Translations under genes and position numbers: made by a program
Source of the DNA: Phycisphaera mikurensis NBRC 102666
GTDB taxonomy: Bacteria; Planctomycetota; Phycisphaerae; Phycisphaerales; Phycisphaeraceae
NCBI RefSeq assembly: GCF_000284115.1
Contig: NC_017080.1
Coordinates: 2,970,001-3,002,000, forward strand
Direction of reading: 5' to 3'
Length of the DNA: 32,000 bases
Shown: one piece after another, positions 1-32,000 of the stretch
Layout of the letters: every line of letters begins with the position of its first letter
How positions within the stretch are numbered: position 1 is the first letter of the stretch
The notes under the pieces: model-generated
Told to the model about the DNA's origin: nothing
Databases searched by the model: none
Seen by the model: the letters and a program-made list of their open reading frames with translations, nothing else

Positions 1-1228
<1,228 letters not shown>

Positions 1229-1314
1229 GGGCAGAGCCTAAGAACCCGCCGCTCCTCCAGCCGCGGGCTCCCGAATCCGGCACGACCGGGGGCCGGGTGC
1301 CACGCGGGTGCGCG

Positions 1315-1470
1315 CTAGCGGTGATCCCCGAGTTTCCTCAGGGCTCGCCGGCAGAGCCCGTGGAGCTGCCGGACGGCGAGATCGAGCTCGGTCGACAGCT
1401 CGAGCATCGATTTGCCCCCGAGGAAGCGGCCCACGAGGATCTTCCGCTCCAGCTCGGTCAGTCTTTCCAT
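1315..1470 (-). CDS. small helix-turn-helix protein resembling sigma-70 region 4 only (51 aa; start uncertain, track ORF extends to a GTG at 1665)
   Basis: MERLTELERKILVGRFLGGKSMLELSTELDLAVRQLHGLCRRALRKLGDHR follows the ECF-sigma region 4.2 pattern (LxxxERxVLxLRFxxGxSxxEIAxxLxxSxxxVxxxxxRAxxKL). No region-2-like sequence lies upstream. Codons 1315-1470 are about 86 % G/C-ending versus about 74 % for the 1471-1665 extension, which favours the ATG at 1470. No clear Shine-Dalgarno sequence. Confidence 0.5.
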   Translation of the reverse strand: MERLTELERKILVGRFLGGKSMLELSTELDLAVRQLHGLCRRALRKLGDHR

Positions 1471-1726
1471 GACGGGGTCCGGGTGCTCTGGCGTGATGGA
1501 TGCGGGACAAGGAGAGGAGGATCCAACGCCAGCCGGTGCGTTGGGCCGCGTCGGCGGGCCGACGGGATTCGCGGATCGGCGGCGTTTCGGGCCGTTCCGC
1601 CCAGCGGTCCGCGGCGGTGTGGCGGCCGGCTCGAGAGCAGCGGGCCGCTCGTTCGCGGGAGACACGGAGGCACGAGAGGATACCTCGAAAGAGGCGGCCG
1701 GAGCGGGGCGGAGCGGCAGGTCGCCC

Positions 1727-2432
1727 GTGGCCGCGAGAGCGGAGCGGCGACGCCGCTCTGTCTGCTTGTGCGCGAGGGAGCTGGATCGCGGCTCGGACAG
1801 CGTGGCGTCGCCACGCAGCTACCGCGGCCAGGCTGGCTTCGAGAGCTGAGCGGCGACGCCGCTCTGTCTGCTTGTGCGCGAAGGAGCTGGATCGCGACTC
1901 GGACAGCGTGGCGTCGCCACGCAGCTAGCGCGGCCAGGCTGGCGGCGAGAGCGGAGCGGCGACGCCGCTCTGTCTGCTTGTGCGCGAAGAAGCTGGATCG
2001 CGGCTCGGACAGCGTGGCGTCGCCACGCAGCTAGCGCGGCCAAGCTGGCTTCGAGAGCTGAGCGGCGACGCCGCTCTGTCTGCCTTGTGCGCGAAGGAGC
2101 TGGATCGGCGGCTCGGACAGCGTGGCGTCGCCCTGCAGCTACCGCGGCCAGGCTGGCGGCGAGAGCGGAGCGGCGACGCCGCTCTGTCTGCTTGTGCGCG
2201 AAGGAGCTGCATCGCGACTCGGACAGCGTGGCGTCGCCACGCAGCTACCGCGGCCAGGCTGGCTCCGAGAGCTGAGCGGCGACGCCGCTCTGTCTGCTTG
2301 TGCGCGAAGGAGCTGGATCGCGGCTCGGACAGCGTGGCGTCGCCACGCAGCTACCGCGGCCAGGCTGGCTCCGAGAGCGGAGCGGCGACGCCGCTCTGTC
2401 TGGCTTGTGCGCGAGAGAGCTGGATCGCGGAC
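1727..2432. repeat. tandem array of about 6.5 units of 106 bp with a 212-bp higher-order alternation, non-coding
   Basis: The unit motif GAGCGGCGACGCCGCTCTGTCTG starts at 1742, 1848, 1954, 2060, 2168, 2274 and 2380. Spacings are 106 bp except one of 108 bp caused by two 1-nt insertions. Each unit contains the perfect palindromes GAGCGGCG-A-CGCCGCTC and GCGTGGCG-T-CGCCACGC. The left edge is degenerate (about 1715-1741); the right edge is the mnmG stop codon at 2433. Confidence 0.95.
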
Positions 2433-4265
2433 TCAGGCGTCGCGGCGGACGGCGATCGAGAGCAGCATCACGTCGGTGGGGTTGACGCCGGCGAGGCGAC
2501 CGGCTTGACCGAGGGTCGCGGGGCGGAATCTGTTCATCACGTCGGCGGCCTCGCCGCGCAGGCCGGTGACGCGGCCGAAGTCGATGCCGGCGGGCAGTGG
2601 CTCGTCCTCACGCTCGGCAAGCGCCGCCTGCTGGCGGTCCTGCCGGGCGATGTAGCCGCCGTAGAGGGCTTCGGCGTCGGCGTGCCGCTGCAGGTCCGGC
2701 CGGCCGGCGAGATCGCCGGATCCGAGCAGCGCGCGGTCGGCCTCGAAGAGCCGCCAGCGCTCGTCGCCGACGGTGCCGATCTCCCGGCCCAGCGCGGTGA
2801 GCCTGGGCGCGGCGTTGTCGGCACGGAGCGAGAGCCGGTGCTCGGCCCGGCTGGTGAACATCCGGTACGGCTCGCGTGGGGTCTTGGTGACGAGGTCGTC
2901 GAGCATGACGCCGATGTAGGCACGATCGCGGCCGAGCCGGAAGGGCTCGTAGCGATCACTACCTTCGGCCGACGCCCACCGCGCCGCGTTGACGCCGGCG
3001 ACCAGGCCCTGCCCCGCCGCTTCCTCGTAGCCGCTGGTGCCGTTGATCTGGCCCGCGAGCAGAAGCCCCGGGAGGCGCTTGGTCATGCACGTGGCGTCGA
3101 TCTGGTGCGGCCAAACCATGTCGTACTCGACGGCGTAGCCGGGCTTCTGGATCTCGGCGTGCTCGCAGCCGGGCAGCCGCTTCACGACCTCCGCCTGCAC
3201 CTCGGCCGGTAGCGAGGTGGAGATGCCGTTGCAGTAGATGGCGTCGTCTCGGAGCGACTCGGGCTCCAGGAAGACGTGGTGGCTGGTGCGGTCGGCGAAG
3301 CGGACGACCTTGTCCTCGATGCTCGGGCAGTAGCGTGGCCCGCTGCTGGCTTCGATGCTGCCGTTGAACATCGGCGCCCGGTGGAGGTTCGCCCGGATCA
3401 AGCCGTGCGCCGCCTCGTTCGTGTGCGTCATCCAGCACATCGCCTGCGGGAGCCGGGGGAAAGCATCGGGATCCGTGCGCCGGCTGAAGGGCTCGGGCTC
3501 GTCGTCGCCGGGTTGCTCCTCCAGGCCCGAGAGGTCGAGGCTGCCGCGGGCGAGCCGCGGCGGGGTGCCGGTCTTGAGCCGGCCGAGCTCGAAGCCGAGC
3601 CGCGCCAGCTCGGCGCTGATCCCGTTTGCCACGCCCTCGCCGACGCGGCCGCCCTGGGTCCTCGCGTCGCCGGTGTGCATCAGCGCCCGCATGAAGGTTC
3701 CGGTCGTGAGCACGACGGCCCCCGCCCGCAGCAGGAAGGTCTTCCCGGCGTCGGCCACGCGGCCGAACGCACCGCAGCAGGAGGGGTCGGGTGCCCCGGT
3801 CACCGGCTCGGTGGTCCGGCCGAAGACGCCGACGCAGCGGCCCTCCTCGACGACCAGCTCCTCGACCAGCCCGCTCACGAACGACAGGTTCGGCCGCGTC
3901 GCCAGCAGCCGGCGGACCTCCTCGGCGTAGGCGTGCTTGTCGCTCTGGCAACGCGGGCCGCGGACGGCGGGCCCGCGGCTGCGGTTGAGCACCTTGAACT
4001 GGATGCCGGTCGCGTCGGCGACGCGGCCCATAAGGCCGCCGAGCGCGTCGATCTCGGCGACCATCTGGCCCTTGGCCAAGCCGCCGATCGCCGGGTTGCA
4101 GCTCATCGCCCCGATCCGGTCGGGGTCCATCGTCACCATCGCCACGCGGCCGCGGCTCCCGCCGCTGTCCTCGTACCGCGGCCGCAGCAGGTTGCTCGCC
4201 GCCCACGCCGCCTCGGCCCCCGCGTGGCCGCCGCCGATCACGATGACGTCCGCAGCTTCGTCCAT
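2433..4265 (-). CDS. mnmG: tRNA uridine 5-carboxymethylaminomethyl modification enzyme MnmG (GidA)
   Basis: 610-aa ORF. The N-terminal FAD fold is DVIVIGGGHAGAEAAWAAS. Family-typical blocks are present: MSCNPAIGGLAKGQMVAEIDALGG, GPRYCPSIEDKVVRF, LLAGQINGTSGYEEAAGQGLVAG and YGGYIARQ. Confidence 0.96.
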   Translation of the reverse strand: MDEAADVIVIGGGHAGAEAAWAASNLLRPRYEDSGGSRGRVAMVTMDPDRIGAMSCNPAIGGLAKGQMVAEIDALGGLMGRVADATGIQFKVLNRSRGPAVRGPRCQSDKHAYAEEVRRLLATRPNLSFVSGLVEELVVEEGRCVGVFGRTTEPVTGAPDPSCCGAFGRVADAGKTFLLRAGAVVLTTGTFMRALMHTGDARTQGGRVGEGVANGISAELARLGFELGRLKTGTPPRLARGSLDLSGLEEQPGDDEPEPFSRRTDPDAFPRLPQAMCWMTHTNEAAHGLIRANLHRAPMFNGSIEASSGPRYCPSIEDKVVRFADRTSHHVFLEPESLRDDAIYCNGISTSLPAEVQAEVVKRLPGCEHAEIQKPGYAVEYDMVWPHQIDATCMTKRLPGLLLAGQINGTSGYEEAAGQGLVAGVNAARWASAEGSDRYEPFRLGRDRAYIGVMLDDLVTKTPREPYRMFTSRAEHRLSLRADNAAPRLTALGREIGTVGDERWRLFEADRALLGSGDLAGRPDLQRHADAEALYGGYIARQDRQQAALAEREDEPLPAGIDFGRVTGLRGEAADVMNRFRPATLGQAGRLAGVNPTDVMLLSIAVRRDA

Positions 4266-4359
4266 GGGCGAGGGTACCCCCCGTGTGCCCGCCGGCGGCT
4301 CGCCGCCGCTGTCCGAAGCCCGCTCTCGGCGCTCTCCGGACGCCCCCTAGCGTGGGGTC

Positions 4360-5361
4360 ATGCCGCACCTCTCCCGCCGCACCGCGATCGCCGCCGCCCC
4401 GTTCGCCGCGCTCGCGGCCGCCGGTCTGGGGCGGGTCGCCGGCGCCCAGGAAGCCGCCGCCCCGCTGCCGCCGACGGGAAACGCCGGCGTGTACCGCACC
4501 GGCGTCGGCGCGTGGGACGTCGCCGTCGTCAGCGACGGCCACTTCTTCTTCGACCCGATGCACCCGACGCTCGGCGGCAACGTCGGCGCCGCGGCGTTCG
4601 CCGCCGCCGTCGAGGCGGCCGCCATGCCGGCGGACGGCCTCGCCCACGTCAACGCGCTGCTGGCACGCAAGGGCGACCGCGTCGTGCTCGTCGACGCGGG
4701 CGGCGGCGATGCCTTCGCGCCGACCACCGGCCGGCTGATCGCCAATCTCGCCACGCTGGGCGTCGAGCCGGCGGCCGTGACCGACGTCCTGCTGACCCAC
4801 GCGCACCCCGATCACGCCGGCGGGCTGATGCTGCCCGGCCGGGACCGCCAGCCGGCCTTCGCCAACGCCACCGTCCACGTGACCGAGGCGGAGCACGCCT
4901 TCTGGCGGAGCGGCCCGGCGCTGGCGCAGTCCGGCGTGCCCGAGGAGATGAAGGCGGCGGTGGTGAAGACGGCCAACGACGCGCTCGACACCGCCGGCGA
5001 GCGGCTCGCGATGGTGACCGACGGGGCCGAGCCGGTGGAAGGCTTCACCTCGGTGGCCTGCCCCGGCCACACGCCGGGGCACTGCGGCTACCTGCTCAGC
5101 GACGGCGACGCGACGCTGTACTTCACCGGCGACACGATCTTCTTCGCCCCCGTTCTGACCTCCCACCCCGGCTGGCACGTGGCCTTCGACACCGATCCGG
5201 CGGAGGCGGCGGCGACCCGCTTCCGCGAGATGGACCGGATCGCGAACGAGCGGCTGCGGATCGCTTCGCCGCACCTGCCGTTCCCGGCGCTTGCGCAGCT
5301 GCGGGAGGACGGGGCGGGCGGGTTCCGGTTCCTGGCCGAGCCCTGGCGCTTCGAGGCCTGA
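4360..5361 (+). CDS. Tat-exported MBL-fold metallo-hydrolase (beta-lactamase-like/lactonase-like)
   Basis: The N-terminus MPHLSRRTAIAAAPFAALAAAGLG carries a twin-arginine signal (SRRxAI plus a hydrophobic region). The HxHxDH zinc motif occurs in LLTHAHPDHAGGL, with later CPGHTPGH and GDTIFF blocks. Confidence 0.85.
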   Translation: MPHLSRRTAIAAAPFAALAAAGLGRVAGAQEAAAPLPPTGNAGVYRTGVGAWDVAVVSDGHFFFDPMHPTLGGNVGAAAFAAAVEAAAMPADGLAHVNALLARKGDRVVLVDAGGGDAFAPTTGRLIANLATLGVEPAAVTDVLLTHAHPDHAGGLMLPGRDRQPAFANATVHVTEAEHAFWRSGPALAQSGVPEEMKAAVVKTANDALDTAGERLAMVTDGAEPVEGFTSVACPGHTPGHCGYLLSDGDATLYFTGDTIFFAPVLTSHPGWHVAFDTDPAEAAATRFREMDRIANERLRIASPHLPFPALAQLREDGAGGFRFLAEPWRFEA

Positions 5362-5462
5362 GCCGGAGCGGTCGAGCGTCGCGTCGGGCCCCCGAGCCAC
5401 GTCCTCGGGAGGGTCGAGGCCGTGGCTCGGGAGAGAGCGGGGGCCGGATCCGAGGTGAGGCT

Positions 5463-6359
5463 CTACGCCTTCGGCCACAGCAGCGGCGTCGGCTCCAAGG
5501 GTGTCCAGCCGAGCTCGTCGCGCAGCACGCCGAGGTCGGCCAGCCCGCCGGGGCCGCGGAGGTCGCCGGTCACCGGGATGTGCGGAAGGAACTCCCGGGC
5601 CAGCGTCGCGGGGGCGATGCCCGCCACCGCGCGGCACGAGGCCGGGAAGTGGCAGCGGTAGCCGGGGGGCGAGCGGAGCAGCGCGGCCTCGAAGAGGCGG
5701 CAGGCGTCGTCGAGGTGCAGCAGGGCCATGCCCTCGATCAGCTCGTGGCACCCGGCGTGGAACGGCCGCCGGGGCGGGTTCCACCCGGTCCGCCCGCAGA
5801 TGCCCGGCAGCCGCAGCGCGACGCCGGCGAGCTTCGCGTTCGCGCGGCAGAGCTCCGCGAGCAGCTGCTCGCCGTGCGCCTTCGACAACGCGTAGGGGTT
5901 CTGACCCGGTGCCGCCGGGGCGTTTCCGTCCATGGGCAACCGCGGGAAGGGGCAGGGCCCCTGCGGCTCGAACCACTTGGGCCAGGCCACCATGTCCATC
6001 GTCGCCTGGATCGAGCTGGCGTACACGATCCGCTCGACGCCGTGGTCGCCGGCGGCGTAGAGCACGTTCGCCGTCATCCCCACGTTGGCCGCCAGCAGCT
6101 TCTGCCGGGGCAGGGGCTGGTTGGGGTTGGGGATGTTGCCCAGGTGCAGAACCGCGTCGACGCCGCCGCCGCTGTGGAACAGGTTGTAGACCCCCATGTC
6201 GTCGGCGAGATCGACCTGGTGCAGGGGCACGGGCAGGCCGGCGGCGTGCCGCTGGTCCGTGGCGACCACGCCGTGGCCGGCGGCGTGGAGGTGCTTGATC
6301 GCCGCCGAGCCGAGCAGGCCCGCGGCGCCCGTGACGAGGACACGCATGCGCGGGAACAT
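5463..6359 (-). CDS. NAD-dependent epimerase/dehydratase family protein (start at ATG 6359 or 6347, not the 6971 of the track ORF)
   Basis: MFPRMRVLVTGAAGLLGSAAIKHL contains the GxxGxxG Rossmann motif. ...ASSIQATM...NPYALSKAHGEQL contains the extended-SDR YxxxK catalytic motif. The upstream 200 aa of the track ORF are Arg/Ala/Ser-rich and overlap murF. Confidence 0.8.
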   Translation of the reverse strand: MFPRMRVLVTGAAGLLGSAAIKHLHAAGHGVVATDQRHAAGLPVPLHQVDLADDMGVYNLFHSGGGVDAVLHLGNIPNPNQPLPRQKLLAANVGMTANVLYAAGDHGVERIVYASSIQATMDMVAWPKWFEPQGPCPFPRLPMDGNAPAAPGQNPYALSKAHGEQLLAELCRANAKLAGVALRLPGICGRTGWNPPRRPFHAGCHELIEGMALLHLDDACRLFEAALLRSPPGYRCHFPASCRAVAGIAPATLAREFLPHIPVTGDLRGPGGLADLGVLRDELGWTPLEPTPLLWPKA

Positions 6360-6390
6360 ACCGGCGGCCTCCCGCGGTAGCCTCCGACCG

Positions 6391-7719
6391 ATGCAGGGCT
6401 GCACGCTGGGTGAGGTCGCGGAGGCGGCGGGAGCGACGCTCCACGGGCCCGCCGGCGCGGCGAATCGCCCGGCGGCGGCCTTCGGCATCGACTCCCGCAC
6501 GCTGCCCGCCGGCGGCGTCTTCTTCGCGCTCGGATCCGCGGACCGCGACGGGCACGGCTTCGCGGAAGCCACGGTCCGCGGCGGGGCCGCGGCGGCGGTG
6601 GTGCGGGACCGCTGGGAGCGGCCCGCGGCGGGGACGTACCTCGCCGTGGACGACCCCGCCGCCGCCCTGCACCGGCTGGCGGCGCGGCAGCGCGAGCGGC
6701 TTCGCGCCGGCGGCTGCCGCGTCGTCGCGGTCGGCGGCTCCAACGGCAAGACGTCGACGCGGAGGCTGATCCACCACACGCTCGCCGCCGGCGGCCTCGC
6801 CGGCACGCAGAGCCCAGCCAGCTTCAACAACCACCTCGGCGTGCCGCTGACCCTGCTCGCCGCACGCCCCGACGACGCGTTCGTCGCCGCCGAGATCGGC
6901 ACCAACCACCCCGGGGAGATCGCCCCGCTGGCGGACCTGCTCCGCCCGGAGGTGGCGGTGATCGCCAGCATCGGGGCCGAGCACCTCGGCCACTTCGGCT
7001 CGCTCGGGGCCGTCGCCGAGGAGGAAGCCGCCCTGCTGCCGGCGGTGCGACCCGGCGGCGTCGTTTTCTGCCCGCCCGAAGCCGCGGCGGCGCTGCAACC
7101 CTTCTACGACGTGGCCGAGGGCGTGGCGCTCGTTCCGGTGACCGAGGCGCGGCACGGGGCCCTCGTGCCCGCGGGCTTCCCGCTGCTTGGGCAGCACCAG
7201 CGGGCCAACGCCCGGCTCGCCGCCGCCGTCGGCCGGTGGTTCGGCCTGGACGCCGACGCCGTCGCCGCCGCCCTGTCGACGGCCACGCCCGCCCCCGGCC
7301 GGATGGAGCCGCTGCGGCTGGGCGGAGGCGCGGAGGCGGGCGGCGTCACGGTCGTGCACGACGCGTACAACGCGAACCCCGATTCCGTCGCCGCCGCCCT
7401 GCGCCACCTCGCCGCGGCCCCCGCCCCGGGCCGCCGCGTCGTGGTGCTCGGCCCGATGCTCGAGCTCGGCCGCTTCGCCGGCGACGCCCACCGCGACGCC
7501 GCCGCCCTCGCGGAGGCCTCCGCCGACCTCGTGCTGCTCGTCGGCGACGCCTGGCCGACCCCGGGCACCGACCTCGACGCCGTCGCCGCCGCCCTCGAAC
7601 CCGGCGACACCGTGCTCGTGAAGGCGAGCCGCGGCTCGGCGCTCGAACGGCTCTTCCCGCTGATCGAGCGAGGCGTCGCGTCGCGGCCGCCCGTCCGGCC
7701 ACGGGGGCCCGTGCCTTGA
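6391..7719 (+). CDS. murF: UDP-N-acetylmuramoyl-tripeptide--D-alanyl-D-alanine ligase
   Basis: Starting from MQGCTLGEVAEAAGATLHG, the ORF contains VVAVGGSNGKTSTRRL (Mur ligase P-loop), SFNNHLGVPLTLL, EIGTNHPGEIAPLADLLRPEVAVIASIGAEHLGHFGS and VHDAYNANPDS. The stop TGA at 7717-7719 overlaps the mraY start. Confidence 0.9.
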   Translation: MQGCTLGEVAEAAGATLHGPAGAANRPAAAFGIDSRTLPAGGVFFALGSADRDGHGFAEATVRGGAAAAVVRDRWERPAAGTYLAVDDPAAALHRLAARQRERLRAGGCRVVAVGGSNGKTSTRRLIHHTLAAGGLAGTQSPASFNNHLGVPLTLLAARPDDAFVAAEIGTNHPGEIAPLADLLRPEVAVIASIGAEHLGHFGSLGAVAEEEAALLPAVRPGGVVFCPPEAAAALQPFYDVAEGVALVPVTEARHGALVPAGFPLLGQHQRANARLAAAVGRWFGLDADAVAAALSTATPAPGRMEPLRLGGGAEAGGVTVVHDAYNANPDSVAAALRHLAAAPAPGRRVVVLGPMLELGRFAGDAHRDAAALAEASADLVLLVGDAWPTPGTDLDAVAAALEPGDTVLVKASRGSALERLFPLIERGVASRPPVRPRGPVP

Positions 7720-8921
7720 TCCCCTGGCTCCTCGACGCCCTGGGCATCTCCGCCTCCGACAGCTCGGCTGTCCGCGCCTTCGGCGTGTTCCGCTGGGTCG
7801 AGTTCCGCGCGGTGCTGGCGGTCGTGCTCGCCTTCGTCACGGTGGTCGCCTGCGCCCCGCGCGTGATCCGCTGGCTGATCACGCAGAAGATCGGCGACCG
7901 TCCGGAGTTCCACAACCGCGCCCTCAACGAGCTCACCCAGCACAAGAGCAACGTCCCGACCATGGGCGGCGTGCTGATCGCGGGGGCGATCTTCGGCGTC
8001 ACGCTGCTGCTGGCCGACCTCCGCAGCTTCTACGTCGTGATGGCGATGGCCTGCCTCGTGTCGCTGTGCGCGATCGGCTTCGCGGACGACTGGCTCAAGC
8101 TCACCGCGGGCCGCCGCAACGCCGCCTCGCGCGACGGCCTGCGCAGCTGGGAGAAGCTGCTGTTCCAGCTCGGCGTGGCCGCGCTGCTCGGCTGGTTCAC
8201 GTACCGCTACGGGGTGAGCAAGTTCGCCTACCTCAACGAGTTTTCGGAGATGGCGCGGTCGGTGAATCTGCCGGGCCTGAAGGCGTGGGTGCGCGAGGGC
8301 GGCGTGCTGACGCAGAACCCCGCGATGCTCGTGCTGCCGGCGGGGGCGTTCGTGCTGGTGGCGACGCTGCTGATCACCGGCTTCTCCAACGCCGTGAACC
8401 TCACCGACGGCATGGACGGCCTCGCCTCGGGCATCACCGTCATCTGCGCGTTCCTGCTGATGATCCTCTGCGTGATCGCCGGGTACCAGAGCCAGGGCTT
8501 CGTGCTCGCGAAGTACCTGCTCGTGCCGCACATCCCGCTCTCCGACGAGCTCGCCGTGGTCGCCGGGGCGATGGTGGGCGCCTGCCTGGGCTTCCTGTGG
8601 TTCAACTGCAACCCCGCCCAGGTCTTCATGGGCGACACCGGCAGCCTGCCGCTGGGCGGCCTGCTCGCGTACATCGCGGTGGTGATCCGGCAGGAGTTCC
8701 TGCTGCTGGTCGTCGGCGGGGTGTTCCTGCTGGAGATCGGCAGCGTGGTGCTGCAGGTCGGCTACTTCAAGATGACCGGCGGGAAGCGGGTGTTCCGCTG
8801 CGCCCCGATCCACCACCACTTCCACCTCACCGGCTGGACCGAGCAGCAGGTGGTCGTCCGGGCTTGGGTCGTCACCGCCCTGCTCGCCGCGCTCGCCCTC
8901 GCCGCCGTGAAGCTGCGGTGA
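7716..8921 (+). CDS. mraY: phospho-N-acetylmuramoyl-pentapeptide transferase
   Basis: A TTG start at 7716 lies in a TTGA overlap with the murF stop. LIPWLLDAL...FGVFRWVEFRAVLAVVLAFV aligns with the E. coli MraY N-terminus (MLVWLAEHL...FNVFSYLTFRAI, from memory). The blocks KSNVPTMGGVLI, GFADDWLKL, NAVNLTDGMDGLASG, GDTGSLPLGG and APIHHHF are present. Confidence 0.9.
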   Translation: MIPWLLDALGISASDSSAVRAFGVFRWVEFRAVLAVVLAFVTVVACAPRVIRWLITQKIGDRPEFHNRALNELTQHKSNVPTMGGVLIAGAIFGVTLLLADLRSFYVVMAMACLVSLCAIGFADDWLKLTAGRRNAASRDGLRSWEKLLFQLGVAALLGWFTYRYGVSKFAYLNEFSEMARSVNLPGLKAWVREGGVLTQNPAMLVLPAGAFVLVATLLITGFSNAVNLTDGMDGLASGITVICAFLLMILCVIAGYQSQGFVLAKYLLVPHIPLSDELAVVAGAMVGACLGFLWFNCNPAQVFMGDTGSLPLGGLLAYIAVVIRQEFLLLVVGGVFLLEIGSVVLQVGYFKMTGGKRVFRCAPIHHHFHLTGWTEQQVVVRAWVVTALLAALALAAVKLR

Positions 8922-9048
8922 GGCGCCCGACGCGGAAGCCGCCCCCGCAGCGTGCCGGCCACCGCGGATCCAACCCGACCGGCCGAGGACCCGACACGCG
9001 GCACGCGGAACGCCGAACGCGGCGGGCACGCTGCACTAAAACACCTCC

Positions 9049-9813
9049 ATGAGCAACGAGACGCGAGCGGCTTTGGTGACGGGGGCTTCGGCGGGGATCG
9101 GGCGGTCGACGGCGATCGCCCTGGCCGAAGCCGGGATGCGGGTGGTGGTCTCCGCGCGGCGGGCGGAAGCGCTCGCGACCCTGGTGGAGGAGATCGAGAC
9201 GGCGGGCGGGCAGGCCGACGCGGTCGTCGCCGACCTCGCCACCATCGGCGGCGTCGACGCGATGTGGTCCGAGGCCTGCGGGCTGCTGCACGGCCCGCCG
9301 GGGGTGGTGATCGCCAACGCCGGGCACGGGCTCCAGGGCGGGGTGCTGTCCTCGGACCGCTCCAAGTGGGAGAACATGATCGCGCTCAACTACACGGGCT
9401 GCGTCCACCTGATGCGGCTGGCGGCCGGAGCCCAGGCCGACGCCATCGAGGCGGACGACGCGCCCTCGGGCGACGTGGTGGTGCTCGGCAGCGTGAGCGG
9501 GATCCACGTCTCCCCCTTCTCGGGCATGTACGGCTCCACGAAGTTCGCCGTGACCGCCGCGGCCGAGGCGCTCCGCCGCGAGGTGGGTCCGCGGCGGGTG
9601 CGGGTCTCGGTCATCAAGCCCGGGATCGTGCGGAGCGAGTTCCAGGAGGTCGCCGGGTACGACGAGGAGACCTTCGGCAAGGCGGTGGCGAAGTTCGGCG
9701 ACATGCTCACGCCGGAGGACGTCGCCCGCACGATCCGCTTCGTCGTGACGCAGCCGCCCAACGTCCACGTGAACGACGTGGTGATCCGGCCGGTGGGGCA
9801 GGACTACCCCTAA
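9049..9813 (+). CDS. short-chain dehydrogenase/reductase (SDR) family oxidoreductase
   Basis: ALVTGASAGIGRSTAIALAEAG contains TGxxxGIG. NAGHG matches the NNAG-like block. GSVSG...YGSTKFAVTAAAEALRRE contains the S...YxxxK catalytic triad. Confidence 0.9.
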   Translation: MSNETRAALVTGASAGIGRSTAIALAEAGMRVVVSARRAEALATLVEEIETAGGQADAVVADLATIGGVDAMWSEACGLLHGPPGVVIANAGHGLQGGVLSSDRSKWENMIALNYTGCVHLMRLAAGAQADAIEADDAPSGDVVVLGSVSGIHVSPFSGMYGSTKFAVTAAAEALRREVGPRRVRVSVIKPGIVRSEFQEVAGYDEETFGKAVAKFGDMLTPEDVARTIRFVVTQPPNVHVNDVVIRPVGQDYP

Positions 9814-9964
9814 GACGCGCCCGGCGAGCGTCCGGACGCACTGGGTGCCGAGCATCCGGCCTCAGGAGATGCGCAGATGGTCGAGCCCCGGCGGGCGTGG
9901 CACCCCGACCCGGATTGTCTCGGGTGTCCGTCTTGGTTCGAAACGCGTCGGAGGCGCCCGGCTC

Positions 9965-10372
9965 TCAGGCCGCGGCCGCCAGCGGCGCGGCGAACCGGAA
10001 GCCGATCTCGAAGCAGACCTCGGCGCCCTCGCCGACCTGGCCGATCCGGCGGCACCAGGCGACGTTCGCGGGCGCGACGAAGCCGCGGCCGTCGTCGAGC
10101 TGCATCGCCAGCGTCACCGGCTCGCCGGTGTTCAACGCCTCGTTGTGCAGGACCGACACGCCGCCGCGGCCGGAGTTGCGGGTCATCACCTCGTGCACGG
10201 CGTGGCCGCCCGCACCGTCGGCCACGCGGAGCATGCAGGGGCGCTGCCGGTCGCTGCGTGGGACGTCGCGCGGGACGCCGCCGCGGTCGGCGGCGGTCCG
10301 CTCGCCGAGCAGCGCTTGCTCGTGGCTGATCCGCTGCAGAGCCTCGGTCCAGTCGCTTTCTTGGAGTCTCAT
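9965..10372 (-). CDS. PilZ-like domain protein (putative c-di-GMP receptor), paralogue 1
   Basis: 135 aa. It has RDVPRSDRQRP (RxxxR-type arginine cluster) followed by ...VMTRNSGRGGVSVL, which aligns to the PilZ (D/N)hSxxG block with Gly in place of Ser. GGAGGGGG lies 5' of the ATG. It is a paralogue of 10712-11230 (shared MRxxxSDxxW...RI N-terminus and beta-barrel pattern). Confidence 0.55.
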   Translation of the reverse strand: MRLQESDWTEALQRISHEQALLGERTAADRGGVPRDVPRSDRQRPCMLRVADGAGGHAVHEVMTRNSGRGGVSVLHNEALNTGEPVTLAMQLDDGRGFVAPANVAWCRRIGQVGEGAEVCFEIGFRFAAPLAAAA

Positions 10373-10411
10373 GCCCCCTCCATCGGCTCAAGGAGCCTCG
10401 CTCTGTGGCAT

Positions 10412-10748
10412 TCAGGCGGCGATGGGGCCGATGTTCACCGGCGCATCGGACTGTTTCTCGGGTGCGGCGAGCCGCACCGGCCTCCCCTGCGGGATCGGCC
10501 ACAGCGCGTCCTCAGGCGGCGATGGGGCCGATGTTTACCGGCGCATCGGGCTGTTTCTCGGGTGCGGCGAGCCGCACCGGCCTCCCCTGCGGGATCGGCC
10601 ACAGCGCGTCCTCAGGCGGCGATGGGGCCGATATTCACCGGCGCATCGGGCTGTTTCTCGGGTGCGGCGAGCCGCACCGGCCTCCCCTGCGGGATCGGCC
10701 ACAGCGCGTCCTCAGGCGGCGATGGGGCCGATGTTCACCGGCGCATCG
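10412..10748. repeat. tandem 100-bp repeat: three complete intergenic units plus the founding copy formed by the 3' end of the PilZ-like gene
   Basis: TCAGGCGGCGATGGGGCCGAT starts at 10412, 10512, 10612 and 10712. The three full units differ at only 3 positions. The first 37 nt of each unit equal the last 11 codons plus stop codon of CDS 10712-11230. The remaining 63 nt contain the hairpin GGTGCGGC-GA-GCCGCACC. Confidence 0.95.
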
Positions 10749-11230
10749 AATTGGACGCCCACGTCGAAGAGTTCGGGGTCGCGGTCGGTGACGTCCAGGC
10801 CGCGGCACCAGACGACGCGGCCGCTGAGCACCCAGCCCAAGCCGGAACCGTCGTCGGGCTCGAGCACGGCGGTGCAGGGCGTCCCCGGCCGCACGTGGCT
10901 GCCGTGGACGAAGCCGATGCCGCCTTCGCCGACGTTGCGGGTGCGGACGACGAAGGTGCCGTGCGCGTCGTCGTCGTGGCCGCTCTGGGCCGTCAGGCGG
11001 ATCATGCAGCGGAAGTCGCCGGCGATGCGGGCGTGGCTGCGGGCTCCGGTCGCCGGGGTCATCCGCTCGGCGTAGCTGCCGAGCGACTCGGTGCTGGCGC
11101 GGGTGATCCGCTCGAGCATCTGACGCCACTGCAGGTCGGAGACCCAGATCCGCATCGTGTCGACGCCGGCGCCGCCGGTGTCGAGATCGGCGTCGACGGT
11201 GCGGGTGGGGGCGGTCGAGATCTGCAACAT
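10712..11230 (-). CDS. PilZ-like domain protein (putative c-di-GMP receptor), paralogue 2
   Basis: The start MLQISTAPT... at ATG 11230 is preceded by AAGGAG 6 nt upstream (the track ORF extends to 11422). It has RSHAR (RxxxR) and, 31 aa later, RTRNVGEGGIGFV (the (D/N)hSxxG-like block with S replaced by G). The C-terminus is ...VGVQFDAPVNIGPIAA. Confidence 0.6.
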   Translation of the reverse strand: MLQISTAPTRTVDADLDTGGAGVDTMRIWVSDLQWRQMLERITRASTESLGSYAERMTPATGARSHARIAGDFRCMIRLTAQSGHDDDAHGTFVVRTRNVGEGGIGFVHGSHVRPGTPCTAVLEPDDGSGLGWVLSGRVVWCRGLDVTDRDPELFDVGVQFDAPVNIGPIAA

Positions 11231-11458
11231 GGGGGCTCCTTCTCCGTGGTGCCCGTCCGGCGCGGGCGTGCTCGTGGTTTCGGCTGGAAGCCCCGGCCGC
11301 TGAAGCGACGCGGCCCGGAGGCGGCGCGATCCGCACGCGCAGGCGGCAGCCGCGTCACAGAGCGACGCGGCCGGCTCCTCCGGTTCCTTCTCCTGCGTCG
11401 CCGGCCTCGCCGCCCGCCGCACGCCGGATCCGGCCGCGAGCGGCGGACCGCAGCGGCT

Positions 11459-11480
11459 CCCCCCCCCCCCCCCGCCCCCC
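11459..11480. repeat. homopolymer tract C15-G-C6 (G6-C-G15 on the minus strand)
   Basis: Read directly: 15 consecutive C (11459-11473), one G, then 6 C (11475-11480). It lies 8 nt downstream of the stop of the minus-strand PEP-CTERM gene and about 230 nt upstream of the PilZ-like paralogue 2 start. Confidence 0.9.
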
Positions 11481-11488
11481 GCGTGCCC

Positions 11489-12232
11489 TCAGGCCCGGCG
11501 GCGGCGGGCGGCGAGGCCGGCGAGGACGACCAGCCCCGCGCCGGCGGCGGCCGGGGTCGGCACGACGGCGGCCTCGGTCGTCACGACCTCGTCGACGACC
11601 CCCGAGCCGCCGAGGGCGACGATGGCGGAGTCGAAGGAGGCGGCGCCGGCGAGCTCGGCCGAGAAGGCCGCGATGCGGTTCGCGGTGTTGTTGCCGAAGG
11701 CCACCGACGGGTCGAAGTGGGCCGAGCCGGGGGTCACCAGGTCGGCGAAATCGACGCGGAGGACCTCCTCCCCGCCGGAGAAGGCGGCGACGAAGTAGCC
11801 GGTGTCGGTGGTGAACTCGGAGGGTCCCTCGACGTCAACCACGGTGAAGCCGAAGGCGCCGATGGGCTCGGCGAAGTCGAAGCGCAGGTGCCCGGCCGGG
11901 CGGCGGAACTCCAGGATCCGGAAGGCGTCGGGGCCCTGGATCGCGATCCCGTTGCCGAGGTCGGTGCCCGCGGCGACGTTGCCGCCGCCGTCGAAGGGCG
12001 CCTGCTGGCCGCCGTAGGCGAGCTCGGGATGGCCGTCGAAGTCGTAGGCGACGGCGCTGCCGGGGGCGTCGTCGCTGGCGTTGAAGGCGGTGACGGTGAC
12101 GCCGCCGCCGAGATCGGACAGCGACGACCCGGCTTCGATGTCGTCGAAGTCGATGGTCGCGGCGGCGGCCGGGAGGCCGGCCACGGCCGGGAGGGCGAGG
12201 GCGGCGAGGAGCGCGGGGGCGGGGCGGGGCAT
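11489..12232 (-). CDS. PEP-CTERM-type sorting-domain secreted protein
   Basis: The signal peptide is MPRPAPALLAALALPAVAGLPAAAA, from the internal ATG at 12232. The mature N-terminus ATIDFDD is typical of PEP-CTERM proteins. The C-terminus VPTPAAAGAGLVVLAGLAARRRRA combines a Pro-x-Pro motif, a TM helix and an Arg cluster. Confidence 0.75.
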   Translation of the reverse strand: MPRPAPALLAALALPAVAGLPAAAATIDFDDIEAGSSLSDLGGGVTVTAFNASDDAPGSAVAYDFDGHPELAYGGQQAPFDGGGNVAAGTDLGNGIAIQGPDAFRILEFRRPAGHLRFDFAEPIGAFGFTVVDVEGPSEFTTDTGYFVAAFSGGEEVLRVDFADLVTPGSAHFDPSVAFGNNTANRIAAFSAELAGAASFDSAIVALGGSGVVDEVVTTEAAVVPTPAAAGAGLVVLAGLAARRRRA

Positions 12233-12373
12233 GCAGGATTCCGGGGGTGGGAGACGCGGGCGAGAGCGGCGGCCAGGTTGCCGCGTGTTCATCGCCCCGC
12301 CCCGCCCCCGCGGGGAACCTCCGAGCCCGCTGAGCGTTATCGGACGCCCGCCGCCGGCCGCCGGCTGGTTTTC

Positions 12374-12400
12374 GGACGCGGACCGCGCCCGGCCGCGTCC
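12374..12400 (-). terminator. GC-rich hairpin 29 nt downstream of the oxidoreductase stop; possible U-tract-less intrinsic terminator
   Basis: GGACGCGG (12374-12381) and CCGCGTCC (12393-12400) form an 8-bp stem around an 11-nt loop. No T-run follows on the minus strand (GAAAACC), so terminator function is only inferred from position. Confidence 0.3.
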
Positions 12401-12428
12401 CCGCCGCCGCGCCTCCGGCTCGGCCCGG

Positions 12429-14885
12429 TCAGCGGATCTTCCTGCCGTTCACGGTGACCTCGCCCTCGGCGATGTTGACCGGGCTGCTCGCCAGCCAGGC
12501 GGGATCGACCCCGGCCGGCTCCCCCGTCGCCCGGTCGATCGTCCCGAAGCTCAGCACGCCCGTCGGGCACATCTGCACGCAGGCGGAGCACCGCACGCAC
12601 TGCGGGTCGGCCATGGGCTCGCCCTTGTTGGCGAAGCTCATGACGTCGATGCCCTGGTGGCACACCGACGTGCAGACGTTGCAGGAGATGCACTTCTTCT
12701 TGTCCGCGAGGATGCGGAACTTGCTGAAACGCGCGTAGACGTGCATGAGCGCCGCCAGCGGGCAGGCGAAGCGGCACCACACGCGGCCGGAGAAGTGGAA
12801 GTACATCGCCACGCCCAGGATCCCGGCCCAGAGCAGGTCGACGCCCCACGCCCAGCTGATGACCGGAGCCGAGGAGGAGAGCCACCGGAAGGCGTTCCCG
12901 GCGAAGTTTCCCTCCGGCAGCACCCAGCCGACGACGCGTAGCGCGAGGAGGATGATCGCGAAGAGCAGGATCGCCTGTCCGATCATGTTCATCCGGTTCC
13001 AGAAGGGCCCGTGCGGCATCTTGTGCCGCTGCGTGTCGCCGAGCGTCTCGGCGAGTGCGCCGCACGAGCAGATCCAGCCGCAGTAGGAGCCTTTGCCCCA
13101 GAAGTAGATCATCGCGGGGATCGCGACGAAGGTCTGCAGGGCACCGAGGATCAGCCAGCCGAAGAGCGGCTCGGCGGTGAACCAGTTCCAGGCCATCAGC
13201 GGCCAGGCGAGGATGAAGCCGTACGCCCGCCAGTACTCGCGGCCGTGCCCGTAGTCGGCCCGCGGGAAGAACGTGTCGGCCAGCGAGCCGAGCCACCCGC
13301 TCTCGAACCAGCCGTTGTGCCCCGCCCAGGGCAGCAGGATCTCCGGGAGCAGGAACAGCGGGACGATCTGGATCACCGCCAGGGTGATCGTCTGCAGCTT
13401 CACGTACGGCGTTTTCCGCCGCCGGACCCGCCGGACGCCGAAGATCACGACGACGACGCAGTACGCGAGCGTGTAGTAGAAGCCCCGCCCCGAAGCGGAC
13501 AGAGCGATGGTCCCGCCGAGGTTGGAGAGGTCGCTGAAGTACGCGCCCACCGCGTTCTGAAGCCCCTGCACCGCGTCCCAGAACCACTTGGGTTCGGGCA
13601 GCAGCCACGCGGGCAGCTTCAGCGCCTCGATGTTGAAGAGCGGCTCGCCCTTGGTCCAGTGGTACATCCACGTGAAGAACAAGAGCGAGGCGACCAGCGT
13701 GACCCACCACTTCGCGTTCTTCTCGCCGAGGATGTCCACGCCGCTCTTGCGGAAGAACGCCAGCGGGGCCTCGCGGCCGATCATCGCGTAGACGGTGTCG
13801 TTCTTCAGCGTCCGCGTCTGGCCGTCGGCTTTCTTCAAGTCGACCTCGCCCTCGCGGATCTCCTCGATGTTGCTGCCCATCTCCAGCTGGAGGCAACCCT
13901 CGCAGGGCTTGCCTTCCTCCCGCTGGTCCTCCACGTGCACGCCGGCCATCCGCACGTCGCTGGGGCTCTCCACCCGGGCGGAGGCTTCGGGGTTCCGGGC
14001 CAGCGCCAGCAGCATCTCGCGGTTCTCGGGCTTGGGCCGGTTGAACTCGGGCTTGCGGTAGCTGAGCGTCACGTCGGCGCCGGCCTTGGTGCAGGCGATG
14101 GCCGCCTCCATGGCGGAGTCGCCGCCGCCGACGATCAGGACGCGCTTCCCCGTGGTGTCTCTCGGGTCGAAGAGGCGGTTGAAGACGCGGCCGTCGATCT
14201 CCTCGCCGGGCACGCCCAGCTTGCGGTAGTTGCCGCTGCGGCCGATCGCGACGACGACCTTCTTCGCCTTCACCCGCTGGGTTTGGGTGATCCACGAGAG
14301 GCCGTTGAGGTGCTGGCCCTCCGGCGGGCGGGCGCGTTCGGGCAGGACCAGCTCGAAGCGGCCGCCCTTCTTCTCGACGTGGTCGACCTTCCCGACGGCC
14401 CAGTGCAGGCCCCGGTCGACGGTCTGCTCGCGGAGGTCTTCCAGCAGGCCCTCCTTCACGTCGGACTTGTCGTGGAACGCGAGTCCGCCCTCGAGTTCGA
14501 GGCCGGTGGGGTACTTGTAGATCGGCTTGCCCCGGGGGAAGTTGACGATCGTGGAGAAGGGCTCGCTGGCCTCGAACACGCAGTAGGACAGGCCCAGCGC
14601 CTCGGCCTCGCGGGCGGCCGCGAAGCCGGAGGTGCCGCCGCCGACGATGGCCACGTCCAGCACGCCGTCCTCGCCGCCGCCGGGCAGCTCTTCCTTGATC
14701 TTGCGGATCACCCCGACGCCGGCGTTGACCGACAGCTTGAGCAGCGGGACGCCGGAGAGGTCGCCGACGACGTAGAGGCCCGGGACGTTCGTGCCGCCGT
14801 CGGCATCGACCACCGGCAGCACCTCCGGCTTGCCGGCGGGCCACTTCGTGTGCAGCCAATGCGTGTACCGGGCGATCGGATTCAT
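12429..14885 (-). CDS. fusion protein: FAD/NAD(P)-binding pyridine-nucleotide-disulfide-type oxidoreductase plus polytopic NapH/MauN-like 4Fe-4S membrane domain
   Basis: The start MNPIARYTHWLHTKWP at ATG 14885 has GAGGTGG upstream (the track ORF extends to 15125). There are two Rossmann motifs (DVAIVGGGTSGFAAA, VLIVGGGDSAMEAA). A long hydrophobic region follows with GSYCGWICSCGAL and GRVWCRFACPLAAL, then two ferredoxin motifs, CISCNVCTSVCHQG and CVRCSACVQMCPTG. Confidence 0.8.
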   Translation of the reverse strand: MNPIARYTHWLHTKWPAGKPEVLPVVDADGGTNVPGLYVVGDLSGVPLLKLSVNAGVGVIRKIKEELPGGGEDGVLDVAIVGGGTSGFAAAREAEALGLSYCVFEASEPFSTIVNFPRGKPIYKYPTGLELEGGLAFHDKSDVKEGLLEDLREQTVDRGLHWAVGKVDHVEKKGGRFELVLPERARPPEGQHLNGLSWITQTQRVKAKKVVVAIGRSGNYRKLGVPGEEIDGRVFNRLFDPRDTTGKRVLIVGGGDSAMEAAIACTKAGADVTLSYRKPEFNRPKPENREMLLALARNPEASARVESPSDVRMAGVHVEDQREEGKPCEGCLQLEMGSNIEEIREGEVDLKKADGQTRTLKNDTVYAMIGREAPLAFFRKSGVDILGEKNAKWWVTLVASLLFFTWMYHWTKGEPLFNIEALKLPAWLLPEPKWFWDAVQGLQNAVGAYFSDLSNLGGTIALSASGRGFYYTLAYCVVVVIFGVRRVRRRKTPYVKLQTITLAVIQIVPLFLLPEILLPWAGHNGWFESGWLGSLADTFFPRADYGHGREYWRAYGFILAWPLMAWNWFTAEPLFGWLILGALQTFVAIPAMIYFWGKGSYCGWICSCGALAETLGDTQRHKMPHGPFWNRMNMIGQAILLFAIILLALRVVGWVLPEGNFAGNAFRWLSSSAPVISWAWGVDLLWAGILGVAMYFHFSGRVWCRFACPLAALMHVYARFSKFRILADKKKCISCNVCTSVCHQGIDVMSFANKGEPMADPQCVRCSACVQMCPTGVLSFGTIDRATGEPAGVDPAWLASSPVNIAEGEVTVNGRKIR

Positions 14886-14988
14886 GGAGCCACCTCGAAG
14901 AAAGCGTGCGGCCGGACCGTACCGGCAACACGCCGGCGCCCCGCGGACCCGCCGGCCGCCGGGCAGTCGCTCGTTGCGGACGGATCTT

Positions 14989-16266
14989 TCAGGCCTCGGG
15001 CCGGCTGTACCGGTTGGTGGCGACGGCCAGCACCGCCTGCCGCATCTCCTCGATGGGCGTGTGGCTGCCCTCCCGCACCAGCCGCTCGATGAAGCGCTCG
15101 CGGAGGCGGAGGAACTGCCGCTCACGCAGCGTCTGCTCGATCGCGGCCTGGGCCTGGAGCAGGGTCTGGCGGTCGGGACGCTCGACCGCGGCGGCCTCCA
15201 CGAACCAGAAGCGTTCGCCGCCGCCGGGGCCGGGCTGGCCGATCGGCCCGGCCCAATCGCCGGGCTCGTCGAGCGCGGCGACCGCGGCGTCCACCGCCGG
15301 GCGCCCGAAGGGCTCGTCGCCGACGATGGTCTGCATCATCCCGCCGGTCCAGCGGTTGTCGGTCTTGGGATCGGTCGCGACCGCGTCGAAGGGCTCGCCC
15401 GCGGCGAGCCGCTCCCGCACGGATCCGGCCGCGGCCGCGTCGTCGACCCAGATCAGGCCGAGGTCGCGGGTGGCGGGCGGGTTGAAGGTCTCGCGGTTCT
15501 GCCGGTAGAAGCGTTCCACGTCGCGGCGGGTGACGTTGATGCGGGCGTTGAGGTTCTGGCGGATGTAGTTGTCGGTGATGAGGCCGTCGCGGTACTGGCG
15601 GAGCGTCTCGTCCAGCGAGATCCCCGTGGTTTCCTGCAGCTCGCGGCGGGCGACGGCGAGCGAGCCGCGGCCGTGCCGGCGGAGCAGGTCCTCCCGACGC
15701 TGGCCCACCATCACCCGCACGCCCGCCCGCTGGTTGTCGGTGAGGTTGCGCTCGGCCTCACCGAGGATCAGCGCATTGACGAGGCGTTCGCGGAGGCTGG
15801 CCTCGATGATCTCGCCGGCCCGCTCGCGAAACACCGCCGGCTCGAGCCGGCGGCCGAGCGCGGCGAGCTGCGCATCGAGGTCGGCGAGCAGGTCGTCGGC
15901 GAAGACGGGCTGGCCGTTGATCTGGCCGACCATCGCGTCGAGCACGAGCGGTCCGCCGGGAGCGGGAGCGTCCGGCGACCGGCCGGGGCCCGCGGGAGCC
16001 TCTTCGGTGTCGCCGCGCTCCGCGGGACCCGGCGGCACCGGCGGGGCGATCGCCGGCGCGGGCTCGGAAGCTAGCTCGGCCGCGGCGGATTGGACCGCGG
16101 CCAGCTCCCCCCGCTCGTCGCCGGCGAAGTCCGCCGGCCGCACCGCGCGGACGCCGGCGCCGCCGCAACCGGCCAGGAGAAGGCCGCACGACGCCACCGC
16201 CACCGCGGCCGTCGCACCCCCGAAGGAGCGCCGGCGGTTGGGGTTGGGGCTGAGCCGGATCCGCAT
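14989..16266 (-). CDS. lipoprotein with SurA-N/parvulin-like (PpiC-type PPIase-like) architecture, putative periplasmic chaperone
   Basis: The lipobox is ...AVASCGLLLAGCGG. It is followed by an Ala/Pro-rich linker and then a SurA/PrsA-like layout: VGQINGQPVFADDLL..., INVTRRDVERFYRQNRETF, and a degenerate parvulin-like block RDLGLIWVDD...AAGEPFDAVA...GGMMQTIVGDEPFGRPAVDAAVAAL. Domain assignment is by eye only. Confidence 0.5.
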   Translation of the reverse strand: MRIRLSPNPNRRRSFGGATAAVAVASCGLLLAGCGGAGVRAVRPADFAGDERGELAAVQSAAAELASEPAPAIAPPVPPGPAERGDTEEAPAGPGRSPDAPAPGGPLVLDAMVGQINGQPVFADDLLADLDAQLAALGRRLEPAVFRERAGEIIEASLRERLVNALILGEAERNLTDNQRAGVRVMVGQRREDLLRRHGRGSLAVARRELQETTGISLDETLRQYRDGLITDNYIRQNLNARINVTRRDVERFYRQNRETFNPPATRDLGLIWVDDAAAAGSVRERLAAGEPFDAVATDPKTDNRWTGGMMQTIVGDEPFGRPAVDAAVAALDEPGDWAGPIGQPGPGGGERFWFVEAAAVERPDRQTLLQAQAAIEQTLRERQFLRLRERFIERLVREGSHTPIEEMRQAVLAVATNRYSRPEA

Positions 16267-16281
16267 GGGGGCGAGGGTAGA

Positions 16282-17268
16282 TCAGCCCGGCGCCGGGTCC
16301 GCCGCGACCGGCCGCACGGAGACGGACACGCGGATGGAGTGGCTGCCGCCGCCCACGAGCACGCCCTTGAGGGGGCTGACGTCGGCGTAGTCGCGGCCCC
16401 AGGCCAGCGTCACGTGCTCGTCGCCGGCGAGCTTCGCGTTGGTGGGGTCGACGTCGAACCAGCCGGCCGCCGACGGATCCACGCCGGGCTCTTCCTCTCC
16501 CAGTCGCACCGAAACCCAGGCGTGCGACGCGTCGGAGCCGACCAGGCCGCTGTCCGGCGGGGGCGTCACGCCGCCGGGGGGCACCGGCGTGTCGTCGTTG
16601 CCGGTCCGCACGTACCCCGACACGTAGCGGGCCGGCAGGCCGAGCCCGCGGAGCATCGCCAGCGCGAGGTGTGCGAAGTCCTGGCACACCCCGCGACGCT
16701 GTTCGAAGACGCGGAGCACCGGCGTGGACAGGTCCGTCGCCGCGGGGTCGTAGGCGAAGTCCTCGAAGATCCGTCGCGCCAGCTCCAGGGTCGCCGCGGC
16801 CACGGGGCGGCCGGGCGTGAAGCTCTCGCGGGCGTAGCCGCGGAGCGCCGGAGCCGATGGCGTCAGCGCCGTCTCGAGGCTCTGCTCCAGCACCGCCTGC
16901 CCGGCGGCGTCGAGGCGGGCGCGGGCGCCGGCGACGACGGCCTCCCACGGCGCAGATCGATCCAGCACGGCCGGGTCGGCCGCGCCCCCGGGGCCGCCGC
17001 CGCAGGCAACCTCCACGAGGCTCGAGGCGGTGACGCCGAGCTCGTGGTGCGGGCGGTGGACCTCGAAGCGGCTCTGGTGGTTGCCGAAGGCGTCTAGCGT
17101 CTCGCGGCAGACCTGGGGCCGTGGCCGCACCTCCAGGGCGTGCGTGTGGCAGGCCTGCGTCCGCCAGAACGAGCGGAAGCTGCGTGGGCGGGCGACGGCG
17201 ACGTGCAGGCCGCCCTCGACGGGCTCCGCGTAGGCGTAGACGCTCCGGTGGAGGATCTGGTACTTCAC
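16282..17268 (-). CDS. transglutaminase-like family protein (N-terminal Bact_transglu_N-like plus Cys-His-Asp core)
   Basis: A GTG start gives MKYQILHRSVYAYAEPV, the family-typical N-terminus. The core is RRGVCQDFAHLALAMLRGLGLPARYVSGY...SHAWVSV...WFDVDPTN. It lies 13 nt downstream of the ATP-grasp/alpha-E gene. Confidence 0.9.
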   Translation of the reverse strand: MKYQILHRSVYAYAEPVEGGLHVAVARPRSFRSFWRTQACHTHALEVRPRPQVCRETLDAFGNHQSRFEVHRPHHELGVTASSLVEVACGGGPGGAADPAVLDRSAPWEAVVAGARARLDAAGQAVLEQSLETALTPSAPALRGYARESFTPGRPVAAATLELARRIFEDFAYDPAATDLSTPVLRVFEQRRGVCQDFAHLALAMLRGLGLPARYVSGYVRTGNDDTPVPPGGVTPPPDSGLVGSDASHAWVSVRLGEEEPGVDPSAAGWFDVDPTNAKLAGDEHVTLAWGRDYADVSPLKGVLVGGGSHSIRVSVSVRPVAADPAPG

Positions 17269-17281
17269 GGGGCGGGGCGTC

Positions 17282-20077
17282 TCAAGCGTCGGGGGCGTTC
17301 GCGTCGGGGACGTCGGGGGTCAGGCGGACGTAGGCGCGGGAGACCTCGTCGCTGAGCCCGGGAAGCCCGGTGACGACGCGCTCCAGGAGCGTCGCGAGCG
17401 CCTCGCGGCGGCCGCCCTCGACCGCCGCCAGGCCGGCCGGAACGCTGCCGCTCACCTCCGCGAGCAGCCGGCCGGCGGCCTCGGCGGCGGCGTGGTGGCG
17501 GCTGCGGCCGGGCGTCGCGCCCGCGGGGTGCGGACCGCCGGGCGCGTCGGGCAGGTCGGCGAGGTGCTGCTCGATCGCGTGCAGCTGCCAGACGACCGAG
17601 CGCGGGTTCTTGGGGTCGAGCAGGAGCAGCTCCAGCACCGGCACGATCCGCGGGAGCGCCCGGTGCCGGGAGCGGTAGGTCATCGCCGAGACGCCGACCT
17701 CCAGGAGCGCCCCGAGCAGCAGGCCCTCCGATGCGCTGGCCCGGCCGGCCGGCCCCGGCCCGGCCCCGGTCGCCTCGCCGCCGCCGAGCCAGACGGGCCG
17801 CACCAGCATCGACCGCATCAGCTCCGCCGTCGTCACCGCCCGCTCGATGCGCCGGCCCAGGTCCAAGAAGCGCCAGCCCTCCTCGTGGGTGAAGGATTCG
17901 TGGCTGTGCCCGGCGAACGCGGCGAGCGTCAGGAGCAGGCCGTCGAAGAGCTCCATCGCGTCGGCGAGCGCGTCCTCGGGGTCACCCGCGACGCCGCCGC
18001 GGAGCTCCCGCTCGTCGCCACGGCCCAGACGCTCGAGGATCCGCCAGGCGTCGACGCTGAGGCGGTCCCGCACGCGGGAGCCGGCGGCGCGGCAGGCGGC
18101 GAGCGTGGAGGTGAGGCCGTGCGGGCCGCGGGGGTCGAGGATCGCCGAGAGCACGTCGCCCGCTTCGGCCCGTCCGGCGTCGCGACCGCCGTCCGACGCG
18201 GGCTCCTGCGCGGCGGCGGCCCGGTCGGCCGTGGCGGCCTCGGCCACGCCGGTCACCACCGCAAGCGCCCGCAGCATCGCGGCCATCTCCCGCGGGTGCG
18301 GCTCGGCGGGGTCGGCGTGGCGGTGGCCGATCGCCCGGAGCAGGCGGACGTTGCCCTCGGCCCGCTCGGTGTAGCGACCCAGCCAGAAGAGGTTGTCGGC
18401 GACGCGGCTGGGCAGCGACGCCCCGCGGCCGGCCGGGGCCACGGCCCCGCCGCGGACCGTGAGGCCGCGGACCGTTTCGGGGGCACGGTCCGCGGCGGGC
18501 AGAGGCGAAGCACCGGCCTCGCCGGCCGGCCGCACGACCCAGACGTCCTTGGCCCCCCCGCCGCGCCGCATCGACGTCAGCCGCGAGTCGGCCGCGCCCG
18601 TGACCCGGCCGAGCCCGCCGGGCATCGCCGACCAGCCGCCGCCCGCGGTCGCCGCGACGAAGGCGCGGATCACCAAGCGTCGCGGCACCAGCCCCGGCGA
18701 CTCCGGCGTCCAGACCGGCGTGGTGGACAGCGTCACCGCCTCCTGCACCGCGAACGCGCCGGGCCGCTCGGCGATCGCCTCGCGCAGGGCCGAGCCGGCT
18801 TGATCTCCGGCGGTGGTGCCGAAGACCGCGGCCGACGGGCCGATGCCCGGCGTCAGCGGGCCGGCGTAGGCCGGCTTCACGACGCTCCGGGCGAGCGTCC
18901 CCCCCGCCGCGTCGTCGCCGGTGCCCCCGCCCGCCCCGCACCAGCGCGTGGCCGCCGGCGGCAGCAGGATCTCCTCGCCCAGGAGGAAGCGGCAAGCCGC
19001 CGGCAGGTAGCCGCCGAGCCCCGGGCTCTCGACCAGGCCGCTGCCCGGGGCGTTGGTGACGGCCACCGAGCCGGCCCGCTGCGCCTCGAGGAGGCCGGGC
19101 ACGCCGGGCCCGCGCGCGGGGCCAAGCTCCAGCGGGTCGCAGTCGCAGTCGGGCAGGCGGCGGACGATCACGTCGACCTTCTGCAGGCCGGCGAGCGTCT
19201 TGAGGAACACCTCGCGGCGGCGCACCGTCAGGTCGTCGGGCTCGACGAGCGTGAACCCCAGGCTCCGCGCGAGGTACGCGTGCTCGGCGTGGCCCACGGC
19301 CTCGGGTCCCGGCGTCAGCAGCACCACCCGCGGCTCGCCCGCGGGCGAGGCGGGCGCCAGCGACTGCGCGTACGCCCGCACCGCCTCGAACCAGTCGCCG
19401 AGCCCCGCCGGCCGGCTGCGGCGGAAGGCCGTGGGCAGCGTCCGCGACACGACGACCCGGTGCTCGAGCGCGTGCCCGACGCCGCCGGGAGCCGACGAGC
19501 GGTCGCCGATCACGCACCACCGCCCCGCCGCGTCGCGGCCCACATCGACCGCGAGCAGCGAGAGGTAGCGGCCGCCCGGCGGCTCGAGCCCGCGGAGCGG
19601 CCGGAAGAGGCCCGGGTTCCCGAGGATCAACGCCGCCGGCACCACGGCTTGCGCGATCAGCTCGGCGGGGCCGTGCAGGTCGCGCAGCACCGCCTCGAGC
19701 AGCCGTGCTCGCTGCTCCAGCCCCCGCCGCAGGTGGTCCCAGGCCGCGGGGCCGATCACCACCGGCACCGGATCCAGCCGCCAGGGCCGCTCCGCTTCGG
19801 CCCGGTCGCCGTACGCCCGGTACGTCACCCCGTGGTCGGCGATCATCCGCTTCGCCCGCTCCCAGCGCCGCCGCAGCTCCGCGTGCGGCGTTTGCTGGAC
19901 CGCGGCCAGCACGGGCTCCCACGCCTCCTCGGGCGCGGCATCGCCGCGGGGCGCGGCCGGGCCGAAGCACTCGTCGTGGCCGGCCGCGCCCGCTCCGGCG
20001 TCCGCCGCCCGCAGCGCCTCGAGGTAGCCGGCGGCCGCGGCGTCCTGCTCCAGCTGCTCCGCCACCGCCGCGCTCAT
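17282..20077 (-). CDS. fused circularly permuted type-2 ATP-grasp / alpha-E domain protein (931 aa)
   Basis: The N-terminal half resembles the CP ATP-grasp family: HGVTYRAYG...PWRLDPVPVVI, GNPGLFRPL, VVLLTPGP...HAYLARSLGFTLVEPDDLTVR, VDVIVRRLPDCDCDPLEL and GSVAVTNAPGSGLVESPGL. The C-terminal half resembles alpha-E: LPSRVADNLFWLGRYTERAEGNVRLLRAI, DAWRILERL, GWRFLDLGRRIERA and SAMTYRSRH. Confidence 0.85.
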   Translation of the reverse strand: MSAAVAEQLEQDAAAAGYLEALRAADAGAGAAGHDECFGPAAPRGDAAPEEAWEPVLAAVQQTPHAELRRRWERAKRMIADHGVTYRAYGDRAEAERPWRLDPVPVVIGPAAWDHLRRGLEQRARLLEAVLRDLHGPAELIAQAVVPAALILGNPGLFRPLRGLEPPGGRYLSLLAVDVGRDAAGRWCVIGDRSSAPGGVGHALEHRVVVSRTLPTAFRRSRPAGLGDWFEAVRAYAQSLAPASPAGEPRVVLLTPGPEAVGHAEHAYLARSLGFTLVEPDDLTVRRREVFLKTLAGLQKVDVIVRRLPDCDCDPLELGPARGPGVPGLLEAQRAGSVAVTNAPGSGLVESPGLGGYLPAACRFLLGEEILLPPAATRWCGAGGGTGDDAAGGTLARSVVKPAYAGPLTPGIGPSAAVFGTTAGDQAGSALREAIAERPGAFAVQEAVTLSTTPVWTPESPGLVPRRLVIRAFVAATAGGGWSAMPGGLGRVTGAADSRLTSMRRGGGAKDVWVVRPAGEAGASPLPAADRAPETVRGLTVRGGAVAPAGRGASLPSRVADNLFWLGRYTERAEGNVRLLRAIGHRHADPAEPHPREMAAMLRALAVVTGVAEAATADRAAAAQEPASDGGRDAGRAEAGDVLSAILDPRGPHGLTSTLAACRAAGSRVRDRLSVDAWRILERLGRGDERELRGGVAGDPEDALADAMELFDGLLLTLAAFAGHSHESFTHEEGWRFLDLGRRIERAVTTAELMRSMLVRPVWLGGGEATGAGPGPAGRASASEGLLLGALLEVGVSAMTYRSRHRALPRIVPVLELLLLDPKNPRSVVWQLHAIEQHLADLPDAPGGPHPAGATPGRSRHHAAAEAAGRLLAEVSGSVPAGLAAVEGGRREALATLLERVVTGLPGLSDEVSRAYVRLTPDVPDANAPDA

Positions 20078-20126
20078 GCGGCCGAGCTTAGGGGCGGCCC
20101 GGGGCGGCTCCTCCTCCCGCGACCGG

Positions 20127-21533
20127 TCAGGTCCGCACGTCCAGCGCGTCGCGCATCGCCTCGCCGACGAGGTTGTAGGCGAAGACCGTCAGGAAGATCG
20201 CCAGGCCCGGAAAGATCAGCAGGCCCCACTGCCCGGGGGCCGAGCGGCTCTGGTTGAGCAGCTGGCCCCAGCTCGGCTCCTCCACCAGGCCCAGGCCCAG
20301 GAAGGACAGCGTCGACTCGGCGAGGATCGCCGAGGCGATGCCGAAGCTGGCGAGCACGAGCACGGGCGTGACGCCGTTGGGCAGCATGTGCCTCAGCAGG
20401 ATCGATCGCAGCGGCAGGCCCAGCGCCCGGGCCGCCATCACGTAGTCCAACGACCGCAACTTCAGGAACTCGGCCCGCACGAACAGCGCGTAGCCCACCC
20501 AGCCGGTCAGCCCGATCACCACCATCATCAGCGTGAGGCTGCGGCCGTAGAAGGCCACGATCATGATGAGCAGGAACAGCACGGGGATCGCGGAGAAGAT
20601 CTCGACGAGCCGCATGCCCAGGAGGTCGGTGAGCCCGGCGAAGTAGCCCATGAGCCCGCCGACGACGATGCCGATCGCCGCGGCGATGCCGGTCGCGATC
20701 AGGCCGATGGCCAGGGCGATCCGCGTCGCGTGGATCATCCGCGACAGCACGTCCGCCCCCCCGCGGTCGGTGCCCAGCGGGTGCGCCAGGCTCGGCCGCT
20801 CGAGCCGCGCGTCGCGGCCCTCGGCGGACATGGCGTCGCGCTGCGCGTCGTTGGGCGAGAACGGCAGCGGCGCCCGGACCGCCCAGTTGACCTCGCCGCG
20901 GGCCTCGGCCTCGCGGTAGACGCTGTGGACGACCGTGGCGGGCGGCTGGAGGGGAGCCAGCGCCAGCACCGCCGCGAGCGCGAGGCCGAGGAGCGCGGCG
21001 AAGCACCGCCAGCGGTGCCCGGACCGCCGGAAGGCCCCCCACGCGGCGGCGGCCAGGGCCAGCAGCCCGGCGGCGAGTGCGGCGAGGCCGACCGCCGCGA
21101 AGGCGACGCGGCCCGCGGACGGCTGCGGGTTGTCGGAAACCAGGTCCACGAAGGACCGCCCCGCCGCCGCCGCCACCGCGGCCGACACCACCAGCACCCA
21201 GCCGGCGAAGCGGCCCGCCGCGCCGCCGCGCCAGAGGCCCGCGGCGGCGGCCGCGAGCAACGACCCCAGGAGGATGACGTCGGTCCGCGTCAGGTGCCGC
21301 AGCCACGGGCTCGACACGGCCCCTTCGTGCTTCCACAGCAGCGGGTGGCTGCTCGCCAAGAGCGGCGCGAACACCGCCGTCAGCAGCATGATCGCGATCC
21401 ACACGCCGCCGAGCTGCGCCCCCCGCTTGCCGGCCAGGCGGTGGAGCGTCCGCGAGACGAACCCGCCGCCGGCGGCACGCGCCAGGGCCCGGTCGCTCAC
21501 CGGGATCGGGGCCGTCACCGCCTGCTCAGTCAT
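20127..21533 (-). CDS. ABC transporter permease, OppC/DppC family, with a ~170-aa insertion containing about 4 extra hydrophobic segments
   Basis: HPLGTDRGGADVLSRMIHATRIAL matches the LGTDxxGRD-type block. The binding-protein-dependent transport signature occurs in VRAEFLKLRSLDYVMAARALGLPLRSILLRHMLPN. The C-terminal TMs are ...GLLIFPGLAIFLTVFAYNLVGEAMRDALD. There is an 8-nt overlap with the upstream permease gene. Confidence 0.9.
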   Translation of the reverse strand: MTEQAVTAPIPVSDRALARAAGGGFVSRTLHRLAGKRGAQLGGVWIAIMLLTAVFAPLLASSHPLLWKHEGAVSSPWLRHLTRTDVILLGSLLAAAAAGLWRGGAAGRFAGWVLVVSAAVAAAAGRSFVDLVSDNPQPSAGRVAFAAVGLAALAAGLLALAAAAWGAFRRSGHRWRCFAALLGLALAAVLALAPLQPPATVVHSVYREAEARGEVNWAVRAPLPFSPNDAQRDAMSAEGRDARLERPSLAHPLGTDRGGADVLSRMIHATRIALAIGLIATGIAAAIGIVVGGLMGYFAGLTDLLGMRLVEIFSAIPVLFLLIMIVAFYGRSLTLMMVVIGLTGWVGYALFVRAEFLKLRSLDYVMAARALGLPLRSILLRHMLPNGVTPVLVLASFGIASAILAESTLSFLGLGLVEEPSWGQLLNQSRSAPGQWGLLIFPGLAIFLTVFAYNLVGEAMRDALDVRT

Positions 21534-22947
21534 AGCTCACCCGCGGGTCGACGGCGGCGTAGAGCAGGTCGCGCAGGACCTCCGACAGCAGGCCCAGCAC
21601 GCCGCCGATCAGCGTCACCGCCATCACCACTTCGCGGTCTTTCTGGAAGGCCGCGTCGACACCCAGCTTGCCCATGCCCTCGATCGAGAAGATCGTTTCG
21701 ACGACCACCGAGCCGCCGAGCAACGCCGGCAGCAGCGAGCTCGCCAGCGTCACCAGCGGCAGGACGCTGTTGCGGAAGGCGTGCTTCCACAGCACCGCCC
21801 GCGGCGACAGACCCTTCGCCCGGGCCGTCCGCACGTAGTCCGCGGAGAGGCTGTCCAGCACCGCCCCACGCATCACCTTCGCGGTGACGGCGAAGCCGCC
21901 GTACGTGAGGATCGTCACCGGCAGGACGAGGTGCCACGCCGTGTCGAGCAGGTAGCCCCGCTCGAAGCCGGCCTCCCCCCCGCCGAACCTCGGGAAGAAC
22001 GGCATCTCGCTCGCCCGCAGATCGTGCAGCCCTCCCGTCGGGAACCAGCGCAGGTTCTCGGCGCTCGCCAGGTAGTTGATCGCCAGCACGCCCGCCCAGA
22101 TCGTCGGCACCGACCACAGCGAGAGGAACAGCGCGCCCGAGCCCAGGTCGAAGGCCCCGCCGCGCTTGGAGGCCGCGCCCAGCCCCGCTCCGATCGCCAC
22201 GAGGTAGATGATCGGGATCGACAGCGCGTTCAGCAGCACCGTCACCGGCACCGCCGACGCCAGCAGCTCGGTGACCTTCCGCCCGCGGAGCGACGTGCCC
22301 AGGTCCGGCCACTTGATCGCCGGCTTGTCGAAGCGGACACGCGAGCGACCCGCCGCCGCCTCCTGCAGCGCTCCCTGAACCGCGGACTGCGCCGCGCCCG
22401 GAGCCCCGTCGGCGGCGATCCGCGGCAGCAGCCGCTCCCGGTCCGCCGCGCTCAGCGGGCTGTCGAGCGCCTCGAAGAGCGTCTCGTCGAGCTCCCCCGC
22501 GCCCGCCGCGTCCAGCGTCGCCCGCAGGCCCGCCGCCGCGTCCGCGAGGGGCACCGCCTGGTACGCCGCCAGCTCGCCCGCCAGGTCCACCGCCGCCCAC
22601 TTCACCCGCGGCCGGCTCACCATCTCCAGCCCCTCGAAGGCGGTCGCCGCCGCCTCGCGCTCCTGGTCGCCGAAGGAGAGGTCGTCGCTGGAGCGGAAGC
22701 CCACCGGGCTCACGCGGTTCAGCCACCGGCCGAACTGCACGTACGCCGGCTGGTCCAGCCCGTAGCGGCGCTCGAGCTGCAGGCGGATGCGCTTCGCGTC
22801 CTGCCCCTGCGTCTGGGCCCCCTCCGCGTTGAGCGCCGCCCCGCCGAAGCCGCCGGGCGCCATCGCCATGACGAAGAAGACCACCGCCAGCACGCCGAGC
22901 AGCGTGGGCACCAGGAGGGCGAGGCGGCGGAGGGTGTAGGCGAGCAC
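21526..22947 (-). CDS. ABC transporter permease, OppB/DppB family, with an enlarged first periplasmic loop (start probably GTG 22947; alternative ATG 23097)
   Basis: (M)LAYTLRRLALLVPTLLGVLAVVFFVMAMAPGG matches the canonical OppB/DppB N-terminus. The EAA-type loop is LSADYVRTARAKGLSPRAVLWKHAFRNSVLPLVT. The C-terminus is ...LLYAAVDPRVSYD. Confidence 0.85.
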   Translation of the reverse strand: MLAYTLRRLALLVPTLLGVLAVVFFVMAMAPGGFGGAALNAEGAQTQGQDAKRIRLQLERRYGLDQPAYVQFGRWLNRVSPVGFRSSDDLSFGDQEREAAATAFEGLEMVSRPRVKWAAVDLAGELAAYQAVPLADAAAGLRATLDAAGAGELDETLFEALDSPLSAADRERLLPRIAADGAPGAAQSAVQGALQEAAAGRSRVRFDKPAIKWPDLGTSLRGRKVTELLASAVPVTVLLNALSIPIIYLVAIGAGLGAASKRGGAFDLGSGALFLSLWSVPTIWAGVLAINYLASAENLRWFPTGGLHDLRASEMPFFPRFGGGEAGFERGYLLDTAWHLVLPVTILTYGGFAVTAKVMRGAVLDSLSADYVRTARAKGLSPRAVLWKHAFRNSVLPLVTLASSLLPALLGGSVVVETIFSIEGMGKLGVDAAFQKDREVVMAVTLIGGVLGLLSEVLRDLLYAAVDPRVSYD

Positions 22948-23159
22948 CGGTGCGGGAAGGTACCGGCTCGGCCGCGGGACCCGGGACCCACGCGGCGGGA
23001 AGCGTCGGCCGCTGCAGCGCGTCTCCGAGGCGCGGGGCCGGTGATCCTCCCGCCGAGCGCGAAGCCCCCGGCTCCGCCCACGCGGAGCCCTTGACATCCC
23101 ACCGGAGTCTCCTATGGATTCCTCGCACGGATGCCCCCTTCCCCCTCTCGAAGGAGACC

Positions 23160-24320
23160 ATGAGACGCTCCCGCACCGCCACCGCCGCCGCCGCCCTCGC
23201 CGCCGCCTGCCTCGCCGGCCCGGGCGCCCTCGCCGAATCCCGGGGCGGCGCCGGTCCACGGACCGGACCGGCGGCCGACGGCAAGGCGCTCCTGGACGTG
23301 CAGCCCGCCGGCGAGGCCCCCTCCTTTGCCCCGGACATCGACCCCCAGATGCTGGCCGTGCTCGAGGAGTTCCAGGCGTTCGAGCCGCCGAAGTACCCCG
23401 AGCTGACGCCCTTCCAGGTCCGGATGGCCGTGCTCCCGGTGAACGCCGTCCGCTCGCTCGCGGCCAAGACCGGAACCCCCGCGGCCGCCCCCGAGCTCGA
23501 CGTCCGCCACGAGGTGCTGCCGGTCGGGCCCGAGGAGGGCCTGCTCGCGCGGGTCTACACCCCGCTGGACACCGGCGCGGGCGGGCCGCTGCCGGTGATC
23601 GTCTACTTCCATGGCGGCGGCTGGGTCATCGCCGACCTCGACGCCTACGCCGGCGGGGCGGAGGGCCTCGCCGCCCAAGCGGGCGCGGTCGTCGTCTCCG
23701 TCGCCTACCGCCTGGCGCCCGAGCACACCTACCCCACCGCCCACGAGGACGCGTACGCCGCCTTCGAGCACGTCGCCGAGAACGCCGCTGACTTCGGCGG
23801 CGATCCGGAGAAGGTCGTCGTCGCCGGCGAGAGCGCCGGCGGCAACCTCGCCGTCTCCGTCGCGCTCATGGCGAAGGAGCGCGGCGGCGTGATGCCCAAG
23901 CACATCGTCTCGGTCTACCCGGTCGCCGACGGCGACGTCACGTCCGCTTCCTACGACGCGTACGCCGCCGCCGCCCCGCTGAATCGTCCCTTCATGGAGT
24001 GGTTCTTCGACCACTACACCCCGGCGTGGAAGGACAGCGACGCGTCGGACCTTCCGTACCTCTTCCTCAAGGAGCAGGATCTCGGCGGCCTGCCCCCGAC
24101 GACGATCCTCAACGCCGAGATCGACCCCCTCGCGACCGATGGCGAGGAGCTCGCCGCGGCGATGGAGCAAGCCGGCGTGCGGGTGATGCGGAAGGTCTAC
24201 CCCGGCGTGACGCACGAGTTCTTCGGCATGACGCCGGTTCTCGAGCAAGCCGCCGCGGCCCAGAAGCTCGCCGCCGAGCAGATCCGGGCGACGCTGGAGC
24301 GCGGCGACGGCCGTTCGTAG
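23160..24320 (+). CDS. secreted alpha/beta hydrolase, hormone-sensitive-lipase-type esterase/lipase family
   Basis: The ATG at 23160 is preceded by AAGGAG. The signal peptide is MRRSRTATAAAALAAACLAGPGALA. The oxyanion motif VYFHGGGWVIADLD (HGGG) and the nucleophile elbow VAGESAGGNLA (GxSxG) are present, and a late YPGVTHEF supplies the His. Confidence 0.85.
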   Translation: MRRSRTATAAAALAAACLAGPGALAESRGGAGPRTGPAADGKALLDVQPAGEAPSFAPDIDPQMLAVLEEFQAFEPPKYPELTPFQVRMAVLPVNAVRSLAAKTGTPAAAPELDVRHEVLPVGPEEGLLARVYTPLDTGAGGPLPVIVYFHGGGWVIADLDAYAGGAEGLAAQAGAVVVSVAYRLAPEHTYPTAHEDAYAAFEHVAENAADFGGDPEKVVVAGESAGGNLAVSVALMAKERGGVMPKHIVSVYPVADGDVTSASYDAYAAAAPLNRPFMEWFFDHYTPAWKDSDASDLPYLFLKEQDLGGLPPTTILNAEIDPLATDGEELAAAMEQAGVRVMRKVYPGVTHEFFGMTPVLEQAAAAQKLAAEQIRATLERGDGRS

Positions 24321-24446
24321 GACGCCGTCGCCCACAGCTCGCGGCGCACGGCAACCCCCCCGACGCCACGCAGACGGAGCCGGCGAGCCGTTGGCAGCCC
24401 GAGCCCGTGGAGGCTCAGGCCGCCGCCTCCGGATCCCCGCGGCCGC

Positions 24447-25004
24447 TCACCAATCGGAGCGCATGAGGTCGACGATGTCGGCGGCGAGGCGCTCGATGGC
24501 GTTCTGGACGGCGACGGCCTCGGGCTCGCCCAGCCCGGGCGCCGGCGCGTGGGTGCCGACCTGCTGCAGGCCGACGGCCTCGCTGAAGACGCGGCGGCCG
24601 GAGGCGTCGGCCCAGGTGAAGTCCACCGTGATGGCGTACTCGACCTCCTCGGGCACGCCGCCGGTGCGGGTGAGGGCGAGGCTGCGCCGGGCGGCGCGGC
24701 GGATCGTGCCGGTGAGCGTGCTCTGCGCGACGGACCCGTCGGCGACGCGGTAGGGCGTCCGGGTCACCACCTGCTTCACGAGCGCCTCGCCGAGGTCGCT
24801 CTCGAGGCCACGCTCGTAGGTCTGGTTGTCGAAGAGCGGCAGCGCGATCGTCTGCACCCCGGCCGGGTAGAGGCCCCGCGAGCTGTAGCCGCAGCCGGGG
24901 AGGGCCGCGGCGGCCGCGAGCAGCAGAATCGCGGCCAGGGCCCCCCGCGGACCGCGGGCGATCCCGGCGCAAAAGGTCCTCGGTCCGCGGATCCGGAGGA
25001 TCAC
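24447..25004 (-). CDS. LptE-like LPS-assembly lipoprotein
   Basis: A GTG start sits in a GTGA overlap with the upstream gene. The lipobox plus family-typical start is LPGCGYSSRG (compare the CG[FY]xLRG of LptE). The size (185 aa) and the alternating beta pattern (AITVDFTWAD) fit. This is assigned from memory of the family, not searched. Confidence 0.5.
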   Translation of the reverse strand: MILRIRGPRTFCAGIARGPRGALAAILLLAAAAALPGCGYSSRGLYPAGVQTIALPLFDNQTYERGLESDLGEALVKQVVTRTPYRVADGSVAQSTLTGTIRRAARRSLALTRTGGVPEEVEYAITVDFTWADASGRRVFSEAVGLQQVGTHAPAPGLGEPEAVAVQNAIERLAADIVDLMRSDW

Positions 25005-25999
25005 GGGCTCTCCTCGACGAGGGGGAGGCCGGCTCCGCGGAGGGTGGCGATGGCTTCCTGGGCGGCGGCGGTGCCGGGGTGGTCGGCGATGAGGCGGCGG
25101 CGCATCGCGGCGGCGGCGACGCGGTCGCCGCGGCGCTCGTACCAGCGGGCGTTGGCGAGGCTGCGGCGGGCGAGCGAGGCGCGGATCCGTTGCTGGAGGG
25201 CCTCGGCGTTCAAGCGGCGGGCGGCGGCGGGATAGGCCTCCTGGTAGGCACGCAGCCGCTCACCCGCCTCCAGCAGGCCCGTGGCGTCGAAGTCGGGGCC
25301 CTTGAACTGGGCGAGCCCGGCCTGGATCTGGCGGAGCATCGCCCGCTGGCGGTGCCGCGTCCGCGGGAAGTTGCGGAGCAGGAGGTCGTAGGCGACCGCG
25401 GCCTGCGCCATCTCCTGCCGCCGGAAGTAGTGGTCGGCGAGGGTGACGGCGGCCTCCTCGGCGAGGTCGCCGCCGGGAGCGCGTTCCTGCACCCGCACGA
25501 GCAGCTCGGCGCCCTCACCCGAGAGCGGGAGGATCCGCAGGCCCAGCAGCTTCCGCTTCCAGCCGCCGACGAAGAGCTTGGCGATGGCGAGCTCGCGGGA
25601 GACCGCCTCGAGGTACGCGTCCGACCCGGGGTGCTCGCTGAGGAGCCGCTCGTAGTCGTAGAGGCTGTTCCAGAGGTCGTTGCGGCCGACGCGGGCGTCG
25701 CCGCGGGCGAGCAGCACGTCGGGCTCGGCGGCGTGGCCGGGGTTGGCTTCCAGCCAGGCGGTGGCTTCCTCCTGCGCCTCCTCGAAGCGGCCGGCCGCGA
25801 GCAGCCGGCGGAGGCGGAGAACGGCGGGGTCGAGCCGGGAAACCGACGCGGCGCCGGGTTCGGCCGCCGCCGCCGCCGGGGCCCAACCGCCCTCCCCGAG
25901 GCGGAAGGCGGCGGCGTCCTCCTGTGCCGCGGCCGGGAGGGCGAGCGCAGCGGCGAAGCCCAGCGAGAGGATCAGCTTGAGGAGGGGCGTGGCTCGCAT
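25001..25999 (-). CDS. secreted TPR-like protein, BamD/YfiO-like outer-membrane assembly factor candidate
   Basis: The signal peptide is MRATPLLKLILSLGFAAALALPAAAQ. Helical-repeat content includes RFEEAQEEATAWLEANPGH, DVLLARGDA, LADHYFRRQEMAQAAVAYDLLLRNFP and ANARWYERRGDRVAAAAMRRRLIADHPGT. There is no lipobox. The genomic context lies between lspA and the LptE-like gene. Confidence 0.4.
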   Translation of the reverse strand: MRATPLLKLILSLGFAAALALPAAAQEDAAAFRLGEGGWAPAAAAAEPGAASVSRLDPAVLRLRRLLAAGRFEEAQEEATAWLEANPGHAAEPDVLLARGDARVGRNDLWNSLYDYERLLSEHPGSDAYLEAVSRELAIAKLFVGGWKRKLLGLRILPLSGEGAELLVRVQERAPGGDLAEEAAVTLADHYFRRQEMAQAAVAYDLLLRNFPRTRHRQRAMLRQIQAGLAQFKGPDFDATGLLEAGERLRAYQEAYPAAARRLNAEALQQRIRASLARRSLANARWYERRGDRVAAAAMRRRLIADHPGTAAAQEAIATLRGAGLPLVEESP

Positions 26000-26018
26000 G
26001 GGCGGCCGGGCGAACTTA

Positions 26019-26732
26019 TCAAGCGTCGGCGGCGGGCCGGTTCGCCTCCGGCCCGCCGAAGAACAGCGAGTGGCAGAGGAGGATCGCGACGCCGGCGAGC
26101 AGCCAGACGTCGGCGAGGTTGAAGATCCACGGCCACACCTCCCGGGCCGCCCCGGTGCCGCCCATCCCCGGCCAGGCCAGCCCCAACGGCAGCTCGACGC
26201 CGGGCAGCATGTGGAGCAGATCGCGGACGGCCTGGAAGCGGACGCGGTCGTAGAGGTTGCCCAGGGCGCCGCCGAGCACGAGGGCCAGGCCGGCGTGGTG
26301 GACCCAGGCGGTGGGCGGGCTCGCGACGAACAGCCAGCCGATCACGACCATGGCGAGCACGCTGACCGCGACGAAGAGGAAGCGTCCGCCCGATCCGATG
26401 CCGAAGACCGCCCCGGTGTTGGTGGTGAGCCGGAAGTCGAGCAAGCCGGGGATCACGCGGCGGGCCGGCTGCGTGCGGAGCACCCCGGTGGGGTCGGGCC
26501 CGGCGATGACGAAGCGATCGAAGGCTGCGTCGCCGCGCGAGGCGTAGCGCTCGACCCGGGCCGCTTCGGCCTCGGCCTCGGTGGCGACCAGATCGATCGG
26601 GCGGTCGCCCACGTGCTCGAAGGCGAGCGTCTTGCTCGTGAGGTCCGCCGCCAGCAGCACCGCGACCGCGGCGAGGAAGCGGATCCACGCCCGCCGCCGC
26701 TTGATGTCTCTTGCGGGGGGAGCGGGGGGCAT
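26019..26732 (-). CDS. lspA: lipoprotein signal peptidase (signal peptidase II) with an extended first periplasmic loop
   Basis: LAADLTSKTLAF, LDFRLTTNTGAVFGIG (NxGAAFG block), LVLGGALGNLYDR and IFNLADVWLLAGVAILL (FNxAD block) are all present. Confidence 0.85.
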   Translation of the reverse strand: MPPAPPARDIKRRRAWIRFLAAVAVLLAADLTSKTLAFEHVGDRPIDLVATEAEAEAARVERYASRGDAAFDRFVIAGPDPTGVLRTQPARRVIPGLLDFRLTTNTGAVFGIGSGGRFLFVAVSVLAMVVIGWLFVASPPTAWVHHAGLALVLGGALGNLYDRVRFQAVRDLLHMLPGVELPLGLAWPGMGGTGAAREVWPWIFNLADVWLLAGVAILLCHSLFFGGPEANRPAADA

Positions 26733-27035
26733 CGGGCGGGTGAGGGTATCGAGGCGGGTGCTGTTGGTGCGGGTTCAGCGGGGTTGCGGGTCGACGAGCA
26801 GGGGCGTAGAGGGCAGGGGGAAGGCGGTCGGGAAGGGGTGATCCAGCCCGTTTGGTAAAGGCGCGCACATCGCGGATGCGGCGTGCCGGCTCGGTCCGGA
26901 GGCACGCGACCCGCATCGATGCGCGGTCTCTGCCACGGCCCGCCGACTCCCCCGCTGCTTCCTTGGACCGACTCCCTGCCCCTCCCCCCGAACCGCCTCC
27001 ACCGCCCATCGCCCCACATCGAACGCTTCAGCTTC

Positions 27036-28136
27036 CTAACGCCGCCGGTGCCCCCCGTACCCCGCCTCACGCTCCCGCCGCTGGATGGCCTCGATGCCGT
27101 AGCGAGCCCAGGGCTTGATCTCCAGCCGCGGGAGGCCGATCGGTGTGCAGGTGTCCAGGCAGACGCCGTAGGTGCCGTCGTCGATGCGGACCAGCGCGGC
27201 GTCGATGTCCTTCAGCAGCTTGCGGTCGGTCTCCTGCAGCATGAGGTTGAACTCGCGCTCGTAGTTCTCGCTGCCCACGTCGGCCATGTGCAGCGGCACG
27301 TGGCTGTCGCCGTCGTCGTGGCCCCGGGCGGCGTCGAGCCCGGCAACGTCGCCGACCAGCGCCCGCCGGTGCTCGAGCAGCTGCTCCCGGAACGCCATGA
27401 GCCGCTTCTTGGAGATGCCGGTCTTCACCTTTCGCAGCTGCTCGGGGGTGTGCTCGCTGGCGGCACGGTCGACCGAACCGGGGCGGGTGTCGTCCGAGGG
27501 AGCGGGCTTGGGCGCGTCGCCTGCCCGCGCCGAAGCGGCCCGGCGGCCGACGGGCACCTTGTACTTCTTGAGCTCCAACGCTTTCTTCCGCTTCACCGGC
27601 TTGGTGACGGCGGTCGGGTTGAACTTGCTGCTCTTGCGGCGGGGCGTGCCGTCGGCGGCCTCCTCGGCGGGTGGGGGAGGCTTGCGACGCTTCGCCTCGT
27701 TGATTTCCAGCGGGCGCCGGCGGGTGGGCTTCTTCTTCGTTCCGGGAGCGGCGGGGAGCGTGGCCTCCACCTTCGCGGGCGTCGCCTTCTTCACGGACGG
27801 CTTCTTCGCGGCCGGCTTCTTCGCGGCCGGCTTCTTCGCGGCCGGCTTCTTCGCGGCCGGCTTCTTCGTGGTCGGCTTCTTTGCGACCGGCTTCTTTGCA
27901 GGAGCCTCCTTCGCGGGAGCCTTCTTCGACGACTTCTTCGCCGGGGGCTTCTTCGCCGGGGTGTCGGCGGTCGACGCACGCCCGCCCGTGGCCCCCGCCT
28001 TGGCCGGCCCGGCCGGAGCTTTCTTCTTCGCGACGGCTTTCTTCACCGGCGGCTTCTTGGCCGCCGCCTTCTTCGCGGGCGGCTTCTTCGCCGCCGGCTT
28101 CTTCTTCTCACCGGCTTTGGAGGGCTTGCTCGCCAA
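27036..28136 (-). CDS. DksA/TraR-family protein with a long N-terminal histone-H1/AlgP-like Lys-Ala-Pro repeat domain
   Basis: A TTG start at 28136 has AGGAAG 7 nt upstream. Roughly aa 1-230 are K/A/P-rich (AKKPAAKKPAAKKPAAKKPAAKKPSVKK...). The C-terminus ...FREQLLEHRRALVGDV...HMADVGSENYEREFNLMLQETDRKLLKDIDAALVRIDDGTYGVCLDTCTPIGLPRLEIKPWARYGIEAIQ aligns without gaps to E. coli DksA (recalled sequence ...[68 protein letters not shown]). Confidence 0.75.
   Translation of the reverse strand: MASKPSKAGEKKKPAAKKPPAKKAAAKKPPVKKAVAKKKAPAGPAKAGATGGRASTADTPAKKPPAKKSSKKAPAKEAPAKKPVAKKPTTKKPAAKKPAAKKPAAKKPAAKKPSVKKATPAKVEATLPAAPGTKKKPTRRRPLEINEAKRRKPPPPAEEAADGTPRRKSSKFNPTAVTKPVKRKKALELKKYKVPVGRRAASARAGDAPKPAPSDDTRPGSVDRAASEHTPEQLRKVKTGISKKRLMAFREQLLEHRRALVGDVAGLDAARGHDDGDSHVPLHMADVGSENYEREFNLMLQETDRKLLKDIDAALVRIDDGTYGVCLDTCTPIGLPRLEIKPWARYGIEAIQRREREAGYGGHRRR
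27798..27902. repeat. in-frame 15-bp tandem repeat x7 encoding (KKPAA)n within the DksA-like gene
   Basis: CGGCTTCTTCGCGGC occurs four times exactly (27798-27857), followed by three diverged copies (CGGCTTCTTCGTGGT, CGGCTTCTTTGCGAC, CGGCTTCTTTGCAGG). Confidence 0.9.
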
Positions 28137-28310
28137 GAGGATCTTCCTGGCCGAGATGCCGGCCCTTGGGTGTATGGTCCGACTGCGAAAGCACTTACGA
28201 AAAATGCCGGCGGCCTCCGGGGCGGCAGCGTACCCGAAACGGCCGGCGGCAACGCTTGGGAGCCTCTCGCGAGCCTCCCCGGGTCGACCGGCGGGCCCGG
28301 GGGGCGTCGG

Positions 28311-28898
28311 TCAATCGCCGTGCAGCTGCCGCAGCCGGCCGGAGAGCCGAAGCAGCAGGTGGACACGCTCGAACTCGTCCACCCAGTCGGCCGTCTCCGC
28401 CGCGAGCTCGTCCGCGGGCACGGGAGCCCCGGGCAGCGGGCAGGTGGCGCCTTCGCCGAGCGTCTGCTCCGCCATGATGCGGTAGCGGGAGAGCAGCTTG
28501 TCGCCCGCCCAGCCGACGGGCTCGAAGTCCTCGGCGGCGAAGATCACCACCGGCACGCGGTTGCCGCCGTTGACGGTGACGCGCTCCTGCAGGTCCATGT
28601 GCTCGTCGCGATCGAGCCAGCGGACCTCGGCCCGGCCGCCGGCTTCGGCTCCCGCCGCGTCGGCGATCGCCTGGATCATGGGCCCCTGCCGCACGCAGTC
28701 GCCGCACCAGATGCCCGAGACGACGATCACGCTCATGTCTCGCTTGAAGGCTGCGAGCACGGACCTCTGCTGCTCGGTCAGCCCGATCCGGGCGCCGATC
28801 TGCCGCCAGCTCTCGGCTTGGGCGGGCTTGCCGGTGGCGAGGTAGTCCTCGTAGGAGAGGCCGGCTTCGAACTTGGTCCGCAGGAAGGTGGCGTTCAT
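28311..28898 (-). CDS. thioredoxin-fold family protein (WCGDC active-site motif)
   Basis: 195 aa. SVIVVSGIWCGDCVRQGPMIQ contains a CxxC in a thioredoxin-like beta-alpha context. NRVPVVIF matches the cis-Pro loop position. Confidence 0.75.
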   Translation of the reverse strand: MNATFLRTKFEAGLSYEDYLATGKPAQAESWRQIGARIGLTEQQRSVLAAFKRDMSVIVVSGIWCGDCVRQGPMIQAIADAAGAEAGGRAEVRWLDRDEHMDLQERVTVNGGNRVPVVIFAAEDFEPVGWAGDKLLSRYRIMAEQTLGEGATCPLPGAPVPADELAAETADWVDEFERVHLLLRLSGRLRQLHGD

Positions 28899-29001
28899 CC
28901 CGCCAAGCTAGGGATCCGGGGGGTGGCCGCGGCTCCGGCTCGGCGCTAGCGTGCGGGTCGTCTCCCCCACCCGGCCGGAAGGCCCCCACCCGAGCAACGC
29001 C

Positions 29002-29577
29002 ATGAAGACTCTCCTGCCCCGCAGCACGCCCGCCCTCTCGACCGCCGCCCTCGTCGGTGCTGCCCTCGGCCTCGCCACGACGGTGGGCGCGCAGACCGGC
29101 CGCGTCGTCACGCCGGCCGAGACCGTGGAAGCCGTGCAGGCCGACGGCCCCACCGCCGGCAACAACAGCGTGAACGTCGGCTCCGCGAGCCGCGGCGGCT
29201 CGGAGACGCCCGCCGCCGAGGAGCCGCAGGGCGAAGCCGGCGAGCTCGCGGTGCTCCGCGGCAAGGTGGCGGCGCTGGAAACCCGCGTCGCCCAGCTCGA
29301 GGAGGCCTTCCGGAAGATGGGCGGCACCGACAGCGGCCGGCTCGAGGGCTCCGAGTCGGGCATGCCCGAGGCCGACGCCCCGCCGACGGAGCAAGAGATC
29401 CAGCAGGCCCGCGAGCAGCGGCAAGCGGAAGCCGCCGAGACCGCGGACGCGCGCGAGGAGCTGCACGAGAAGCAGGACGAGCGGCGTGCCGAGGTCCAGG
29501 AGCAGATCCGCAACCGCATCAACAACGCCCGTCTCGACGACAACGACGGCGGCATCGTCACCCTGCCGGATCCCTGA
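29002..29577 (+). CDS. hypothetical secreted coiled-coil protein
   Basis: The signal peptide is MKTLLPRSTPALSTAALVGAALGLATTVGAQ. A heptad-like stretch GELAVLRGKVAALETRVAQLEEAFRKM follows, and the C-terminal half is acidic and Gln/Glu-rich. No family was recognised. G/C-ending codons are typical of this window. Confidence 0.5.
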   Translation: MKTLLPRSTPALSTAALVGAALGLATTVGAQTGRVVTPAETVEAVQADGPTAGNNSVNVGSASRGGSETPAAEEPQGEAGELAVLRGKVAALETRVAQLEEAFRKMGGTDSGRLEGSESGMPEADAPPTEQEIQQAREQRQAEAAETADAREELHEKQDERRAEVQEQIRNRINNARLDDNDGGIVTLPDP

Positions 29578-29595
29578 GGCTCGCACCCGACCCCG

Positions 29596-29641
29596 CCGCG
29601 GACCGTCGGAGATTGCGAGCCGCGGCGGCAACGGTCCGCGG
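29596..29641 (+). terminator. GC-rich hairpin (11-bp stem) 19 nt after the stop of the coiled-coil gene, with a competing alternative helix; terminator or attenuator-like element
   Basis: CCGCGGACCGT (29596-29606) pairs perfectly with ACGGTCCGCGG (29631-29641). Alternatively, CCGCCGCGG (29593-29601) pairs with CCGCGGCGG (29620-29628) inside the loop. No U-tract follows. Confidence 0.3.
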
Positions 29642-29760
29642 GAGCGGGTGATCACGCGAGAAAATTGCACGTTTCGCGGGCATGTCCCGGCGTGGGTGCT
29701 TAGGATGGTGGATTCCGCCGCGGCGTCGCCGCGGTTGCCCGCCCCCCAAGCCGCCCCTCC

Positions 29761-30633
29761 ATGACCCGAAACATCCGTGGTGCCCTGATCCAAGCCACCC
29801 TCTGCGAGGACGCCACGGCGCCCCCGGAGGCCATCAAGCGAGCGATGATCGACAAGCACGTCGGCCTCATCGCCGACGCGGCCGGGCAGGGTGCGCAGGT
29901 CTGCTGCCTGCAGGAGCTGTTCTACGGCCCCTACTTCTGCGCCGAGCAGGACCCGAAGTGGTACGGCCTGACCGAGCAGATCCCCGACGGGCCGACGACG
30001 CAGCTCATGTGCGAGCTGGCGAAGCAGCACAAGATGGTGCTGGTCGTGCCGATCTACGAGGAGGAGCTGCCCGGCGTCTACTACAACACCGCCGCGGTGA
30101 TCGACGCCGACGGGACCTACCTGGGCAAGTTCCGCAAGATCCACATCCCCCACTGCCAGCCGGGCTTCTTCGAGAAGTTCTACTTCCGGCCGGGGAACCT
30201 GGGCTACCCGGTGTTCGACACCGCGGTGGGCAAGGTGGGCGTCTACATCTGCTACGACCGCCACTTCCCCGACGGCGCCCGCTGCCTGGGGCTCAACGGG
30301 GCGGAGATCGTCTTCAACCCCAGCGCCACGGTCGCGGGCCTCTCCGAGTACCTGTGGAAGCTGGAGCAGCCGGCCCACGCGGTGGCGAACCAGTACTTCG
30401 TCGGCGCGATCAACCGCCCCGGCAACGAGGCCCCGTGGAACATCGGCGAGTTCTACGGCCAGAGCTACTTCTGCGACCCGCGGGGTCAGTTCATCGCCCA
30501 GACCGAGGAGCGAACCGCCGACGCCATCGTCATCGCCGACATGGACCTGGACCTCATCCGCGAGGTCCGCAACACCTGGCAGTTCTTCCGCGACCGGAGG
30601 CCGGAGACGTACGGCGCGTTGGTTGCGCCTTGA
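29761..30633 (+). CDS. carbon-nitrogen hydrolase (nitrilase superfamily), beta-ureidopropionase-like
   Basis: CLQELFYGPYFC carries the catalytic Glu block, FRKIHIP the Lys block and KVGVYICYDRHFPD the Cys block. FRPGNLGYPVFDT and LWKLEQPAHAVANQYFVGAINRPGNE resemble animal and bacterial beta-alanine synthase blocks (GNLGHPVFQT, LWPIEARNAAIANHCF..AINRVG, recalled from memory). Confidence 0.8.
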   Translation: MTRNIRGALIQATLCEDATAPPEAIKRAMIDKHVGLIADAAGQGAQVCCLQELFYGPYFCAEQDPKWYGLTEQIPDGPTTQLMCELAKQHKMVLVVPIYEEELPGVYYNTAAVIDADGTYLGKFRKIHIPHCQPGFFEKFYFRPGNLGYPVFDTAVGKVGVYICYDRHFPDGARCLGLNGAEIVFNPSATVAGLSEYLWKLEQPAHAVANQYFVGAINRPGNEAPWNIGEFYGQSYFCDPRGQFIAQTEERTADAIVIADMDLDLIREVRNTWQFFRDRRPETYGALVAP

Positions 30634-30648
30634 AGGTTGTGCGCGCAG

Positions 30649-30900
30649 CGCTTCGCTTGAACACAGAGGACGCAGAGGCACAGAGAGGAAGGCGAGCATG
30701 CCCTGCCTCCCCGCTTCGCCGGCCGATCGCAAAACCGCGGATCGTCGAGGAAAAGCCTTGAAAACGATCAGGATCCGCGGCTCCTCGCTCTCTGTGCCTC
30801 CTCGGTGGCCTCCTCGGAAGGAAGGCTGCTTCCGCCTCGAGGCGCAGCCATTCGGTCGCCACGGCGACCGCCTCCGTGACCTCTGTGATGGAGCGAAGCG
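30649..30900 (+). promoter_or_regulatory. ~250-nt nested inverted-repeat element (candidate structured 5' leader RNA or MITE-like insertion) upstream of the NCS2 permease
   Basis: The outer helix pairs CGCTTCGCT (30649-57) plus CACAGAGG (30662-69) with CCTCTGTG (30880-87) plus AGCGAAGCG (30892-900). The middle helix is a 13-bp perfect pair, GAGGCACAGAGAG (30675-87) with CTCTCTGTGCCTC (30788-800). The inner helix pairs CCGCGGATC (30735-43) with GATCCGCGG (30772-80). Extra local hairpins are GGTCGCC-AC-GGCGACC and CGCCTCGAGGCG. The region is visibly more A/T-rich than its flanks. Confidence 0.35.
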
Positions 30901-30922
30901 ACTGCTCGTCCACGGCTGACTC

Positions 30923-32000
30923 ATGACCACCCCCCGCACGATCCGCTACGGCCTCGACGACGTTCCTCCACCGGGAAGAACCGGGGTGTTCGCGCTGCAG
31001 CACGTGCTGACGATGTTCGGGTCGACGGTGGCGGTGCCGCTGCTGCTGGCCGGGCCGCTGGGGCTGGACACGGCGGGGACGGCTCTGCTCATCAGCAGCG
31101 TCATGCTCTGCTCGGGCGTGGCGACGCTGCTGCAGTCGACGTTCGGGTCGCGCCTGCCGCTGATCCAGGGCGTGAGCTTCTCGCACCTGGGGCCGTTCCT
31201 GGCGATCATCGCCGGCGTCGCGGCCACCGGCGACGCCTCGCCCGGCGCCGCGATGCCGTGGATCGCCGGGGCGATCATCGGCGGGGCGCTGGTGGAGATG
31301 GGCATCGGCTTCAGCGGGCTGATGGGCCAGGTCCGCAAGGTGCTCTCCCCGGTGGTCGTCGGTCCGGTCATCACGCTGATCGGCCTGGCGCTCTACCAGG
31401 CCGGCGCCCCCGTCGCGTCGCAGGACTGGCCGATCGCCGTGCTGACGATCGCGCTGATCGTGCTCTTCGCTTTCGTGCTCGCGCGGAAGACGCACCCGGC
31501 GGCGAGCCTCTTCGCGATGTTCCCGATGCTGCTGGCGATCCTCACCGCCGTGGCGGTGTGCGCGCTGCTGACCCTCGCCGGCGTCTACGGCTCGGATCAT
31601 CCCGCCCGGCCCGACCTCTCGGCCTTCCGCGAAGCGGATTGGGTGCGGACCACGACGCTGGTGCTGCCCTGGGGCGTGCCTCAGTTCTCGCTGGGCTTCT
31701 TCGTGGCGATCCTGGCCGGTTACCTCGGCTCGATGATCGAGAGCTTCGGCGACTACCACGCGGTGAAGCAGGCCAGCGGCGCCGGCAACCCGACGCCCAG
31801 GGAGATCAGCCGCGGCATCGGGTTCGAGGGCGTTGGCTGCGCGATCACGGGCCTGCTCGGCGGCTTCTCGTCCACGAGCTACAGCGAGAACGTCGGGCTG
31901 GTCGGGCTCACGGGCGTCGCCAGCCGGCGGGTCGTGCAGGTGGCGGCGGTGATCCTGGTCCTGCTGGGCGTCTTCGGCAAGTTCGGCGCCCTCGCCGCCG
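30923..32000 (+). CDS. NCS2-family nucleobase:cation symporter (uracil/xanthine permease-like), 3'-truncated by the right window edge
   Basis: Translation from ATG 30923 gives MTTPRTIRYGLDDVPPPGRTGVFALQHVLTMFGSTVAVPLLLAGPLG..., containing the QHxxxMFGxTVxVP block. Further blocks are ...LGSMIESFGDYHAV... and ...SENVGLVGLTGVASRRV.... The frame is open to nt 32000, so it is not in the ORF track. Confidence 0.87.
   Translation, partial: MTTPRTIRYGLDDVPPPGRTGVFALQHVLTMFGSTVAVPLLLAGPLGLDTAGTALLISSVMLCSGVATLLQSTFGSRLPLIQGVSFSHLGPFLAIIAGVAATGDASPGAAMPWIAGAIIGGALVEMGIGFSGLMGQVRKVLSPVVVGPVITLIGLALYQAGAPVASQDWPIAVLTIALIVLFAFVLARKTHPAASLFAMFPMLLAILTAVAVCALLTLAGVYGSDHPARPDLSAFREADWVRTTTLVLPWGVPQFSLGFFVAILAGYLGSMIESFGDYHAVKQASGAGNPTPREISRGIGFEGVGCAITGLLGGFSSTSYSENVGLVGLTGVASRRVVQVAAVILVLLGVFGKFGALAA

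Follow-up and report, generated by a model that had tools for sequence, protein, structure and literature searches.

The question raised by this locus is whether the regularly spaced perfect palindromes found downstream of mnmG in Phycisphaera mikurensis form a functional module or are by-products of a local DNA amplification. The window analysed here is the whole stretch of 32,000 nucleotides, with a GC content of 73%. An initial annotation had listed three readings without choosing among them: an operator or nucleoprotein-assembly array, tandem 3'-UTR hairpin modules, and a neutral minisatellite. The evidence favours the minisatellite and leaves some room for the 3'-UTR hairpin modules; the operator found no comparative support. 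As had been claimed, the repeats are located upstream of a 51-aa ORF (orf51) and zwf, with all genes on the minus strand:

2433..4265, minus strand: mnmG, product of 610 aa, 100% identical to the MnmG protein of Phycisphaera mikurensis
1728..2432: tandem array with a 106-bp unit in 6.6 copies, downstream of minus-strand mnmG; found by TRF and BLAST, identical in a second assembly
1315..1470, minus strand: orf51, 51-aa ORF with a borderline Sigma70_r4 match; codon-position GC of 0.71/0.38/0.87, which fits a real gene
2..1228, minus strand: zwf, glucose-6-phosphate dehydrogenase, cut by the window start

The array is non-coding and fills window positions 1728-2432, between the mnmG stop codon and orf51, with 6.5-6.6 head-to-tail copies of a 106-bp unit, one unit being of 108 bp. 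TRF reported it at 1734-2430 (period 106, 6.5 copies, 93% matches, score 1220), and BLAST self-matches widened the span to 1728-2430. The spacings of the palindrome P1 (106, 106, 106, 108, 106 and 106 bp; see below) bear out the period and the single longer unit described before, and the copy number of seven is corrected to 6.6 units. Phased at the heptamer CGAGAGC, which is present at every unit junction, the units are:

1734..1839: unit 1, 106 bp
1840..1945: unit 2, 106 bp
1946..2051: unit 3, 106 bp
2052..2159: unit 4, 108 bp, with two 1-bp insertions and a variant P2
2160..2265: unit 5, 106 bp
2266..2371: unit 6, 106 bp
2372..2432: unit 7, incomplete (about 60 bp), adjoining the mnmG stop codon

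The array does end at mnmG as originally noted, the stop codon being at 2433-2435 (minus strand) and unit homology ending at 2430-2432. An end within 2 bp of a stop codon and a period near 10 helical turns are tidy coincidences, which count against a neutral minisatellite. Identity between units was 93-98%, with 3-10 pairwise differences per 106 bp, and the unit alignment contained 14 variable columns in place of the roughly 20 between-unit changes counted earlier. The reported alternation of junction variants, giving a 212-bp higher-order repeat, is real in part: at unit position 8, G and T alternate through all the units (7/7), whereas the dinucleotide preceding this position alternates in units 2-5 only. 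Units two and four apart showed 5.5 and 4.0 differences, respectively, against 6.8 and 6.0 for units one and three apart.

Several trivial or known explanations were rejected. The ORFs crossing the array have a flat GC of 0.65-0.78 across codon positions, as compared with a GC3 of 0.87-0.97 in real genes of the window, which upholds their earlier dismissal as artefacts; together with a period that is not a multiple of 3 and a frame-shifting unit longer by 2 bp, this rules out a coding repeat. Window positions 1-10733 were 100% identical to JACHEL010000002.1 (GCA_014207395.1, L001), with the same copy number in both assemblies, which represent one strain. Since JACHEL010000002.1 has 97 N in the other array of the window (10412-10748), it is a distinct record and the array is reproduced in two assemblies, which excludes an assembly artefact. 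The array breaks short-read assemblies: one short-read contig (L002) breaks 29 bp inside it, as a true repeat would predict, both arrays of the window coincide with ends of the Logan contig, and in the 100-bp array the JGI assembly is gapped. A replication origin beside gidA/mnmG was discarded, as TTWTNCACA with up to one mismatch had three matches in the window (2.5 expected) and none in the array, and no GC-skew switch was seen. A CRISPR was discarded as well: the sequences between palindromes are themselves repeated, and no cas domain was present among the scanned window genes. No tRNA, tmRNA or known RNA family was found, Rfam giving no match at gathering thresholds and, at E ≤ 1, only miRNA-hairpin models far below their cut-offs.

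Two 17-bp palindromes recur in the units. P1, GAGCGGCG-A-CGCCGCTC (in full GAGCGGCGACGCCGCTC), occurs seven times, starting at 1742, 1848, 1954, 2060, 2168, 2274 and 2380; P2, GCGTGGCG-T-CGCCACGC (in full GCGTGGCGTCGCCACGC), occurs five times, starting at 1800, 1906, 2012, 2226 and 2332, and its sixth copy, at 2120, is the variant GCGTGGCGTCGCCCTGC. The counts given initially (P1 in 7/7 units, P2 intact in 5/6) were thus accurate.

1742..1758: P1 copy 1, GAGCGGCG-A-CGCCGCTC
1800..1816: P2 copy 1, GCGTGGCG-T-CGCCACGC, inverted version of P1
1848..1864: P1 copy 2
1906..1922: P2 copy 2
1954..1970: P1 copy 3
2012..2028: P2 copy 3
2060..2076: P1 copy 4
2120..2136: P2 copy 4, variant GCGTGGCGTCGCCCTGC, palindrome broken
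2168..2184: P1 copy 5
2226..2242: P2 copy 5
2274..2290: P1 copy 6
2332..2348: P2 copy 6
2380..2396: P1 copy 7, 36 nt beyond the stop codon and thus the hairpin nearest to mnmG when read on the minus strand

The centres of P1 and P2 are spaced by 58 and 48 bp. Both share the core GGCG-N-CGCC, of which the array holds 13 sites, and a degenerate palindrome motif had 17 matches in the window (13/17 inside the array) against 2.8 expected by chance. What the first reading had missed is that P1 and P2 are one motif in opposite orientations. Because they are mutually inverted, each unit consists of a 73-nt near-palindrome, forming one long hairpin, plus a 33-nt spacer:

2222..2294: 73-nt near-palindrome (P2, centre GCCAG-G-CTGGC, next P1), with 36-nt arms 78% complementary
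1796-1868, 1902-1974, 2008-2080, 2116-2188 and 2328-2400: further 73-nt blocks, separated by 33-35 nt

The 36-nt arms of the blocks are 75-78% complementary, and BLAST aligned the array with its own reverse complement at 67-71% identity. Two units folded in silico gave -123 kcal/mol on the minus strand (z = -5.1) and -135 kcal/mol on the plus strand (z = -5.4); the P1 17-mer alone forms a stem of 7 bp closed by a 3-nt loop.

These folds bear on the possibility that the units are selected RNA hairpin modules, in which the mnmG 3' UTR, being also the orf51/zwf leader, would serve termination free of a U-tract, a block to 3' exonucleases or insulation of zwf, like E. coli REP/BIME clusters. The first hairpin 36 nt past the stop codon and a stem of about 36 bp per unit are in agreement with it, as is the 100-bp array, in which an 8-bp-arm palindrome likewise lies 33 nt past the stop codon of its gene. 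On the other side, a consensus scan of 1000-2700 on both strands gave no terminator-like site, because the stems of the array are not followed by a T-run. Predicted folding is no weaker on the plus strand than on the minus strand, so the symmetry belongs to the DNA and is not a strand-specific RNA signal. In addition, perfect palindromes with 8-bp arms are commonplace in this GC-rich window: 24 lie outside both arrays, where shuffles of the whole window have about 16.

Another possibility considered was a series of small-RNA genes, in which every unit would have a promoter of its own and would end, on the plus strand, in a terminator made of P1 plus TGTCTGCTTGTG. Tandem sRNA arrays occur in other bacteria, and the plus-strand stretch after P1 is relatively T-rich for this genome. 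Neither a promoter-like nor a terminator-like site was found, no Rfam family reached threshold, and no homologue was available for covariation testing; we regard sRNA genes as highly improbable.

The initial annotation had suspected that the palindromes are under constraint. The 34 palindrome columns contained 2/14 variable columns (hypergeometric P = 0.12, a test of low power with 14 columns), and 25/108 circular phases scored as well as or better than the palindrome phase; moreover, P1 and P2 had been chosen post hoc as invariant stretches and were then tested for conservation. The claim was therefore not sustained. Two invariant runs, of 23 and 21 columns, are centred on the palindromes; these and the seven perfect copies of P1 would also be expected under constraint, which counts against a neutral origin. 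Inspection of the unit alignment showed that the alternating G/T variant disrupts one stem pair in the G-carrying units, and that variable positions have no compensating partner changes. Variants that break pairs without compensation speak against selected RNA hairpins.

The same test bears on an operator or nucleoprotein array, in which the 13 GGCG-N-CGCC dyads would bind a dimeric protein, possibly the orf51 product, and build a higher-order complex, for instance a repressosome, boundary or centromere-like site. Perfect 17-bp palindromes with a common core and a period near 10 helical turns would suit such a structure, and a real-looking small HTH gene is found 257 bp away on the same strand. 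Conservation of the palindromes was not above background, however, and they are fully accounted for as arms of the long inverted repeat. Also unfavourable are the behaviour of sigma region 4, which as part of a sigma factor contacts -35 elements in monomeric form, and the Sigma70_r4 Pfam match of orf51, which is borderline (24.5 bits against a cut-off of 24.1).

Comparison with relatives was informative for both possibilities. In L005, L010 and L011, whose MnmG proteins are 88%, 80% and 79% identical, respectively, zwf directly follows mnmG, with spacers of 177, 73 and 168 bp. No array or unit homology was present in these three spacers, and orf51 was, like the array, absent from the mnmG-zwf locus of relatives. 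Right after mnmG, each of the three carries a long hairpin of unrelated sequence (z = -8.3, -2.0 and -8.2, respectively). A fourth relative, L006, has a wider inverted repeat with the same 8-nt motif as L011, and its first 150 nt fold no better than shuffles. Unrelated long hairpins at one position in three relatives suggest that a hairpin there is maintained, a point in favour of selected RNA modules. A single hairpin is enough in these relatives, nonetheless, and a need for 6.6 is not indicated. On balance, selected RNA hairpin modules are a minor possibility, unlikely although deserving some weight.

For the operator the comparison was unfavourable, both the array and orf51 being missing at the locus in relatives. 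Of 1.8 billion representative proteins a single one, P0122, was homologous to orf51 (65% identity), and it is encoded in another context, between the T2SSF and GFO_IDH_MocA genes of a relative; no P1/P2-like palindromes or array were found at that locus, which is adjoined by an unrelated motif in three direct repeats. No more sites were present in about 48 kb of the genome. An operator array must accordingly be rated improbable. A bolder form of it would see in the 13 phased palindromes a place where a dimeric DNA-binding protein or a topology enzyme assembles (gyrase-type, BIME-2-like; a boundary/insulator; centromere-like) arisen de novo with the inserted 51-aa HTH gene in one planctomycete lineage. 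It would be a case of a binding-site array born by minisatellite expansion, for which no support was found here, and we give it an equally small chance.

The search for other copies addressed whether the unit is a generic dispersed REP or MITE element. No further unit copies or above-chance P1/P2 sites were detected in about 48 kb of the genome, and the unit was not found in metagenome, viral, plasmid and phage collections. The exact 21-mer common to the seven units had two chance matches in 185,579 species genomes, in an Oscillospiraceae MAG (L003) and a Pseudomonadota MAG (L004), both ending at 22-24 bp; genome-wide absence refers to this one exact 21-mer scan, which did not return the array itself, the source being masked or the genome missing from the collection. 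As far as these 48 kb and collections reach, the unit is not a dispersed element. The literature on P. mikurensis tandem repeats yielded nothing relevant.

These results also weigh on a REP/REPIN/BIME cluster, in which the unit would be a REPIN, made of two inverted REPs, from a dispersed, RAYT-moved family and stacked in tandem. GC-rich extragenic palindromes in alternating orientation, regularly spaced at a gene 3' end, are typical of such clusters (PMC2817692, PMC3116915, PMC3337134), and a RAYT-like Y1_Tnp gene lies about 33 kb from the array (L012, 15898-16584). The repeat bordering that gene is another one, AAGGTGACAGCCACCGATT, present in two upstream and three inverted downstream copies; it is unrelated to P1/P2 and absent from the window. 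No P1/P2-like site above chance elsewhere in about 48 kb, and a shared 21-mer that had just two chance matches among the species genomes and was missing from the metagenomes and viral contigs searched, make a REPIN cluster very unlikely.

The source of the unit was then considered. Derivation from the mnmG tail, as had been proposed, was not upheld: local alignment gave p = 0.46, with 57% of control segments equalling it, and in-register tests of the unit against the mnmG tail gave p = 0.05-0.23, varying with the length used. Neither a donor nor a single-copy ancestor came to light for the unit, similarity to the left flank being borderline. The 11-mer TCGAGAGCAGC occurs only twice in the window, at positions such that its copies bracket the array:

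1623..1733: possible degenerate older unit, in register, weak, GGCCGGCT-CGAGAGC--AGCGG----GCCGCTC; p about 0.04 against shuffles, equalled by 3% of controls
1631..1641: 11-mer TCGAGAGCAGC, first copy
2456..2466: 11-mer TCGAGAGCAGC, second copy, within the mnmG 3' end

Taken together, the array is probably a young, locus-specific minisatellite of the Phycisphaera mikurensis lineage, amplified from a hairpin-forming 3' spacer. Its anatomy, the agreement of two assemblies, the absence from the closest relatives and from the sequence searched, and the lack of excess conservation are the observations that carry this reading. In the mechanism envisaged, replication slippage or unequal recombination would have multiplied a hairpin-forming spacer segment just downstream of mnmG into head-to-tail copies, partly in two-unit steps of 212 bp, and the long self-complementary unit and short direct repeats (CGAGAGC and the bracketing 11-mer) may have favoured the process. 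The two 17-bp palindromes would be opposite arms of a single long inverted repeat, and their identity from unit to unit would reflect recent origin or homogenisation of the copies, with no protein or RNA fold keeping them fixed. In the mnmG transcript each unit would be expected to form a stem of about 36 bp. If the units have a function, it is probably that of a generic 3' hairpin, which would end or protect the mnmG message and insulate orf51 and zwf from read-through, with additional copies being redundant. The recurring unrelated hairpins after mnmG hint at transcript ending or insulation free of a U-tract in Phycisphaerae.

Among known systems, intergenic minisatellites or VNTRs such as those of the mycobacterial MIRU type share with the mnmG array a head-to-tail unit of about 50-100 bp between same-strand genes, high unit identity, a two-unit higher order and absence from the closest relatives. 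The mnmG unit differs from them in not being dispersed over many loci and in being almost entirely self-complementary; as its length is not a multiple of 3 it creates no small overlapping ORF, unlike MIRU-type loci. The array is a candidate VNTR marker for Phycisphaera mikurensis.

Enterobacterial BIME-2 and Pseudomonas REPIN clusters (PMC2817692, PMC3116915, PMC3337134, PMC3333891) have in common with it alternating GC-rich palindromes at regular spacing, tandem arrangement at a gene 3' end and long hairpins. REPs are present in more than 100 dispersed copies per genome (PMC2817692) and flank their own RAYT gene, whereas no other copy of this unit was found and the nearby RAYT-like gene has a different repeat. 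By analogy, an effect on the mRNA 3' end similar to that of BIME/REP clusters is plausible.

Hairpin-only ('I-shaped') intrinsic terminators have been proposed for high-GC bacteria. The array resembles them in a GC-rich perfect stem placed 36 nt past the stop codon with no U-tract, and departs from them in that its hairpin is 13-fold, is on predicted folds equally stable on both strands, and matches no consensus terminator.

A further parallel, and a fresher example of such amplification, is the second array of the window (10412-10748), with 3.4 copies of a 100-bp unit at 97-98% identity. Its period, about 100 bp, is similar; it too begins where a gene on the minus strand has its 3' end, and the next gene on that strand follows closely downstream. 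It differs in its unrelated sequence, its lower number of copies and a single palindrome per unit, every unit comprising the last 37 bp of a PilZ-domain gene and the downstream 8-bp-arm palindrome. Two unrelated arrays of about 100-bp units at gene ends, less than 9 kb apart, point to amplification of hairpin-bearing 3' spacers in this 73% GC genome.

The minus strand of the locus reads mnmG, array, 51-aa ORF and zwf, mnmG and zwf being delimited by codon-position GC and public gene calls:

2433-4265, minus strand, mnmG
1728-2432, tandem array with a 106-bp unit
1315-1470, minus strand, 51-aa ORF between the array and zwf
start codon at 1228, minus strand, zwf

The MnmG protein encoded at 2433-4265 showed 100% identity to P. 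mikurensis MnmG, which is also encoded on JACHEL010000002.1 of assembly GCA_014207395.1 (the JGI record). TRF gave a period of 106 with 6.5 copies, 93% matches and a score of 1220 at 1734-2430, a span widened to 1728-2430 by BLAST self-matches. Unit homology ended at 2430-2432, and the mnmG stop codon occupies 2433-2435. The first 17-bp palindrome of the unit, P1 (GAGCGGCGACGCCGCTC), was present in seven copies with spacings of 106, 106, 106, 108, 106 and 106, and the second, P2 (GCGTGGCGTCGCCACGC), in five copies and a sixth, at 2120, with two changes. A degenerate palindrome motif had 17 matches in the window (2.8 expected), 13 of them inside the array; the other four, with two mismatches each, were at chance level. 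TRF, BLAST and the motif counts were thus in agreement with the initial annotation as to the period, the repeated palindromes and their position against the mnmG stop codon. Its view that the long ORFs crossing the array are artefacts was also confirmed by their flat codon-position GC (0.65-0.78), the GC3 of real genes here being 0.87-0.97.

A second tandem array is located at another gene 3' end in the window:

10412-10748, 100-bp array, 3.4 copies with 97-98% identity (TRF)
10712-11230, minus strand, PilZ-domain gene, the 3' end of which is repeated in the 100-bp array

Each 100-bp unit is composed of the last 37 bp (12 codons and the stop) of the PilZ-domain gene and 63 bp downstream, with an 8-bp-arm palindrome, GGTGCGGC-GA-GCCGCACC, 33 nt past the stop codon. 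The 100-bp and 106-bp units are unrelated in sequence. From this array it is clear that the P. mikurensis genome is amplifying segments of about 100 bp that combine a gene end with a hairpin. The JGI record, identical to the window (100%) across 1-10733, contains 97 N inside the 100-bp array and the window contains none; therefore, the two are different sequences. These 97 N (3436-3532 of the JGI contig) and a 3-bp overlap amount to exactly one unit more than in the 100-bp array of the window, which means that either the copy number differs or the repeat was not resolved. A short-read contig (SRR12223476) covers no more than 29 bp of the 106-bp array and about 30 bp of the 100-bp array before breaking off, which is assembler behaviour at true repeats. 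The 106-bp array is real and no assembly artefact. Other repeats were observed within a minus-strand gene at 27036-28310, in which 15-, 30- and 45-bp coding repeats (CTTCTTCGCGGCCGG) are located at 27786-28104; its lysine/alanine-rich product gave a histone H1-like HC2 match below threshold (32.7 bits, cut-off 40).

P1 and P2 are, in reverse complement, one motif, G[A/C]G[C/T]GGCGACGCC[G/A]C[T/G]C, which had been missed in the initial annotation. With their flanks the palindromes form 36-nt arms of 75-78% complementarity, and P2, a GCCAG-G-CTGGC centre and the next P1 make up 73-nt near-palindromes with 33-35 nt between them. Over stretches of 134-205 bp, the array matched its reverse complement at 67-71%. 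The predicted fold joins P1 to P2, rather than forming two small local hairpins, and can do so in either of two registers with similar energies. Two units gave -123 kcal/mol (z = -5.1) for the minus strand and -135 kcal/mol (z = -5.4) for the plus strand; since both strands fold equally well, the symmetry belongs to the DNA itself rather than to an RNA signal of one strand. Perfect 8-bp-arm palindromes numbered 24 outside both arrays, many of them within genes, as compared with about 16 in whole-window shuffles; as they are common in this GC-rich window (73.4%), an 8-bp palindrome is not remarkable here.

No relative with more than 88% MnmG identity was found in the protein collection searched. 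At three mnmG loci of relatives, L005 (88%), L010 (80%) and L011 (79%), zwf is the next gene after mnmG, with spacers of 177, 73 and 168 bp, respectively; an IS110 transposase comes next after mnmG in L006 (83%), and contig L007 (88%, partial protein) extends only 295 bp past mnmG. Similarity to the unit was found in none of these five loci. Sequence common to the window and the relatives is limited to the tail of mnmG and to the 30-50 bp immediately preceding the zwf start (about 1203-1251), and the whole mnmG-to-zwf-leader interval (1229-2432) is P. mikurensis-specific as compared with L005, L010 and L011. Since the relatives lack this interval, P. mikurensis gained about 1.1-1.2 kb, namely the array, the 51-aa ORF and 257 bp of spacer; the array and this orphan ORF may have been acquired jointly. 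The P. mikurensis MnmG ends in ...SIAVRRDA (mnmG 3' end, 2433-2450), the MnmG of five relatives being 2-3 residues longer (e.g., ...SIAVRRSSAL). The original final codons of mnmG may have given way to the insertion or to the array boundary.

The three direct mnmG-zwf spacers each contain a long hairpin right after mnmG, unrelated in sequence, and L006 has an inverted repeat (contig coordinates):

L005, 7840-7981, 22-bp perfect stem with arms that are themselves palindromes, GGTGCGTC-TG-GACGCACC (z = -8.3)
L011, 2732-2850, stem of about 35 bp with arms built from 8-nt GGCACAGA repeats (z = -8.2)
L010, 3236-3300, A-tract/stem/T-tract (z = -2.0)
L006, 6111-6420, wider inverted repeat with the same 8-nt motif as L011, the first 150 nt folding no better than shuffles

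As these hairpins are unrelated, a hairpin recurs at the post-mnmG position while its sequence is replaced, and the P. mikurensis unit sits at that position. Such recurrence would suit hairpin modules maintained by selection, and constraint on the palindromes had been tentatively suggested initially. In the seven-unit alignment 14 of 108 columns were variable, two of these within the 34 palindrome columns (hypergeometric P(<=2) = 0.12), and when two 17-bp windows were slid round the unit 25 of 108 phases were equal or better, in a test of little power, the palindromes having been picked post hoc as invariant stretches. By inspection, units with G at the alternating G/T position 8 lose an A-T pair of the long stem, and no compensating partner for the junction dinucleotide or the C/G variants was found in the stem arms of the aligned units. 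Unit variation, in this low-power test, thus gives no support to constraint on the palindromes, and selected hairpin modules are considered unlikely.

The alternation of junction variants described initially holds in part: a G/T variant alternates perfectly in 7/7 units, but alternation of the TT/GG junction is confined to units 2-5. Units one apart differed by 6.8 on average, with means of 5.5, 6.0 and 4.0 at distances of two, three and four units, respectively. Together with the alternation, these distances indicate that part of the array growth took place in two-unit steps, like that of satellites evolving by unequal exchange. Derivation of the unit from the mnmG tail, also suggested initially, was not substantiated, since their best local alignment was no better than shuffles (p = 0.46) and was equalled by 57% of real control segments, and in-register continuation of the unit into mnmG gave p = 0.05-0.23, varying with the length used. 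In register, the left flank (about 1623-1650) aligned to the junction and P1 region with borderline significance (p ~0.04, 3% of controls), and may represent an old degenerate unit. The 11-mer TCGAGAGCAGC has exactly two copies in the 32-kb window, which bracket the array, one (1631-1641) about 100 bp to its left and the other (2456-2466) 24 bp inside the mnmG 3' end; CGAGAGC occurs at every unit junction. Post hoc, this arrangement fits short direct repeats that may have seeded duplication by slippage.

The 51-aa ORF has coding-like codon-position GC (0.71/0.38/0.87) and a borderline Sigma70_r4 match (24.5 bits, cut-off 24.1), and an operator array for a dimeric DNA-binding protein, conceivably its product, had been one of the initial readings. 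A word-indexed search found no relatives of the ORF, and HMMER run in full against 1.84 billion representatives found exactly one, P0122 (52 aa, 65% identity), located between T2SSF and GFO_IDH_MocA genes in two metagenome contigs. The coding part alone was alignable with the window, at 73%, and neither GGCG-N-CGCC palindromes nor a 106-bp array was found near P0122. Binding of the array by the ORF product is consequently without comparative support, and a protein-binding array appears improbable.

No promoter-like or terminator-like sites were detected on either strand, and searches for tRNA, tmRNA, a DnaA-box cluster and a GC-skew switch were negative. The Rfam search found no family; tandem sRNA genes are hardly credible. 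The unit is an unusual nested palindrome, and every test able to indicate a specific function was negative or at background. The array is probably a young, lineage-specific minisatellite, in which a hairpin-forming spacer just after mnmG was amplified. Its activity, if any, would be that of a generic 3' hairpin, with the extra copies redundant.

BIME/REPIN clusters consist of alternating GC-rich palindromes regularly spaced at a gene 3' end (PMC2817692, PMC3116915, PMC3337134), and the array is like them in these features. Outside the array, sites above chance were found neither in the window nor in its flanks (7.6 kb on the left and 8.6 kb on the right). A 21-mer common to the seven units had two matches in 185,579 species genomes (MAG contigs L003 and L004), neither extending past 22-24 bp, in a scan that missed the array of the window itself, the source region being masked or the genome absent from the collection. 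This 21-mer and a P2 23-mer had no match in the metagenome collection, the same 21-mer and a second, P2-side 21-mer had none in the viral collection, and a two-unit BLAST query had none in plasmids or phages. From these searches it is likely, albeit not proven, that the genome holds no other copies. A RAYT-like Y1_Tnp (PF01797) gene (228 aa) was found just outside the window, about 33 kb from the array, between DHO_dh and Formyl_trans_N genes (15898-16584 of contig L012, whose positions 15800-16700 lie about 5.0-5.9 kb past the right end). On either side of this gene are copies of a repeat of its own, AAGGTGACAGCCACCGATT, two upstream and three, inverted, downstream; this repeat has no relation to P1/P2 and does not occur in the window. 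As neither of the two testable defining REP features, dispersal in the sequences searched and RAYT linkage, was found for the array, a REP/REPIN cluster is very improbable. Upstream of P0122, at a distance of about 70 bp, are three direct TGACAC(T/C)TTTCCCGCTT copies, and an inverted one lies downstream (7881-7929 and 8374-8390 of its contig, L008); this flanking motif (GCGGGAAAGGTGTCA) resembles the repeat at the P. mikurensis Y1_Tnp gene (GCGGGAAAGGTGACA), and REP-like repeats may accompany the small HTH gene when it moves. The Y1_Tnp gene and its AAGGTGACAGCCACCGATT copies are arranged like a RAYT and its REPs, in this case in a planctomycete.

Follow-up and report, generated by a model that had tools for sequence, protein, structure and literature searches.

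The REP/BIME elements of E. coli stabilise the upstream mRNA, attenuate transcription or, if located close to the stop codon, affect translation termination. MIRUs are reported to insert at start codons and to contain an internal ORF that is coupled at -4 nt (PMC12548453). The long-repeat non-coding satellites of prokaryotes are usually unique to one locus (PMC6749651). The array described here separates two PilZ genes of Phycisphaera mikurensis and lies in a window of 32 kb (the whole stretch of DNA that was analysed), with a G+C content of 73%. Its period exceeds 10 bp, its units are of high identity and it is not protein-coding, which are the properties of a minisatellite. Most probably, it is a non-coding minisatellite in which copies of a gene end are carried as untranslated passengers. 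The fuller model, which we favour with moderate confidence, is that of an intercistronic non-coding minisatellite combining a structured 63-nt RNA module of the 3′-UTR type, B, with a passenger tail, A, of 37-42 nt.

The two PilZ genes and the intervening array

The upstream cistron, PilZ2 (10712-11230, minus strand, 172 aa), matches the Pfam PilZ domain (PF07238) with an E-value of 9.5e-6, above the gathering score, and shows 100% identity with an entry of NCBI named "PilZ domain-containing protein [Phycisphaera mikurensis]". The downstream cistron, PilZ1 (9965-10372, minus strand, 135 aa, ATG at 10372), has no Pfam match and is 31% identical to PilZ2 (E 2e-15). With an identity of only 31%, the paralogues must be old. 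About ten relatives of PilZ2 were found in the databases, at 77-85% amino acid identity, all of them from uncultured Phycisphaera-like organisms.

Between the two genes, TRF detected a repeat of period 100 with 3.4 copies, 97% matches and no indels at window positions 10412-10748, and a repeat search of the array returned three 137-nt copies at a spacing of 100 nt, with 97-98% identity. The initial annotation had described three near-identical 100-bp units starting with the 3′ end of PilZ2, and both TRF and the alignment to the gene end bear this out. Read on the minus (mRNA) strand, the tail A of PilZ2 (37 nt including the TGA) is followed by three repetitions of B (63 nt) plus A (37 nt), then by a 39-nt spacer and PilZ1. 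The 37-nt segment CGATGCGCCGGTGAACATCGGCCCCATCGCCGCCTGA (minus strand) is common to the end of the PilZ2 CDS (10712-10748) and to all three intergenic units. The final 37 nt of PilZ2 itself, A0, identified by sequence alignment as the source of the re-copied sequence, encode ...DAPVNIGPIAA and the stop codon, and read C GAT GCG CCG GTG AAC ATC GGC CCC ATC GCC GCC TGA on the minus strand from 10748 to 10712.

The successive modules, all on the minus strand, were delimited by alignment. B1 (10649-10711) is non-coding, directly follows the PilZ2 stop codon, and is predicted to fold into a closing stem (GCUGU/ACAGC) and two hairpins, H1 and H2. The first tail copy, A1 (10612-10648), is identical to A0 at 36 of 37 positions (AAC>AAT). 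B2 (10549-10611) is identical to B1, and A2 (10512-10548) again matches the gene tail at 36 of 37 positions (GTG>GTA). B3 (10449-10511) has a single change, CAGCC>CAGTC, located at its 3′ end, at the B/A border of the distal unit, where it would convert a G-C pair of the closing stem into G-U. Finally, the distal tail copy A3 (10412-10448) is identical to A0 at 37/37 positions, with its TGA exactly at the array border. These three substitutions are the only ones in the whole array. The alignment also agrees with the first reading of the locus in that only two of them fall within tail copies (A1 and A2) and both are synonymous in the PilZ frame.

The hairpin GGTGCGGC-GA-GCCGCACC occurs once per unit, with six matches over both strands versus 0.68 expected. 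A GC hairpin in every unit had been noted from the outset, and is indeed present; the 8-bp stem attributed to it is not, since in physical terms the stem has 7 bp and the loop 4 nt.

Position 10412 is the end of the last tail copy and 10372 the start of PilZ1, which leaves between them the 39-nt interval indicated previously. This spacer (10373-10411, minus strand) is unique in sequence and contains a strong Shine-Dalgarno (SD) sequence, GGAGGGGG (10374-10381), before the PilZ1 ATG. Most array-less relatives with spacers of 20-45 nt are without a comparable SD, as judged from sequences read by eye. The possession of its own strong SD is in line with PilZ1 being expressed independently of PilZ2. 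In addition, the 5′ ends of the spacer (GCCACAGAGCG, 2 nt downstream of the last TGA) and of B (CGCGCTGTGGC, 3 nt downstream of each TGA) form an inverted repeat that matches at 10 of 11 positions. Such a match (10/11 anywhere) was reached in 2.4% of shuffles. It may represent RNA pairing over a long range, with the array looped out, a remnant of the founding event, or chance.

In a second NCBI assembly, GCA_014207395.1 (L020), which is probably from the same strain, the array is identical base for base, and it is therefore not an assembly artefact. Two short-read (Logan) contigs end within the last tail copy. Several contigs break inside the array.

Distribution and conservation of the array in related lineages

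The locus was read in eight lineages lacking the array (L001, L002, L003, L006, L009, L010-L017 and L019, with L018 read partly). In these, PilZ2 is followed by PilZ1 and by a convergent short-chain dehydrogenase, with PilZ2-PilZ1 spacers of 20, about 70, 26, 23, 45, 85 and 33 nt, and nothing B-like was found in the spacers of the eight lineages (20-85 nt). The number of units is thus zero in eight lineages, three in P. mikurensis, and at least two in the metagenome contig L007 described below, which ends in the array. The comparison shows an ancestral locus composed of the tail with its TGA, a spacer of 20-85 nt, and PilZ1. As eight relatives lack the array and have the two PilZ genes separated by 20-85 nt, the array is a late, lineage-restricted insertion into a compact two-gene PilZ operon. 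Any function of B must be dispensable, because eight relatives do without it.

The unit had initially been proposed to be older than the gene duplication. This is refuted by the relatives, in all of which the paralogues are adjacent without B, by the identity of only 31% between the two proteins, and by the restricted distribution of the array. The proposal had leaned on the sequence CACCCGAGA downstream of PilZ1, whose resemblance to the unit is at chance level; indeed, mismatch-tolerant searches and Smith-Waterman alignments found no further copy of B above shuffles in the 32-kb window. A comparison of orthologous loci, suggested at the same time, gave a divided answer, with the array absent from eight lineages and the same architecture present in one other.

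This second lineage was identified by scanning metagenomes with a 24-mer from B, which returned a single contig, L007 (ENA ORXU01047886), and no B outside it. L008 comes from an independent metagenome assembly of the same array-bearing lineage. Both encode P0002, whose identity to the P. mikurensis PilZ2 is 85% at the amino acid and 86% at the nucleotide level, and in both the gene tail is followed by B and a tail copy; in L007, another B comes next, cut short by the end of the contig. The distal array end of the second lineage was sought via PilZ1 homologues on the short contigs L018 and L019, and neither was part of an array.

The gene tails of P. mikurensis and of the second lineage differ at five third codon positions, all synonymous. 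In each lineage, the tail copies match the gene tail of their own genome, with one synonymous difference in L007 (GCT versus GCC), and copies within a genome are 98-100% alike. This pattern shows that the tail copies co-evolve with the gene tail of their own genome.

Between the two lineages, B is identical at 41 of 41 positions at its 5′ end, with about five substitutions and one indel over 63 nt. The differences are a 1-nt indel in the loop of hairpin 2, one G>A in an unpaired stretch, and the last two bases. B is 63 nt long in P. mikurensis versus 64 nt in the second lineage, and the period is 100 versus 101 in L007/L008. The gene-proximal B of L007 is the same as the P. mikurensis B, and its distal B has three changes in 38 nt.

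For comparison, the third positions of PilZ2 have diverged by 45/172 (0.26) between the two array lineages, and the intergenic DNA upstream of PilZ2 is unalignable between them. The probability of five or fewer differences in 63 nt is 2.8e-4 at the synonymous rate (p = 0.26), and 0.11 at the whole-gene rate (p = 0.14), the latter meaning that B is not significantly slower than the gene as a whole. By these values, B evolves no faster than the adjacent coding sequence and about three times more slowly than silent sites, and the slower rate relative to silent sites points to constraint.

The segment shared between gene tail and copies is 5 nt longer in L007/L008, where it consists of CAGTT plus the 37 nt (42 nt). 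The P. mikurensis copies have CAGCC or CAGTC where their own gene has CAATT, which argues that the duplication is older than the P. mikurensis-specific changes. It is also more easily reconciled with vertical inheritance and concerted evolution than with a new insertion. The tail codons GAT (Asp) and CCC (Pro) are unique to the two array lineages, the array-less relatives all having CCG, and they create an inverted repeat, CGATG...CATCG, in the tail. The neighbour-joining trees of PilZ2, built to tell a single origin of the array from independent ones, are star-like, with no resolved grouping of the two array lineages.

Possible function and origin of the array

The predicted fold of B is Y-shaped, with the closing stem GCUGU/ACAGC starting 6 nt after the stop codon, and two arms, H1 (GGCC-GA-UCCC/GGGA-GGCC) and H2 (GGUGCGG/CCGCACC). 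It has a minimum free energy of -32 kcal/mol and makes up 57% of the ensemble; the z-scores of -1.8 (P. mikurensis) and -2.7 (L008) are modest. In all four distinct copies of B, 20 of 20 pairs are standard. The three stem substitutions are all C>U changes leading to G-U on the PilZ-sense strand, and would be A-C mismatches on the other strand; the remaining changes are all in loops or unpaired positions. No compensatory two-sided base-pair change was found among these copies, and the data thus agree with the predicted structure without proving it. Over the array, the stems amount to nine hairpins in 300 nt. Rfam gave no match in the window at gathering thresholds, and only chance-level matches (E > 4) in 10300-10850 at permissive thresholds. 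A canonical intrinsic terminator on the mRNA strand was considered and rejected: the hairpin is present, but it is followed by CGAGAAACAG with no U-tract. Terminator-like sites, composed of the A hairpin and CTGTTTCTC, were detected by a consensus scan on the opposite (+) strand only, and neither a promoter nor a terminator consensus was found on the mRNA strand of the array.

We give even chances to B being under selection. In the working model, B would act in cis as an RNA on the PilZ-sense strand, through the Y fold that starts 6 nt after the stop. It would most likely be a terminator devoid of U-tract, an attenuator or a protector of the 3′ end, uncoupling the expression of PilZ1 from that of PilZ2. 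The narrower assignment of B as an attenuator or a stabiliser is tentative.

As for the origin of the array, an A-(B-A)n-spacer order with n+1 tails is not the product of one simple duplication, and a second event is needed. This topology is expected from an insertion that duplicates its target, from Campbell-type integration, or from (A-B)n recombining in its last tail with an array-less allele. No similarity was found between B and the 63 coding nt upstream of the tail, PilZ1, PilZ2 or the 39-nt spacer. A simple duplication of the last 100 nt of the gene, or of the spacer and the PilZ1 start, is ruled out, B being unlike these sequences. The founding A-B-A would have arisen once, either by a 100-bp duplication with its left end in the gene tail, the distal tail copy then recombining with an array-less allele, or by an insertion duplicating its target. 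The former, ordinary duplication route is the likelier one, because no other copy of B was found and because of the CAG(C/T)C detail. Where intergenic spacers are short, a harmless duplication of ~100 bp will often have its left end inside the tail of the upstream gene. Copy number would subsequently change by unequal homologous recombination between units, and gene conversion from the selected gene tail would keep the tail copies identical (concerted evolution), the copies themselves staying untranslated. Precise loss by recombination between A copies would account for the patchy distribution.

The explanation that competes best with this model is that of a young neutral minisatellite, produced by slippage or unequal crossing-over and devoid of function, in which B is whatever followed the stop codon and its likeness between lineages is luck or reflects slow local evolution. 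We regard this as possible but less likely. It is in keeping with the identity of 97-100% within genomes and with the absence of the array from most relatives. Moreover, most prokaryotic non-coding satellites are single-locus and are ascribed to replication anomalies (PMC6749651).

Unrelated long-period arrays are also frequent in these genomes. A 106-bp array of 6.5 copies (1734-2430) reaches to within 2 nt of the mnmG stop codon (TCA, 2433-2435). Its unit contains two GC hairpins and may include a degenerate copy of the last ~11 nt of the gene and of the stop position, and the period is not divisible by 3. The first description of the locus had likened the PilZ array to that at mnmG. The likeness holds for the architecture (2 nt from a stop codon, a period not divisible by 3, GC hairpins) and does not extend to the unit sequence, no relation having been found between the 100-bp and the 106-bp units. 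A TRF scan of the 6.5-kb loci of the relatives revealed two more long-period arrays. In L003, the first unit of a 112-nt array of 7.5 copies lies 3 nt after the stop codon of an FAD/4Fe-4S oxidoreductase gene. In L002, a 188-nt array of about three copies fills the spacer from the stop codon of an SSF transporter gene to the start of a dehydrogenase gene. L002 is the sister of L003 (91% nt identity in PilZ2) and has, at the corresponding position, one 112-nt unit only (94% identity), and L003 has two diverged copies of the 188-nt unit.

In total, four arrays were found in about 90 kb examined, three of which start within 0-3 nt of a stop codon. The single copy in L002 versus 7.5 copies in L003, which catches an amplification, fits the ordinary amplification of 3′-UTR modules. 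In the genus Phycisphaera, hairpin-rich segments right after stop codons have thus been repeatedly amplified into arrays, and a shared generating process in the genus is plausible. A mechanism common to the PilZ and mnmG arrays had been suggested at the start; with two more arrays adjoining stop codons in relatives it stays plausible, in the form of what looks like ordinary duplication and unequal recombination.

Two observations weigh against neutrality. The same B and the same architecture are found despite a divergence of PilZ2 of 14% (nt) and 26% (third positions) and unalignable flanking intergenic DNA, the 41/41 identity at the 5′ end of B included. In addition, an array flanked by perfect direct repeats of 37-42 nt should be lost easily, yet it persists in two lineages.

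We consider it unlikely that B is an undescribed structured RNA module placed after stop codons and regulating the intercistronic expression of the PilZ pair, and that, more broadly, Phycisphaera genomes have a lineage-specific process that seeds and amplifies stop-anchored hairpin modules, perhaps with an insertion duplicating ~40 nt of its target. Rather improbable, too, is the explanation of B as a small site-specific mobile or integrating element that enters at the 3′ end of PilZ2 with a target duplication of 37-42 nt, by a staggered cut or by Campbell-type integration, repeated insertion building A-(B-A)n independently in each host. The topology of n B and n+1 A, in which the last A abuts an ancestral-type spacer, speaks for such an element, as do A copies that are host-specific while B is nearly identical across hosts. 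That the proximal B of L007 is the same as the P. mikurensis B would also follow, and so would the apparently greater age of its distal B (3 changes in 38 nt); the GAT and CCC codons, which make the CGATG...CATCG repeat, are exclusive to the two array lineages.

The searches for B, however, found none elsewhere. A covariance model of B detected no further copy in 92 kb (the window and 60 kb of the relatives' loci). In the GTDB genomes, a 24-mer around hairpin 2 gave two chance matches only, in actinobacterial coding DNA; the P. mikurensis array itself was not returned from that set, presumably because it is masked there. B had no match in IMG/VR, PLSDB plasmids or phages. In the searched sequence B was thus found at the PilZ locus only, and the possibility of a dispersed repeat was discarded. 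The lack of B in the window, the relatives' loci, GTDB (with the array itself apparently masked), metagenomes, IMG/VR, plasmids and phages weighs against a mobile element. No transposase or integrase was seen near the array, in a neighbourhood that is partly annotated, and CAG(C/T)C in the copies versus CAATT in the gene places the duplication before the P. mikurensis changes. No transposon is known to make target duplications as long as 37-42 nt.

The initial annotation had also raised the question of whether the tail copies are translated, by readthrough or through C-terminal swapping, from the purely synonymous pattern of their substitutions. Two further routes, frameshifting and re-initiation at a mini-ORF, can be added. 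In P. mikurensis, an ORF of 21 codons whose end is the tail peptide (GTG...RLAAPEKQPDAPVNIGPIAA) is opened within B by GGGGAGG-CCG-GTG, and all three copy-versus-gene differences (two in P. mikurensis, one in L007) are synonymous. Synonymous changes, however, represent 11 of the 25 possible G/C transitions in the tail, such that two of two being synonymous has a P of about 0.19, which is not significant, and three of three a P of 0.085. Conversion of the copies from a gene tail under selection would likewise produce this pattern. The mini-ORF is destroyed in L008 by the 1-nt loop indel, and with B of 63 versus 64 nt the frame between B and the following tail differs between the lineages. As the 11 residues encoded are the same in every tail, C-terminal recombination has nothing to swap. 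The readthrough product would be an unconserved Arg-rich extension, and a SECIS or readthrough reading was rejected. A six-frame query found no match to any frame of the array among 5.8 billion predicted proteins. With identical peptides, an unconserved frame and no protein matches, expression of the tail copies is very unlikely.

What the locus means depends on the status of B. If B is a selected RNA, the locus is a natural experiment with no, one and amplified module states, and could show how two adjacent c-di-GMP receptor genes are retuned by inserting and amplifying a 3′-UTR structure. If it is not, the array is an ordinary minisatellite, whose main uses would be in strain typing and as a caution about breaks in short-read assemblies. 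The locus illustrates the concerted evolution of a coding gene end with non-coding copies, and the apparent abundance of stop-adjacent long-period arrays in Phycisphaera suggests a genus-wide bias in the making of intergenic DNA.

Comparison with known systems

Several known repeat systems resemble the PilZ array in form. As in a CRISPR array, a 37-nt, partly palindromic repeat (A) alternates with inserts, there are n+1 repeats, and the distal copies are more degenerate. However, the elements in spacer position (B) measure 63 nt and are identical to one another, those in repeat position represent the coding end of a conserved gene, and no cas genes were seen. A CRISPR array was rejected on this basis, B1 being the same as B2 and B3 differing by 1 nt, so that there are no unique spacers. 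A diversity-generating retroelement was also rejected: the differences between copies are G>A and C>T and do not correspond to template adenines, and no reverse transcriptase is found among the annotated neighbours, in a region that is partly annotated. A type III toxin-antitoxin system does not apply either: instead of a ToxN/AbiE-type endoribonuclease, the downstream gene encodes a PilZ paralogue, which eight relatives possess with no repeats.

The likeness to MIRUs lies in tandem units of 40-100 bp between the cistrons of an operon, placed relative to the flanking stop and start codons. Unlike a MIRU, the PilZ unit is single-locus in the searched sequence and has no sequence similarity to these elements. 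Coupling of the MIRU type was rejected, as there is no ATGA/GTGA-type overlap at CCTGAGG and the unit ORFs are not conserved in L008 (100 versus 101 nt).

With the REP/BIME elements of E. coli the array shares GC-rich hairpins just after a stop codon, inside an operon, and sometimes in tandem. In contrast, REPs are about 35 nt long, exist in hundreds of dispersed copies and are mobilised by RAYT, whereas B is 63 nt long, single-locus, and associated with a copied gene tail. Neither a REP/BIME nor a MITE was retained as a candidate, with a single locus in the searched sequence and, as sole inverted repeat, the 10/11 match between the 5′ ends of B and of the spacer.

The closest system is the bacterial minisatellite or VNTR. 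Like these, the PilZ array is made of head-to-tail intergenic units of ~100 bp with high identity, has a period not divisible by 3, is locus-specific, and has a more diverged edge copy; it was plausibly born by duplication and resized by unequal recombination, as in the L002/L003 pair. Unlike these, the PilZ unit holds a near-perfect 37-42-nt end of the upstream gene with its stop codon, the array ends on such a copy, and the non-genic part of the unit is more conserved between lineages than synonymous sites. The minisatellite as a kind is already known, and the interest added by this one lies in the conservation of B across lineages and in a gene end that evolves in concert with non-coding copies of itself.

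Surroundings of the PilZ array

The spacer at 10373-10411, which separates the PilZ array (10412-10748) from the downstream cistron PilZ1 (9965..10372, minus strand), shares a short inverted repeat with the 63-nt hairpin module of the 100-bp unit. Its GCCACAGAGCG, 2 nt past the last TGA of the array, forms a 10/11 inverted repeat with CGCGCTGTGGC of the module (10699-10709), which lies 3 nt past the TGA and recurs at the equal place in every module. Only 2.4% of shuffles reached such a match anywhere. The spacer begins with an ATG immediately 3′ of the last TGA, opening a 7-codon ORF (MPQSEAP, then a stop) in frame with the PilZ1 ATG.

On the other side of the locus, 11459-11480 is a homopolymeric tract that reads G6-C-G15 in the PilZ sense. 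The minus-strand gene upstream of it (11489-12292, 267 aa) ends with its stop codon ~8 nt before the tract, and the start of the upstream cistron PilZ2 is ~230 nt downstream. The tract is a candidate hypermutable or slippage-prone site.

The PilZ locus is partly N-masked in public copies within the searched collections, for example at 2560-2639 of L020, the locus from the second P. mikurensis assembly (GCA_014207395.1). Moreover, the array of P. mikurensis itself was not among the matches when GTDB genome contigs were scanned with a 24-mer around hairpin 2 of the module; because of both observations, negatives of collection scans for this genome need caution.

Other repeats in the window

A non-coding tandem array of 6.5 units of 106 bp (93% matches) was mapped to 1734-2430, flanked by convergent genes and with the mnmG stop codon (2433-2435) 2 nt from its end. 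A 320-bp higher-order period also fits this array. Each unit carries two GC hairpins, GAGCGGCGACGCCGCTC and GCGTGGCGTCGCCACGC, and the final ~11 nt of mnmG, together with the stop position, may recur in the unit in degenerate form. No sequence similarity was found between the 106-bp unit and the 100-bp PilZ unit.

The 15-nt repeat CTTCTTCGCGGCCGG (27786-27956 and 28023-28104) is coding: it lies in ORF 27036-28136 on the minus strand and reads PAAKK on the coding strand. It makes up an N-terminal region rich in Lys, Ala and Pro, and the C-terminus of the same protein resembles a zinc-finger domain of the DksA/TraR type.

Arrays in related loci

L002 and L003, loci of two related sister lineages that are devoid of the PilZ array (PilZ2 91% identical in nucleotides), carry arrays of their own. 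In L002, ~3 units of 188 nt (4809-~5365) fill the spacer from the SSF-transporter stop codon to the dehydrogenase start. Two diverged copies (87% and 75%) were mapped to 5065-5418 of L003. Short repeats of the CGGATGGAT type are found in inverted orientation within this unit.

A second array, 7.5 units of 112 nt with a 225-nt higher order, occupies 1105-1986 of L003, its first base following the stop of an FAD/4Fe-4S oxidoreductase gene after 3 nt. The orthologous site of L002 holds a lone, 94%-identical copy (1865-1973), bordered by the direct repeats ATCCGC(TGA)GGACC and ATCCGCGGACC. One copy in L002 versus 7.5 in L003 makes a clear before/after pair for array birth.
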